Below the pieces are notes generated by a model, which ran no database searches, was not told the origin of the DNA, and saw nothing but the letters and a program-made list of their open reading frames with translations. DNA of 50,974 nt, taken from Candidatus Firestoneibacteriota bacterium. Lineage in GTDB: Bacteria; Oederibacteriota; D2-FULL-39-29. Numbering within the stretch: position 1 is the first letter of the stretch; the number at the start of each line of letters is the position of its first letter. The stretch covers positions 1 to 50,974 of the forward strand of contig JAZDIO010000219.1 of assembly GCA_043804965.1 (NCBI GenBank), in the 5' to 3' direction. A program made the position numbers and the translations under genes. Below are positions 1 to 50,974 of the stretch, piece after piece.

Positions 1-1
1 G

Positions 2-106
2 GCTTATCTTTTATTGGCCCAACAGGAAGAGGAAATTAGCAACAAAACAGAAGCTCCAAAGAAAGGTGCTCCTAAAGAAAAGAAGAGTAAGATCTCCTAC
101 CTTTAA
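2..106 (+). CDS. 3' end of a gene cut by the window edge; product unknown (tail ...AYLLLAQQEEEISNKTEAPKKGAPKEKKSKISYL*)
   Basis: Open frame from the window edge to TAA at 104-106, followed by the terminator at 195-222. Absent from the ORF track because it is truncated. Confidence 0.3.
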   Translation, partial: AYLLLAQQEEEISNKTEAPKKGAPKEKKSKISYL

Positions 107-194
107 TGCAAGTTTGAAATATTAAACTTGTCCGCTTTAGCGAGATCTCGTCTTTGGCGGAAAATTCAAAACAAGGAAAATTATAATAAAAAAA

Positions 195-222
195 GCCCCG
201 CATTTTTCTGCGGGGCTTTTTT
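195..222. terminator. Bidirectional rho-independent terminator
   Basis: 8-bp GC-rich stem GCCCCGCA (195-202) / TGCGGGGC (209-216) with a 6-nt loop. An A7 run lies upstream and a T6 run downstream, so a U-tract follows the hairpin on either strand. It serves the + gene ending at 106 and the - gene ending at 387. Confidence 0.8.
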
Positions 223-224
223 CG

Positions 225-380
225 TTTTTATGACGTCACTGCCAAAGAAAACAGCTCAGAACTCGTGAGCTCGCGGGACGTGCCCTGCACCATTACGGTA
301 CAGGGTGGTAAATTTGGCATGAATAATTGAAAATCTCCTATCGTCGAAACTCCGTGCGTAAGCTCGGAGAGGTTCATAAG
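225..380 (-). ncRNA. Structured repeat element, copy A, in the 3' trailer of the alpha-oxoamine synthase mRNA
   Basis: Homologous to 1808-1945 (same strand) and to 35447-35505. Contains the 30-nt core hairpin (375-346), a helix TGCCAAA (240-246) / TTTGGCA (313-319), an inner hairpin AGCTCA..TGAGCT, and an extra 9-bp hairpin at 283-305. Confidence 0.55.
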
Positions 381-386
381 CGGCTG

Positions 387-1763
387 TTAAATTACACCTA
401 ATTCTTTACCTACTTTTTTAAACTTATCCAGTACAAAAGACATTTCAGATTCGGTGTGCGTTGCGGTATAACTAGTTCTGATAAGAGCTCCTCCGGGCGG
501 TACTGCGGGAGAAACAACAGGATTTACGAATACGCCTTCTTCTTCAAGGCGTTTACCCATTTTGTAGCATTTATAATCATCTCCAATAAGGATGGGGATA
601 ATCGGAGATTCTGTGTCTCCGGTTTCATAACCTAAATCCTGGTAGCCTTTTTTCATCATTTTAGTTATCTTCCATAAATTAGCGCGTCTTTCCGGTTCGT
701 TTTTAATTATTTCCAGGGATGCAAGAACTGACGCTACATTTGACGGAGGCATTGAAGCCTGAAAGATCTGAGCTCTTGAAGTATGTTTGATGTAATTTAT
801 TGTTCTTTCTTCTGAGGCTATGTATCCTCCGAGAGAAGCAAAGGATTTTGAGAAAGTACCCATTATCATATCGACTTTACTTTCAACCCCGAAATGTTCC
901 GAAACACCCCTGCCGTTTTTTCCGAATACACCTACTGAGTGTGCGTCATCGACCATTACTTTGGCTCCATATTTTTGCGCTATTCTTGTTATCTCGGGAA
1001 GGTTAGCCAGGTCCCCTTCCATTGAAAATACACCATCGACAACCAGAAGTTTTCCGGATTTTGGTTCTGCTTTTGCTATTAATCTTTCCAGATCCTCCAT
1101 GTCATTATGCTTGAACTTGATAGTTTTTGCGAATGAAAGCCTGGTGCCGTCAATAATAGATGCATGATTGGTCCTGTCGCAAAAAATCAGGTCGTCTTTG
1201 CCCGCAATAGAAGAAACAACGCCTACATTTGTGGTAAAACCGGTGGAATACAGGAGAGCGGCTTCTTTTCCTACAAAATCTGCAAGAGCAGCCTCGCATT
1301 TTACATGCAAATCAAGTGTCCCGTTTAAGAATCTCGACCCGGAACAGCCTGTACCGTATTTTTTAAGTGCTTCTATTGCGGCTTCAATTACTTTTGGATG
1401 CGAGGTCAATCCCAGGTAATTATTTGAACCTATCATTATCAGTTTTTTTCCATGGTAAATAACTTCGGTGTCCTGCCCCGATTCAATAGCTCTGAAGTAA
1501 GGGTAAATACCGGCTTTTTTTACCTGATCCGCTGCCGTGAAATTACGGCATTTTTCGAATAGATCGCCTTTTTTTGTTCCTGTTGGAATTATGTATTCAT
1601 CACCAACTTTGAAAATATTTGCGGCTTTCAGTTTTACCTTAAGGCTTTGCTTTGAGTACATATTCTTTACACTCTGCCCAAAGCGCTTTATTCCGATTGC
1701 TTCCCCTTTGTGTTTCCTCATTTTGCGAAGCCGACCGAAAGCTTTCATTTTTTTCATTACCAT
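387..1763 (-). CDS. PLP-dependent alpha-oxoamine synthase (serine palmitoyltransferase / KBL / BioF family) with a basic N-terminal extension
   Basis: PLP-lysine motif GTFSKSFASLGGY, plus GSNNYLGL, DDAHSVG and ASMPPS. The C-terminus ...IRTSYTATHT...GKELGVI resembles KBL/SPT. The ORF-track start (TTG 1793) has no SD, whereas ATG 1763 is preceded by AAGGAG with a 7-nt spacer. Confidence 0.85.
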   Translation of the reverse strand: MVMKKMKAFGRLRKMRKHKGEAIGIKRFGQSVKNMYSKQSLKVKLKAANIFKVGDEYIIPTGTKKGDLFEKCRNFTAADQVKKAGIYPYFRAIESGQDTEVIYHGKKLIMIGSNNYLGLTSHPKVIEAAIEALKKYGTGCSGSRFLNGTLDLHVKCEAALADFVGKEAALLYSTGFTTNVGVVSSIAGKDDLIFCDRTNHASIIDGTRLSFAKTIKFKHNDMEDLERLIAKAEPKSGKLLVVDGVFSMEGDLANLPEITRIAQKYGAKVMVDDAHSVGVFGKNGRGVSEHFGVESKVDMIMGTFSKSFASLGGYIASEERTINYIKHTSRAQIFQASMPPSNVASVLASLEIIKNEPERRANLWKITKMMKKGYQDLGYETGDTESPIIPILIGDDYKCYKMGKRLEEEGVFVNPVVSPAVPPGGALIRTSYTATHTESEMSFVLDKFKKVGKELGVI

Positions 1764-1807
1764 ACTTCTTCTCCTTTTTAGCCGGTTGGACAAAAAGACC
1801 GGCAGAT

Positions 1808-1945
1808 AATTACTGTTTATGATGTTATGCCGAAGAAAACAGCTCAGAACCCGTGAGCTCGTAGGATGACTTCGGCATGGATAATGAATATTTCATATCA
1901 TCAGAAACTCCGTGCGTAAGCCCTGAGAGTTTCCTAACGTCACTG
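1808..1945 (-). ncRNA. Structured repeat element, copy B, in the 5' leader of the alpha-oxoamine synthase mRNA
   Basis: Same core as copy A (1934-1904). The closing helix ATGCCGAAG (1827-1835) / CTTCGGCAT (1870-1878) carries compensatory changes relative to copy A. It lies between the promoter at 2009-2037 and the start codon at 1763. Confidence 0.55.
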
Positions 1946-1975
1946 GAATTTTACCTTTATAAAATAGGCGTTTTA

Positions 1976-1984
1976 TGATATAAT
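1976..1984 (+). promoter_or_regulatory. Extended -10 element (TGATATAAT) for the SDR gene
   Basis: TGnTATAAT match about 85 nt upstream of ATG 2068. No good -35. Confidence 0.35.
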
Positions 1985-2008
1985 TTTAATAAATAAAGAA
2001 CTGTTATT

Positions 2009-2037
2009 ATTATAAGACCGTATGTCCTAAAAGTCAA
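2009..2037 (-). promoter_or_regulatory. Sigma70-type promoter for the alpha-oxoamine synthase transcript
   Basis: On the - strand: TTGACT (2037-2032), a 17-nt spacer, then TATAAT (2014-2009). Predicted TSS is near 2002, giving a ~240-nt leader that contains repeat copy B. Confidence 0.6.
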
Positions 2038-2067
2038 ATACTATTTAAAGTGAAAGTCGGAGTAAGG

Positions 2068-3060
2068 ATGCGTTTTGAAGGAAAAACAGCTTTTGTTACC
2101 GGTTCAAATGGTTTTGTAGGTTCATTTTTAATTGAGCGTTTATTACAGGAGGGGGCGAAGGTAAAGTGTCTTGTACGTAAAACCAGTAATTTACGATGGC
2201 TAAGGGATTTAAATGTAGAATTAGTTTATGGCGACGTTACTCATGTGAAAAGCTTTCAGGCGAATTTAAAAGACGTTGATTTCATATTCCATATAGCGGC
2301 GTTAAAACATTCTGCGAAAGAGAGTGATTATAAAAAAAATAACGTTATTGCAACCGGGAGCCTGCTGAAAGCCGCGAAGAGTGAAGCTTTAAACCTGAAG
2401 AAATTTATATTTTTAAGCAGCATGGCGGCAATGGGATGTTCAAAAAAAGAAAAGCCCCTATGTGAAACGGATGATTGTACTCCTTTGACTCATTACGGTG
2501 TAAGTAAGGCTGAGGCTGAAAAAATAGTATTTGAGTATCAGAAGTATTTCCCGGTTACGATAATTCGTCCTCCGGCCGTATATGGGCCGAGGGATGAAGA
2601 TATACTCGCGATGTTTAAGGCTGTTAAGGCCGGGGTTCGCCCTGTTTTTGGTATTCAAAAAAGATATATCAGCATGGTTTATATCCTTGATTTAGTAGAA
2701 GCGTTGCTTTTGTCAGCGCTTTCTGAGAAAGCTAACGGCAAAATTTATATAATAGCTGAAGATAAATACTACACCTGGAAGGAAATTCAGGATGCGGTCG
2801 CGAAAGCTTTGGATGTTAAAGCAATTACAATAAAAATTCCGAGAACAATTTTGTTTAGCGCAGCAGTAATAGCCGAATTATTCTCCGGAATAACGGGAAA
2901 GAATGTTTTACTGACAACCCATAAAGTCCGGGAGTTAACCGGAGATTGGGTGTGCAATATCGGAAGAGCAAAAGAAGATCTTTGTTTTAAGCCTGAATAT
3001 GATATAAAAAGAGGCATGCAGTTAACGGCAAAATGGTATATGGAAAATAAATGGCTGTAA
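2068..3060 (+). CDS. NAD(P)-dependent epimerase/dehydratase-family reductase (extended SDR)
   Basis: Rossmann motif TGSNGFVGSFL close to the N-terminus and catalytic YGVSKAEAEK (YxxxK). ATG 2068 is preceded by GGAG; the ORF-track GTG 2050 has no SD. Confidence 0.8.
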   Translation: MRFEGKTAFVTGSNGFVGSFLIERLLQEGAKVKCLVRKTSNLRWLRDLNVELVYGDVTHVKSFQANLKDVDFIFHIAALKHSAKESDYKKNNVIATGSLLKAAKSEALNLKKFIFLSSMAAMGCSKKEKPLCETDDCTPLTHYGVSKAEAEKIVFEYQKYFPVTIIRPPAVYGPRDEDILAMFKAVKAGVRPVFGIQKRYISMVYILDLVEALLLSALSEKANGKIYIIAEDKYYTWKEIQDAVAKALDVKAITIKIPRTILFSAAVIAELFSGITGKNVLLTTHKVRELTGDWVCNIGRAKEDLCFKPEYDIKRGMQLTAKWYMENKWL

Positions 3061-3114
3061 TAAGAACAAATTTGAAGCCCGAAACTCGAAATTCGAAATA
3101 AGGAGGATGATTTT

Positions 3115-3438
3115 ATGGAAGAAAAAATGAAGGATCAGGAGATTTTCAAAATAATGTTTATGCAGCTGCTGTATACGTTTCAGAATGCTGCGGTAATGCA
3201 GCTGGGGAAGATCATGAATCCGATGACAAACAAAATAGAAAAGAATCTTGCGCAGGCCAAAGGTACTATTGAGATGCTTAGAATGCTTAAAGCAAAAACC
3301 GCGGGTAATCTGGAAAAAGAAGAACAGGAGATGATAGATCAGGTAATACTGACTCTTCAGTTAAATTATGCCGATGAGGTTGAACGTGAAAATAAGACTC
3401 CTGAGGTAAAACCTGAAGAGAAGAAAGATAATGGATGA
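3115..3438 (+). CDS. DUF1844-like small protein
   Basis: The pattern ...LGKIMNPMTNKIEKNLAQAKGTIEMLRMLKAKTAGNLEKEE... matches my memory of DUF1844. AGGAGG SD lies 8 nt upstream. Overlaps the next gene by 8 nt. Confidence 0.55.
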   Translation: MEEKMKDQEIFKIMFMQLLYTFQNAAVMQLGKIMNPMTNKIEKNLAQAKGTIEMLRMLKAKTAGNLEKEEQEMIDQVILTLQLNYADEVERENKTPEVKPEEKKDNG

Positions 3439-4798
3439 AAAAGTCCTTACAAAAATAAGGAAAATATTTGACAGAGACAGATTAAAAACCTCCAGAGAGG
3501 AGCTTATTGCGTATTCCTATGACGGATTTATTAAAGAATGCCTTCCTGAGGCTGTTGTTTTTCCTGAGAGTACTGAAGAAGTATCAGAATTGGTTAAGCT
3601 GGCAAATGAGGAAAAGTTCCACCTGACTTCAAGAGGTTCAGGGTCCAATCTTTGCGGCGCTGCAATTCCACAAAAGGGCGGTGTGGTAGTCTGTTTTTCA
3701 AAAATGGATAAGACAATTAAAATAAATAAAGACAATAGGTATGCTGTTGTTCAGGCAGGGAAAATACTGGAAAACTTGCAGAGGGAATTGGAAGATTATG
3801 ATTTGTTTTATCCTATTGATTTGGGGTCAGCGCGTATTGCGACAATAGGCGGTTCTGTGGCGCTTAATTCCGGAGGAATGAGATCTTTGAAATATGGAGT
3901 TACCCGGGATTATCTGATTGGCTTAAAAGTTGTATTGCCGTCAGGGGATATAATAAAAACAGGGGTTTTAACCAGAAAAAATGTTGTCGGTTATGATTTG
4001 AACTCTCTTTTTTGCGGTTCGGAGGGAACTCTCGGGATTGTTACCGAAGTTACCGTCAAACTTATTGTAAAACCAAAATTTATAAAGGTTCTTCTGAATC
4101 ATTATCAGAATATTGATAATGCATGCGACGCAATCAATGAAATAATGGCGAGCGGGGTAATTCCGACAGCTCTTGAGCTTGTTGATAATCTTGTAATTAA
4201 TGCCGTGGAAGATTATGTGAAAATAGGGCTAAAGAAAGATGCGGCTGCTTTTTTATTGATTGAGCTTACGGGAGATAAAGATCAGGTGGAGAGAGATTCA
4301 ATTGTTGTAGAAGCTCTATGTAAAAAGAATAATCCTTCAAGGTCTGAAATATCAAAAAGCGCTGAAGAAAGCGAAAAATTGTGGCTGGCAAGAAAGAGCG
4401 GTTTTGGAAGTATGGCCAGATTTAAGCCGATTTGCATAACCGAAGATGTTACAGTTCCCGTAGCATTTTTATCTGAAACAATTAAATTAATACATGAATT
4501 GAGCAAAAAACACGGAGTTCTTCAAGGGTTGCTCTCTCACGCAGGCGATGGTAATCTTCATCCCCATTTCTTGCTGGATAATAAGAATGAAGAACATAGG
4601 GTTGATGATATTATGGACGAGCTTATGCCTTTTGTAATAAGCGTTGGCGGGACCATATCCGGAGAACACGGGGTGGGGATCGGTAAAAAGAAATTTTTAC
4701 ATTATCAGCTTGATGATAAACAGCTTGGGCTGATGAGGAAGATTAAGAAATTGTTTGACCCGAGCGGGATTTTAAATCCCGGAAGTTTTCTTGATTGA
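3431..4798 (+). CDS. glcD: FAD-linked oxidase, GlcD / D-lactate dehydrogenase family
   Basis: PCMH-type FAD-binding region (RGSGSNLCGAA, IGGSVALNSGG, KNVVGYDL, GSEGTLGIVTE) and C-terminal GEHGVG. Confidence 0.8.
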   Translation: MDEKVLTKIRKIFDRDRLKTSREELIAYSYDGFIKECLPEAVVFPESTEEVSELVKLANEEKFHLTSRGSGSNLCGAAIPQKGGVVVCFSKMDKTIKINKDNRYAVVQAGKILENLQRELEDYDLFYPIDLGSARIATIGGSVALNSGGMRSLKYGVTRDYLIGLKVVLPSGDIIKTGVLTRKNVVGYDLNSLFCGSEGTLGIVTEVTVKLIVKPKFIKVLLNHYQNIDNACDAINEIMASGVIPTALELVDNLVINAVEDYVKIGLKKDAAAFLLIELTGDKDQVERDSIVVEALCKKNNPSRSEISKSAEESEKLWLARKSGFGSMARFKPICITEDVTVPVAFLSETIKLIHELSKKHGVLQGLLSHAGDGNLHPHFLLDNKNEEHRVDDIMDELMPFVISVGGTISGEHGVGIGKKKFLHYQLDDKQLGLMRKIKKLFDPSGILNPGSFLD

Positions 4799-4820
4799 CA
4801 GAGCTGTAAAAAAGGAAAAA

Positions 4821-6005
4821 ATGACAAGAAGAGAAAGAGTGTTAGCTGCGATAAATCATAAAGAACCTGATAGGATACCAAGGGATCTTGGAGGCATGGA
4901 TTCTACGGGCATACACGGTGTTGCTTATAATAAATTAAAAAAATATTTAGGCATTGAAGACGGAAAAACGCTTGTCTATGATCCTTATCAGCAGGTTGTT
5001 AAGGTGGAACTTTCCGTACAGGAGAAAATTAAGGGCGATGTACTTCCTGTAATAATAGAACCTAAAGAGTGGAAGACGGGAATATTGTCCGATGGCAGCG
5101 TATGTGAGATACCAAAAAAGTGGAATGAAAAAATATTGCCGGAGGGAAAAAGGATTGCTCTGAATGATAAAGGCGAAGAGATAGCAGTAATGCCTTCCGG
5201 TTCGTATTATTATGATTCTATTAATCCTCCCTTTTATAATGTTGAAACCCTCGCGGACCTTGATAAAAACTTTAACGCCTTTAAAGGCATGGATTGGCCG
5301 TTTTTTGCGGATGAAACATTTGAGGACATTGAAAGAAGAGCAAAGAGCCTTTATGAAAAAACTGATTTTGCTTTAATGGGTAATTTTTGTGCGCATATCT
5401 TTGCCGGCGGGCAAGGACTCCGGGGCTATGAAAAGTTCATGGAAGACCTGTATGTTAATCCTGAGTTGGCGGAAGCGGTTATGGACAGACTGGCAGAAAC
5501 ATATATCAAGAGATTTGAAAAATATAAAGATACGGTTGGAAAATATGTCCAGATCATAAATGTAAATGATGATCTGGGGACCCAGGAGGCCTTGCAGATA
5601 TCTCCTCTGATGTATCGTGAAAAAGTAAAACCTTATCAGAAAAAACTTTATCAGTATATAAAAAAGAATTGGAAGGGAAAACTTTTTTTTCACAGTTGCG
5701 GCAGTGTTGTTGATATAATACCTGATCTTATAGAGATAGGAATTGACATCCTTAATCCGGTTCAGTATGCGGCCAGAGGGATGGAGGTTAAAGAATTAAA
5801 AAAGAACTTCGGGAAAGATCTGGTTTTTTGGGGCGGAGGGTGCGATACTCAAAAAGTGCTGCCTTTCTCAACATCCGAGAAGATTAGGGAAGAAGTTAAG
5901 AAACAATCCGATATACTGGGTGCCGGAGGAGGTTACGTTTTCTGTCAGGTACACAATATTCAGTATGACATTAAGCCTGAAAATATAATGGCTCTTTACA
6001 CCTAG
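4821..6005 (+). CDS. Uroporphyrinogen decarboxylase (URO-D) family protein, MtaA/CmuA-like
   Basis: N-terminus MTRRERVLAAINHKEPDRIP and the region FHSCGSVVDIIPDLIEIGIDILNPVQ are typical of URO-D-fold enzymes. ATG 4821 has AAGGA upstream; the ORF-track TTG 4791 overlaps the end of glcD. Confidence 0.6.
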   Translation: MTRRERVLAAINHKEPDRIPRDLGGMDSTGIHGVAYNKLKKYLGIEDGKTLVYDPYQQVVKVELSVQEKIKGDVLPVIIEPKEWKTGILSDGSVCEIPKKWNEKILPEGKRIALNDKGEEIAVMPSGSYYYDSINPPFYNVETLADLDKNFNAFKGMDWPFFADETFEDIERRAKSLYEKTDFALMGNFCAHIFAGGQGLRGYEKFMEDLYVNPELAEAVMDRLAETYIKRFEKYKDTVGKYVQIINVNDDLGTQEALQISPLMYREKVKPYQKKLYQYIKKNWKGKLFFHSCGSVVDIIPDLIEIGIDILNPVQYAARGMEVKELKKNFGKDLVFWGGGCDTQKVLPFSTSEKIREEVKKQSDILGAGGGYVFCQVHNIQYDIKPENIMALYT

Positions 6006-6060
6006 AAAAGACGGCTGCCTGGATGTTTGGCCAAAAAAGGAAAAACGAACGGAGGAAAAG

Positions 6061-6546
6061 ATGCAAAAATTATTTTTATTTTTGTTTTGTGCGATAATAT
6101 TTGCCGGATGCGGCGGAACGGCAAAAACAGTTAAAGCGGCGACTCTGCCGGTGAAATATAATATTGGGCTTTCTGAGAATTTTGACGGTGATATAGCTCC
6201 GGGGAATGTCACGGAAATGGTTGTTAAAGAATTGACCTCCTGCAACCAGGTTAAATTTGTGGACAGAAGAAAAATCAAAAGCGCAATTGCCGGGCAGGCG
6301 GCCCTGTTGGCGGAGGGTCCGGCGGACAATATTAAGCTCGGGGAGCCGATGCAGTATATAATAACAGGCTCGGTAATACCCCTGGGATCAAAAATGATAG
6401 TGCGGCTTTCGCTTCTAAACGTACAAACGTCTGCTACCGAATCATCGATAACATTTGAATATAAGAGAGCGGAAGAAATACCAGGCAAAATAAAGGCCGC
6501 GGTTTTGGAGCTAATGCAGCGATTTTCGGGGCAAACGTATAAATGA
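6061..6546 (+). CDS. Small lipoprotein with a CsgG/LpoB-like fold
   Basis: Signal peptide plus lipobox (IFAGCGG). The pattern VKELTSCNQVKFVDRRKI...YIITGSV resembles the periplasmic CsgG/LpoB/FlgO-type fold. GGAGG SD. Stop overlaps the next start (ATGA). Confidence 0.5.
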   Translation: MQKLFLFLFCAIIFAGCGGTAKTVKAATLPVKYNIGLSENFDGDIAPGNVTEMVVKELTSCNQVKFVDRRKIKSAIAGQAALLAEGPADNIKLGEPMQYIITGSVIPLGSKMIVRLSLLNVQTSATESSITFEYKRAEEIPGKIKAAVLELMQRFSGQTYK

Positions 6547-7763
6547 AAGAACTGAATAATCTTCCGGACAGATGCTTAAAATGCGGGTTCTGCCTGAACT
6601 CCTGCCCGGTATACAAAGATCTTAGAGAAGAAATAGTTTCGCCGAGAGGTAAACTCCGTCAAATAAAGGCCCTTTCAAATAACGAGGTAGCCTCCGATAA
6701 ATTTATTTTAAAGGTAATGAAAAATTGCCTGATGTGCGGGGCTTGTTATAAAAATTGTCCGAGTTCGCTTGAAATTCCCGCTGCTATTCAAAATCTAAGA
6801 GAAAAACTATTCAAAAAATACGGTCACGATCTAATAAAACGCGGAATGAAATATGTTATGAATAATAATAACACCCGCGCGCTTTCTGCGTTCTGGGCCA
6901 GGGTTGTTTATAATAATTTTATTGATTCTCTCCCGTTAAAAATTCCCGCCGGAGCTTTGAATTTGAACGATATACCGAAACCTGCAGCGCCGCTTTCTCC
7001 TGTAAAACTAAAAAATGACGGCTCAAAGAAAATATTTTACTTTGCCGGCTGTGTGGATAAATACATCTATGGCGATACGGCAAGGAGTGCTGTAAGAGTT
7101 TTAGGCAAACTTGGCTATGATGTCCTGGTCTCAAAAGATGAAAGATGCTGCGGTGTGCCGATGCTTATAAGCGGAAATACAAAATCAATTATTAAAAATG
7201 CGAGGAGAAATGTTGACCTGATGACCCGTCAATATTTTGACTATATAGTTTTCACCTGCCCTACCTGCGCGGTTGCGTTTAAGGAAAAGTATTACGGAAT
7301 ATTTTACGAGGATCCTGAATATACAAAAAAACTGAAGTTGCTTGAACCTAAATTCCTTGAAATAACGCAGCTTCTGGCGAAAGAAAAAAGATTAAAAACA
7401 ATTATGAATGAGATTTCACTTAAGGCGACATATCATGACCCCTGTCACATGGTGAATACATTGAATGCGATTAAAGAACCAAGAGCTGTAATGGCGATGA
7501 TTCCGGGCCTAACGTATATTGAAATGAACCCTGAAAAAACGGCGCAATGCTGCGGTTCGGGAGGTTTCTATCATGTCTATTTTCCTGATATCTCAAAAAG
7601 GATTGGGAAAGGAAAGGTTGAAACTATCAAGAAAACACGAGTGGAAACAGTCCTTACATCCTGTCCGGCCTGCAAAATGCAGATAAACGGACTACTGCGC
7701 AAAGCAGGGAGTAGTGTAAAAGTAATGCATATAGTTGAACTCATAGATAGGCTGTTGAAGTAA
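6543..7763 (+). CDS. glcF: Fe-S oxidoreductase, GlcF / LutA / HdrD-like (two 4Fe-4S motifs plus two CCG domains)
   Basis: CLKCGFCLNSCP and CLMCGACYKNCP ferredoxin motifs. Cys-rich CCG regions (FAGCVDKY ... CCGVP; YHDPCH ... CCGSGG). Confidence 0.75.
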   Translation: MKELNNLPDRCLKCGFCLNSCPVYKDLREEIVSPRGKLRQIKALSNNEVASDKFILKVMKNCLMCGACYKNCPSSLEIPAAIQNLREKLFKKYGHDLIKRGMKYVMNNNNTRALSAFWARVVYNNFIDSLPLKIPAGALNLNDIPKPAAPLSPVKLKNDGSKKIFYFAGCVDKYIYGDTARSAVRVLGKLGYDVLVSKDERCCGVPMLISGNTKSIIKNARRNVDLMTRQYFDYIVFTCPTCAVAFKEKYYGIFYEDPEYTKKLKLLEPKFLEITQLLAKEKRLKTIMNEISLKATYHDPCHMVNTLNAIKEPRAVMAMIPGLTYIEMNPEKTAQCCGSGGFYHVYFPDISKRIGKGKVETIKKTRVETVLTSCPACKMQINGLLRKAGSSVKVMHIVELIDRLLK

Positions 7764-7784
7764 GGATACTCTTGTGTTAAAATC
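7756..7784 (+). promoter_or_regulatory. Sigma70-type promoter with extended -10
   Basis: TTGAAG (7756-7761), a 17-nt spacer, then TAAAAT (7779-7784) preceded by TGn. Predicted TSS is near 7791. Confidence 0.45.
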
Positions 7785-7832
7785 AATAAAAGGCGGTGTT
7801 ATATGATGGAAGAGGTTATGAGTGCGCCGGAT

Positions 7833-7862
7833 ATTGTAATTTGTCGTTTGTCATTTGTAATT
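7833..7862 (+). promoter_or_regulatory. 30-nt heptad leader box ATTGTAA-TTTGTCG-TTTGTCA-TTTGTAA-TT
   Basis: 28 of 30 nt identical to 46914-46943. It ends 20 nt before the start codon, just upstream of the AAGGAG SD. Confidence 0.55.
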
Positions 7863-7882
7863 TTCTTTTTAAGGAGTAAAAA

Positions 7883-9004
7883 ATGGCCATAAAAAGTTAT
7901 TTTTTAATAGTTGGTTTAACAGTTTCTTTTACTTTGTTAATTGGTTGTGCCAAAAAAGGAGAGACTGTTAAAATAGGGGTTGGGACTGCTTTAACCGGAC
8001 AAGAGAGTGCGATTGGGCAGGACATATCTCATGCCGTAGAATTGGCAATTGAAGAAGCCAACGCCAAGGGTGATTTAAAAAAGAGAATTGAATTTGTTGC
8101 TTATGATGATAAGTCTGATCCTAAAGACGCTGTGACTGTAGCACACAGATTTTCTAATAATTCGGATATAATAGGGGTTGTTGGACATCTTGTATCGAGT
8201 TGTGCAATACCGGCCTCGGAAATTTATAACAAAAATGGTTTGGTTATGATTACACCTTCAGCGACAAATCCTAAACTAACAAAGAATTCATTTAATAATG
8301 TTTTTAGAACATGTGCGACAGATGATGTTCAGGGTGTTGCAATTGCCAAATTTATTGCTAATACACTTAAGAAAAAGAAAATCGCGATTATTCACGATCG
8401 CCAGTCTTATGGACAGGGCCTGGCGGAAGAAGTTAAAAAAAATTCCATAAACCTGGGAGTAGGAATATTAGCATTTGAAGGGATAACAGTGAAGGAGATG
8501 GATTATTCGTCCGTATTAACCAAAATAAAGTCAACGAATCCGGAGGTTGTCTTTTTTGCGGGTATGTATAATGAAGGTTCGCTGATCTGTAAACAAATGG
8601 CTGATTTGGGATTAAAAGCGCTTTATATGAGCGGAGACGGTTGTTATAATCCTATTTTTATAGAGCTGTCGGGAAAAAAATGTGAAGGAGCTGTTGTTAG
8701 TTTTGTGGCTCCGCCTTTTGAGGAGATTGAAACAGCTGAAGAATTTGTAAAGAAGTTTAGAAAAAGGTTTGGAGAAATCCAAACCTACGCGCCGTATGCC
8801 TATGATGCAGCTAACCTTATTATTGAGGCTTATAGACAGACCGGAACCTCTGATAGAAAAACAATCTCTGAAACCATGAAGAAAATTAAAAATTTTAACG
8901 GGGTTACCGGGAATATTGAATTTGATGAAAAAGGAGACAGGAAACATACGAAATTTTATTTTTATAAGGTCAAAAACGGCAAGTTTCAGTGGATCAAGGA
9001 ATAG
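7883..9004 (+). CDS. Periplasmic substrate-binding lipoprotein, LivJ/LivK (branched-chain amino acid) family
   Basis: Lipobox LLIGCAK. Type-1 periplasmic binding-fold pattern (KIGVGTALTGQES..., VVGHLVSS, SGDGCYN). No permease or ATPase genes are adjacent. Confidence 0.75.
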   Translation: MAIKSYFLIVGLTVSFTLLIGCAKKGETVKIGVGTALTGQESAIGQDISHAVELAIEEANAKGDLKKRIEFVAYDDKSDPKDAVTVAHRFSNNSDIIGVVGHLVSSCAIPASEIYNKNGLVMITPSATNPKLTKNSFNNVFRTCATDDVQGVAIAKFIANTLKKKKIAIIHDRQSYGQGLAEEVKKNSINLGVGILAFEGITVKEMDYSSVLTKIKSTNPEVVFFAGMYNEGSLICKQMADLGLKALYMSGDGCYNPIFIELSGKKCEGAVVSFVAPPFEEIETAEEFVKKFRKRFGEIQTYAPYAYDAANLIIEAYRQTGTSDRKTISETMKKIKNFNGVTGNIEFDEKGDRKHTKFYFYKVKNGKFQWIKE

Positions 9005-9019
9005 GCTGCTTTTTAATTT

Positions 9020-10906
9020 ATGTGTGGAATATACGGGGTCATAAGTTTTGACGGTGCAAAAATAGAAGAGAGTTGGCTTTTGCGTATGGGTGTGCTTTTA
9101 AAACACAGGGGCCCTGATTCCTCTAACATTAAACTGTATAAGAAAAAAAATCTGTTATGTTTTCTTGGTTCAAATAGACTTAAAATAATTGATCTCTCTG
9201 ATGCTGCTAATATGCCTCTTGAAAATGAAGACGGTTCAGTATCCGTAGTTTGTAACGGAGAGATTTATAATTACCAGGGGTTAAAGCAACAACTTCAAAA
9301 AAAAGGCCACCGTTTTAAAACTAAGACTGATTCTGAAGTTATCCCCCATGCTTTTGAAGAATATAATGTGCGGTGTTTTTCACAGTTTGACGGTATGTTT
9401 TCGATCGCTCTTTGGGATGAAAAAAATGGACGTTTAGTCTTAGGTAGAGATCCAACCGGAAAAAAACCGCTTTATTATTATTATGACAGAAAGAAATTTG
9501 CGTTTGCTTCAGAGATAAAAGCACTGCTTTCACTGCCTTTTGTGAGTAAAAAAATTAATGAAAAAAAGATACCGGAATATCTGACCTACGGCTATATAAA
9601 CGGACCGGAAACTTTTTACGAGGGTATTTATGAGCTTCCGCCGGCTTCTTTTCTTGCCGTTGAGTCTGATGAAATAAATCAGGTGGAGAAATATTGGAAA
9701 CTTGAATTCAATGAAAGGAATGTTAAACATAATTATTCGTTCGCTGAAGCAAAGAAAGGCGTAAGAGATAAGGTGGTAAATGCAGTTTCAAAACGCCTTG
9801 TAAGTGATCTCCCGCTTGGGGTATTGCTGAGCGGGGGCATAGATTCTGCGATTATTACAGGTGTTATAAGCTTATTATTGGATAAAAAAATAGATACATT
9901 TACTGTTGGATTTGAAGATAATCCAAGTTTTGACGAAAGAAAACCCGCCTCTTTGCTGGCAGGATATTATAAAGCGAAACATACCGAATTGTCTGCCAGC
10001 GTAAAAGACATTTCTCTCCTCGATAAAATTGTTGACTACTATGATATGCCTTGCGGAGATCCTTCAGCTCTGCCTACTTTTATTGTATCCAAAATGGCAA
10101 GACAGAATGTTACTGTGGCTTTAAACGGTGACGGAGGTGATGAGGCTTTTGCGGGCTACGACAGGTTTAAGGCTGCGCTTTTAGCGGAAAGAATACCGGA
10201 TTTTATTTTTACTGCAGGCAGAAGGCTTTCTTCTTTTATACCTAGAACTGATGATTATCACGGGTTTAGAAACCGTTTGGAAAGATTTTTTGGAGCTGTC
10301 GGAAGCAAAGAGATAATGGTCAGGCATCATTCTTGGATCTCAGTGTTTAATAAAGAGTTGCTTAAAAAAACATATAAGAAAGCATATAAAAGTGAGAAGT
10401 TTATGTCTGAAGATTTATATTCAGTTAACCTAAAAGATCTTCCGTTGCTACATAAGCTGTTGTACTTAAATATGATGACGTACCTTCCTCAAGACCTGAA
10501 TGTCAAGATGGATAGAATGTCTATGGCTAATTCCCTGGAAACCAGATCTCCTTTTCTTGATAAAGAAGTTCTGGAAACGGCCGCGCATTTACCTCCGGAT
10601 TTTAAAATAAAAAGAGGTGTAACGAAATATGTTTTAAGAGAAGCTTTTAAAGATATTCTTCCTGAAAATACATTTTCAGCCGGAAAACATGGTTTTGGGA
10701 TTCCGCTTTCTTCCTGGTTTAAAGGCGAGCTGGGGAAATACTTTGAAAGCAAAATGCTGAATGTTAAACCGAATTGCTCGACTTATATTGATTTAGATAT
10801 TGCACGAGGGTTATATAGTGAACATATTTTTGGAAAGAGTGACAGGTCAAAAGAATTATGGCTGCTGCTTCAATTGGAGCTCTGGCTTAGTCATAATAAC
10901 TTCTAA
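9020..10906 (+). CDS. asnB: Asparagine synthase (glutamine-hydrolysing)
   Basis: N-terminal MCGI nucleophile, GATase-II domain, SGGIDS PP-loop, 628 aa. Confidence 0.85.
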   Translation: MCGIYGVISFDGAKIEESWLLRMGVLLKHRGPDSSNIKLYKKKNLLCFLGSNRLKIIDLSDAANMPLENEDGSVSVVCNGEIYNYQGLKQQLQKKGHRFKTKTDSEVIPHAFEEYNVRCFSQFDGMFSIALWDEKNGRLVLGRDPTGKKPLYYYYDRKKFAFASEIKALLSLPFVSKKINEKKIPEYLTYGYINGPETFYEGIYELPPASFLAVESDEINQVEKYWKLEFNERNVKHNYSFAEAKKGVRDKVVNAVSKRLVSDLPLGVLLSGGIDSAIITGVISLLLDKKIDTFTVGFEDNPSFDERKPASLLAGYYKAKHTELSASVKDISLLDKIVDYYDMPCGDPSALPTFIVSKMARQNVTVALNGDGGDEAFAGYDRFKAALLAERIPDFIFTAGRRLSSFIPRTDDYHGFRNRLERFFGAVGSKEIMVRHHSWISVFNKELLKKTYKKAYKSEKFMSEDLYSVNLKDLPLLHKLLYLNMMTYLPQDLNVKMDRMSMANSLETRSPFLDKEVLETAAHLPPDFKIKRGVTKYVLREAFKDILPENTFSAGKHGFGIPLSSWFKGELGKYFESKMLNVKPNCSTYIDLDIARGLYSEHIFGKSDRSKELWLLLQLELWLSHNNF

Positions 10907-11101
10907 ACCTTAAATTACGAAATAGAAATATTCAGGTTGCAGTAGATAAAAGCATGCAAATTTATTGTTTATTCAGTAAAACCAGGAATAGCTACTCTGT
11001 TTATAGCTCATTATATTCAAGTAGAGAAACCTCCGTGATCGGCTCCCCGGCCTATTTAATAATTTAGGATAGTTTAGGGATGAGACAGGGTTGTTTAGAT
11101 A

Positions 11102-11130
11102 TTGACTTTTAAATAACTTTGTGTGATAAT
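11102..11130 (+). promoter_or_regulatory. Sigma70-type promoter with extended -10
   Basis: TTGACT (11102-11107), a 17-nt spacer, then GATAAT (11125-11130) preceded by TGn. Confidence 0.55.
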
Positions 11131-11160
11131 ACCTAAAATACCTTTTGGGAGGTGTTTAGT

Positions 11161-11868
11161 ATGAAAAAAATAGTTCTGATTGCTTCAGTGATATTTGTGT
11201 CTGCTTCAATGAATGCCATTGACATATATACAAGGACCCCGAAACAAAAGAAAAGCGTTTTCAAGTCTGAAACAAAAGAAGTTACCGTGGAAGAGGCTCC
11301 AAAATATGTAGTACCAAGGCCTGATAAAACTATCTGCCCTGTAACCGGGGTTCCTATTGATGTTGATGATAATACGCCTACCTCGAGTTATCAGAATAAA
11401 AATTACTATTTCCTGAATGAAAGTGTGAAAGCCCAATTTGACAAGGATCCTTTTAATTATGCAAAATTAATTGAGACGTGTGATATTTGCGGTAAACAGG
11501 AAAAGAAGACAAGAGGAAGATCAAGTTTTCTTGATTTTAAGTATAATGGAGTAATATATCATTTTGATACAGTTTTACACAGGGAAGAATTCAAGGCTGA
11601 TCCTGCGAAGTATATAATAGGAAAAGAAAATTATGGCTCAAAGCAAAAAGGAAAAAAGAAACTTAAGCCAAAAACGCTCCCTGTAAAGCCGAAAGAAGCA
11701 GTATCTCCGGATATTAAAAATGTTCCGCCTGTTTTAAAGGAGCAAGAAGAAGCGACTGAAGAAGAAACTGAGGTACAAGAAGTTGTGATTCCTGAATCAG
11801 AGCCTGTTGTTGCGCCTGCGCCAGATGTTTCAAGAGAAGAAAAGATAGAAGAGAAGACAAAGGAGTAG
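11161..11868 (+). CDS. Secreted protein with two YHS/TRASH-like domains and a Lys/Glu/Pro-rich tail
   Basis: Signal peptide. CPVTG...YYFLNESVKAQFDKDPFNY and CDICG...YHFDTVLHREEFKADPAKY resemble YHS domains. GGAGG lies 8 nt before ATG 11161, and the ORF-track GTG 11152 overlaps that SD. Confidence 0.5.
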   Translation: MKKIVLIASVIFVSASMNAIDIYTRTPKQKKSVFKSETKEVTVEEAPKYVVPRPDKTICPVTGVPIDVDDNTPTSSYQNKNYYFLNESVKAQFDKDPFNYAKLIETCDICGKQEKKTRGRSSFLDFKYNGVIYHFDTVLHREEFKADPAKYIIGKENYGSKQKGKKKLKPKTLPVKPKEAVSPDIKNVPPVLKEQEEATEEETEVQEVVIPESEPVVAPAPDVSREEKIEEKTKE

Positions 11869-11895
11869 CTTAAGCGAATTATATGAAAAATATAG

Positions 11896-11932
11896 ACACC
11901 GTCCGCCTCTAATAGAGGCGGACGGTGTTTTC
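11896..11932 (+). terminator. Rho-independent terminator
   Basis: 15-bp perfect stem ACACCGTCCGCCTCT / AGAGGCGGACGGTGT, 3-nt loop, then TTTT. Confidence 0.8.
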
Positions 11933-11945
11933 ATGAGAGGGGTAT

Positions 11946-14900
11946 ATGCCAAAGCGTACGGACATAAAAAAAATTCTGCTTATCGGTTCAGGGCCTATCG
12001 TAATAGGCCAGGCTTGTGAGTTCGATTATTCAGGTACTCAAGCCTGTAAAGCACTCAAGGAAGAAGGATATGAAGTTGTCTTAGTTAACAGCAATCCGGC
12101 AACGATAATGACTGATCCGGAGTTTGCGGACAGTACTTATATAGAACCGGTTACTGCTGAGATGGTGGCAAAGATAATCGAAAAAGAACGTCCCGATGCG
12201 CTTCTTCCTACTATAGGAGGGCAGACGGGGTTGAATGTCGCGGTAGAACTTGCGGAAAAAGGTATACTTGCGAAATTCAATGTAGAGCTTATTGGAGCAA
12301 AAATAGAAGCGATTAAAAAAGCTGAAGATAGAATATTATTTAAAGAGGCTGTAGAAAAAATAGGTCTTTCCGTGCCTTTAAGTTTTCCCGCTTATTCGGT
12401 GGAAGATGCCGTAAACCATTCCAAGGAACTGGGGTTTCCTGTTATTATCCGTCCTGCTTTCACTCTTGGGGGCTCAGGCAGCAGTATTGCATATAATCTC
12501 GAAGAGCTTAAAGAAAAAGTAAAAGTTGGCATAGAAGCCAGCATGATTCATCAGGTGCTTCTGGAGCAATCCGTTATCGGGTGGAAAGAGTATGAGCTTG
12601 AAGTAATGAGGGATTTGAAAGATAATGTGGTTATAATATGTCCTATTGAAAATTTTGATCCTATGGGAATTCATACAGGGGATTCTGTTACCGTAGCTCC
12701 GGCGCAAACCTTGACAGATAAAGAGTACCAGATATTAAGAGATGCTTCTATAGCTATTATGAGGGAAATTGGAGTGGATACAGGAGGAAGTAACGTGCAA
12801 TTCGGCATAAATCCGGACAACGGAAAGGTGGTTGTTATCGAGATGAATCCGAGAGTATCAAGAAGCTCGGCTCTGGCTTCCAAAGCTACCGGATTTCCGA
12901 TTGCAAAAATAGCCGCAAAACTTGCAGTGGGCTTTACTCTTGATGAAATTCCTAATGATATAACAAAATATACTTGCGCGGCTTTTGAACCGACAATAGA
13001 CTACGTTGTAACGAAGATACCTCGCTGGACTTTTGAGAAATTTCCGGGGGCAGATGAGGTCCTGGGTACACAGATGAAGTCCGTCGGAGAAGTAATGGCC
13101 ATAGGCCGGACTTTTAAAGAGTCCTTTCAGAAAGCAATCAGGTCTCTTGAGATTGACAGATACAGCCTCTACTTTACAGACCAAAGGCCTTCAAAGGAAG
13201 AAATATATGAAAAACTTCGCACTCCGAATTGCGATAGGATTTATTATATCAGAGAAGCCTTTAAAAATAAAATTGATATAGAGGAAGTGTTTAATTGTAC
13301 GAAGATTGACAGATGGTTCCTTGCAAATATGAAGGAACTGGTGGACATGGAAGATATTATTGTTAACGCGAAAAACAAAAAAAAAGAATTGCCGCTTGTT
13401 ATCAGAGAAGCAAAAAAGAACGGTTTTTCGGATAGATATCTTGCAAAACTTTTAGGAATGAAGGAATCAGAAGTTAGGAAATTCCGTCTTAAACATAAGA
13501 TTACTCCGGTTTATAAAATGGTTGATACCTGTGCATCGGAATTTGAAGCTTTTACGCCATACTTGTATTCTACCTACGAAGAAGAGGATGAAGCTCTTCC
13601 GACTAAACGAAAGAAAATAGCGATTCTCGGCGGAGGTCCGAACAGAATCGGACAGGGTATAGAGTTTGACTATTGCTGCGTACATGCCGCTTTTGCGCTT
13701 AAAGAAGACGGTTTCGAAGTTATAATGATAAATTGCAATCCGGAAACTGTTTCTACTGATTATGATACTTCTGACAGGCTGTATTTTGAACCCCTGACAT
13801 TTGAAGATACTTTAAGTATTTTAAACAGGGAAAAACCGGAAGGAGTCATTGTTCAGTTTGGCGGACAGACCCCTCTTAAACTTGCGTTACCGCTCTATAA
13901 AGAAAAAATAAAGATAATTGGGACGAGTCCAAAAAGCATTGATATAGCTGAAGATAGAAAGTTGTTCGGTGCGCTGCTGAATAAACACAAGATACCTCAG
14001 CCGGAAAATGGTACTGCCAGGACTATTAAAGAAGCTATTAAGGTCGCAAGGAGTATAGGATTTCCTGTTCTTGTCAGGCCTTCATATGTTCTTGGCGGCA
14101 GGGCTATGGAAATTGTTTATGACGAAGAAAGTATGGAAAACTTTGTCAAAATGGCGATTTCTGTTTCAGGGGAACATCCGGTGCTCATTGATAAATTTCT
14201 TGAAGATGCAGGTGAAATTGACGTTGATGCAATCTGTGACGGAGAAACTACTTTTATTTGTGGGATTATGGAACATATAGAAGAAGCAGGTATTCATTCA
14301 GGGGATTCGGCCTGCGTTATTCCTGCATTTTCACTTGCTGAAAATCAGTTGGACACTATAAGAAAGTATACTTATACTTTGGCAAAAGAATTAAAAGTCA
14401 TAGGGCTTATGAATATTCAGTATGCTTGCAAGGGTGATATGATTTATGTTTTAGAGGTTAACCCGAGAGCTTCAAGAACTGTTCCTTTTGTCTCAAAAGT
14501 GACAGGAATCCCGTGGGCAAAAGTTGCTGCAAGAGTTATGTCTGGAAAAACATTAAAAGAGCAAGGAATAACAAAAGAAATTACGCCAAAACATTTTTCT
14601 GTAAAAGAATCTGTCTTCCCTTTTGTAAAATTCCAGGGAGTTGATTCTGTTCTTGGACCTGAAATGAAATCTACTGGAGAGGTCATGGGAATAGATGCCG
14701 ACTTTGGCCGGGCTTTTGCGAAGTCACAAATTGCGGCGAGCGCTTCTCTGCCTAAAGAAGGAACAGTTTTCGTAAGTGTGAAAAATAAAGATAAGAGGAA
14801 TATCATATACGTTGCTAAACAGCTGGCAGATCTCGGTTTTAAATTAATGGCCACTAAAGGTACAGCAGAAACTCTAAGCAAAAACGGGCTGGAAGTAAAA

Positions 14901-15161
14901 TTTGTTAACAAAGTCGGTGAAGGACGGCCAAATATTGTAGATGCCATAAGGAATAAAGAAGTCTCTTTGATTATAAATACTCCGACGGGAAAAGGTCCAA
15001 AAACTGATGAATACCATATCCGTCGGGCTGCTATAAATTACGGTGTTCCTTGCATTACAACGGTATCCGGGGCTCAAGCAGCTGTGAACGGGATAGAGTC
15101 TATTCTAAAAGGCGAACTGAATGTAAAGTCTTTGCAGGAGTATCATTCTGTTAAAAAATGA
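11946..15161 (+). CDS. carB: Carbamoyl-phosphate synthase large subunit
   Basis: 1071 aa with duplicated ATP-grasp halves, N-terminus [30 protein letters not shown], and an MGS-like C-terminal domain. Confidence 0.95.
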
Positions 15162-15958
15162 GAAAAATCCGGAGAGCTGTAAAAGAAAAAGATGAGGTCT
15201 CAAGACCCCAGTCAGTCGTAGAGCACCTTGAGGAGTTGCGAAAACGTTTAATAATATCGATTGTGTCTTTTCTGGGTCTTTTCATTGTTCTAATATACCT
15301 GCCCGGTTTCACTTTTACAGACTCTTACGGTTCCCGGATAATGAAGTTTATTCAATTATATATGTTAAACAATATAAAAAATGCGATTGCTCTTAATCTG
15401 GTTTTTCTTGATCCGCTGGAACCGATTTTTACTGTGCTGAAACTTTCTTCTCTTGCGGCTCTGGTTGTCCTGGCTCCGCTATTTATTTATCAGCTTTACG
15501 CTTATTTGAAACCGGCCTTTACAAATAAGACGAGTAATTATCTTGCTGTTTTAATGTTTGGTTCCGAAATATTTTTTATAATTGGCGCAGTATTCTCTTT
15601 TTGTTTTCTTATACCGGCGTCTTTTGACATACTTATCAGTTTTGGCTTATCCACAGGCGCCAGCCCGGTTCTTAGCATGGGTAAATTCTTTGATATGTTT
15701 CTCTGGATGTTTTTGCTCTTTACTATTTCATTTGAGCTTCCGGTTTTAATCGGCGTGCTTTCTAAGGCGGGTATTGTTACCGGTAAAATGCTTTCAAAGA
15801 TGAGAAAACCGGTTTATCTTGTTCTTGTTATTTTTTCGGCTGCTGTAACTCCCGATTCTACTATATTTTCTATGTCAATACTTTCGGTGTTGTTAATAAT
15901 TTTATTTGAATTTGGAATTATCTTGTCTCATATTTTTGAAAAAGGGGGGAATAAATGA
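15158..15958 (+). CDS. tatC: Twin-arginine translocase subunit TatC
   Basis: N-terminal [10 protein letters not shown] motif and six predicted TM helices, 266 aa. ATGA overlap with carB. Confidence 0.8.
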
Positions 15959-17352
15959 GTGTTACAGTGCAATTTCTTGGGGCTACGCGTACGGTTACAG
16001 GATCAAAGTATCTTTTAACGGCAGAGCAAGGAAAAATATTTGTTGATTTTGGAATGTTCAGGGGAGAGGAGAATTTAACTCAAAAGAATTATGAGGAGTT
16101 TGATTTTAATCCTGCGGAAGTCCAATATGTAATTCTTACTCATGCGCATATAGACCACAGCGGACTGATACCAAGGCTTGTGAATAAAGGATTTAGAGGA
16201 AAGATTCTTTGTACAAAACCTACGATGGATCTTTGCAAAATAATGTTTCTGGACGCAGCCCATGTAGAAAGCATAGAAATAGAATGGCGTAATAGAAAGA
16301 GACAGAGGGCGGGTAAGACACTTTTACAGCCTGTTTATAACGCTCAGGATGCAGCCTTTTGTATGCAGTATTTTGAAGCTGTGGAATATAACAAATTAAA
16401 AGATTTAAAAAACGGATTTAAAGTGCGCTTTAATGATGCGGGGCATATACTGGGGTCTTCTATTATTGAGCTCTTTACAAAGATTGACAATAAAGAGAAA
16501 AAACTTGTTTTTTCGGGCGACCTGGGAAATGAGATGCAGGAAATAATCAAAGATCCGGAAAAACTTGAATTAGCGGATTATTTATTTATAGAATCAACAT
16601 ATGGTGATCGTCTGCATAAAGGGAAAAAAGAGACTTTTAAAGAGTTTGAAAATGCTATTACCAGCGCGAATAAGGATAAGGGGAATATCGTAATCCCCGC
16701 TTTTGCTGTTGAACGAACGCAGGAGATTGTATATGAACTTTCGCAAATGTATAAAAAGAACAAGCTGGATGGGTTTTCAGTCTATGTGGATTCTCCTTTG
16801 GCTATTGCTGCTACGGAAATATTTCAAGCTAATTCAAAATATTTTGATGAAGAAACAAAAAAACTGATTGAAAAAGGTTCAAATCCGTTTTCTTTTCCTT
16901 CGTTGGTTTACTGTAAACGAATGGAGGATTCGAGGGCTTTAAACGATTTAAAAAGTAATGCAATTATTGTTTCGGCCAGCGGAATGTGTGAAGCTGGAAG
17001 AATAAAACATCACCTTAAACATAACCTCTGGAGAGAAGAATGTGTTATAATATTTACGGGATATCAGGCCATCGGAACGACCGGAAGGGCTATTGTAGAA
17101 GGAGCTAAAACTGTGAAGATCTTCGGTGAAGAGATAGCTGTGAGGGCCAAAATCTTCACCTTAGGCGGATTTTCCGGACATGCAGATCAAAAAGGTCTGC
17201 TTAGATGGCTGTCCTACTTTAAAACAAAAAAGATGCAGGTTTTTGTGGTGCATGGCGAAGAGAGAAGCGCTCTTGCCTTTGCGAATGTAATACGGCAGCG
17301 GAAACATTATAAGGTGACCGTTCCGGATTTGGGGCAAAAAGTTAAGCTATGA
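15955..17352 (+). CDS. MBL-fold beta-CASP RNA-metabolising hydrolase (CPSF/RNase J-like)
   Basis: HAHIDHSG metallo-beta-lactamase motif, beta-CASP region, C-terminal GFSGHAD. Confidence 0.75.
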   Translation: MSVTVQFLGATRTVTGSKYLLTAEQGKIFVDFGMFRGEENLTQKNYEEFDFNPAEVQYVILTHAHIDHSGLIPRLVNKGFRGKILCTKPTMDLCKIMFLDAAHVESIEIEWRNRKRQRAGKTLLQPVYNAQDAAFCMQYFEAVEYNKLKDLKNGFKVRFNDAGHILGSSIIELFTKIDNKEKKLVFSGDLGNEMQEIIKDPEKLELADYLFIESTYGDRLHKGKKETFKEFENAITSANKDKGNIVIPAFAVERTQEIVYELSQMYKKNKLDGFSVYVDSPLAIAATEIFQANSKYFDEETKKLIEKGSNPFSFPSLVYCKRMEDSRALNDLKSNAIIVSASGMCEAGRIKHHLKHNLWREECVIIFTGYQAIGTTGRAIVEGAKTVKIFGEEIAVRAKIFTLGGFSGHADQKGLLRWLSYFKTKKMQVFVVHGEERSALAFANVIRQRKHYKVTVPDLGQKVKL

Positions 17353-18116
17353 GGAAAATAGTAAAAGCAAAAATACTGAGCAATAAAAAGGTTTCCAGAG
17401 AATACTGGAAAATGAAGGTTTTTGCTCCTTTAATTGCGGATATAGCTGTTCCGGGGCAGTTTTTAAATATTAAGATAGGAAACGAAAATATACCTTTACT
17501 TCGCCGGCCAATGTCCATTCATAAAATTAAACCTCCGGTTCTGGAAATTCTTTATAAAATTAGAGGGCAGGGGACCGAGCTTCTTTCACGGTATAATTCA
17601 AAAGACTACCTGGAGATTCTTGGACCGCTTGGGAACGGATTTCAAACCGAGGGTATTTATAAAACCGCGATAATTGCGGGGGGCGGCTATGGGATTTCTC
17701 CGCTGCTTGCTTTGAATGACAAGCTTCGGAAGCTGGATAAAAAAATAATAACAATAATAGGGGCAAAATCGGCAGCGTTTGTATACAAAAAAGGCTTTAC
17801 CGGAGTAAAAGTAGCTACTGAGGATGGTTCAGCCGGAATAAAGGGTTTGATTACAAAAGCTCTGGACAATGCCTGCTGTGGTTTAGAGGGAAATGCTGTA
17901 ATATTTGCGTGCGGTCCTGACAAAATGCTTAAAGCTGTCGCCGAGATTGCAAAAACGCATAATATTTCCTGCCAGGTTTCAATGGAGAATCTGATGGCTT
18001 GCGGTGTCGGAGTTTGTCTTTCCTGTGTTTGTGCCGTTAAGCAAGGATTAAAAGAAGAATATAAAAGGGTTTGTGTGGACGGCCCTGTATTTGATTCCAG
18101 GGAAATTGTATGGTAG
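17349..18116 (+). CDS. pyrK: Dihydroorotate dehydrogenase B electron-transfer subunit
   Basis: RPMSI FAD motif, GGGYGISP NAD motif, C-terminal 2Fe-2S cysteines CGVGVCLSCVC...C. Immediately upstream of pyrD. Confidence 0.85.
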   Translation: MRKIVKAKILSNKKVSREYWKMKVFAPLIADIAVPGQFLNIKIGNENIPLLRRPMSIHKIKPPVLEILYKIRGQGTELLSRYNSKDYLEILGPLGNGFQTEGIYKTAIIAGGGYGISPLLALNDKLRKLDKKIITIIGAKSAAFVYKKGFTGVKVATEDGSAGIKGLITKALDNACCGLEGNAVIFACGPDKMLKAVAEIAKTHNISCQVSMENLMACGVGVCLSCVCAVKQGLKEEYKRVCVDGPVFDSREIVW

Positions 18117-19027
18117 ATTTAAGAGTGAAAATAGGTAAGTTATTGCTCCAGAATCCGGTAATGACTGCTTCCGGGACTTTTGGTACGGGAGAAGAAATGG
18201 AGGATTTCGTTGATTTGAATAAGCTTGGAGCTGTGGTGGTAAAAGGGGTTACTTTACTGCCTAGATCCGGAAATCCAGTTCCCCGTATTGCTGAGACGTT
18301 CGGAGGAATGCTCAATGCCATCGGCCTTCAGAATCCCGGAATAGACAAGTTTATCTCCGAAAAAACACCGTTCTTTAAAAAACTCAAGGTGCCGTTTATT
18401 GTAAATATATCAGGATATGAGATTTATGAATATGGAGAACTTGCAAAGCGACTTGAAGATGTTCCCGGTGTTGCCGGAATAGAAGTAAATGTATCCTGTC
18501 CTAATGTTAAATACAGCCAAGGTTCGGTTTTTGCAAAAGATCCTAAAACAGTCGGGCTGATTACCGGGCTTGTAAAGAAAAATACTAAAAAAACTGTGAT
18601 AATAAAATTATCCCCCGAAGTTTCCGATATAAAAATTATAGCCAAAGCAGCGGAAGATAACGGCGCGGATGCAGTGTCTCTTATAAATACTATCTCCGGC
18701 ATGGCAATAGACGTAAGAACGAGAAAACCAAAAATTAAAAATATTATCGGAGGACTTTCAGGTCCCGCAGTTAAACCGATAGGTGTAAGGTGTGTGTGGC
18801 AGGTTTACAATAGCGTTAAAATCCCTGTCATAGGTATGGGCGGTATTATGAATGCAGAAGATGCCCTTGAATATCTGTTAGCCGGAGCGGCAGCTGTAGC
18901 TGTAGGTACAGGCAACTTTATTAATCCGGCCTTGACTTTGGAAATAATCGCCGGAATTAAAGAATACATGACAACTAATAAAATAGAAAAAGTTAAGGAT
19001 CTGACAGGCGGTATTACGCTGGATTGA
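18110..19027 (+). CDS. pyrD: Dihydroorotate dehydrogenase, class 1B catalytic subunit
   Basis: NPVMTASGTFG, NAIGLQNPG, NVSCPN (catalytic Cys), GGLSGPAVKPI, GIGGI-type motifs. Confidence 0.9.
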   Translation: MVDLRVKIGKLLLQNPVMTASGTFGTGEEMEDFVDLNKLGAVVVKGVTLLPRSGNPVPRIAETFGGMLNAIGLQNPGIDKFISEKTPFFKKLKVPFIVNISGYEIYEYGELAKRLEDVPGVAGIEVNVSCPNVKYSQGSVFAKDPKTVGLITGLVKKNTKKTVIIKLSPEVSDIKIIAKAAEDNGADAVSLINTISGMAIDVRTRKPKIKNIIGGLSGPAVKPIGVRCVWQVYNSVKIPVIGMGGIMNAEDALEYLLAGAAAVAVGTGNFINPALTLEIIAGIKEYMTTNKIEKVKDLTGGITLD

Positions 19028-19149
19028 CAGGGGTTAAGGCAGCGTTGGTAAAAACAGGGAAAGACTGTCTTGAGGGGTGTTAACGAAAATCTTTTTTCCT
19101 TTTCCGGCGGCATTGGAAGTTTTTAAGAAAGAAAGGAGAAAAGTAAAAG

Positions 19150-19995
19150 GTGATAAAAATGCGGAGTCTTAGAAAGCGCAGTCTTTCGTCAGGATGGTAT
19201 CCTGCCAGTAAAGCGGAAACGATTAAAAAGATTGAAAGCTTTTCAAAAGAAAAAATTAAATTTAATGCTGTAAAGGGTGGAAAGTATGGGGGGGTTATTC
19301 CTCATGCCGGCTGGTATTATAGCGGGGGCCTTGCGGCGGCGGTTATGCATTCTTTGGTAAGGACAGAGCCTGAACTGGTGCTTCTCTTTGGCGGGCATCT
19401 TTCTTCAGAGGAAACACCTGTTATTACTATTGCCGGAGAATGGGAAACTCCGCTTGGCAGTATGAAAATGGAAACTGAAATCTCGGCCAAAATAATGGAA
19501 AAATTCAGTCTCAAGGATGATATTTATCCTGATAATACCCTTGAAATTCAGCTGCCCTTGATAAAATATTATTTCCCGGCTGCAAAACTTTTAGCTCTCA
19601 GGTTGCCGGCCTCGATGGAAGCTGCAAAACTGTCTGAAAATATTATTAACATAATACAAAATACTTATAAGAAATATATTGTTTTGGCCAGTACGGATCT
19701 TACTCATTATGGAGATAACTACAATTTTATTCCGGCAGGAAGGGGTAAAAAAACGCTGGACTGGGTAAGAAGCAATGATAAAGGGTTTATAGACCTTGCG
19801 CTTAAACTTAAGACAGAAGAACTGCTGGAATATGCTGAAAAAAATCAGAGTGCCTGCTCCTCCGGTGCCGTAGCGGGTTTAACTTCTGCTGCCGGGATAC
19901 TTGGAGCTAAAAAAGGGGAATTGTTAGGCTATAAAACAAGTTATGAAACGACTCCCTCGGATTCATTTGTTGGATATGCAGGGATAGTTTTTTAA
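19150..19995 (+). CDS. Memo-like protein (AmmeMemoRadiSam system protein B family)
   Basis: IPHAGWYYSG motif, STDLTHYG, C-terminal CSSGAV...GYAGIVF. AGGAG lies 11 nt before GTG 19150. Confidence 0.7.
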   Translation: MIKMRSLRKRSLSSGWYPASKAETIKKIESFSKEKIKFNAVKGGKYGGVIPHAGWYYSGGLAAAVMHSLVRTEPELVLLFGGHLSSEETPVITIAGEWETPLGSMKMETEISAKIMEKFSLKDDIYPDNTLEIQLPLIKYYFPAAKLLALRLPASMEAAKLSENIINIIQNTYKKYIVLASTDLTHYGDNYNFIPAGRGKKTLDWVRSNDKGFIDLALKLKTEELLEYAEKNQSACSSGAVAGLTSAAGILGAKKGELLGYKTSYETTPSDSFVGYAGIVF

Positions 19996-20017
19996 AGTAA
20001 AAACAATTGAATAGAAA

Positions 20018-21196
20018 CTACTTCTTGGGCCCCGCTTTTTTACCAACAGGTTTACTTCTTTTAAGGATTTTTAGTCGATAGAGGAGATTCTTAAAAATCT
20101 TTTTATAATTTATTTTTTTGTCCTTGGAGGGCTCAAGGTCGGCTAAAATAGAGTTGGTGAATTCTGTCGGAGCGTTTGAGTAAGCTCTTGCAACATCAAA
20201 GCTGATAGCGCCTTTTTTGAATAAGGCTTTTAAAGATTGATTTAAACTCTGCATGCCCTGATCTCTTCCTGTGAATATTGCAGTAGAAATCTGGCGTGCT
20301 TCATCGTTTATAATAAGATTTTTGATGGCAGAAGTTGATATCAATATTTCAACTGCCGGAATTCTCCCTTTTTTATATCCCATGGGCACAAGCTGTTGAG
20401 AAATAACGGAGTTAATCGCTCCTGCGAGTTGTGTTCTCACCTGTGCCTGCTGTATGGGGGGAAAAACATCAATTATCCTGTGTACTGTTTGAGCCGCGTC
20501 GATTGTGTGTAATGTTCCGAAAACAAGATGCCCTGTTTCCGCGGCGGTTATCGCCGTGGAAATTGTCTCCAGATCTCTAAGCTCTCCAATCATTATCACG
20601 TCAGGAGTCTGTCTGACTACCGAAGTAAGTGCGGCAGAAAAAGATTCTGTGTCTACATGGATCTCTCTTTGTTCGACAATACTTTGTTTGTTTTCATGGT
20701 GAAATTCTATAGGGTCTTCTATTGTTATGATATGGCATTTTCTCTTACTGTTAATCAAATCTATCATTGCGGCCAGGGTTGTGCTTTTGCCGCTGCCTGC
20801 GGGACCTGTAATTAATATCAGTCCTCTGTGTGTAAAAGCAAGTTTTTCAATTATAGGAGGAAGGTTAAGTTCGGAAAATTTTGGTAAAAAAATTGGAATA
20901 GGCCGGACTGAAGCCGCAAGCGTGCCTTTTTGAAGGTATGCATTAACTCTGAATCTGCTCAATCCGGTTATAGAATAGGAAAAATCCAATTCTTTTCTTC
21001 TTAGAAGAATAGATTTTTGTTTTTCTGTAAGAAGGGATTCAATAATACTTCTGCACTCTTCAGGTGAGAGTTTTTTGTTGTTCATTTGTACTACTTCACC
21101 GTCAACCCTCAGACTGATTGGAGTATTGGCAGAGAGGATAATGTCAGACGCTCTTTCATTTAACGCAATCTCGCATAGTTCTCTGAAATTCAGCAC
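20018..21196 (-). CDS. pilT: Type IV pilus retraction ATPase PilT family (paralogue 1) with a Lys-rich C-terminal tail
   Basis: Walker A GPAGSGKST, Asp box ITIEDPIEF, Walker B VIMIGELRD, His box GHLVFGTLHT. Start revised to GTG 21196 (AGAGG SD) because a consensus promoter lies inside the ORF-track extension. Confidence 0.85.
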   Translation of the reverse strand: MLNFRELCEIALNERASDIILSANTPISLRVDGEVVQMNNKKLSPEECRSIIESLLTEKQKSILLRRKELDFSYSITGLSRFRVNAYLQKGTLAASVRPIPIFLPKFSELNLPPIIEKLAFTHRGLILITGPAGSGKSTTLAAMIDLINSKRKCHIITIEDPIEFHHENKQSIVEQREIHVDTESFSAALTSVVRQTPDVIMIGELRDLETISTAITAAETGHLVFGTLHTIDAAQTVHRIIDVFPPIQQAQVRTQLAGAINSVISQQLVPMGYKKGRIPAVEILISTSAIKNLIINDEARQISTAIFTGRDQGMQSLNQSLKALFKKGAISFDVARAYSNAPTEFTNSILADLEPSKDKKINYKKIFKNLLYRLKILKRSKPVGKKAGPKK

Positions 21197-21239
21197 GATA
21201 CCTCTTTTATTAAGAATTTTACCAACACTACTTAAAAGC

Positions 21240-21268
21240 ATTATAAAATATTGTGCAATATAAGTCAA
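21240..21268 (-). promoter_or_regulatory. Sigma70-type promoter for pilT-1
   Basis: On the - strand: TTGACT (21268-21263), a 17-nt spacer, then TATAAT (21245-21240). Confidence 0.6.
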
Positions 21269-21448
21269 TAGCTGGTTTCGTAAAGTTATTAATAATGTTA
21301 TTTATTGCGAAGATGGTTTTGAAAACTCCTGCCGGTAAGCCCGTGGTGTTTTACATTGTTGTTTAAATTACATTAAAGTTATGCCTAGGGCTGAACAGTT
21401 TCACAAAATCCTTTAAAACCCTTTTGAAATATGATAAAATACTTCTGT

Positions 21449-21524
21449 GCTGATGTAGCTCAGTTGGTAGAGCAATTGATTCGTAATCAGTAGGTCGCCG
21501 GTTCGATCCCGGCCATCAGCTCCA
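21449..21524 (+). tRNA. tRNA-Thr (anticodon CGU), CCA encoded
   Basis: Cloverleaf read by eye. Acceptor GCTGATG/CATCAGC, D arm GCTC-AGTTGGTA-GAGC, anticodon arm ATTGA-TTCGTAA-TCAGT, T arm GCCGG-TTCGATC-CCGGC, then discriminator T and CCA. TGATAAAAT extended -10 at 21432-21440. Confidence 0.9.
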
Positions 21525-21617
21525 TTAAAAAGATTCCGTTTATATGAAACCGGAAAGCTTTGGCGGTCAAACAAGAGATTCTGAATAAAAAGTATCAGAT
21601 TCTGGGATGACAAAAAA

Positions 21618-23093
21618 ATGTATAAATTAAAAGCGTATTGCATAGCCATACTATTTTTGGCGCCGCTTTTTGGCGATACTTACCCTATTTTTCAGTATTT
21701 TAATGTCCTTATTAATAATTCAAAAGTCGGTTATTCTTCTGTTATCATAGAAAAATCAAAATATAACGATGTAGACTGCTTAAAAGAAACTGAGTATATG
21801 TTGTTTGAAATTAACCGTTTTGAGAGTAAGATAAAAATGGAGACAAGGGCGGAGCTGTTTTATACTGAAAAATTGGCGCCTTTGGGATTTAAGGCTGTTG
21901 AAACTATGTCGGGGCAAGAAAAAGTGATTGAAGGCTCAATATTGAATAATAAATTGTTTCTGACTGTAAAGTTGGCGGGAGCAGTGGAGAGGAAAGAACT
22001 TGTTTTCCCTGCTGACACTATTTTTGACGATATGGTTGATGATAAATTGCGGCTTTCTCCGCTGGTTGGGGGAAGCAGCCTGAAGATTAAAATATTTGAC
22101 AAGAGTAATTTAAAGTTTACGGATGTAAAAGTCAAGGTACTGGGGGCTGTTAAAGAAGAAATTAACGGGAAAGAAGTCGCGGGTTTTTCCGTGGAAGCAG
22201 AGATGTACGGGGTTAGTTCCTTTCATGTTGTTGACGAAAACGGTTTATCTTTGAAATCAAGTTTTCCTCAGATGGGCATGGTCTCTGTAAAGACTACAGA
22301 AGAGGATGCGAAAAAGGCGTTTTCCACAGGAGTGGATATTCTGGCTGATTTTACCATAAAATCAAATAAATCAATAACTGACCCAAAAATGGTTAAAGAA
22401 ATGAACTGCAGTATTATTTTTACCGACGGTCTTCCTGCCGCCTTTACGGAGGAGAGCATAAAAAACACTTCAATACGCATACTGAAAGACAATATGGCAA
22501 TCTGTACTTTAAGAAGAGAAGTGTTTGATGAAACAAAAGCAGTTTTACTGCCGATAAAAGAAAAATCCGCAAGAAAATACCTTAAAGCAACTCCATATGA
22601 GCAATCTGAGGATCCTTTAATAAAAAATACTGCGGCCGGAATAATCGGACAGGAAAAGAATTCATATAAAGCAGCCGGTTTGATTATACATTGGGTAAAC
22701 AAGGTTTTGAAGAAAAAAGCTGATTATAATGTGGCCTTTGATACCGCTAAAGAAACAATTATCAAAAAAGAAGGAGACTGTACTGAACATTCAGTGCTGG
22801 CGAGCGCGCTTTGTAAAGCGGCGGGCATTCCTACAAAAATCTGTGGCGGCATAGTACCGGTATATAACGTATTTTTATATCATATGTGGCTGGAAATTTA
22901 TACGGGGAACGACAAATGGGTGCCTATGGATCCTACATTTGACGAGGTGATATTGGATGCTTCTCATATTAAGATATCCGAGGGTGTTCTTGACGATGAA
23001 GGAAAATTCAAACTTATGCTGGATATATTAAGCTATTTCAAGAAAGTAGAAGTACAGGTATTTAAACTCGAATACATGCAGGGGGAGCGATGA
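21618..23093 (+). CDS. Secreted transglutaminase-like cysteine protease-fold protein
   Basis: Signal peptide. Transglutaminase core GDCTEHSVLASALCKAAGIP ... HMWLEIY ... WVPMDPT (Cys-His-Asp). Confidence 0.7.
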   Translation: MYKLKAYCIAILFLAPLFGDTYPIFQYFNVLINNSKVGYSSVIIEKSKYNDVDCLKETEYMLFEINRFESKIKMETRAELFYTEKLAPLGFKAVETMSGQEKVIEGSILNNKLFLTVKLAGAVERKELVFPADTIFDDMVDDKLRLSPLVGGSSLKIKIFDKSNLKFTDVKVKVLGAVKEEINGKEVAGFSVEAEMYGVSSFHVVDENGLSLKSSFPQMGMVSVKTTEEDAKKAFSTGVDILADFTIKSNKSITDPKMVKEMNCSIIFTDGLPAAFTEESIKNTSIRILKDNMAICTLRREVFDETKAVLLPIKEKSARKYLKATPYEQSEDPLIKNTAAGIIGQEKNSYKAAGLIIHWVNKVLKKKADYNVAFDTAKETIIKKEGDCTEHSVLASALCKAAGIPTKICGGIVPVYNVFLYHMWLEIYTGNDKWVPMDPTFDEVILDASHIKISEGVLDDEGKFKLMLDILSYFKKVEVQVFKLEYMQGER

Positions 23094-24541
23094 GTAAGTA
23101 CGAAACAGTAATAGGATTGGAAGTACATGTACAGCTAAAAACTGCTACAAAACTTTTCTGCGGCTGTTCCACAAAATTTGGGGCGGAAGCAAATACGCAA
23201 ACCTGTCCGGTATGTGAAGGCCTTCCTGGTGTTTTACCGGTGTTGAATAAAAAAGCCGTGGAATTTGCGATAAGAACGGGGCTGGCCTTGAATTTTAAAA
23301 TTAACGAATATGCAAAATTTGACAGAAAAAATTATTTTTATCCGGATCTTCCGAAAGGGTATCAGGTTTCCCAGAAAGACCAGCCTTTCTGTGAACAGGG
23401 AAAACTTGAGATAAGCGTTAACGGCGTGAAAAAAGTAATAGGGATAACAAGGGCGCACCTTGAAGAAGACGCAGGCAAGCTCATTCATGCCGGTGCATCC
23501 GGGCAGATTGGAGATGCTGAAATAAGCCTGGTGGATTTAAACAGGACCTGTGTTCCCTTGCTTGAAATAGTTTCAGAACCGGATATAAGATCCCCTGAAG
23601 AAGCTTATGAATACCTTAGTACTTTAAAAAGTATCCTTCAGTATATCGGGGTTTCCGACTGTGATATGGAAAAGGGGTCTTTAAGGTGTGACGCAAATAT
23701 TTCCCTCCGCCCGTTCGGACAAAAAGAGTTTAACCCTAAAGTTGAGATAAAAAATCTAAATTCGTTCAAGAATGTTAAGGATGCTCTGGAATATGAAACG
23801 GCGAGGCAGACGGAGTGCCTTGATGCGGGTGAAAAGACATTTCAGGAGACCCGCCTTTTCTCTGCAGCGAAGGGAACCACCACCCCGATGCGCTCAAAAG
23901 AAGAGAGTAACGATTATAGATATTTCCCCGAGCCGGATCTTGTCTTGAATCATATTACAGAGGAGAGGATAGAAGAAATCAGGAAAACCCTGGTGGAGCT
24001 TCCGGATGCAAGGCGTGCGAGATTTATAACTGCTTACGGGCTGCCTGAATATGATGCGGGAGTTCTCACTGCTTCAAAAGCAGTTGCAGATTACTTTGAA
24101 GTCTGTACAAAGTTGAATAAAAATTACAAGGCAATCAGTAACTTTGTTATGGGTGACCTTATGGGGTTTTTGAAAGCTGCCGGGCTTGATGTTGCCGAGT
24201 CGCCCGTAAAACCGGAAAATTTGGTTAAACTGGTAAAACTTATTGATGATAATGTTATTTCGAGCAAAATGGCAAAAGGTGTGTTTGAAGATATGTTTAA
24301 AGAAGGCGCTGATCCTGAAGCAGTGGTGAAACAAAAAGGGCTTGTGCAAATCACGGATGAAGGTTCTATAGGCAGTATCGTTGATAAGGTGCTTTTGAAT
24401 AATCCTGCTATAGTTTCGGAATATAAGAGCGGAAAGGATAAGGTAATAGGTAATCTTGTCGGGAAAGTTATGAAAGAATCTGCCGGCAAAGCTAATCCGG
24501 GATTGGTAAATAAAATATTAAAAGAAAAGCTGAGAAAGTGA
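23090..24541 (+). CDS. gatB: Asp-tRNA(Asn)/Glu-tRNA(Gln) amidotransferase subunit B
   Basis: N-terminus YETVIGLEVHVQL, KLFCGC...CPVCEGLPG, C-terminal GatB/YqeY domain. Confidence 0.9.
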   Translation: MSKYETVIGLEVHVQLKTATKLFCGCSTKFGAEANTQTCPVCEGLPGVLPVLNKKAVEFAIRTGLALNFKINEYAKFDRKNYFYPDLPKGYQVSQKDQPFCEQGKLEISVNGVKKVIGITRAHLEEDAGKLIHAGASGQIGDAEISLVDLNRTCVPLLEIVSEPDIRSPEEAYEYLSTLKSILQYIGVSDCDMEKGSLRCDANISLRPFGQKEFNPKVEIKNLNSFKNVKDALEYETARQTECLDAGEKTFQETRLFSAAKGTTTPMRSKEESNDYRYFPEPDLVLNHITEERIEEIRKTLVELPDARRARFITAYGLPEYDAGVLTASKAVADYFEVCTKLNKNYKAISNFVMGDLMGFLKAAGLDVAESPVKPENLVKLVKLIDDNVISSKMAKGVFEDMFKEGADPEAVVKQKGLVQITDEGSIGSIVDKVLLNNPAIVSEYKSGKDKVIGNLVGKVMKESAGKANPGLVNKILKEKLRK

Positions 24542-24545
24542 AATA

Positions 24546-24657
24546 CCGTTACGAACGTTTCACGTTTGCGCGTTACGCATGTTTTATGTTAAGGAGTTTT
24601 TATTAATGCCACAATAATGTAAAACGTTAGTAACGTTCGCTTGTGTAACGTGTAACG
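24546..24657 (+). promoter_or_regulatory. Structured leader upstream of rlmD, with inverted CGTTAC/GTAACG repeats around an SD plus a 3-codon mini-ORF
   Basis: CGTTACGAACGTT (24546-24558) is complementary in 12 of 13 positions to AACGTTAGTAACG (24623-24635). Extra CGTTAC (24570-24575) and GTAACG (24645-24650, 24652-24657) copies are present. AAGGAG is followed by ATG CCA CAA TAA (24606-24617). Confidence 0.4.
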
Positions 24658-24676
24658 ATATTTTTATGGAGGTATT

Positions 24677-26002
24677 TTGAATCAACCTGTTAAAGTCGGA
24701 GATAAGATAACGCTGAGGATCGACAGTGTTGCAAATAGCGCGGACTCTGTAGGTAAATATGAGAACTTTATAGTCTTTGTTCCGTTTTCCGTTCCGGGGG
24801 ACGAGGTGGAAGTCTTAATTACGGAAGTAAGAAAAAATTTTTCCCGCGGAAAATTGATTCAAGTAATAAAACCCTCGCCGTTCAGGGTAAAACCTGAATG
24901 TCCTGTTTTCGGGGAATGCGGCGGTTGTCATTGGCAGGAGATTGATTACAAAAAACAACTTGAATATAAAAAGCAAATTGTCGTCAATGCTTTTAAAAAA
25001 TTTCAGGATGTGAAAATCAATGATGTCCTACCTGCGAAAGAACCGTTTTTCTATCGTAATAAAACACAGTTTCCCGCGGATACCGTACAGAAAAAACTCG
25101 GTCTCTTTTCTCTTCGCAGTCATTTTGTAGTTGATGTAGAGTATTGCCCTCTTGTTAGTAAAGATATTAATGCGATTTATGCCGAGATCAGGAATTACCT
25201 CAAAAAAACCGGTTTTGATATCCCGACGCTTCGCCATGTGATAATCCGAGCTTCCGAGACTACCCGTGAAGCGGTTGTAACTTTTGTTTTAAAAAATGAG
25301 GATTTTATAAGGATTCACATGCTTTCGGAGCACCTGTTAAAAAAATTCCCTGAGCTGGCAGTATTGTATAATATAAACAGGGAAGATACCAACGTAATAA
25401 TGGGAGATAAGCATTTTACTTACTCCAAAGACGGACGTATTTCCGAAAAACTTGACAAGATTGATTATCGATTTGCCTCAATTTCTTTCTTCCAGACAAA
25501 TACTTTGCAGGCTAAAGTTATCTTCAAAAAAATAAAAGAATGGTGCAAGGATTCTGCTGAAAAAACCGCTTTAGACCTCTTTTGCGGAGTCGGCGCTATT
25601 TCTCTTTATATGGCAGAGGAATTTAAAGAAGTTGTAGGCGTAGAAGAGATGGGTCAGGCTGTTCTGGATGCGGCAGCGAATGCGGAAAAAAATAATATAG
25701 AGAATTGTGAGTTCCTAAACGGTAAATCGGAAAGGGTTTTGGTAAAATTAATGAAACAAGGCTTTAAGCCGAATACAATTTTATTGGATCCGCCAAGAAA
25801 AGGTTGCGAGCAGGAGTTGCTCCACCTGATCCCAAAGACCGGCGCGGATACGGTTATTTATCTTTCTTGTGATGTAATGACGTTAGCCCGGGATTTAGAA
25901 GTGCTTACAAAACACGGGTTCAAGATAGAAGAGGTTATACCCGTCGATATGTTCCCGATGACGTATCATATTGAGACGCTGGTAAAACTGAAGAAAAAAT
26001 GA
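24677..26002 (+). CDS. rlmD: 23S rRNA (uracil-5-)-methyltransferase RlmD/RumA family
   Basis: N-terminal TRAM domain, Fe-S cysteines CPVFGECGGCHWQ, SAM motif DLFCGVG, C-terminal DPPRKG and CD...L. TTG start behind GGAGG. Confidence 0.8.
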   Translation: MNQPVKVGDKITLRIDSVANSADSVGKYENFIVFVPFSVPGDEVEVLITEVRKNFSRGKLIQVIKPSPFRVKPECPVFGECGGCHWQEIDYKKQLEYKKQIVVNAFKKFQDVKINDVLPAKEPFFYRNKTQFPADTVQKKLGLFSLRSHFVVDVEYCPLVSKDINAIYAEIRNYLKKTGFDIPTLRHVIIRASETTREAVVTFVLKNEDFIRIHMLSEHLLKKFPELAVLYNINREDTNVIMGDKHFTYSKDGRISEKLDKIDYRFASISFFQTNTLQAKVIFKKIKEWCKDSAEKTALDLFCGVGAISLYMAEEFKEVVGVEEMGQAVLDAAANAEKNNIENCEFLNGKSERVLVKLMKQGFKPNTILLDPPRKGCEQELLHLIPKTGADTVIYLSCDVMTLARDLEVLTKHGFKIEEVIPVDMFPMTYHIETLVKLKKK

Positions 26003-26179
26003 AACTCTGCTGTGAAACATTTGGTCTTATGGACGTTATCTCGGTTTGCCAACGGATGTTGGCAAGTATATATTGTACATATCGAGAAAAGCTTTGCTTA
26101 TAGACTTTTAGACGGTTTATATCAGCGTAATCTAAAAGCCTTGCAATCAGTGGGGTTTTTTTAGTAAAGGAGTTCTATT

Positions 26180-26947
26180 ATGTTGAAGACAGCTATTTTG
26201 GCTGCGGAAAAGGCGGCTTATATACAGAAAGAGAATTATAGAAATTTAAAAAAGGTAATGTATAAGGGGGCGAAGAACAATCTGGTGACAAAAGTTGATT
26301 TGGAGAGTGAGAGGGTTATAATTTCAACCATAAACAGGGCGTATTCTTCTCACGGGTTTATAGCTGAGGAAAAAGGCACGCGAAATCAGAATAGTGAATA
26401 TTGCTGGGTGATAGATCCTTTGGATGGTACAGTAAATTATGCTCACGGTTTTCCGATGTTTTGTGTTTCAATAGCTCTCCAGAAAAACAAAGAGACCGTG
26501 CTTGGGGTTGTATATGCGGCTGTATTTAACAAACTATTTACGGCAGAAAAAGATAAAGGAGCCCGCTTAAACGGCAGAGAGATGAAAGTTTCACAAACTC
26601 CTGAACTTGAAACTGCGCTTCTTGCAACCGGCTTTCCTTATTCTGTTCAAAAAGCACCGGGATGTAATTTTAAACATTTTGAGAGTTTTTGCAGAAAGGC
26701 GCAAGCCGTAAGACGGTCTGGTTCGGCGGCTCTTGACCTTTGCTATGTCGGCTGCGGTGTTTTTGACGGGTTTTTTGAGCAAAATTTACAGCCCTGGGAT
26801 ACGGCAGCCGCAGTACTTTTTATTGAGGAAGCCGGCGGGAAAGTTACCGACTACAAAGGAGTAACTTTTAATATTTTCAAAAACAGAATAACAGCAAGCA
26901 ACGGCAAAATTCATGGAGAAATGCTTAAGATTTTAAAACCGAAGTAA
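26180..26947 (+). CDS. suhB: Inositol monophosphatase family protein
   Basis: FIAEE, WVIDPLDGTVNY and WDTAA motifs. Confidence 0.85.
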   Translation: MLKTAILAAEKAAYIQKENYRNLKKVMYKGAKNNLVTKVDLESERVIISTINRAYSSHGFIAEEKGTRNQNSEYCWVIDPLDGTVNYAHGFPMFCVSIALQKNKETVLGVVYAAVFNKLFTAEKDKGARLNGREMKVSQTPELETALLATGFPYSVQKAPGCNFKHFESFCRKAQAVRRSGSAALDLCYVGCGVFDGFFEQNLQPWDTAAAVLFIEEAGGKVTDYKGVTFNIFKNRITASNGKIHGEMLKILKPK

Positions 26948-26974
26948 AAATATTCCACAGTTTGGCGAGGCGGG

Positions 26975-27475
26975 ATGACTGAAGGCGAACTTCAAATAGA
27001 GCAGAGGAAAGCGCCCAGATGGAAATGTTCCATCAATGTTAAGTTTAAAATAGTAAAAGAGGAAAAACTCGGTGTTTTAAAGGATATTTTTATTAGATAC
27101 AAAGAAGGAGAAAGCAGGGATATCAGCGCCGGAGGGACTCAGCTTGTTTCAAAAGAGCCTTTAAAAGTTGGGGATAAGCTTACTATGAGTATTTACCTGC
27201 CTGCAACGGATAATACGGTGAAAGCGCTGGGCGAGGTGGTAAGAGTTATAGAAAAAGAGGAAGATGGGGTAAAAAAGTACTTTATTGGGATACAATATGT
27301 TGATATAATAACGGAAAGCGATGATATACTTGAAGAAATAATGGATCAAAAATTACGGACAGGAACGGCAGGAACCAAGATGTCGAAAGAAGAAGCTCTA
27401 AAGCTTGCCAGATATGAGTATTTTATCCGTCTGATAAATGAAGAATCATTCAATTTTAGGAGAAATAAAGATTGA
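26975..27475 (+). CDS. PilZ domain protein (predicted c-di-GMP receptor)
   Basis: RKAPR (RxxxR) followed by DISAGG (D/NxSxxG). Confidence 0.75.
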   Translation: MTEGELQIEQRKAPRWKCSINVKFKIVKEEKLGVLKDIFIRYKEGESRDISAGGTQLVSKEPLKVGDKLTMSIYLPATDNTVKALGEVVRVIEKEEDGVKKYFIGIQYVDIITESDDILEEIMDQKLRTGTAGTKMSKEEALKLARYEYFIRLINEESFNFRRNKD

Positions 27476-28644
27476 GTAATAAGACGCAAAAAATAGCACT
27501 TATTGCCGTAGGGATCATCGGTTCCCTGATTGGCGTAATTATTATTCTTTCTGTTAATATATCGGCAGGAAGGAGTAAACTCCCGGGAAGGGAAAAGCTC
27601 AGCCCTTCGAAAGAGGCAATGTCTTTACAGAACTCTTTTATCTCTGTCGCGGATCTTGTCAGCCCTGCGGTAGTTAACATAAGCACGGAGCAGATATTGA
27701 AATACCGTTATTACGGTTATGATTACGATGATTTTTTTGACAGGTTTTTTGATTCACCTTATAGGAGGCCTAAAGAAAGATATTACAAAAGACAGGGGCT
27801 TGGAACGGGCATGATTGTTTCTGAGTATGGTTTTATTTTAACAAATCAGCATGTAGTGAGCGAAGTAAATAAAATTACCGTGGTACTTGCGGATAAAAGT
27901 GAATATGAAGCAAGTGTTGTCGCCTTTGATAAAAGCCATGACCTTGCGCTAATTAAGATTTATCCTGAGAACAAGCTTCCGAAGGTTCTCCTTGCGGATT
28001 CAGAAAAGATAAAAGTAGGCGAGTGGGCTATTGCTATAGGTAATCCGTTTGGTTATGATCATACGGTTACGGCGGGAATTGTAAGCGCTAAGGGCCGGTT
28101 ATATCAGAGTAGCGATGAAAACGGCGTAAAGGCGATGCCAAATCTGATTCAGACGGATGCGGCAATAAATCCGGGTAATTCCGGAGGGCCGCTTGTAAAT
28201 ATCTCAGGGGAGGTAATAGGAATAAATACCTTTATTGTGTCCACCTCAGGCTCGTATGCCGGAATCGGTTTTGCCGTGCCGGTAAATGACGCGAAAGAGC
28301 TGCTAAAAAAAATTAAAGGTACTGAGAAAAAAATAGCGGTTCTAAAAAAAGAAAATGTTGCGTATTTCGGGATGAAAGTTGCAAAACTTGATGAAACAAT
28401 GGTTAAAAAGTACGGACTTGCTGTAAAAGAGGGTGTCCTTATTATTTCTGTTGCGGAAGGTTCCGAGGCGGACACTGCGGGGCTTGCTGCTGGCGATGTT
28501 ATAATAGAAATAGATAAAAAACAGGTCAAAACCCCGGAGGATTATGAGAAATTTATTAAAGCTTCAGATGTTAAAGAAGGTGTTCTTCTGGTAGTTAACC
28601 GCCGCGGGGTTATTTATTTTGTTGTGATAACGGGGAAAGAATGA
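27472..28644 (+). CDS. HtrA/DegP-family periplasmic serine protease (one PDZ domain)
   Basis: N-terminal TM helix. Triad context TNQHVV, HDLALIKI, GNSGGPL. C-terminal PDZ (GSEADTAGLAAGDVIIEID). Confidence 0.85.
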   Translation: MSNKTQKIALIAVGIIGSLIGVIIILSVNISAGRSKLPGREKLSPSKEAMSLQNSFISVADLVSPAVVNISTEQILKYRYYGYDYDDFFDRFFDSPYRRPKERYYKRQGLGTGMIVSEYGFILTNQHVVSEVNKITVVLADKSEYEASVVAFDKSHDLALIKIYPENKLPKVLLADSEKIKVGEWAIAIGNPFGYDHTVTAGIVSAKGRLYQSSDENGVKAMPNLIQTDAAINPGNSGGPLVNISGEVIGINTFIVSTSGSYAGIGFAVPVNDAKELLKKIKGTEKKIAVLKKENVAYFGMKVAKLDETMVKKYGLAVKEGVLIISVAEGSEADTAGLAAGDVIIEIDKKQVKTPEDYEKFIKASDVKEGVLLVVNRRGVIYFVVITGKE

Positions 28645-29288
28645 AGAAAAAATCGCTGTTAAATACGCTGATACTTATGTCTGTTATTCTGTTTCTTTTT
28701 GGTTCCGGTTGTACTCAGTTCAGAAAGAGGGATTATAATAAAAAAATTGCCCGGCTTGCGGTGCTTCCTTTTGAAAATTTTAGCAATGATGTAAAAGGTG
28801 CGGAAGTTTCAAGAAAAAAAGTTTACGAGGCGCTGCTTAAGGGCGGTTATGAAGTGCTTGACCTGGAAAAGACAGATGCTCTTCTTCGGGATGTCGGAGT
28901 TACAGACGGAGGACAGCTTAGGGCCGTGGACCTTGCAAAAGTTGCTGAAGTTTTAGGAACAAAAACTTTTGTTACGGGAGAAGTTAAGATTTACTTTCAG
29001 GGGATGTCCTTTGAAGTACTGCCTCTTGGCCTTTTTTTTAAACGCGAGGTTAAATTAAAAATTACTGTATTGGAGGCGTTAACAGAAAAGAAATTATTTG
29101 AAAAAGAAAGAAGCGGGAGAAATTTAGAGCGCGTAGAGGATGATAAAAAAAGTAGTTTTCTTGAAAATCTCGCCGATAGCGCTATAAAAAACGCTGTTTC
29201 TGATACAATATACTCCGGGGCGGAGTTAATGGCCTGGAATATAGCCAAAGAGCTGGTTTACATTATGCCTTATTACTATGAAAATTAA
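28641..29288 (+). CDS. Lipoprotein, DUF799/GNA1162-like
   Basis: Lipobox LFGSGCT. LAVLPFENFSNDVKGAEV...GGYEVLDLEKTDALLRDVG resembles the DUF799 lipoproteins that often accompany CsgG-like genes. Confidence 0.45.
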   Translation: MKKKSLLNTLILMSVILFLFGSGCTQFRKRDYNKKIARLAVLPFENFSNDVKGAEVSRKKVYEALLKGGYEVLDLEKTDALLRDVGVTDGGQLRAVDLAKVAEVLGTKTFVTGEVKIYFQGMSFEVLPLGLFFKREVKLKITVLEALTEKKLFEKERSGRNLERVEDDKKSSFLENLADSAIKNAVSDTIYSGAELMAWNIAKELVYIMPYYYEN

Positions 29289-29306
29289 ATATAGGGAGGT
29301 TTTAAA

Positions 29307-30224
29307 ATGCAAAAGTTATTAGCTGCTTTTATGATGCTTGTTTTTCTTGCAGGGTGCGGCGCTTCTTCCAGAATAGTTAAGGAAGACGCGGTATCCGTAA
29401 AAGTAACACAGAAAGTTGAATCCAGATATACGGGGCCTAAAAGAAGGGTTGCGGTTGTAGAATTTGCGAATAAAACTGTTTATGGAAAGCGGCTGGGAAC
29501 CTCTGCTTCGGATATTCTTGTTTCTGAACTTGGCAAATCAGGAAAATTTATTTTGATTGAAAGAGAAAGACTTGGAAAAATTGTTGAAGAGCAGAAACTC
29601 AGTCTTACGGGTATTATAGACAGCAATACAGCGGCAAGTGTCGGGAATATCCTGGGCGCAAGCGCAATTGTTGTCGGGGCTATTTCTAATTTTGGAGTGG
29701 ATACGGAATCAAGCGGTGTGATTATTACTCAAAGTAAAAGGCAGCGGGCATCCTGTACCGTTGAAGTAAGGGTGGTAGATGTTGAGACCGGAAGAGTTAT
29801 TTATACGGATTCCGGTAAAGGCATTGCAGAAAAATCAAGCGGTACTTTTCTGGGTATCGGTTCTTCCTCGGGTTATGATGAAACGCTTGAGGGAGAAGCT
29901 TTACGAGCGGCAATAGTAAAACTTACGGAAAATATAATATCACAGATAAATGCCGCTCCCTGGATCTGCCATATTGCTGAAATCGCTGAGGAAAAAATAT
30001 ACATTGATGCAGGCAGGTTGTCAGGAATGGAAAAAGGCATAAAATTATCGGTATTTAACCCTGGAAAAGAAATTGTGAGTCAGGCTACCGGCCTGGTTCT
30101 GGGCCGTGAAGAGAAGAAAGTTGCTGTTGTAGAAATTGTTGATTTTCTTGGAGAAGACGGCGCAGTAATAAAGGTATTGGAAGGAAAGGTGCAAAAAGGA
30201 GACCTTTGTAAAATTTATGAATAA
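29307..30224 (+). CDS. CsgG-family lipoprotein with an extra C-terminal beta-rich domain
   Basis: Lipobox FLAGCGA. VAVVEFANKT...SELGKSGKFILIERERLGKIVEEQKLSLTGIID...LGASAIVVGAISNFG matches the CsgG periplasmic domain. Confidence 0.7.
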   Translation: MQKLLAAFMMLVFLAGCGASSRIVKEDAVSVKVTQKVESRYTGPKRRVAVVEFANKTVYGKRLGTSASDILVSELGKSGKFILIERERLGKIVEEQKLSLTGIIDSNTAASVGNILGASAIVVGAISNFGVDTESSGVIITQSKRQRASCTVEVRVVDVETGRVIYTDSGKGIAEKSSGTFLGIGSSSGYDETLEGEALRAAIVKLTENIISQINAAPWICHIAEIAEEKIYIDAGRLSGMEKGIKLSVFNPGKEIVSQATGLVLGREEKKVAVVEIVDFLGEDGAVIKVLEGKVQKGDLCKIYE

Positions 30225-32352
30225 AAAACACGAGTTAATAGGTATTGGCTGGTTTGCTGCTTCACTGTTTCTTTTTATTCTTCTTTTATTCGGGCTTTTA
30301 GCGGGTTCGAATATGGGGCTTGCAGGAAGATTAATAAAAATGGCGTTCTTTTATGTTTTTGGTTATGCTTCTTTTATTGTCCCTGTGATTTTTGGTATTA
30401 TCGGGTACTACGGCTTTAAAAAAGATGAACCCAAAAAGCCTGTTTATAAAATAGGAGGAATCTCTCTCTTTTTGCTTGCGTCCTGTTTGTTCCTGTACCT
30501 TATCGGTGTTTCCGCTGTAAATGAAAATATGCTTGGGTATGTTTTGGGACTGGGTCTGGAAAAACTTGTAAGCAGTATCGGCTCCTGGATTGTTTTTGGC
30601 GTAATGGTAATATTTTCCCTGTATTTTTTGGAGCTGGAATATCTTCCAAAGAATGCGATAACGGTGCTTTGGAAAAAATATCTGGAATGGAGAAAGTTCA
30701 AAAAGGAAAAGCAGGAAGAGAAAAAGCTGGAGAGGTCCAGAAAACAGGAAGTAAAAAAAGCAATAAAAGAGGAAAAAAGGCAAATACAAACATTTGAAAA
30801 GGAAAAAACAAAAACAGAGCCGGTAAGAATAGATGCAACACGAGGGGATTTTAAAGTAAAACCGGCAGAAAAAAGACAGGAAAAAACTTCCAGGTCTGTT
30901 TCAGAAGCGGAGACAGAATCTAAAGCTCCGCAGGGAGAGCTCAAGGAGTATGTCCTCCCGTCGTATTCGCTGCTTGCGGATTATGAATCAGCCGTAAAAA
31001 TGGGTAAAGAAGATTTCAGGGAGAATGAAAATATTATCAAGTTGACTCTTTCTAATTTTGGTATTGAAGTAGAACCGTCAAGGACGGTGATGGGCCCTGT
31101 GGTTACCCGATATGAGGTAAAAGTGGCGGCAGGCCAGAAGGTAAATAAAATTGTTGCCCTGTCAAATGACCTGGCAATGGCTCTGAGAGCCACTCATATA
31201 AGAATAATAGCTCCCATCCCGGGAACCAATGCTGTGGGAATAGAGGTGCCGAATAAGAAATACAGCACGGTTAGTTTAAAAAGCATAATAAGCTCTTCAG
31301 AGTTTAACAATCCTTCTTACCGTCTTCCTGTTTCCATAGGAAAAACCGTGGACGGTGAAAATATGGTTGCGGACCTTGCTGATATGCCCCATCTTCTGGT
31401 TGCCGGTGCCACGGGCGCCGGCAAGAGCGTGTGCCTTAATTCGATAATTGTTTCTCTGCTTTACAAATTCAGGCCGGAGGACCTTAAACTGCTTCTTATA
31501 GACCCGAAAAGGGTGGAGTTTTCACTCTATAATGATATTCCTCACCTGTATACTCCTGTAATTACGGATGTCAGAAAAGCCTTTGAGGCGCTTAAACATC
31601 TTTGCCGCGACATGGTTGACAGGTATAATAAACTTTCCCAAGCTCATGCGAGGGATATTGTATCTTACAATAAGAAAGCCGGGGTAAAACTTCCTTATAT
31701 TGTGGTGGTTATCGATGAACATGCGGATATGATGCTGCTTGCTGCGAGAGAAATTGAAGATGTTATTACGCGGCTGGCGCAGCTGGCGAGAGGTGTTGGT
31801 ATACATCTTGTATTTGCCACGCAAAGGCCCTCTGTTGATGTAATAACGGGTGTTATCAAGGCAAACTTTCCGTCAAGAATCGCGCTTCAGGTGTTTTCCA
31901 AGGTGGATTCAAGAGTTATCCTTGATACGGGAGGAGCGGAAGATCTGCTCGGAAAGGGGGATATGCTTTTTTCTCTCGCGAGTTTTCCCCGTCCTGTGCG
32001 CTGTCAGTGCTCCTATATTTCTACGGCTGAGATCAAGGACATTATGGATTTCTGGAAAGAGCAGGGGAAGCCGGAGATGGTTTCTATAGAAGCTAAAAGT
32101 GAAACGGGTAATGGAGAATGCAGCGATGAAGATAATGACCTTTTCCTTAATGCTCTGGTTTTTGTAAAAGAAAGAAAACGCGCTTCCGTGCAGCTGTTAC
32201 AGGGGGCTTTTCATATCAGCGGGGGAAGAGCGACGAACCTGATTTCTCTGATGGAATCCAGAGGTATAATAGGCCCAGGAATAGGGAATAAACCCAGGGA
32301 TATAAATTTTGATGGAATTGAAGAGATTTTGAAAAAGAACAAAAAGGCCTGA
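30217..32352 (+). CDS. ftsK: DNA translocase FtsK
   Basis: N-terminal TM helices, Lys/Glu-rich linker, motor domain with Walker A GATGAGKS and Walker B VVVIDE, C-terminal winged-helix gamma domain. Confidence 0.9.
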   Translation: MNKKHELIGIGWFAASLFLFILLLFGLLAGSNMGLAGRLIKMAFFYVFGYASFIVPVIFGIIGYYGFKKDEPKKPVYKIGGISLFLLASCLFLYLIGVSAVNENMLGYVLGLGLEKLVSSIGSWIVFGVMVIFSLYFLELEYLPKNAITVLWKKYLEWRKFKKEKQEEKKLERSRKQEVKKAIKEEKRQIQTFEKEKTKTEPVRIDATRGDFKVKPAEKRQEKTSRSVSEAETESKAPQGELKEYVLPSYSLLADYESAVKMGKEDFRENENIIKLTLSNFGIEVEPSRTVMGPVVTRYEVKVAAGQKVNKIVALSNDLAMALRATHIRIIAPIPGTNAVGIEVPNKKYSTVSLKSIISSSEFNNPSYRLPVSIGKTVDGENMVADLADMPHLLVAGATGAGKSVCLNSIIVSLLYKFRPEDLKLLLIDPKRVEFSLYNDIPHLYTPVITDVRKAFEALKHLCRDMVDRYNKLSQAHARDIVSYNKKAGVKLPYIVVVIDEHADMMLLAAREIEDVITRLAQLARGVGIHLVFATQRPSVDVITGVIKANFPSRIALQVFSKVDSRVILDTGGAEDLLGKGDMLFSLASFPRPVRCQCSYISTAEIKDIMDFWKEQGKPEMVSIEAKSETGNGECSDEDNDLFLNALVFVKERKRASVQLLQGAFHISGGRATNLISLMESRGIIGPGIGNKPRDINFDGIEEILKKNKKA

Positions 32353-32356
32353 GACT

Positions 32357-33007
32357 ATGAGAGTATTACTGTTGTTGGTTCTTTTTACGGGTGTTTTTTT
32401 CCCGCTTAACTACGACGAAGCTATTGAAAAGCTTACGGATAGCTTTGATAATAAGCTTGAGACTTTCCGCGCCGAGGTAACACAGGAAGTGAAAATTGCG
32501 GATATGACGGAAGCCCAGGTTCTGAAAGGGACTATAACTATTAAAAAACCGGATAAAATACTGCTTGAATATACTTCTCCGGTAAAACAGAATATAATAT
32601 CCGACGGGAAGACGCTATGGGTTTATTTTAAAGAGCAGAATCAGGTTATAGTCCAGGAGGTTGCAGCCGGAGAGAATAAAGATAATATTATTTTTCAGCT
32701 TCCAAAGTATCTGAAATATCTTAAGGACAGATATGTTGGGAGCCTAAAAGAAGAAGAAAAATATGAAGATAAGGAAGCTGTACTTATGGAATTTGTCCCC
32801 AAGACAGAGGGGGAAGATTTTACAAGAATTAAACTCTGGGTTGATAAAGAAAAATGGCTGCCTTTTTCGACAACGGTATATATAGGAGAAAGTAACAGTA
32901 TTACGGTGCGTTTCTCAAATATCCGAACTAATGAAACTACGGAGGATTCGGTGTTTGATTTTAAGATACCTGAGGGCGTAGAGCAAATTACTTCTTTGTT
33001 GCAGTGA
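32357..33007 (+). CDS. lolA: LolA-like outer-membrane lipoprotein carrier
   Basis: Signal peptide, about 215 aa, with F.A.V.Q......G...IKKP.K.....SP......SDGK.LW.Y spacing typical of LolA. Confidence 0.6.
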   Translation: MRVLLLLVLFTGVFFPLNYDEAIEKLTDSFDNKLETFRAEVTQEVKIADMTEAQVLKGTITIKKPDKILLEYTSPVKQNIISDGKTLWVYFKEQNQVIVQEVAAGENKDNIIFQLPKYLKYLKDRYVGSLKEEEKYEDKEAVLMEFVPKTEGEDFTRIKLWVDKEKWLPFSTTVYIGESNSITVRFSNIRTNETTEDSVFDFKIPEGVEQITSLLQ

Positions 33008-33039
33008 AAAAATAGAAAATATGGCGGGCGGGGGTTTAA

Positions 33040-33768
33040 ATGCAGGAAAACGATATTGGTCCGAAGTTATTGAAGGAAAGGGAATATAAGGGGTTTTCGA
33101 TAGAAAAAGTCAGTGATGACCTGAAAATTCAGGGCAGGTATATTGAGGCAATAGAAAAAGGAAATTTTGATTCGCTGCCCGGCGAGGTATATGTTAAGGC
33201 TTTTTTGAAAACATACGGGGATTACCTCGGATTAAACGGCCGGGAGCTGGTGGAGGAATATAAAAATCTTAAAAAACCTGCTGCTGTAATTACTCCGGAT
33301 ATATTCATTCATCATCCGAAGATCAGGGACAAGAGAAAACGGCTGCCTGTAAAGTTCGAAATTACTCCGGAGATTAAAATTGGAGCGCTGGCAGTTCTGG
33401 TTTTAATACTATTTTTAGTGATGATACTTGCGTTAAAAAGCTGCGTCAGTTCAGCGGGAAAATCGGAGTCAAACGCAAATCTTGAAACCTCGACTATGCC
33501 GCCGCTTCTTCTTGAGGCGGAAGTAGTCACCGATGACTGCTGGTTCGAAATAACAAAAGATAGTGAAGCTCCGGTTAAAGGCATGTATCCGAAAGGGTAT
33601 ACCAGGGAATGGTCGGCAAATGAAGCTTTTTATATAAAGGTCGGAAATAAGAATAATATGAAATTTACTTTTAACGGAAAACATGTGCCTATTGAAACAT
33701 ATAAAGATGATAACAATGTTGTGACTTTTGTTTTAAAACGGGAGGAAAATAAAAAAAATGGCAAATGA
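33040..33768 (+). CDS. rodZ: RodZ-like cytoskeleton protein (HTH, TM helix, DUF4115)
   Basis: N-terminal HTH with ...YIEAIEKGNFDSLPGEVYVKAFLKTY..., a single TM helix, and a C-terminal DUF4115-like beta domain. Confidence 0.7.
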   Translation: MQENDIGPKLLKEREYKGFSIEKVSDDLKIQGRYIEAIEKGNFDSLPGEVYVKAFLKTYGDYLGLNGRELVEEYKNLKKPAAVITPDIFIHHPKIRDKRKRLPVKFEITPEIKIGALAVLVLILFLVMILALKSCVSSAGKSESNANLETSTMPPLLLEAEVVTDDCWFEITKDSEAPVKGMYPKGYTREWSANEAFYIKVGNKNNMKFTFNGKHVPIETYKDDNNVVTFVLKREENKKNGK

Positions 33769-34252
33769 AAGTTCTTTTGACGTGGTGTCCAAATTGAATT
33801 TACAGGAAGTTGATAACGGAGTAAATCAGGCGGTAAAAGAAATTCAGACCAGGTTTGACTTCAGGGGAAGCAAAACAGAAATAATCCTTTCCAAGGAGAA
33901 AAAAGAAATCACGATTGTGTCCGATGATGAGTTCAGACTGAAGATGGTACTGGATATTCTGGAGTCGAAACTTATTAAAAGAGGGATAAGCGTGAAGGTC
34001 CTTAACTACGGGAAGGTGGAGCCTGCTTCCCAGATGACGGTCAGGCAGGTCGCAAAAATGGTGGAAGGCCTAGACCAGGAGAAAGCAAAAGAAATAGTCA
34101 AGTTGATTAAAGGTTTTGGGCTTAAAGTCAACCCTACCATACAGGGTGATCAGGTAAGGGTGGTCGGTAAGAGCAAGGATGACTTGCAGGCGGTAATGGG
34201 GCATTTAAAAGGATACACAAAGGTGCCTTTGCAGTTCACTAACTTCAAGTAA
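33758..34252 (+). CDS. yajQ: YajQ-family nucleotide / c-di-GMP-binding protein (UPF0234)
   Basis: SFDVVSKLNLQEVDNGVNQAVKEIQTRFDFRGSK start and 164-aa length are characteristic. Confidence 0.8.
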   Translation: MANESSFDVVSKLNLQEVDNGVNQAVKEIQTRFDFRGSKTEIILSKEKKEITIVSDDEFRLKMVLDILESKLIKRGISVKVLNYGKVEPASQMTVRQVAKMVEGLDQEKAKEIVKLIKGFGLKVNPTIQGDQVRVVGKSKDDLQAVMGHLKGYTKVPLQFTNFK

Positions 34253-34404
34253 CAAAGAAAATTACGATTTACGAATGACGATTGACAATTTTAAGAGGTC
34301 CACCAAAAAGCGGGTGGATGATATAATAATTATCACATTTAAAAAGACTTTATGGGCAGGTTTTTACGTGAGTAACGTGGAACGTTTTAACTAGGGAGCT
34401 ATAT

Positions 34405-35451
34405 TTGGAGTACAAGAATTATTACGACATACTTGGAATTGATAAGCAAGCTGATGCTAAGACTATCACATCCGCGTATAGAAAACTTGCTAAAAAACAT
34501 CATCCGGACTATAACCCGGGGGATAAAAAGGCCGAAGATAAGTTTAAAGAGATAAATGAAGCTTATGAAGTACTCTCCGACAAAAGTAAAAGAGAGAAAT
34601 ATGACAGCATCGGGTCGGATTGGAATAACTGGCAGCAGTATGCGCAAGGCCAGCCGCACGGCCGTCAGCAACAGTACGGCGGGTATACTTCATCTTCCGG
34701 GAATTTTGATGAAAGTGTTTTTGGAGAAGGCGGCTTTTCTGATTTCTTCAGGACTTTTTTTGGAGGGGCGGGAAAGGAAAGGACCAGTTTTGATTCTTTC
34801 AACAATGATTATTCCCCGGCTGAAGAAGGATCTTACAGAGGTGACATTGATGCAAAGATTGAGTTAGACTTAAAAGACGCATATCTTGGAGGGGAGCGTA
34901 CTTTTCAACTTTCAGTGCAGGAGGAGTGCTATACCTGCGGGGGAAGAGGCGTTATTTCCAGAAATCAGTCCTGTTCTGCCTGTGCGGGTAATGGTATTTC
35001 CGTGAAAGTTAAGAAATTGACAGTGAAGATCCCTCCCTGTATAAAAAACGGATCAAAGATAAGAATTGCCGGACAGGGAAATAAGGGGCGGAATGGAAAA
35101 TCAGGAGATCTCTATTTATCCGTTAAAATACGCCCGCATCATTTCTTTGAGCTGGAAGGGAATAATCTCTCCTGCGAACTTCCTGTTTCCGTGACTGAAC
35201 TGGCGCTTGGAGCAAATATAGAAGTACCTACTTTTAAGAGCAGGGTAACTGTTAAAGTTCCCCGGGGTACTCAAAACGGCTCGGTATTCCGGTTAAAAGG
35301 AATGGGTTTCTGCGCCGCGGGGACTCCGGGTGATTTACTGGTAAAATTGAAAGTTCATCTTCAGAAAAACTTGAGTGAAAAAGAAAGAACACTTTTTGAA
35401 GAGTTGAGAAAACTTGAAAAAGAGAATCCGAGAAGGGGTTTGTCGGTATGA
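34405..35451 (+). CDS. J-domain co-chaperone (DnaJ/CbpA family) with only two CxxCxGxG repeats
   Basis: YYDILGI...YRKLAKKHHPDYN J domain, G/F-rich linker, CYTCGGRG and CSACAGNG, and DnaJ C-terminal domains. TTG start. Confidence 0.8.
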   Translation: MEYKNYYDILGIDKQADAKTITSAYRKLAKKHHPDYNPGDKKAEDKFKEINEAYEVLSDKSKREKYDSIGSDWNNWQQYAQGQPHGRQQQYGGYTSSSGNFDESVFGEGGFSDFFRTFFGGAGKERTSFDSFNNDYSPAEEGSYRGDIDAKIELDLKDAYLGGERTFQLSVQEECYTCGGRGVISRNQSCSACAGNGISVKVKKLTVKIPPCIKNGSKIRIAGQGNKGRNGKSGDLYLSVKIRPHHFFELEGNNLSCELPVSVTELALGANIEVPTFKSRVTVKVPRGTQNGSVFRLKGMGFCAAGTPGDLLVKLKVHLQKNLSEKERTLFEELRKLEKENPRRGLSV

Positions 35452-35505
35452 ACCTCTCCGGGCTTACGCACGGAGTTTCGACGCTAGGAAGTTTTTAGAT
35501 CTTTA
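35447..35505 (+). ncRNA. Structured repeat element, truncated copy C (core hairpin plus second hairpin only)
   Basis: TATGAACCTCTCCGGGCTTACGCACGGAGTTTCGACGCTAGGAAG is near-identical to the - strand of copy A (382-338). It starts within the stop codon of the J-protein gene. Confidence 0.5.
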
Positions 35506-35515
35506 GAGGAGTCTA

Positions 35516-36724
35516 ATGTCTGGTTATAAAAAGATAGAATTATACTTTGATAATATTATTAAAACACTTCTCTGTCTTTTCTTTCTTACCTGCGCGGTAT
35601 CGATTTCCCTTTCTGAAATAGGGTTTTTCGGAGCTTTTTTTGCCTGGATCATCAAAATGGCGTATCTTAGAAAGTTAGAATGGAAGAAAAGCCCTGCGGA
35701 CTTGCCGTTAATTGCTTTCACTATATTAACACTCATTGCGGTTTTTATAGGTGTGGATAAAGCGGGTGAATTGACTAACAGGTTTAAACCATTATCTCTT
35801 ATGCTTGTATATCCTCTCATTGTCAATAATCTGAAGAGCAGAAAATCTGCGAAGGAATTTCTTTTAATAATTCTTTGTTCCGTCCTCTTGCAGTCCATAA
35901 TAATTATCTATAAAGGCCTGACAACGTTAAATTTGTCTCTCGGAATTGGTGTCGGCGGAACAATGAGTGTTACTTTGACTGCGGGGGAAATAATTGCCAC
36001 TACCTTGGGCTTTACTCTGTGTTTCCTTGCTGCTTCTAAGGATAAAAAGATAAAGTATTTTTCAATGATTACTTTATTTGCAGGAATCAGTGCTCTGCTT
36101 TTTACGTTAGCCCGAGGAGCCTGGGTTTCTTTTATTTCCGTAGCCGTTATTTTTACTCTGGCCTGGAATAAAAAAATATTTTTTCTTGTTTTAGCCGTGA
36201 TAATACTTCTTTCCACCGGTGTATTTTATATGAAGGGAAATGTTTTTTTCAGAAAGATTGAGTCAACTTTTGATATGACTCACGGTACAACACCCGTTCG
36301 TTTTGCAATGTGGAGAAGCGGATTTCTAATGCTTAAAGATAATCCTTTGGGCCTAGGCATAGACAATGTCTATAAAAACAGCGAGAAACCTGCTTATAAG
36401 CTTACGGATCCCAAATATCCTAATTTTGGGCATTTACATAATAATTATTTACAAATAGCGGTGGAGCGGGGTGTTTTTGCCCTGGGCGCATTCTTATGGC
36501 TTTTTTTTGTTTTTATCAGGACAAGTTTAATAGGATATTTCAAAGAAGAAGATAAAGAGATAAAATTTGCGTTCTTAGGTTTGTTCCTGGCATTTTCGGC
36601 TTTTATGGTTAGCGGAATGTTTGAATACAGCCTGGGGTCGGCTATTTACGCCCCTATTATATGGGCGTTGGCGGGAATTGTAATGACGATCGGCAATGAA
36701 CGGTTAAGCGAGGTAATAACTTGA
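35516..36724 (+). CDS. O-antigen ligase / O-antigen polymerase family membrane protein (Wzy_C)
   Basis: About 10 TM helices, the motif TLARGAWVSF, and a periplasmic loop with HLHNNYLQ. Confidence 0.7.
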   Translation: MSGYKKIELYFDNIIKTLLCLFFLTCAVSISLSEIGFFGAFFAWIIKMAYLRKLEWKKSPADLPLIAFTILTLIAVFIGVDKAGELTNRFKPLSLMLVYPLIVNNLKSRKSAKEFLLIILCSVLLQSIIIIYKGLTTLNLSLGIGVGGTMSVTLTAGEIIATTLGFTLCFLAASKDKKIKYFSMITLFAGISALLFTLARGAWVSFISVAVIFTLAWNKKIFFLVLAVIILLSTGVFYMKGNVFFRKIESTFDMTHGTTPVRFAMWRSGFLMLKDNPLGLGIDNVYKNSEKPAYKLTDPKYPNFGHLHNNYLQIAVERGVFALGAFLWLFFVFIRTSLIGYFKEEDKEIKFAFLGLFLAFSAFMVSGMFEYSLGSAIYAPIIWALAGIVMTIGNERLSEVIT

Positions 36725-36749
36725 CTAAAGAGCTTTAAGTATGTAATAT
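36721..36749 (+). promoter_or_regulatory. Sigma70-type promoter for the sensor kinase operon
   Basis: TTGACT (36721-36726), a 17-nt spacer, then TAATAT (36744-36749). Confidence 0.5.
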
Positions 36750-36777
36750 AAATGAATAAAAAGGATTAAAAGGGGCC

Positions 36778-38865
36778 GTGCTTTTGAGTGTTAGAAAGAT
36801 ATTTTCCAAATATCGGGCGTTAGGTGTTTTTGTCATAATTTCTATTCTTATTGTTATTTCAGGGACTATTATTTTTTTGCATCAGAAAGATCAAAATGAA
36901 AAAAAATTCAGGGAAGAATTAAAAGTAATAGCTGATTTTAAAGTAAAACAAATATCTTCCTGGTATAAAGAACGGATGGATCAGGCGAATTTTGAGTATA
37001 GTGGAGGTGCTTTCGGTTATGCTGTCAGGGATTTAACTGAGCATCCCTCTTCACCATTAGTGCGGTCTAAGTTGGAAGTGTGGTTAAAAAATTATGTTTG
37101 CATCTATGGTTATGAAGGTGCCTCCGTATTTGATAATAAAGGCGGGCTCTTGATGTGTGCGGATAGTAAATCCTGCAGCATGCCCAAAAACTCTGAATTA
37201 GCCCTGACTGCCTTAAAAAATGACCAAATTACCGTAAAAGACATTCATGAAGATCCTGAAAAAGATGTTAACATAGATATTGCGATTCCATTAAAGATTC
37301 AGGATGGAGAAAAAAAATTAAAGACGGGTGTTTTGGTGCTTACTATTAACCCGAAAAACAACCTCTTTCAGATGGTCTTAACCTGGCCGAATGTGAGCCG
37401 GACCGCGGAGTTGATTCTTTTAAGGCGGGAGCAGGATAAAATTGTATTTTTGAGCAAATTAAGGCATGCTGATAACGCGCCTCTGAAATATTCATATGAT
37501 ATTAACAGTAAAAATTTACCAGTAGGTGTTTTTGTTATTTTCAGGGAAATTCAGGGATTTATAAGCGGTTTAGATTACAGGGGTGAAAATGTGTTTGCCT
37601 ACACAACAAAAGTAGCGGATACACCATGGTGGCTGATTGCCAAATTTGATACCAAAGAAGTTCTCAGTCCTGTTTCGCTTGCGGGTAAAAATACTTTATT
37701 AATAGTAGTTTCTCTGCTTTTGATCTGTGTTTTGATAGTATACCTGTTACATTACAGAGACCGCGTGTCTTTGATGAAAGAAAAAATTGCCCTGGAAAAA
37801 GAAAGAGTTGACATTTCTGAGGAGAAAAATTTCTTGTCAAAATATTCAAATGATGTGATTATGGTTATTGACAGGGATTTGAATATACTGGATGTCAGTG
37901 AAAGTGCTGCGCTAATATACGGTTACTCGCGCTGTGAGCTGCTGGATTTGACTGCTGATATGCTTGAACCGCCGGAATTAAGGCAGGGGTTTAAATCAAC
38001 TGTCCATCAAATATATGAATCGGGTGAACTTGTCAAAGAATCCGTAAATATGAAAAAGAACGGTGCAATATTCCCCGTTGAATACAGTACAAGATGTTTT
38101 GAGAGAAATGGAAAACAGCTTCTGCATATGATTGTCAGGGATATTACGGGCAGAAAGCTTCTGGAAGGGCAGCTTATACAGGCGCAAAAACTTGAGGCAG
38201 TAGGACAGCTGGCTTCGGGAGTCTCCCACGAGTTCAATAATCTGCTTACTATTATCAGCCTGGCAATGGAAGAGGCCAAAAGAAAAAATACTCTGGAATT
38301 TTATTCAATAATAACGAATACTGTAATTAAAACGAGCAAACAAGCGGCATCTATAGCCAAGCGCCTGAATGAATTTGCGAAAAAAAGAAAGATTATTTAT
38401 AAAAAACAGACGGTTTTTTCTATTGTGGATTATGTGCTTGAGCTTCTTGATGATCAATTTGCGAAAAAGAATATTCTGATAGAAAAAGAGTATCTTTTTA
38501 ACGAAGAAGTTTATTGTGATGATTATCTCCTTATGCAGGTAATATTGAATGTAATGCAAAATGCCGTTCATGCCGTGAAAAAAGGCGGATTGATAAAGGT
38601 TTCGGTTCGTGAAAAAACCGGTGTAATTTCAGTCGGTGTTAAAGACAATGGCATAGGGATAGCCAAAGAACACCTTGCAAGGTTATTTGATCCTTTTTTC
38701 ACCACTAAAGGGGCTTTTGGCACAGGAGAAGAAGCTGGTACAGGGCTTGGGCTTTCGGTCAGTTACTCTATAATGCAGAGTTTATCCGGCAATATTACCG
38801 TGGAGAGCGCGGAAGGAAAAGGCAGTACTATTACTGTGAATTTCCCTGTTATACGGAGGTTATGA
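36778..38865 (+). CDS. Sensor histidine kinase (periplasmic Cache-like sensor, TM, PAS, HisKA, HATPase_c)
   Basis: Two TM segments flank a ~270-aa extracytoplasmic domain. PAS region, H-box SHEFNNLLT, N/G boxes (NAVHAV, DNGIGI, GTGLGL). Confidence 0.8.
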   Translation: MLLSVRKIFSKYRALGVFVIISILIVISGTIIFLHQKDQNEKKFREELKVIADFKVKQISSWYKERMDQANFEYSGGAFGYAVRDLTEHPSSPLVRSKLEVWLKNYVCIYGYEGASVFDNKGGLLMCADSKSCSMPKNSELALTALKNDQITVKDIHEDPEKDVNIDIAIPLKIQDGEKKLKTGVLVLTINPKNNLFQMVLTWPNVSRTAELILLRREQDKIVFLSKLRHADNAPLKYSYDINSKNLPVGVFVIFREIQGFISGLDYRGENVFAYTTKVADTPWWLIAKFDTKEVLSPVSLAGKNTLLIVVSLLLICVLIVYLLHYRDRVSLMKEKIALEKERVDISEEKNFLSKYSNDVIMVIDRDLNILDVSESAALIYGYSRCELLDLTADMLEPPELRQGFKSTVHQIYESGELVKESVNMKKNGAIFPVEYSTRCFERNGKQLLHMIVRDITGRKLLEGQLIQAQKLEAVGQLASGVSHEFNNLLTIISLAMEEAKRKNTLEFYSIITNTVIKTSKQAASIAKRLNEFAKKRKIIYKKQTVFSIVDYVLELLDDQFAKKNILIEKEYLFNEEVYCDDYLLMQVILNVMQNAVHAVKKGGLIKVSVREKTGVISVGVKDNGIGIAKEHLARLFDPFFTTKGAFGTGEEAGTGLGLSVSYSIMQSLSGNITVESAEGKGSTITVNFPVIRRL

Positions 38866-38938
38866 AAAGAGCGGCTTTTTTAGGTTTTACTGTTATTAGT
38901 TTAGGACAGAACCGGTACGGGAAAGGAAGAGGTGAGAG

Positions 38939-40552
38939 ATGGTTAAACCAAGAATATTGATTATAGACGATGAAGAGATGATAACAGAGCTGGTCAAAGA
39001 GATACTAAGCGATACTTATGATATTGAGAGCTCTAATTCATCTGTGCAGGGCGTTGAAAAAATAAAAGAGGGGTTTTACAATATTGTCCTTTCAGATCTT
39101 AGGATGCCCGGGTTGGACGGTATAGGTGTCCTTCAGAAGGTTAAAGAGTATTCGCCGAAAACGGATGTAATCATAATGACCGGCTTTGCAACCATTGACT
39201 CTGCGGTTGAGACCATTAAGTTTGGGGCTTTTGATTATATTACAAAACCGTTTGAAATTGATCATTTAAGGCAAAAAATTGAAAACTCCCTGGAAAAGCA
39301 AAAACTTAATGCGGAAGTTGGAAACTTAAAAGATATTGTTTCCATCTATGAAGTTTCAAAAGCATTGAGTTCCTCCATGGGATTGACACAAATGCTTCAG
39401 TTGATTCTTGATATAGGATGCAAACTGTTAAACGGCGACTCCGGTTCTATTATGCTGATGGATGATAACACTCAAGAGCTGGTTATCGGCGCTCATGTAG
39501 GGTTAAAAGAGGCGTTAGTGAAAAATTTAAGGGTGAAATTGGGGGATAACATAGCGGGCTGGGTTGCGGAAAAACAGGAAACGGTACTCCTGCTAAACGG
39601 TCTTGAGAATGATAAGAGGTTCTCTGATCAGGAACCGAGGAAAGAAATAAAGAGTTCCATGGTGACAGTCTTAAAAAACGATGATAAGGTGATTGGTGTT
39701 ATCTCCATTAATTCCTTGAAAAGCGTTAATTTCTTTGATCAGAGGGCTTTGAAAATATTTTCTATTTTTGCAAATAACGCAGCTTTTGCCATAAAAGAAG
39801 CAAAAATTTATGACAGGTTAAAAGAGCTTGACCGGTTGAAGTCAGAGTTTGTTTCCAGTGTGTCACATGAGTTAAAAACTCCGCTTACGTCCATAAGCGC
39901 TTCAATAGAAATGATTGTCGGAGGTTATGCAGGGGATATTTCACCGGATGTAAAACACTTCATGAATATTATTAAAAATAATGCCGACCGTCTGGTGAGA
40001 CTGGTAAATAATGTCCTTGATTTTTCAAGAGTTGATGCGGGAGTAATGTTAGTAACTAAAACTCCAATAGGTATAACGGGTCTTGTCAAAGCGGTAGTAG
40101 AGGAACTTACTCCGCTTGCAAGACAGAAAGGCCTGACAATAGTTGCTGAAGTTGTGCCGAATGAGGTGATATTGAAGGGTGATGCAAACAGGATAAAGCA
40201 GGTTTTGGTAAATCTTGTCGGTAATGCATTGAAATTTTGCAGTACAGGCCGTATTTTTGTGGGGGTTTCCGAAGCAGAGACTGAGATTAAAATATGGGTA
40301 AAAGATGAGGGGCCGGGAATACCGGAAGATAAACAATTACGTATTTTTGAAAAATTCTTCAGAGTTGATAACAGTTTAAGGCGCGATACCGCCGGTTTTG
40401 GCATTGGTCTTACATTAAGTAAAAGTATTGTTGAAGCTCACGGCGGCAGGATCTGGTTTGAGAGCGTGACCGGAAAAGGAACTACTTTTTACTTTACTTT
40501 GCCAAAAGGGAATAACAATGATGAGAGGAGACAGCAATGTCTAAAATTCTGA
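38939..40552 (+). CDS. Hybrid response regulator-histidine kinase (REC, GAF, HisKA, HATPase_c)
   Basis: REC domain with LSDLRMPGLDG, GAF region, H-box SHELKTPLT, GxGxG boxes (DEGPGI, GFGIGL). Confidence 0.8.
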   Translation: MVKPRILIIDDEEMITELVKEILSDTYDIESSNSSVQGVEKIKEGFYNIVLSDLRMPGLDGIGVLQKVKEYSPKTDVIIMTGFATIDSAVETIKFGAFDYITKPFEIDHLRQKIENSLEKQKLNAEVGNLKDIVSIYEVSKALSSSMGLTQMLQLILDIGCKLLNGDSGSIMLMDDNTQELVIGAHVGLKEALVKNLRVKLGDNIAGWVAEKQETVLLLNGLENDKRFSDQEPRKEIKSSMVTVLKNDDKVIGVISINSLKSVNFFDQRALKIFSIFANNAAFAIKEAKIYDRLKELDRLKSEFVSSVSHELKTPLTSISASIEMIVGGYAGDISPDVKHFMNIIKNNADRLVRLVNNVLDFSRVDAGVMLVTKTPIGITGLVKAVVEELTPLARQKGLTIVAEVVPNEVILKGDANRIKQVLVNLVGNALKFCSTGRIFVGVSEAETEIKIWVKDEGPGIPEDKQLRIFEKFFRVDNSLRRDTAGFGIGLTLSKSIVEAHGGRIWFESVTGKGTTFYFTLPKGNNNDERRQQCLKF

Positions 40553-40911
40553 TAGCTGAAGATGAAACGGATATATCGTTTATAATTGAGACTGTTTTAA
40601 AAAAGATCGGGCATGTTGTAATGACTGCGTTTGACGGAGAAACCGCTCTGGCTAAAGCTACGGCTGAAAAACCCGACCTGATACTTCTGGATATTATGAT
40701 GCCAAAAATGGACGGGTTTACGATAAACTCCAGGCTCAAGGAGAATCCGAAAACAAAAGATATTAAAGTCCTGATAATGACCGCGAAAGGCGGGATGAAA
40801 GGGCTTTTTGATCTGGGAAAAAGGTATTCGGTTAACGGCTATATGGAAAAGCCGTTTCAGGTTAATATGCTCCTGGATAAAATTAAAGAAGTGCTGGAGG
40901 AAAAAAATTAA
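40537..40911 (+). CDS. Single-domain CheY-like response regulator
   Basis: ILIAEDE, phosphoacceptor context LILLDIMMPKMDG, MTAKG. Overlaps the upstream kinase by 16 nt. Confidence 0.85.
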   Translation: MSKILIAEDETDISFIIETVLKKIGHVVMTAFDGETALAKATAEKPDLILLDIMMPKMDGFTINSRLKENPKTKDIKVLIMTAKGGMKGLFDLGKRYSVNGYMEKPFQVNMLLDKIKEVLEEKN

Positions 40912-40914
40912 ATC

Positions 40915-42159
40915 ATGAGAAAACAATTATTTTTGGGAGCGGTAACAGGGTTGTTTATTTACTTATCCTTTGAAAGTTATGCCGCCGGTACGGATACAGC
41001 TGAAAAATACTTTGAAGCCGGTTTGCAAAAATATATCAAAGGTGATGCCGGAGCTTCCATTAAAGTGCTTGAGGATGCCGTCAAGTCTGACAAAGACAAC
41101 GCCAGGTATAAAAACTTTCTTATTAAGGTGCTTGTGGAGAAAGGTTCGGAATTTTATCTTCAGAAGAAAACCAGAGAAGCTTACCCTTACTTTGAAAAAG
41201 CAAAGCAGTATGACCCTGAAAATAAAGAAGCCGGTGATATGTACTCCGTTTTAAGAAAGGAATTATTCCCCGAGGGAAGTGCGTCTGATAATGCTTTTCC
41301 TGAAACAAATATCGAAAAGTTTTCGAAAATGCTGGCGGAGTTTCAGAAGACACAGCAGCAGTTGATAGATAAATCTTTCGGTGATAAAGAACAGACTTTA
41401 AAGGGTGTGCTGAGTAAATCCAGCGAAGAACATCAGCAGTTCCTGAATTATCAGACGAAAAGGGAGGATGATATTAAAAATATCATAAAAGAAAATAAGG
41501 CTGCGGTGATAAAAAATTTTAACAGCGCAATAATCATATTCATATTCGGGATAATAGTGGTAGCGGTGGTTTTGGTGTACTTTCTTTTTAAGCGTTCTGC
41601 AAAACGGGAAACTTCCTTCCTGCAGCATCAGGAAAAGATACTGCAGGATATGGTTCAAAATGCGGAAGTAAATACCAACAGGATGTTGGGTTCTTCTTCC
41701 CCTTTTGAATTGATAGAAGGATCTCATCCGAAAAACAGGGTAAAAGGCGTGAAAATAATAGAGACTGAACTTGTGGAGGAAACTGATTTTGAAGTGGCCC
41801 AGCGTCTTTTAATCCCATTTCTGGAAGATAAAGACTTTGAAGTACGGGCAAATGCTGCAAAGACACTTTATAAATATAATCATGAGAAGGCTCTGTATAT
41901 TCTTAAAGGAATGGGTAAGAGTAAAAACAGATTTGAGCGCCTTAATTCTGTTTTTGCGCTGGGAGAAATTGGAGATATGGAAAGTTCAAAAATACTGCTT
42001 TCTTTGATAGAGGACCGCGATTATCATATAAAAAGAAATGTATTGAAATTTCTCCAGAAAATCATCAGAACAAAAAAAGAAATATTTGAGGCGGAATTAT
42101 TTGAGAAAATATCGAAGAAATTAACGGAGATAAAAATAAAGGAAGGCTGGATAATATAA
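40915..42159 (+). CDS. Bitopic membrane protein: periplasmic TPR-like domain, TM helix, cytoplasmic HEAT repeats
   Basis: Signal peptide, TPR-like helices (AEKYFEAGL..., AYPYFEKAKQYDPEN), TM helix AIIIFIFGIIVVAVVLVYFLF, and HEAT/PBS-lyase-like repeats (DFEVRANAAKTL, RLNSVFALGEIGD, DYHIKRNVLKFL). Confidence 0.6.
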   Translation: MRKQLFLGAVTGLFIYLSFESYAAGTDTAEKYFEAGLQKYIKGDAGASIKVLEDAVKSDKDNARYKNFLIKVLVEKGSEFYLQKKTREAYPYFEKAKQYDPENKEAGDMYSVLRKELFPEGSASDNAFPETNIEKFSKMLAEFQKTQQQLIDKSFGDKEQTLKGVLSKSSEEHQQFLNYQTKREDDIKNIIKENKAAVIKNFNSAIIIFIFGIIVVAVVLVYFLFKRSAKRETSFLQHQEKILQDMVQNAEVNTNRMLGSSSPFELIEGSHPKNRVKGVKIIETELVEETDFEVAQRLLIPFLEDKDFEVRANAAKTLYKYNHEKALYILKGMGKSKNRFERLNSVFALGEIGDMESSKILLSLIEDRDYHIKRNVLKFLQKIIRTKKEIFEAELFEKISKKLTEIKIKEGWII

Positions 42160-42172
42160 TTTAGAAATAACA

Positions 42173-42201
42173 TTGAAATCAAGCAGGGGATACAGTATAA
42201 T
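42173..42201 (+). promoter_or_regulatory. Sigma70-type promoter positioned for a leaderless AUG at 42209
   Basis: TTGAAA (42173-42178), a 17-nt spacer, then TATAAT (42196-42201). ATG 42209 begins 8 nt after the -10 element and has no SD. Confidence 0.55.
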
Positions 42202-42208
42202 AAAAAAC

Positions 42209-42356
42209 ATGGTACTTAAAAAGGGGAAGGTAATTTCTTTTTATTTCTTCAAAAAGCGGAAATGGAGCTTCTTTCATCTCTGTCAATCTTTCGATTTATC
42301 TCGCAGGTTTTGAAAAAACAGTATTACTTGACACTGAAACGGATTCTACTGCGGTT
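42209..42356 (+). other. Out-of-frame N-terminal extension of the CpaF-like gene (start of a ParA/TadZ-like domain, 1-nt frame change in a T5 run)
   Basis: ATG 42209 encodes MVLKKGKVISF in one frame. From 42234 the frame of the main ORF reads FLFISSKSGNGASFISVNLSIYLAGFEKTVLLDTETDSTAV and continues into Met 42357. Removing one T from 42238-42242 joins the two frames. Confidence 0.55.
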
Positions 42357-44231
42357 ATGCTGGATTTAGAGCTGGACAAAGCTGCCCAAAAGCTTCTTGG
42401 GGCAAAATTAAATTCTGAAGCTTTTATAAGTCTGCTTCCGCTGCATTCTTCAGGACTTTACTCTGCTGCTGTAGATTATGGAAAAAAGGAGCGGTCGGAT
42501 ATTTTTTCAGGGGTTCTTCTCCCAAATTTTGAAAATATAGTGTTTAATGCCGGATCTTTAGAGAAAAATATGGCTGATATTTTTGAAAACTCTTTATTAA
42601 TATTCCTGGTTGTTACTCCGGATCTGATTTCTCTTAAAGCCGCCGAGAGTACATTGTCAAAGCTGGCGGAGTTTCATATAAATCTTGATAAGGTCCAAAT
42701 TATACTGAATAAGACGCATCCGTCACTTGGTTTGGATGAAAAAACAGTGGAAAAGATGCTTCACAGGCGGATAGCCTGTTCCATTCCTTTCGGCCTTGAA
42801 GCAAGTATCAGCATAAATAACGGAAAGCCGCTTGTTTTATCCGCCCCCGATTCTCCGATTACTAGCGCAATAAAGGGGCTGGCAAGAATTGTGGAATCTT
42901 CAGAAGCTGTTTCAATCAAATTTGAAGGGGCGGAGACGGTTCAAAAATACATTATTGACGAAACGGCTCTAAAAGAGAAAATACATCTGAAACTTATCAA
43001 GCTTCTTTCTGGAATGAACATAGACATAGAAAGCTTTGTGGATTTGAAAAAACGTGGAGAATTGGAAATTATAGTTAAAAAAGTTATAGAGGAAATATTT
43101 GCCTCGGATATTAAGGAGCCAAAAGATAAAACGAAAAGGGAAATATTAATGAAAGAGATTCTTCAGGAGGCCCTGGGACTCGGGCCCCTGGAGGACCTGA
43201 TTGGGGATTCCGATATAACCGAAATAATGGTTAACAGCAAAGACCTGGTTTATGTGGAAAAGAAAGGTAAAATAATATTATCCGGAAAGAAATTTATTTC
43301 AGATAAACAGCTTCTTGCCTGCATAGAAAGGATTGTTGCTCCTACAGGAAGAAGAATAGATGAAAGTGTCCCGATGGTGGATGCCCGTCTTCTGGACGGC
43401 TCCAGAGTAAACGCGATAATCCCTCCTCTTGCCCTTAAAGGGCCGTCTCTTACGATAAGAAAATTTTCAAGAGAACGTCTTGGAATAAAAGACCTTATCA
43501 GATTTGGTTCAATTACCGCATCAGCCGCGGAATTTTTAAGGGTATGCGTGCTTTTAAGGAAAAATATAGTAATTAGCGGCGGTACCGGTTCGGGAAAGAC
43601 CACGCTGTTGAATATTGTTTCCTCTTTTATCCCGAAAGACGAAAGAATTATTACCATAGAGGATTCAGCCGAGCTTAATCTGCTGCAGGAGCATGTCGTT
43701 ACGCTGGAATCTCGCCTTCCGAATATCGAAGGACGGGGAGCCGTTACTATAAGAGAACTGGTAAAAAATACGTTAAGAATGCGCCCCGACAGGATTGTTG
43801 TAGGAGAATGCCGCGGCGGCGAAGCCCTGGATATGCTTCAGGCGATGAATACAGGCCATGACGGGTCGTTAACGACTCTTCACAGCAATTCTCCGAGAGA
43901 TGCCCTGTCCCGTCTTGAAACGATGGTTCTTATGTCGGGAATGGAATTGCCATTAAAAGCGATTCGTGAACAGATTGCGTCAGCCGTGGATTTAATTGTA
44001 CATCAGGAGAGGTTTAAAGACGGCACGAGAAGGATTACGCATATTACCGAAATAGCAGACATGGAAGGCGATGTAATAACCACTCAGGATTTGTTCGTTT
44101 TTAAACAGGTTGAAAGTTCGTCAGATGGCAGTATTTCAGGTAAGCTTTTACCTTCCGGAATAATTCCGGGCTTTATTGAGGAGATAGTATTAACGGAAAA
44201 AGAATTTGACAGGAGCATATTCATAAATTAG
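42357..44231 (+). CDS. CpaF/TadA-family secretion ATPase with an N-terminal ParA/TadZ(CpaE)-like domain
   Basis: C-terminal half: Walker A GGTGSGKTT, ITIEDSAEL, VVGECRGGEA, GHDGSLTTLH. N-terminal ~190 aa: VVTPDLISLKAAESTLSKL..., typical of CpaE/MinD-fold proteins. Confidence 0.8.
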   Translation: MLDLELDKAAQKLLGAKLNSEAFISLLPLHSSGLYSAAVDYGKKERSDIFSGVLLPNFENIVFNAGSLEKNMADIFENSLLIFLVVTPDLISLKAAESTLSKLAEFHINLDKVQIILNKTHPSLGLDEKTVEKMLHRRIACSIPFGLEASISINNGKPLVLSAPDSPITSAIKGLARIVESSEAVSIKFEGAETVQKYIIDETALKEKIHLKLIKLLSGMNIDIESFVDLKKRGELEIIVKKVIEEIFASDIKEPKDKTKREILMKEILQEALGLGPLEDLIGDSDITEIMVNSKDLVYVEKKGKIILSGKKFISDKQLLACIERIVAPTGRRIDESVPMVDARLLDGSRVNAIIPPLALKGPSLTIRKFSRERLGIKDLIRFGSITASAAEFLRVCVLLRKNIVISGGTGSGKTTLLNIVSSFIPKDERIITIEDSAELNLLQEHVVTLESRLPNIEGRGAVTIRELVKNTLRMRPDRIVVGECRGGEALDMLQAMNTGHDGSLTTLHSNSPRDALSRLETMVLMSGMELPLKAIREQIASAVDLIVHQERFKDGTRRITHITEIADMEGDVITTQDLFVFKQVESSSDGSISGKLLPSGIIPGFIEEIVLTEKEFDRSIFIN

Positions 44232-44356
44232 CCCCTATAAAAGCAGGGATAATAAGGTCTCAAAAAATTTAAAGTACGCAATGTGAAAAACCTTACCTTG
44301 CAAAATGGCACAGTTTTATTATAAAATACTTATAGAAAATATACTAGGAGGTGGGT

Positions 44357-45718
44357 ATGAAGAGATTGATAGGATTAATTTGTGTAATGATGTTTGTTTT
44401 CTTTAATACCGGCATTGCCGAGGAAATTCAAAAGAAAGCTGTAGTAGGATACCTGAAAGGGACGGTAAAGATTACCAGAAAAGCAGAAAATAATCAGGTA
44501 TATGCAAAACTTGGGATGATTCTTCTTCCAGGGGACAAAATAGAAACCGGAGCAGACAGCAAAGTGGAGCTGAAACTTGAAGACGGTTCAAATTTCAGGA
44601 TAGGTGATAATTCTTCGGTGGTTATAGAGGAGATGAAGAGGGAAAACGACACTGATAAATCTACCATGAAAGTCATCTTTGGGCGCGTCTGGATGAATAT
44701 TAAAAAAGCCCTGGACAGCAACCCAAAGGATTCAAAGATAGTCACCCCGAAAGTTACCGCGGCGGTTAAGGGTACCACTTACAGGGCGGATGTTGATAAA
44801 GACGGTGAAGCTACTGTTAATGTTTATGACGGTGCAGTGGTCGTAGCTAAAGACGGAAAAGAAGAGGAAGTTAATAAATTTGAAAAGGTGGACTCAAAGG
44901 ATCTTCTTAAATCTAAATTTGACGAAGCTGAGGACGCAAAAGACGATTGGGTGAAATGGAATAAAAACCGGGACAAAATAAGGATTATGGTTGTTTTTAC
45001 GGAAAAAGTTAACGGGCAGCTTTCTATGATTCCCTTGTCTGAGGTTATTTTTGCGGAAGAACTCTTAAAGAATTATCTTTATTCGGTTGTTGATCAGGCA
45101 ACTTTAAATCAGATTCGTGAAAATGAAAAACTTAAAGCTGCTTTGACTGATGATAAAGACGGAAAAAAAGCGGCGGCGGCAGGCCTTGAGTTTGGAGCGG
45201 ATATAATCATTACCGGCCAGGTAGATGCTTCTGCCTTAAATACCGGGGCAGCTTACGGCATGATTACCGGAATAGCTGATATGAGAATTAAAGTTGTGAA
45301 GTGTGATACTGCGGAAATAGTTGCGGCCAAGCAGAGGCAGGAGCGCCAGCCTGATGTAATTGTGCAGGGTGCTTTTAACGGTGCTGTAAGAAAGGCTTCT
45401 TCAAAGCTTGTTGCGGAAATCAATGATGAGATAGTCAAATCCTGGAAAAAGGAAGCATTGAAAGGAGCTTCTATTAATATATCCCTATACAATGTGGCTT
45501 TTGAAAAGCTGGAAGCGGTCAGAAATGCCATCTCAGGTATTTCAGGGGTGAAAAATGTCAATCAGGTTTCTTTTGTAGGCGGCCGAGCGTTACTTACGGC
45601 GGCTTTTTCCGGAGACAGCCTTACTTTGGCTGAAAAAGCAGCAGAAATAAACCTGAAGGATATTAAGCTCAATGTTGTTGGTATTTCTATGAATAGGATT
45701 GAAATAGAAATTAACTGA
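44357..45718 (+). CDS. Secreted FecR-domain protein fused to a CsgG/LpoB-fold-like domain and a C-terminal alpha/beta domain
   Basis: Signal peptide. FecR-like GYLKGTVKI...LLPGDKIETGADSKVELKLEDGSNFRIGDNSSV. The middle region (...GADIIITGQVDA...IKVVKCDTAEIVAA...) resembles the CsgG-like protein at 29307. AGGAGG lies 5 nt before ATG 44357. Confidence 0.55.
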   Translation: MKRLIGLICVMMFVFFNTGIAEEIQKKAVVGYLKGTVKITRKAENNQVYAKLGMILLPGDKIETGADSKVELKLEDGSNFRIGDNSSVVIEEMKRENDTDKSTMKVIFGRVWMNIKKALDSNPKDSKIVTPKVTAAVKGTTYRADVDKDGEATVNVYDGAVVVAKDGKEEEVNKFEKVDSKDLLKSKFDEAEDAKDDWVKWNKNRDKIRIMVVFTEKVNGQLSMIPLSEVIFAEELLKNYLYSVVDQATLNQIRENEKLKAALTDDKDGKKAAAAGLEFGADIIITGQVDASALNTGAAYGMITGIADMRIKVVKCDTAEIVAAKQRQERQPDVIVQGAFNGAVRKASSKLVAEINDEIVKSWKKEALKGASINISLYNVAFEKLEAVRNAISGISGVKNVNQVSFVGGRALLTAAFSGDSLTLAEKAAEINLKDIKLNVVGISMNRIEIEIN

Positions 45719-45761
45719 TAAAATATTGTAACAATTTCAGGCCTGTTTTATGTTAAAATAG

Positions 45762-45790
45762 AGCGCGGGGAATAATAACCCCGCGCTTTT
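45762..45790 (+). terminator. Rho-independent terminator
   Basis: AGCGCGGGG (45762-45770), loop AATAATAA, CCCCGCGCT (45779-45787), then TTTT. Confidence 0.75.
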
Positions 45791-45807
45791 AGTTAAAAGG
45801 TGGGTTG

Positions 45808-46842
45808 ATGCTGGTTGATTTTACAGGTAGAACAGGAGAAATAATAAGGAATAATTATAAATATTTTATTATTCCTCTTGGTTTTTTGTTCCTTTTTTGG
45901 TCCGGTTTTGTTATTCTCAGTATCTATGAAAGTCCGGTTGCTTTTGAACACAAAAGAACGGCTGTTATATATTCAGCGGAAGAGACGGAAAAAACGCTGA
46001 AAGAGTTGACGGAAAAAGGTTATACTAAAAACCTCGGGCCTTATTATGAGGAAGTCCGAGCTCGTATTCTTGCCAGGCAGCTTGGAATAATGAAATACCG
46101 CTTAAAAGCAAATGACAATCTCTGGACTTTGGCGAAGTATTATAATATAAATATAGACAGTATTGTCGGAGCAAATTCTCACCTTAAATCGCTCACAAAG
46201 TTAAGATTAAATCAGGAAATAATAATAATAAGCGCAAAGGGAGTTTTGCACCGGACAAAAGAAAAAGAAACTGTTAAAAGCATTGCTTTGCTTTACGGGG
46301 TAACTGAAGGAAAACTACAGGATGGTAATGATCTGTCAAGGGGTATAAAAGAAGGAGATTATATTTTTGTTCCCGGAGCGGAACCTGCGGATATGACCGA
46401 AGAGATGAAAGCTCAATACGCTTTAACTAAGTTCTTTGGCTCTCCGATTCTTAAAGGAATCAGCGGAGCAAGAAAATATACCTCACCTATGCGGATTCGA
46501 AGAGACCCCTTTACCGGGGAAAAATCTTTTCATGACGGTTTGGATATAAAGGCGTTTGCTGGAGATAAGATATGCGCGGTAGCTTCCGGCACGGTGGTTT
46601 TTTCAGGAGAAAACGGCGGGTTTGGTTTTATGGTTAAGATAAAACATGATAACGGATATACGACTTTATACGGGCATAATTCAAAACTCTATGTTGTTTA
46701 CGGACAGAAAGTAAAAAAAGGGCAGATTATCGCTCAAGCAGGGAGTACCGGCCGCTCAACGGGAATACATTTACATTTTACAGTCTGGGATAAAGCCGGA
46801 AAATTGGTGGACCCTGCACTGATGCTGTTTAGAACCAGGTAA
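45808..46842 (+). CDS. Membrane-anchored LysM-LysM-M23 peptidoglycan endopeptidase
   Basis: N-terminal TM helix and two LysM-like repeats (YRLKANDNLWTLAKYYNI..., HRTKEKETVKSIALLYGV...). M23 motifs HDGLDI and HLHFTVW. Confidence 0.8.
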   Translation: MLVDFTGRTGEIIRNNYKYFIIPLGFLFLFWSGFVILSIYESPVAFEHKRTAVIYSAEETEKTLKELTEKGYTKNLGPYYEEVRARILARQLGIMKYRLKANDNLWTLAKYYNINIDSIVGANSHLKSLTKLRLNQEIIIISAKGVLHRTKEKETVKSIALLYGVTEGKLQDGNDLSRGIKEGDYIFVPGAEPADMTEEMKAQYALTKFFGSPILKGISGARKYTSPMRIRRDPFTGEKSFHDGLDIKAFAGDKICAVASGTVVFSGENGGFGFMVKIKHDNGYTTLYGHNSKLYVVYGQKVKKGQIIAQAGSTGRSTGIHLHFTVWDKAGKLVDPALMLFRTR

Positions 46843-46913
46843 CAAAAAATAATAAGTACAAATGACAAGTTACGAAGTACAATATAATGAGGATTGTATA
46901 TAGTTCACCTTGT

Positions 46914-46943
46914 ATTGTAATTTGTCCTTTGTAATTTGTAATT
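46914..46943 (+). promoter_or_regulatory. 30-nt heptad leader box ATTGTAA-TTTGTCC-TTTGTAA-TTTGTAA-TT
   Basis: 28 of 30 nt identical to 7833-7862. It ends 15 nt before the start codon, just upstream of the GGAGG SD. An imperfect inverted heptad arm lies at 46854-46883. Confidence 0.55.
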
Positions 46944-46958
46944 ATATTTGGAGGTAAT

Positions 46959-48035
46959 ATGAAGAGTTGGCTGATTGCTCTTATCGTCGTAACGCTTTTT
47001 CTTTCCTTTGTGGGTTTCTCTAACAGCTTTGTTATGAATTCTGAAATAGGTAAGATACAGGATACTCTTATAGTCATTGACCGGTTGAATAAAGATGTCC
47101 TTACCGAGATAGCTCTGGCAAGAATGGAGTTTTCTCACTATATGACCAATTTTGAAAAGAGCGAGGATTCCGGTGTAAAAAGGCTCAAAGACGCGGGAAA
47201 TAAGGCTTCGAAAGTTCTTGAAATGACGCAGAGTGAGGCGGTAAAAGAGAAAGCAAAAAAGATTCTTGAGCTGATAAATAAGAATATTGAAATTTCTGAA
47301 GAATTTAAAAAAGAAGGCAAGGATGAGATAAAATATATTAAGATGATAAGCATGAAAATTACTCTGGAAAAAGAAACATTTTCTGAAATGTCGGGCCTGA
47401 CTGTGATAATACAAAAAGACATAGATGATAGAGTTAATAATATTAAGCTTGTTTCTTCTAAATTTGTCCTGCTGTCTTTGTTCCTTTTTATTTTTGTAAC
47501 CGGAGGTATTGTTATTACAACTATTGTTTACAGCTTTGTTTCCAGGGAGCAGAATAAGGAGTTAAATTATTATATCAGCCATAATCTGACGGACAGAGAT
47601 ACCGGGTTTTTTAATAAAATGTATTTTCTTGCCCGCTTGAAAGAGCTTCTTAATAAAGCTTCCCGTTTTAAAGAAGCGGTTGCTGTAGTGATGGTAAATA
47701 TTGAACCGGAAGCGGCAAAATCAAATCTCAAAATTGCCTCACTTTGCGCAGCCGGTGAAATAATAAAGAAAGGGACAAGAATTTATGACCTTGTAGCAAG
47801 GTATGATAATACAGTCGCGGTTTTATTGTATAAGGTCGGACAGAAAGAAGTTACAGGAGTGTTGAACCGCATAAAAAAACAGCTGGAGAAAAATGATTTG
47901 CTGGTGGAACATAAGAAGCGGAAACTATTTTTCAGGCAGAAAAATATTCCGGAAAAAGTAAAAATCGCAGTTAGTTTTGACGTTATGAACTACCCTTATG
48001 ACAAAGAGAAAATAGAACTTCTTTTAAAAGGCTGA
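46959..48035 (+). CDS. Membrane sensor with a degenerate (GGDEF-motif-less) diguanylate-cyclase-like domain
   Basis: TM helix, helical periplasmic domain, TM helix. The GGDEF-fold pattern DRDTGFFNKMYFLARL ... VAVVMVNIE ... ARYDNTVAVLL has YDNTV in place of GGDEF. Confidence 0.6.
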   Translation: MKSWLIALIVVTLFLSFVGFSNSFVMNSEIGKIQDTLIVIDRLNKDVLTEIALARMEFSHYMTNFEKSEDSGVKRLKDAGNKASKVLEMTQSEAVKEKAKKILELINKNIEISEEFKKEGKDEIKYIKMISMKITLEKETFSEMSGLTVIIQKDIDDRVNNIKLVSSKFVLLSLFLFIFVTGGIVITTIVYSFVSREQNKELNYYISHNLTDRDTGFFNKMYFLARLKELLNKASRFKEAVAVVMVNIEPEAAKSNLKIASLCAAGEIIKKGTRIYDLVARYDNTVAVLLYKVGQKEVTGVLNRIKKQLEKNDLLVEHKKRKLFFRQKNIPEKVKIAVSFDVMNYPYDKEKIELLLKG

Positions 48036-48061
48036 TAATATAGTACTGTTTTTTTAGAGGA

Positions 48062-48847
48062 TTAGAGTACCAGGTATTTTTTTCCGTCTTTAACATAAGG
48101 TTTTCTCCCATTTTCAAAATATTCTGTCAATAAGTTAAAATTTGCAAGTTCTGTGATATGATTTCCCTCAATATCAGGACCAAAAGTTTCAAGGGCCTTC
48201 CTGCTGGCTTTTAAAATCCTGTTGTCTCCCGACAATACCAGGAAAACAGCAGTTTTTGAATTTAACAAAAGCTCGCATGTCGAGAAAAAGCAATCCTCCT
48301 TTTGACTGACAAAAGCTGTGCCAATACTGTTATTTTTATCTTTAGCCGGGAAAAAGATAAAAATAACAGCAAAAAGAAATATAATGCAGGATGCGCCTGA
48401 TTGCAGCATCAGTGAATCTTTTAAAGGTTGTGCATAGTTGTTGTTTATTTTCAGAATTAATTGATACTCTTTTCCGTCGAACCGGAACTCTTTCCGTTGA
48501 AGCAGTGTTTTTTTCTCTATTTCTGCTGCGGTCAGAAGCAGAGGGGAAGAAATATTAGAATTTATATCCGCTGGATTACTATCTGCAATTACACGCCCCT
48601 TGTGAATAACTGTGACTTTCAGAACCTCGGGCTGCTTCAAGAGGTTCTCTATTGAATTGTTAAGCATTAAGTCATCTTCCGAAACAGCGTATCTTGAAAT
48701 TTCATTTTTAAGCCATTCTGACCGGAGATTTTCGCGTTTCTCATATTCCAGAGATAAAAAACCGTTAACAGTGTGGTTAAAAAGAAGGAAAGTGATGCTT
48801 GTAAATAAAATACAGCTGATTATAAAAAAAATGCCCTTGGTTCTCAT
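48062..48847 (-). CDS. Two-TM membrane protein with a periplasmic domain and a small cytoplasmic PAS-like domain; function unknown
   Basis: TM helices at residues ~6-24 and ~150-168. No recognisable catalytic motif. Confidence 0.4.
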   Translation of the reverse strand: MRTKGIFFIISCILFTSITFLLFNHTVNGFLSLEYEKRENLRSEWLKNEISRYAVSEDDLMLNNSIENLLKQPEVLKVTVIHKGRVIADSNPADINSNISSPLLLTAAEIEKKTLLQRKEFRFDGKEYQLILKINNNYAQPLKDSLMLQSGASCIIFLFAVIFIFFPAKDKNNSIGTAFVSQKEDCFFSTCELLLNSKTAVFLVLSGDNRILKASRKALETFGPDIEGNHITELANFNLLTEYFENGRKPYVKDGKKYLVL

Positions 48848-48873
48848 AAGTTTTCCCCCTTAAGTACCCGTCA

Positions 48874-48902
48874 TTGAATATGAATTATTTCTATGTTATA
48901 AT
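48874..48902 (+). promoter_or_regulatory. Sigma70-type promoter for pilT-2 / AMMECR1
   Basis: TTGAAT (48874-48879), a 17-nt spacer, then TATAAT (48897-48902) preceded by TGT. Confidence 0.55.
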
Positions 48903-48948
48903 ATAACAAAAGTTGTTTTATATAGTCAATGATTGATTCGGAGGATTT

Positions 48949-50046
48949 ATGTTGATAAATGATTTGCTTAATAAGATGGTTGAAAGTAAGGCCTCTGACC
49001 TTCATTTGAAAGTCGGCAGGCCTCCGCTGCTTAGAATTGACGGTAAAATGACACGGGTTGAGCTTCCAGTGCTTACTGAAACAGATATTGAAGAAATGCT
49101 TTTTGCCATGATGAGTCAACGCCAGAGAGTAAAATTTGGAGAAGCAAACAAGATAGACCTGTCATATTCTCCTACAGGTTTGGCCAGGTTTAGAATAAAT
49201 GCTTTTAGGCAAAGGAGTACCATAGAGCTTATCATCAGAATGATCCCTAAAGACATACCGTCTATTGAGGCTCTTATTTTACCGCCGGTGCTTAAGAAAA
49301 TCGCTCTCGAATCCAGGGGGCTTGTCCTTATGACGGGGGCCACCGGCAGCGGAAAATCCACTACCCTGGCTTCATTAGTAAAATATATAAATGATAATCA
49401 GCCCTATCATATTATCACCATAGAGGATCCCATAGAATTTATTCACACGGATAATAAAAGCAGTGTCACCCAGCGTGAGCTGGGAATTGATACCGATTCT
49501 TATGAGGTGGCATTAAAGTATGTTTTAAGGCAGGATCCGGATGTTGTCTTCATAGGAGAAATGAGAGATATTGATACCGTTGGCGCTGCTATTTCAGCGG
49601 GTGAAACGGGACACCTGGTACTTTCGACGCTACATACAATAGATGCGAGTCAGACAATAGACAGGTTGATAGACTTTTATCCGGCTTCCCAGCAAAATCA
49701 GATCCGTAATCAACTGGCGAACATAATAACGGCTATTATTTCCATGCGGCTTATTGAAAAGGCGGACGGAAAAGGGCGTGTTCCTGCCGTGGAGGTGATG
49801 CTGGGTACACCTACAATAAAATCGCTCATCAGAGATAATAAACTTTCTTTAATTAAGTCAATGATACAACAGGGCTTCGCTCAATACGGTATGCAGACTT
49901 TTGATCAGTCGCTTGCGGAGCTTTACAAAAAAGGGCTGATTACTCTTGATAGGGCTTTGGCTGAAGCTACGAGTAAAAATGATTTAAAGCTCTCGTTAAG
50001 CGGAATTATTTCCAGCGTTGATTCTGCCAGGGAACAAATGAAGTAA
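48949..50046 (+). CDS. pilT: Type IV pilus retraction ATPase PilT family (paralogue 2)
   Basis: ASDLHLKVGRPPLLRIDG, Walker A GATGSGKST, ITIEDPIEF, VVFIGEMRD, GHLVLSTLHT. GGAGG SD. Confidence 0.9.
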   Translation: MLINDLLNKMVESKASDLHLKVGRPPLLRIDGKMTRVELPVLTETDIEEMLFAMMSQRQRVKFGEANKIDLSYSPTGLARFRINAFRQRSTIELIIRMIPKDIPSIEALILPPVLKKIALESRGLVLMTGATGSGKSTTLASLVKYINDNQPYHIITIEDPIEFIHTDNKSSVTQRELGIDTDSYEVALKYVLRQDPDVVFIGEMRDIDTVGAAISAGETGHLVLSTLHTIDASQTIDRLIDFYPASQQNQIRNQLANIITAIISMRLIEKADGKGRVPAVEVMLGTPTIKSLIRDNKLSLIKSMIQQGFAQYGMQTFDQSLAELYKKGLITLDRALAEATSKNDLKLSLSGIISSVDSAREQMK

Positions 50047-50056
50047 AGGAATAACA

Positions 50057-50605
50057 ATGGTCTTTACTGCAGAAGAAAAGAAAGTACTCCTTAAGCTTGC
50101 CCGCGATACTATACAGTTTAAGCTTGAGAATAGAAAAAATGTCTGTTTTAGAGAAAAAGGAAAGAACTTTGTCAGGCGTTCCGGCGCTTTTGTAACTCTG
50201 CATACAAAAGACGGCAATCTTCGCGGTTGTATCGGAAATATGGTTTCAGACAAACCTCTCTATAAAACAATAATTGCAATGGCGGAGGAAGCGGCTTTTA
50301 ATGATCCCAGGTTTGCTCCTGTTACCTTGCCGGAATTAAAAGAAATAAAAATAGAAATATCAGTTCTATCCCCTCTTCGGAAAATAAAAAATGCGGTGGA
50401 AATAGAACTTGGGGTGCATGGAGTTCTGGTAAAAAAAGGTCCTTTCTCCGGAGTTTTTTTGCCTCAGGTTGCTGTGGAAACAGGCTGGAGCCTGGAAGAA
50501 TTTATGAATAATCTTTGTTCCGGAAAAGCCGGTCTTTCGGAAGATGCCTGGAAAGACAATAAAACAGATATTTTCATTTTTACTGTGGAAATGATATCAG
50601 AATAA
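50057..50605 (+). CDS. AMMECR1-domain protein (AmmeMemoRadiSam system protein A family)
   Basis: GAFVTLH...LRGCIG motif, 182 aa, 10 nt downstream of pilT-2. Confidence 0.75.
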   Translation: MVFTAEEKKVLLKLARDTIQFKLENRKNVCFREKGKNFVRRSGAFVTLHTKDGNLRGCIGNMVSDKPLYKTIIAMAEEAAFNDPRFAPVTLPELKEIKIEISVLSPLRKIKNAVEIELGVHGVLVKKGPFSGVFLPQVAVETGWSLEEFMNNLCSGKAGLSEDAWKDNKTDIFIFTVEMISE

Positions 50606-50845
50606 CAGGAAAAATAAATTTTATAGGCCGTATTTGTTGTTAGTTCGTACTAATTCACAAAATTAGTGTCATTTTATTAACAGTAAAATCACGATAAATT
50701 GTTATAATATATATTGATAATGCAATAAAAATTGTGTAAAATACTAATGAAAACAGGGTGATGCGGCGGTTGAAATAAGCAAATAAAAGGATTTACCCTG
50801 ATTAAAGAATAGTAGTTAAAGAAAAGAGAGACAAGGGAAACAGAC

Positions 50846-50974
50846 ATGAAAAGGAATGTTGTAATAGCTGTGTTTTGTTTCATAGTTTTTGCTGTAAAAT
50901 TTGCAATCGGATGTCCGGTCGTAAGCGACTGGAATATATCGCCAAGTGTTCAAGCGGTTAATAAGAGCGTGCTA
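50846..50974 (+). CDS. 5' end of a lipoprotein gene cut by the window edge
   Basis: ATG 50846 encodes MKRNVVIAVFCFIVFAVKFAIGCPVV... (signal peptide plus lipobox-like AIGC). Open to the window end. GGGAAACAGAC lies upstream. Confidence 0.35.
   Translation, partial: MKRNVVIAVFCFIVFAVKFAIGCPVVSDWNISPSVQAVNKSVL

Follow-up and report, generated by a model that had tools for sequence, protein, structure and literature searches.

The window analysed here, that is, the whole 50,974-nt stretch of a Candidatus Firestoneibacteriota contig, carries near its left end a minus-strand gene of the alpha-oxoamine synthase family (class I/II aminotransferase), with its ATG at 1763 and its stop codon at 387-389, for which the public gene call gives 456 aa. 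The original prediction had described two homologous minus-strand direct repeats flanking this gene (copies A and B), and both are indeed there, with 84% identity over 118 aligned positions and covariance-model scores of 102 and 100 bits. The promoter and the terminator which it had placed around the gene, both of them strong, were recovered as well. It had overlooked a third, truncated copy elsewhere in the window (copy 3), the outer helix of the element and the terminator-like hairpin with a U tract within each of copies A and B. The features are as follows.

128..162, minus strand: second small repeat, CCGCC..GACGAGATCTCG..GCGGA, standing alone here and nested inside the main element in other genomes
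188..223, both directions: bidirectional intrinsic terminator, with an equivalent directly after the stop codon in orthologous loci
228..379, minus strand: copy A, TTATGAAC...GACGTCATAA, between the stop codon and the native terminator (covariance-model match 224-384)
253..272, minus strand: hairpin 3 of copy A, AGCTCA-N7-TGAGCT followed by GTTTTCTTTG, terminator-like
283..305, minus strand: nested 9-bp hairpin, an insert in copy A; in other genomes another nested repeat occupies this internal position
346..375, minus strand: module 1 of copy A, 30-nt core hairpin GAACCTCTCCGAGCTTACGCACGGAGTTTC, with a C-U mismatch in the 8-bp register
387..1763, minus strand: alpha-oxoamine synthase family coding sequence, between copies B and A
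1781..1803, minus strand: GCCGGT/ACCGGC hairpin, separating copy B from the Shine-Dalgarno sequence and occurring once in the window
1817..1943, minus strand: copy B, in the 5' leader (covariance-model match 1813-1942)
1841..1860, minus strand: hairpin 3 of copy B, followed by GTTTTCTTCG, terminator-like
1904..1933, minus strand: module 1 of copy B, GAAACTCTCAGGGCTTACGCACGGAGTTTC
2009..2037, minus strand: promoter-like site TTGACT-17-TATAAT, agreeing with the consensus at 11 of 12 positions
35447..35500, plus strand: copy 3, truncated to module 1 and about 20 nt (covariance-model match, 55 bits)

Co-transcription of copies A and B with the synthase gene is plausible, since both sit between the promoter and the terminator of one gene. 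The 18-nt core GCTTACGCACGGAGTTTC is matched three times in the window, against 0.01 matches expected by chance, and the TATGA of copy 3 supplies the stop codon of a DnaJ-like gene. All three window copies lie in the sense direction of their neighbouring genes.

Build and folding of the element

Across the copies collected the element measures about 115-125 nt (range 110-175 nt, the longest ones holding nested inserts) and has sharp common ends, TTATGAAC...CGTCATAA, its terminal sequences being TTATGAACCTCTCC... and ...GGCATAACGTCATAA. The terminal inverted repeats TTATGA...TCATAA are 6 nt long with TA at their tips. Every aligned copy has the 3' TA, about two thirds have the 5' one, and 6 of 21 copies have AATGA instead of TATGA at the 5' flank. 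The bases directly 5' of ATGA vary (T, A or C, then T or A), whereas the 3' end is invariant; copy B has a variant 5' end, GTGACGTTAGGAAAC, and the 3' end ...CATAACATCATAA. Inwards from these ends, a 5' hairpin module is followed by a large imperfect palindrome consisting of an outer helix GACG/CGTC (GATG/CATC in copy B), an inner helix ATGCCAAA/TTTGGCAT and, lastly, a hairpin rich in GC with a T tract after it; the U tract is confined to the sense strand of the element. The hairpin preceding this tract is kept in the canonical and in the window copies, by different sequences. The build is mosaic: L015 and L022 represent one locus and differ in their internal modules, nested inserts occupy one internal position in copy A, L003, L007 and L026, a variant at L028 (2277-2426) is devoid of module 1, and module 1 stands alone in an Elusimicrobiaceae MAG (L001). 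We found no promoter-like site inside a canonical copy. A small ORF starting from the ATG of the element (MNLSELTHGVS...) was considered and rejected, as copy B, L018 and L023 have lost this ATG and neither frames nor stops are conserved.

Several of the helices originally proposed were recovered. The hairpin AGCTCA-CGRGTTC-TGAGCT is common to copies A and B, the nested 9-bp hairpin is present, and the closing helix, TGCCAAA/TTTGGCA in A, reads ATGCCGAAG/CTTCGGCAT in B, where a double change has turned one A-U pair into G-C. The 8-bp stem of the 30-nt core is complete in copy B, but in copy A it is broken by the C-U mismatch and RNAfold prefers another register of 5 bp; the second hairpin, proposed for both copies, is missing from the centroid structure of copy A. 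The prediction that the folds are consistent only for minus-strand RNA did not hold, as plus-strand transcripts fold equally well: RNAfold gave -47.3 kcal/mol for the plus strand vs -46.5 kcal/mol for copy A, and -38.6 vs -36.9 kcal/mol for copy B. No strand asymmetry was seen among the copies either: the mean advantage lies with the antisense folds, by 2.9 kcal/mol, and the counts are 11 G-U cells vs 8 A-C cells.

In the family alignment 95% of the paired cells are indeed paired, and double-sided compensatory changes were noticed at five base pairs, exceeding all 500 shuffles; in copy B they fall in two helices. Five double-sided changes, together with a hairpin kept by different sequences, imply that a structural constraint of some kind acts on the element, and this constraint could be functional. 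The compensatory changes preserve the palindrome, and as such they do not distinguish RNA from DNA or point to a strand-specific RNA. Substitutions of this sort illustrate that covariation alone is no proof of RNA function. The helices are, moreover, disrupted in some copies (L004, L024 and L013).

Dispersal of the family and its empty sites

Some 20 more loci, unrelated to these, carry the element in MAGs of Firestonebacteria and in metagenomes. A search pattern demanding the 18-nt core matched five loci in two Firestonebacteria MAGs, besides metagenome contigs, and the invariance of the core is an ascertainment effect because the pattern itself demanded it. Chance or coding matches to the 18-mer (L005, L012, L019 and L032 to L034) were left out, the L019 match being one which we take to be dGTPase-like coding sequence. 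Altogether 22 distinct full-length copies, those of the window included, share their ends while their flanks are unrelated, which established that they are members of one dispersed family. Between loci, copies share 97-100% identity over 114 nt in spite of their unrelated flanks, and since identical copies sit at unrelated loci the family has been active recently. A single MAG or sample contains at least five copies, and the 51-kb window three.

The copies examined occupy gaps between ORFs, and at L001, L009, L015 and L018 they abut the stop codon of the upstream ORF. The genes beside the other copies are unrelated, and both 5' and 3' positions are occupied. In gaps between co-directional genes five copies are sense and seven antisense, the others lying in divergent or convergent gaps, which established that the family has no orientation bias. 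A plain repeat of the REP or MITE type had been anticipated to show many copies in random orientation with covariation absent; the first two were largely observed, while the third was not, as some covariation exists. A remnant of a CRISPR repeat, suggested by the GAAAC...GTTTC of the core, was ruled out, there being one core per locus and no array.

The synthase locus itself provides filled and empty sites. Both copies and the GCCGGT/ACCGGC hairpin are absent from five sequenced orthologous loci (L039, L040, L041, L044 and L045), in which a covariance-model search gave no match. In L039, L040 and L044, with 83-84% protein identity, the intergenic gaps measure about 146-149 nt and 75 nt, and these are the three of the five repeat-free loci in which promoter and terminator are kept. 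Alignments with L039 and L040 show the conserved promoter and terminator with element-sized gaps where A and B sit, and the synteny of the epimerase and DUF1844 genes is kept in both. The gaps are 101 and 32 nt in L045 (79%); in L041 (72%) the upstream gap is 94 nt and the downstream gene overlaps the end of the coding sequence. At the P0002 locus (85%), which was judged by gene spacing, the gaps measure 174 and 93 nt and could not accommodate a copy. Repeat-free relatives hold the synthase gene beside the same divergent epimerase gene, and the closest ones share the DUF1844 gene too. Similar observations were made elsewhere in the window: copy 3 is absent at the orthologous L036 site and, conversely, the element of L027/L036 has no counterpart at the orthologous position of the window, 34257-34385, so that gain and loss of the element between related genomes is rapid and goes in both directions. 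In the genomes that provide the empty sites the flanks have only about 80% nucleotide identity, and the junctions are therefore not readable to the base; at one empty site the left flank TTATTAT is already present.

The original prediction recognised no known RNA class in the copies, and this was borne out by an Rfam 15 search of the whole window, which at gathering score returned only a tRNA at 21449-21521 (the adjoining ORF is a T2SSE ATPase by Pfam). Over positions 1-2400 at E<=10 weak, terminator-driven matches appeared at 96-271, and inside copies A and B the sole match was a chance-level snoR116 (1873-1923, E=4.7, 18 bits vs a gathering score of 47). The element had no similarity to plasmid and phage records in blastn, viral-contig scans gave no match, and a canonical copy found none in 5,426 E. 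coli genomes (20,395 records, containing ERIC copies). A literature search retrieved no paper on repeats in Firestonebacteria. As regards a parent insertion sequence, we noticed no locus in which both ends are parted by an ORF and no orphan 3' end in the window.

Origin of the repeats and comparison with known systems

Taken together, it is highly probable that copies A, B and 3 belong to a new family of short, mosaic, MITE/ERIC-like interspersed repeats of Candidatus Firestonebacteria, and the elements flanking the synthase gene are best regarded as probable insertions of small mobile DNA rather than as a regulatory RNA dedicated to the gene. A and B would have inserted independently, in the source lineage only, into the intergenic regions on either side of the gene, copy B landing downstream of a promoter already in place and ahead of the ribosome-binding site, and copy A after the stop codon but ahead of a terminator that was likewise already there. 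The bracketing of a single gene would then be a by-product of a preference of the element for intergenic DNA, and the transposase would presumably be supplied in trans. As RNA, both copies may be passive structures at most; the hairpin and U tract of copy B could cause partial premature termination, and copy A could stabilise the 3' end or add a redundant terminator.

The original prediction implied a new riboswitch-like class, that is, a riboswitch or attenuator leader with a homologous 3' element, made for this gene and acting through the GCCGGT/ACCGGC hairpin as an expression platform. The position of copy B between a near-consensus promoter and the Shine-Dalgarno sequence speaks for such a cis-regulatory RNA, as do its terminator-like hairpin, the U tract of which can alternatively pair in the closing helix, the compensatory changes in two of its helices and the want of an Rfam match. 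A regulator of this gene would be expected in the leaders of its orthologs. On the contrary, the five orthologous loci keep the gene without the elements, and the leader hairpin, although it exists in the window, is absent from all five, leaving its role as a platform unsupported; a fold of the full leader gave no decisive picture of Shine-Dalgarno sequestration. The element lies, furthermore, beside unrelated genes at about 20 other loci, in both orientations and both 3' and 5', both strands fold equally well, and near-identical copies at unrelated loci are the signature of a spreading repeat and not of conserved regulation. The cis-regulatory reading is thus largely refuted by the empty orthologous sites, and we consider it very improbable. 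Still less credible, indeed barely conceivable, is that a mobile gene cassette, either an integron attC-type or a composite unit, brought the synthase gene to the locus, as same-orientation direct repeats around a single gene might suggest: the repeat-free relatives hold the gene at the same place beside the same epimerase gene, a synteny which rules out both kinds of cassette, the gene is served by a conserved promoter and terminator of its own, the ends of the element, as read from the sequence, do not match the attC core sites RYYYAAC/GTTRRRY, and no integrase was found among those window ORFs which were checked by Pfam.

The remaining readings accept that the repeats are mobile and differ as to how they move or what they do. 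Instead of a cut-and-paste MITE which duplicates TA, the element could be single-stranded hairpin DNA mobilised by a Y1/HUH tyrosine transposase, in the way of REP/RAYT or of the PATE elements derived from IS200/IS605. Its very short terminal inverted repeats of 6 nt with subterminal hairpins at both ends, the variable bases 5' of ATGA against an invariant 3' end, a pattern which insertion 3' of a short target would leave, the palindrome-preserving substitutions, the pre-existing TTATTAT and the fact that no target-site duplication is demonstrable at empty sites with flanks of about 80% identity would all suit this mode of movement; yet an unsystematic look noticed no Y1 transposase or TnpB near the copies, the element is much longer and more composite than 20-40-nt REPs and is devoid of the unpaired GTAG or CGTC tag which defines the REP superfamilies (PMC3733652), and TA at both tips fits MITEs of the IS630 or ERIC type, so that we regard such a mechanism as unlikely, though the most credible of the alternatives. 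It is less likely still that an element of mobile origin has since been domesticated, either as a dispersed RNA module (terminator, 3' stabiliser or RNase target) or as a site on DNA or RNA to which a host protein binds, its structure then being maintained by that function. The extensive pairing with its five double-sided changes, the hairpin and U tract maintained by different sequences and the location of the copies between ORFs, several of them against stop codons and copy 3 even providing one, would be in keeping with it, and so would the orientation-dependent effects of ERIC elements on mRNA stability in Yersinia (PMC2229807). The near-equal numbers of sense and antisense copies, although the U tract is on the sense strand only, the disrupted helices and the rapid gain and loss between related genomes argue against it, and the compensation within the palindrome may also arise from recognition of hairpin DNA by a transposase or from templated repair between the arms. 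More specific, and distinctly improbable, is a mobile modular structure cassette, the sense transcript of which would form an intrinsic-terminator hairpin with its U tract sequestered by the closing helix; insertions like copy B would then create new attenuators or determinants of mRNA stability, module 1 would be a conserved binding site for a host or transposon protein or for a guide-RNA system, and the family would rewire the expression of many genes across the candidate phylum.

Under the preferred reading, that of a MITE/ERIC-like repeat family, the locus should not be entered as a candidate riboswitch in annotation, and similar paired structured elements in Firestonebacteria MAGs can be recognised as one repeat family with the help of the consensus and the covariance model. 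A family of interspersed repeats is thereby documented for a candidate phylum that has not been cultivated; the family could be of use as a strain-typing marker, could be a source of assembly breaks, and its insertions could provide a natural experiment on the tolerance of leaders and trailers to inserted sequence.

Compared with known systems, copy B is akin to a riboswitch or attenuator in being structured, in lying in a long 5' leader and in having a terminator-like hairpin that overlaps an alternative helix. It differs in that the element is tied to no gene family, is absent from the orthologous leaders and elsewhere lies antisense and 3' of genes, nor does it have the strand-specific structure of a leader RNA, as antisense folds are equal or better. 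REPs and BIMEs are likewise extragenic palindromes, often 3' of genes and plausibly transcribed, which have been proposed to act as terminators or mRNA stabilisers, but REPs are single hairpins of 20-40 nt with 8-9-bp stems and an unpaired GTAG or CGTC tag (PMC3733652). The element described here is a composite of more than 110 nt, the CGTC of which is paired with a distant GACG, which ruled it out as a CGTC-tagged REP, and no RAYT gene was seen. Its mosaic build is reminiscent of BIMEs. Correia/NEMIS elements of Neisseria also occur in short and long forms distinguished by an internal segment, are gene-adjacent and co-transcribed and form long hairpins (PMC2229807); their terminal inverted repeats are, however, 24 bp long as against 6 nt here, and some forms have an IHF site.

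There is also a likeness with ERIC/IRU/RU-1 (127 bp), which shares with our element a size of about 120 nt, a non-coding, intergenic, imperfectly palindromic sequence with a highly paired transcript, terminal inverted repeats of about 6-7 bp with TA tips, insertion in either orientation and filled and empty sites among relatives (PMC2229807). The two differ in host phylum and in the separate 5' hairpin module which the element has outside the main palindrome, and they have no sequence similarity, so that the element is not homologous to the enterobacterial 127-bp consensus and does not belong to the ERIC/IRU family proper. ERIC, too, has size variants, with internal insertions at fixed positions. 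Bacterial MITEs in general are non-coding, multicopy and shorter than 200 bp, with short terminal inverted repeats ending in 5'-TA-3' and with highly paired transcripts (Delihas 2008, PMC2229807), and the family described here agrees with them in all these respects, with 22 copies of 110-175 nt which have unrelated flanks and no conserved ORF, with TTATGA...TCATAA at its ends, and with filled and empty sites between relatives for A, B, copy 3 and the L027 element.

The synthase transcription unit and its flanking copies

The alpha-oxoamine synthase gene is flanked by two homologous repeat elements, copy A and copy B, and a truncated third, copy 3, which the original prediction had overlooked, is present in the same window. 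The features concerned are as follows.

128-162, minus strand: second small palindromic repeat, TTCCGCC..GACGAGATCTCG..GCGGACA (short form CCGCC..GCGAGATCTCG..GCGGA), on its own, in the interval from the terminator to the convergent gene
188-223: strong bidirectional terminator
~228-379, minus strand: copy A, downstream of the synthase gene
387-389 (stop) to 1763 (ATG), minus strand: alpha-oxoamine synthase family gene (Pfam Aminotran_1_2, E=4e-56)
1781-1803, minus strand: GCCGGT-N11-ACCGGC hairpin, downstream of copy B and ahead of the Shine-Dalgarno, occurring once in the window
~1817-1943, minus strand: copy B, upstream of the synthase gene
2037-2009, minus strand: promoter-like site TTGACT-17-TATAAT (11/12 consensus positions)
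35447-35500, plus strand: copy 3, truncated

Since the promoter (2037-2009) and the terminator (188-223) bracket A and B, both copies lie inside the predicted transcription unit, and judging from the positions of these signals they are probably co-transcribed with the synthase gene. Aligned with each other, A and B showed 84% identity over 118 shared positions, copy A carrying an additional internal hairpin (283-305). The window contains three occurrences of the 18-nt core GCTTACGCACGGAGTTTC, where chance would give 0.01, and two of the 20-nt hairpin GAGCTCACGRGTTCTGAGCT, where 0 were expected. No Rfam family matched A or B, either at the gathering score or at E<=10. The original prediction, which had described a homologous flanking pair with promoter and terminator and of no ncRNA class that it recognised, was thus accurate for the most part. 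Its 8-bp core stem was complete in copy B alone; copy A has a C-U mismatch there and RNAfold favoured a 5-bp register (CUCCG/CGGAG); the second hairpin it claimed was weak in copy A. It had passed over a terminator-like hairpin followed by GTTTTCTT inside both copies, and an outer helix whose family form, GACG/CGTC, is replaced by GATG/CATC in copy B.

The N-terminal ~65 residues of the synthase (387-1763, minus strand) form an extension rich in lysine/arginine. Its nearest homologues measure 451-469 aa and include several with a Firestonebacteria label; homologues in Zixibacteria, Nitrospirota and other groups have ~393 aa and align to no more than 86% of the query.

A dispersed, mosaic family with filled and empty sites

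We scanned one genome per species together with metagenome contigs using the core pattern, and among the genomes two Candidatus Firestonebacteria MAGs gave matches; the window contig likewise belongs to a Firestonebacteria MAG. With duplicates removed and A and B counted, 22 distinct full-length copies were obtained, which have sharp ends in common (5' (T/A)ATGAAC, 3' GGCATAACGTCATAA) and unrelated flanks. Copies from different loci were 97-100% identical over 114 nt, those at loci L015, L028 and L030 being identical to one another. From the alignment we derived a covariance model, which gave 90-157 bits for all full-length copies and 55 bits for copy 3; the TATGA of copy 3 provides a DnaJ-like gene with its stop codon.

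The family is a mosaic. L015 (6525-6649) and L022 (775-885) come from two related populations and occupy one chromosomal site, their flanks agreeing at 98% identity and the interior consisting of an AT-rich arm plus ATGCCAAATTCATC in one and of TCCGCCTGAGGCGGA in the other; as the interior differs at a single site, modules have been swapped in place. Different nested hairpins occupied a single internal position in copy A, L003, L007 and L026, and a variant at L028 (2277-2426) lacked module 1, the 30-nt core hairpin of the 5' end. The second small repeat was nested within the main element in other Firestonebacteria genomes (L003 ~1170-1210, L007, L026 ~4330-4370) and absent from the orthologous loci L039 and L040. 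Module 1 alone, TATGAAACTCTCCGTGCTTACGCACGGAGTTTC, was found at 40 bits in an Elusimicrobiaceae MAG (L001 155-208, JAZUNI010000059.1), where a 1049-aa ORF ends immediately ahead of it and a terminator-like hairpin follows; this MAG is assigned to a different lineage, and the copy could be a separate hairpin repeat, a horizontal transfer or a binning error. A 24-nt core-pattern match in Mycobacterium asiaticum (L005 ~5574-5597, NZ_HG964937.1), in a region upstream-like and G+C-rich by eye, was taken as coincidence (chance estimate roughly 0.07 over the entire collection).

A 24-nt intergenic motif, TCAATCGTCAYTYGTAAATCGTAA, composed of TCGTmA/TTGTAA-like short units, was observed in the window (34262-34285, minus strand) and just 3' of the element copy in L010 (~1880-1914, plus strand), a metagenome locus unrelated to the window. 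Related runs occur in the window at 7821-7870 and 46846-46949, and similar short tandem runs (CTTACAAAC, CTTAGTG, GGTTCTAGG) lie beside several copies at other loci.

To compare sites, contigs carrying synthase orthologues (72-85% identity) were set against the window. The gaps flanking the gene were ~146-149 nt on its upstream and 75 nt on its downstream side in L039, L040 and L044 (83-84% identity), against ~305 and 277 nt in the window; epimerase-DUF1844 synteny was seen in L039 and L040. The gaps measured 101 and 32 nt in L045, and 174 and 93 nt around P0002, an orthologue of 85% identity known by gene spacing; in L041 the upstream gap was 94 nt and the downstream gene overlapped the CDS end. 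In alignments of the orthologous loci the promoter and the terminator directly after the stop codon were conserved, while A, B and the GCCGGT/ACCGGC hairpin, which had been read as an expression platform, appeared as gaps in the relatives, and the covariance model matched none of the five loci (L039, L040, L041, L044, L045). These empty orthologous sites indicate that A and B inserted in this lineage only, on either side of a gene already in place; the GCCGGT-N11-ACCGGC hairpin may either have come with copy B or have arisen later. Elsewhere, the L027/L036 element lies in a YajQ-like/DnaJ gap whose orthologous window site (34257-34385) is empty, and copy 3 is missing at the orthologous L036 site. 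Filled and empty sites in both directions thus show that copies appear and disappear over the time in which species diverge.

Covariation and orientation

In a five-helix model of the 22-copy alignment, 95% of cells were standard pairs, and double-sided changes in five pairs exceeded all 500 shuffles and every slid control, which argues that the structural constraint is real. In hairpin 3 (AGCTCA-N7-TGAGCT) CGAGC/GCTCG changed to CGGGC/GCCCG or TGAGC/GCTCA, while in copy B A-U became G-C in the closing helix and C-G became U-A in the outer helix. That the core never varies is an artefact of searching with it, and helices were broken in several copies (L004, L013, L024). The double-sided changes ran from Watson-Crick to Watson-Crick, symmetric across both strands; G-U cells numbered 11 against 8 A-C cells, and antisense folds were on average 2.9 kcal/mol more stable than sense. 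The proposal that the elements fold only as minus-strand RNA was not borne out: the plus strand gave -47.3 (A) and -38.6 kcal/mol (B), the minus strand -46.5 and -36.9. The covariation is therefore no demonstration of a strand-specific RNA function; most simply, the constraint is that the element itself must stay palindromic, which may stem from its being recognised when mobilised or from one arm templating the repair of the other.

Taking long ORFs as a proxy for genes, which is reliable at the low G+C here, we found the examined copies between ORFs with unrelated genes as neighbours. In co-directional gaps five were sense (copy 3, L006, L016, L018, L023) and seven antisense (L004, L014, L024, L027, L028, L029, L030), other copies lying in divergent or convergent gaps. 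Such mixed orientation, which the original prediction had itself named as the sign of a plain REP/MITE-type repeat, speaks, as do the unrelated neighbours, against a gene-specific RNA.

Identity of the element

The family is new but of a well-known type, and not a new class of regulatory RNA. The element matched none of the public RNA families, nor any phage, plasmid or E. coli sequence, and no description of repeats in Firestonebacteria was found in the literature searched. Copy B went in downstream of the promoter and ahead of the ribosome-binding site, and copy A past the stop codon and ahead of the terminator. By analogy with the ERIC/REP literature, the hairpin and U tract of copy B could end some transcripts early, and 3' stability or redundancy could come from copy A; a domesticated regulatory role for individual copies, copy B included, is a minor possibility to which the data lend no specific support. 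As to movement, a single-strand, Y1-type mechanism is a possible alternative to TA-duplicating cut-and-paste; possible clues are the variable bases immediately 5' of ATGA, the invariant 3' end of the element and TTATTAT already present at the end of an empty site.

Identity with GTAG- or CGTC-tagged REP was ruled out, and the lack of any similarity in E. coli genomes sets the element apart from ERIC proper. Compared with published MITE criteria and ERIC properties (PMC2229807), it most likely behaves as an ERIC-type bacterial MITE: it is a non-coding element of ~120 nt, is bounded by 6-nt terminal inverted repeats tipped with TA, gives strongly base-paired transcripts, and occurs with internal size variants, in either orientation and at filled and empty sites.

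Follow-up and report, generated by a model that had tools for sequence, protein, structure and literature searches.

Judged from the sequence, a single gene, tadZA, lies at 42209-44231 of the window (the whole stretch of DNA analysed, 50,974 nt or 51 kb), and it is predicted to encode a 673-aa protein in which a TadZ/CpaE-type ParA/MinD domain is joined to a complete TadA/CpaF ATPase. As the sequence stands, the reading frame of this gene is broken close to its 5' end. The promoter elements, start codons and frames are the following.

42173..42178, + strand: -35 hexamer TTGAAA; TTGAAA, TTGCTT or TTGCAT at the equivalent position in all eight orthologues
42196..42201, + strand: -10 hexamer TATAAT, 17 nt past the -35 hexamer; TATAAT or TAAAAT in all eight orthologues
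42209..42211, + strand: true tadZA start codon, from the orthologue starts; no Shine-Dalgarno (SD) sequence; probable 5' end of a leaderless mRNA
42209..42313, + strand: frame as the sequence stands, 34 codons followed by TGA, from translation of ATG 42209
42238..42242, + strand: T5 run with one extra T, the frame break; the orthologues have no T-run
42357..42359, + strand: ATG used by the mechanical ORF list, an internal codon (Met50) in the corrected frame

Translation from the ATG at 42209-42211 (MVLKKGKVISFYFF...) ends at TGA 42311-42313 and gives a product of 34 aa. The mechanical ORF list reported a 624-aa ORF from ATG 42357 to TAG 44229-44231, the frame of which is open upstream to 42234; this open stretch reads FLFISSKSGNGASFISVNLSIYLAGFEKTVLLDTETDSTAV and is directly preceded by TAA 42231-42233. 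Removal of one T from the T5 run results in an unbroken 673-aa protein starting with MVLKKGKVISFISSKSGNGAS.... Indeed, the corrected protein and a 673-aa orthologue from Candidatus Firestonebacteria (P0003) are equal in length and 80% identical, without a single gap. These frames, the position of the break in the T-run and the seamless restoration of the frame by a one-T deletion had been described in the first-pass annotation of this DNA, and recomputation confirmed every one of these sequence-level statements. The comparison with orthologues that it had proposed revealed a continuous ORF in all eight examined, and the N-terminus was continuous in all orthologues P0003-P0011.

The orthologues start with MVLNKGK, MVLKKGK or MVHNKGK at the codon equivalent to 42209, in agreement with the earlier assignment of this ATG, which is the true start of tadZA. 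None of those examined starts at the equivalent of Met50. A gene beginning at Met 42357, with an upstream open frame that is non-coding by chance, would fit the fact that the long frame contains no ATG, GTG or TTG ahead of 42357, but there is practically no chance that this is correct, and it was rejected on the basis of the orthologue starts and the dN/dS of the upstream codons. In the corrected frame, these 49 codons are 75% identical to those of the orthologue and display a dN/dS of 0.18 (codons 1-49), matching the remainder of the TadZ domain. Their product comprises the first strand and first helix of the ParA fold (beta-1 and helix 1) together with the Walker-A-like loop, a region modelled at a pLDDT of about 90, and no SD precedes 42357. 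A 673-aa tadZA, flagged as frameshifted or corrected, would thus be a better annotation of the locus than a 624-aa CpaF.

Domains and relatives of the TadZA protein

In the corrected frame, the two domains and their motifs are distributed as follows.

42243..42908, + strand: TadZ-type ParA/MinD-fold domain, residues 12-233 (Pfam CbiA, profile, fold match and dN/dS); residues 1-11 of the domain are encoded at 42209-42241
42252..42272, + strand: Walker-A-like motif KSGNGAS, K15-S21 (sequence and 31-protein alignment)
42909..42953, + strand: linker of residues 234-248, disordered according to the AlphaFold2 model (pLDDT < 50)
42954..44231, + strand: CpaF/TadA-type ATPase, residues 249-673, and TAG stop (Pfam, structure and motifs)
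within 43575-43604, + strand: Walker A, GGTGSGKTT
43641-43676, + strand: Asp box, ERIITIEDSAEL
43782-43826, + strand: Walker B, RPDRIVVGECRGGEA
43854-43889, + strand: His box, GHDGSLTTLHSN

The last four motifs were found by sequence, and their residues are unchanged across the 31 homologues of alignment A1.

The N-terminal domain was matched by Pfam CbiA (ParA/MinD type) over residues 9-207 (E 2.7e-7; 31 bits, cut-off 25.4). Since matches to the CpaF part dominated the Foldseek list of the whole model, leaving PDB 3FKQ unranked structurally, a profile search was used for this domain. By far the best solved relative was PDB 3EA0 (E 6.7e-38), a 'ParA family ATPase' of Chlorobium tepidum, which presumably originates from a tad locus and for which a literature search gave no match. 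Similarly to the predicted TadZ-type domain, it has the ParA/MinD fold and a motif (KGGDGGS) without the canonical lysine. 3FKQ, the TadZ of Eubacterium rectale, matched the profile weakly and in part (E 6e-8). MinD 1HYQ matched with an E of 3.4e-28, and its fold matched that of the predicted model with a TMt (TM-score normalised by target length) of 0.82. MinD and FlhG (FleN) share the fold and gave profile matches of 1e-21 to 1e-28; unlike TadZA, they possess KGGxGK[ST] with the catalytic lysine as well as a C-terminal membrane-targeting helix, and are without a fused secretion ATPase. The dN/dS of the TadZ domain was 0.18. The receiver-like N-terminal domain (ARD) of TadZ/CpaE is not present in the tadZA product, since the ParA fold begins at residue 7 (strand 7-13 in the AlphaFold2 model), leaving no room for it. 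The Bdellovibrio TadZA is likewise devoid of an ARD (bioRxiv 10.64898/2026.07.08.737194).

The consensus motif of TadZ is K/RGGXGXS/T, in which the canonical GK[ST] lysine is absent (bioRxiv 10.64898/2026.07.08.737194). KSGNGAS agrees with this consensus at K15, G17, G19 and S21, the Ser at the second Gly being the sole mismatch. Among the 31 aligned fusion proteins, K15 is nearly invariant and both G17 and G19 are invariant, and the relatives within the clade have KGGSGAT, KGGCGST or KGGVGST at this position. The signature lysine had at first been considered lost. However, K15, the first K of the deviant Walker A, is kept, whereas the lysine that is missing is the canonical one of GK[ST]. The canonical P-loop lysine is normally absent in TadZ; besides the consensus, this is the case for 3EA0 and for the CpaE of Liberibacter, with the Walker-A-like motif KGGVGSS. 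From its KSGNGAS motif, the N-terminal domain would be expected to bind ATP at best, but not to hydrolyse it. In contrast, the Bdellovibrionota proteins retain the canonical lysine (KGGVGKS).

The C-terminal part was matched by Pfam T2SSE (PF00437) over residues 322-599 (E 3.7e-60). The best Foldseek matches were the CpaF structures of Caulobacter crescentus (9E24, 8RJF and 8RKD; E of about 1e-41, 48% identity over about 423 columns), the C-terminal stretch of about 425 residues matching the whole CpaF chain, and other families were matched more weakly (FlaI, 1e-24; VirB11, 1e-21). The ATPase is closer to CpaF than to PilB, PilT, GspE or VirB11. The top NCBIfam match was TIGR03819 (TadA family), with 317.5 bits, under the equivalog cut-off of 373. 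The dN/dS of the ATPase domain was 0.06. Whereas the Caulobacter CpaF is a separate protein, encoded beside cpaE in the pilus operon, the CpaF of the window carries the TadZ-like domain in the same chain. The genetic linkage to tadA that is typical of TadZ takes the form of a covalent fusion to the TadA/CpaF module.

With both domains identified by Pfam, profile and fold searches, the proposed fusion of CpaF to a TadZ (CpaE)-like domain could be upheld. The accompanying view that such a fusion is unusual in itself could not, as a TadZ-TadA fusion is known in Bdellovibrio, where it is named TadZA (bioRxiv 10.64898/2026.07.08.737194), and of the best 120 database matches, about 89 unite both domains in a single protein, these proteins spanning several phyla. 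The gene is an ordinary member of this known TadZ-TadA fusion family. For instance, the homologue of Bdellovibrio sp. HCB288, a single ORF, aligns to residues 21-673 with 41% identity. One protein, P0002, outscored the true orthologue in the search; being a triple CpaF repeat of 1156 aa, it was rejected as the nearest relative because of this architecture. Three further loci (L018, L021 and L035) were rejected as fusions and left uncounted, their 'full-length' matches consisting of neighbouring, separate tadZ and tadA genes. A protein scan of genome_contigs was swamped by generic CpaF motifs, and no Firestonebacteria were among the matches returned. With the present findings, the TadZ-TadA fusions, the study of which has lately begun in Bdellovibrio, extend to a candidate-phylum clade; the current understanding of Tad systems is left unaltered.

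Promoter placement and genomic setting

The tadZA gene is preceded by its own predicted near-consensus sigma-70 promoter. The exact pattern TTGAAA-N17-TATAAT occurs once in the 51-kb window, against 0.06 matches expected from shuffles, and at 11 of 12 matching promoter positions the tadZA promoter stands alone within the 3.8 kb scanned. No SD was found before ATG 42209, while most other window genes carry a clear GGAG, AGGA or GAGG. Both the TTGAAA-17-TATAAT promoter and the absence of an SD had been reported in the first-pass annotation; the distance of 8 nt given there was off by one or counted differently, as 7 nt (AAAAAAC) separate TATAAT from the ATG. Because the -10 hexamer ends 7 nt upstream of the ATG, the tadZA mRNA is most likely leaderless. 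Indeed, in all eight orthologues as well as in the window, the -10 element is situated 5-8 nt upstream of the start codon, without an SD, and this conserved geometry supports a leaderless mRNA, in line with the leaderless-type promoter proposed earlier. The conserved promoter placement is modestly new, and in a genome otherwise reliant on SD sequences, tadZA would be a clean comparative example of leaderless initiation that is conserved. Judged by the same promoter placement, the database entries for two orthologues (709 and 685 aa) are overlong.

Also modestly new is the finding that, in this clade, tadZA stands apart from the tad genes and adjoins FecR, M23 and PilT genes. Neither tadB, tadC, rcpA nor flp was found in the 51-kb window, and T2SSF, Secretin and Flp genes were absent among the 30 window genes scanned. 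The clade orthologues are detached from tad genes too, and the conserved neighbours encode a FecR-domain protein, a LysM-M23 peptidase, a degenerate GGDEF protein and PilT. Whereas the Bdellovibrio tadZA is part of tad locus 1, the tadZA of the window is thus a detached gene with its own leaderless-type promoter. More distant fusion homologues are flanked by the rcpA secretin gene on one side and tadB/tadC on the other, in the company of Flp and RcpC genes, and TadZ-TadA fusions of several phyla lie within Tad loci. Since the window lacks the tad genes mentioned, a role in pili is proposed by analogy with the Bdellovibrio TadZA and with the relatives inside Tad loci, and not from this locus itself. 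By that analogy, an intact TadZA may couple positioning by its TadZ part to the ATPase motor for the extension and retraction of a Tad/Flp pilus.

Origin of the extra T

The presence of one extra T (T4 to T5) would shift the frame past codon 11, and translation from ATG 42209 would then stop after 34 codons. At this site, the orthologues have TCT CTT ATT, TCT ATA ATT, TCA ATA ATC or TCA ATT ATT, and neither a T-run nor a frame break occurs in any of the eight. A 7-nt direct repeat, ATTTCTT, brackets the T5 run (42233-42239 and 42243-42249). The break in tadZA is the sole frame break in 42 genes. A tblastn search with the proteins of orthologous loci showed each of the 13 further syntenic genes in the region of 30.2-50.6 kb to be single-frame and full length, and the rest of the contig consists of closely spaced ORFs, without split genes. 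The window contains 567 homopolymers of at least 5 nt and 208 of at least 6 nt, and the clean genes in spite of these runs indicate that the assembly is not prone to homopolymer errors.

A full-length protein might be produced from the T5 sequence by programmed +1 ribosomal frameshifting or by transcriptional slippage on U5. Indeed, tRNA-Phe could re-pair perfectly, from UUU to UUU, and the resulting protein would not differ from that obtained by deleting one T. However, the A-site codon UAU is neither a stop nor rare, the shifted frame continues for 23 further codons, and the purine-rich GGGGAAGG ends 8 nt upstream of the UUU slip codon, compared with about 3 nt in prfB, and simply encodes the conserved KGK; as for transcriptional slippage, five T's are far too short. 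Programmed frameshifting, one of the possibilities raised in the first-pass annotation, was rejected on the strength of the eight orthologues, which are all continuous and lack both a T-run and any slippery site here, the L or I at this position being encoded by CTT, ATA or ATT, and recoding of either kind is hardly conceivable. The phase-variable indel suggested alongside it is very unlikely too. Phase variation classically affects pilus and surface genes, the indel is located at the extreme 5' end of tadZA and the direct repeat flanks the run on both sides, which would suit on-off switching of the pilus motor through slipped-strand mispairing, but the tract comprises just 4-5 nt and is conserved in no orthologue. 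Known homopolymer phase switches usually require at least 7 nt. It is equally far-fetched to combine a real T5 with the free-standing position of tadZA, namely as a Tad motor that departed from the Tad operon and works in another setting with its conserved neighbours, for example as a new envelope- or pilus-related machine, its expression being switched either by slippage on the short T-run or, from a leaderless mRNA, by +1 recoding at a low level. Even taken together, all explanations besides a real mutation and a sequencing or assembly error are improbable.

A real and recent mutation is given an about even chance as the origin of the extra T, a slight lean that follows from a base-rate argument. 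The insertion would then be genuine and very recent, in a short homopolymer, and would inactivate tadZA in this genome or population, from which we infer a loss of tadZA function. A sequencing or assembly (consensus) error, in an organism with an intact, functional tadZA containing T4, is a serious but lesser possibility. A single-base homopolymer break is the commonest type of consensus error, and the tadZA family is conserved throughout the relatives. Apart from the extra T, the other 1,989 nt of the gene are undamaged, with all catalytic motifs intact and invariant and with strong purifying selection; a functional gene hit by an assembly error would be expected to look just the same. Conversely, an error-prone assembly would hardly be expected to give one break in 42 genes in the presence of 208 homopolymers of at least 6 nt, where platform errors should cluster, and runs as short as T4 or T5 are seldom miscalled in an Illumina or HiFi consensus. 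Run length was nevertheless discarded as a discriminator between error and mutation, as a run of 4-5 nt is not improbable enough under a plausible length-dependent error model, and the weight is carried only by the overall cleanness of the contig. An exact scan for the T4/T5 pattern in metagenome_contigs and genome_contigs gave no match, and the window itself is the one member of the protein cluster to which the 624-aa ORF belongs. As the collections searched contained no independent sequence of the same species, the choice between T4 and T5 rests on base rates. If the frameshift is real, the population has recently lost its TadZA ATPase.

Start and frame break of tadZA

The frame opened by ATG 42209 of tadZA, a gene for a TadZ(CpaE)-like domain fused to a TadA/CpaF ATPase, encodes MVLKKGKVISFYFFKKRKW... 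and ends at a TGA (42311-42313). The frame of the mechanically called 624-aa ORF (42357-44231) is open upstream to 42234, directly after a TAA (42231-42233), and encodes FLFISSKSGNGASFISVNLSIYLAGFEKTVLLDTETDSTAV there. The break lies within a T5 run (42238-42242), after the Ser10 codon and before that of Ile12, and removal of one T yields an uninterrupted gene of 673 codons. Frames, T5 run, promoter and restoration of the gene by a single-T removal were all found upon re-reading as described in the first-pass annotation. The best full-length database match to the corrected protein, P0003 of Candidatus Firestonebacteria, is also 673 aa long and 80% identical in a gapless, codon-for-codon alignment; a continuous N-terminus is present in all of the database proteins P0003 to P0011 (e.g., MVLNKGKIISLISSKSGNGSS). 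Compared with the orthologue, codons 1-49 in the corrected frame have the same dN/dS (0.18) as the rest of the N-terminal ParA/MinD domain, the value being 0.06 for the ATPase part. The orthologous N-termini, the P0003 alignment and the dN/dS of codons 1-49 show that 42209 is the true start and that Met 42357 is internal.

Programmed +1 frameshifting, one of the explanations offered originally, is excluded by eight orthologous DNAs that carry neither a T-run nor a frame change at this site (TCT CTT ATT, TCT ATA ATT, TCA ATA ATC, TCA ATT ATT and similar), by the putative A-site codon (UAU), and by the purine-rich GGGGAAGG, which merely codes for the conserved K-G-K and has its end 8 nt 5' of the UUU codon. 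The shifted frame continues for 23 codons. Transcriptional slippage and a typical phase-variation switch are unlikely as well, the 5-nt tract being too short for either and unconserved. This leaves an insertion of one T that is not programmed and is either genuine or an artefact. A second copy of the same species was not found in the collections searched (protein cluster, metagenome_contigs and genome_contigs). Thirteen other syntenic genes are full length and each in a single frame (tblastn with proteins of the orthologous loci), and the remaining ORFs of the contig are closely packed, without split genes. This otherwise clean contig, despite 567 homopolymers of at least 5 nt and 208 of at least 6 nt in the window, argues against an error-prone platform. 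Given the clean contig and ordinary pseudogene frequencies, we lean slightly towards inferring a real, recent mutation, for which the chances are about even, over an artefact, which is somewhat less likely. A 7-nt direct repeat (ATTTCTT ... ATTTCTT; 42233-42249) flanks the T-run and could favour slippage or misalignment there.

Domain organization and fusions elsewhere

The corrected protein contains a CbiA domain of the ParA/MinD type (residues 9-207) and a T2SSE domain (residues 322-599) according to Pfam, and its AlphaFold2 model (mean pLDDT 78) has a disordered linker (residues 234-248). An atypical receiver domain is absent from it, since the ParA fold starts at residue 7. The best structural matches of the C-terminal ~425 residues are Caulobacter CpaF/TadA (9E24, 8RJF and 8RKD; 48% identity), and Walker A, Asp box, Walker B and His box of the ATPase part are all intact. 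The N-domain profile matched PDB 3EA0, a 245-aa 'ParA family ATPase' with the motif KGGDGGS, at E 6.7e-38, some ten orders of magnitude below the value for MinD. The signature lysine, reported as lost from KSGNGAS, had been mislabelled. Both the TadZ Walker-A-like consensus K/RGGXGXS/T (2026 preprint, bioRxiv 10.64898/2026.07.08.737194) and the Liberibacter CpaE motif KGGVGSS, of which the first K is named the signature lysine, place this residue at the first K, which is retained. Across 31 homologues, K15 is nearly invariant and G17 and G19 are invariant; the missing residue is the canonical P-loop lysine, as in TadZ proteins generally, and the sole oddity is a Ser where the second Gly is expected.

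The identity of the protein as a TadZ-CpaF fusion was confirmed, but such a fusion is not unusual. About 89 of the 120 best database matches are single proteins of ~650-740 aa with both domain types, originating from Omnitrophota, Elusimicrobiota, Acidobacteriota, candidate division FCPU426 and Firestonebacteria. The TadZA hybrid of Bdellovibrio bacteriovorus joins a TadZ region that lacks the receiver domain to a TadA module through a flexible linker, and the TadZ region binds RomR, a polarity hub (bioRxiv 10.64898/2026.07.08.737194); the window protein has this organization too. Fusions were confirmed as single ORFs in Bdellovibrionota and Omnitrophota genomes. In an Acidobacteriota-like genome (order Flp ... 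RcpC, secretin, fusion, TadB, TadC) and an Omnitrophota genome (RcpC and secretin, then fusion), the fusions sit among other Tad genes and are true Tad motors. Three tblastn places in Firmicutes and Chloroflexota (L018, L021 and L035 of genome_contigs; residues 4-659), joined by the tool, represent adjacent separate tadZ and tadA genes and are not counted as fusions.

CpaF-type proteins normally assemble as hexamers. P0002 (ENA, on a 58-kb contig outside the window) is one polypeptide of 1156 aa in which three CpaF-like ATPase modules, all possessing a Walker A and a His box, follow one another in tandem, an unusual covalent trimer.

Free-standing locus and leaderless-type promoter

In the window and in relatives at 60-80% identity (loci L001, L009, L093 and L094, and the P0008 contig), tadZA lies apart from any tad gene; no T2SSF, secretin or Flp genes occurred among the 30 window genes scanned. 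The conserved order is RodZ, YajQ, DnaJ, (Wzy_C, sensor kinases), tadZA, FecR-domain protein, (AP endonuclease 2), LysM-M23 peptidase, (degenerate GGDEF), a ~260-aa protein on the opposite strand, PilT and AMMECR1.

Genes of the window
20018-21268, minus strand: second PilT-type gene, 416-aa paralogue (~45% identity)
26975-27475, plus strand: PilZ-domain protein
29307-30224, plus strand: CsgG/LpoB-like lipoprotein
44351-45718, plus strand: FecR-domain protein just 3' of tadZA, synteny conserved
46959-48035, plus strand: 358-aa protein matching GGDEF only weakly and in part (profile positions 59-122, E 3.8e-8)
48949-50046, plus strand: PilT-type retraction ATPase gene (TIGR01420, 469.7 bits, above cut-off)

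In all clade relatives, the last of these is kept four to five genes 3' of tadZA. The 358-aa protein, kept in L001 and L093, probably represents a diguanylate cyclase domain that has degenerated. In NCBIfam, the FecR-domain protein is similar to Lsa33 (E 1.8e-22) and LipL45 (E 1e-17), two surface proteins of Leptospira, with both matches falling well short of the cut-offs. In L001 and L093, a CsgG-like gene comes after the PilT-AMMECR1 pair.

Promoter elements of tadZA
42173-42178: -35 element TTGAAA, 17 nt before the -10 element
42196-42201: -10 element TATAAT, followed after 7 nt by ATG

The exact TTGAAA-N17-TATAAT occurs once in the 51-kb window (0.06 expected) and is the only 11/12 promoter match nearby. 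All eight clade sequences and the window have a -35 element (TTGAAA, TTGCTT or TTGCAT), a spacing of 17-18 nt, TATAAT or TAAAAT, and a gap of only 5-8 nt to ATG or GTG, without a Shine-Dalgarno (SD) sequence before the start. Strong SDs precede most other window genes, and the genes upstream of the promoter differ wholly among these clade loci. Together, these features give good comparative support for a leaderless tadZA mRNA, so that the leaderless-type promoter first proposed is upheld. This promoter is missing from L011 and L012, relatives in which the gene is part of an operon.

P0004 (709 aa) and P0005 (685 aa) are annotated with N-termini that are too long, their called starts lying 5' of the conserved promoter; gene callers extended them upstream because of the leaderless-type promoter without SD. 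The real starts are the MVL/MVH codons at L005:6870 and L007:616.

Over-extended N-terminal stretches
L005:6762-6869: P0004
L007:580-615: P0005

Two orthologues start with GTG instead of ATG, 5 nt after TATAAT (L093:8639 and L094:2873), and their transcripts would be leaderless mRNAs starting with GUG.
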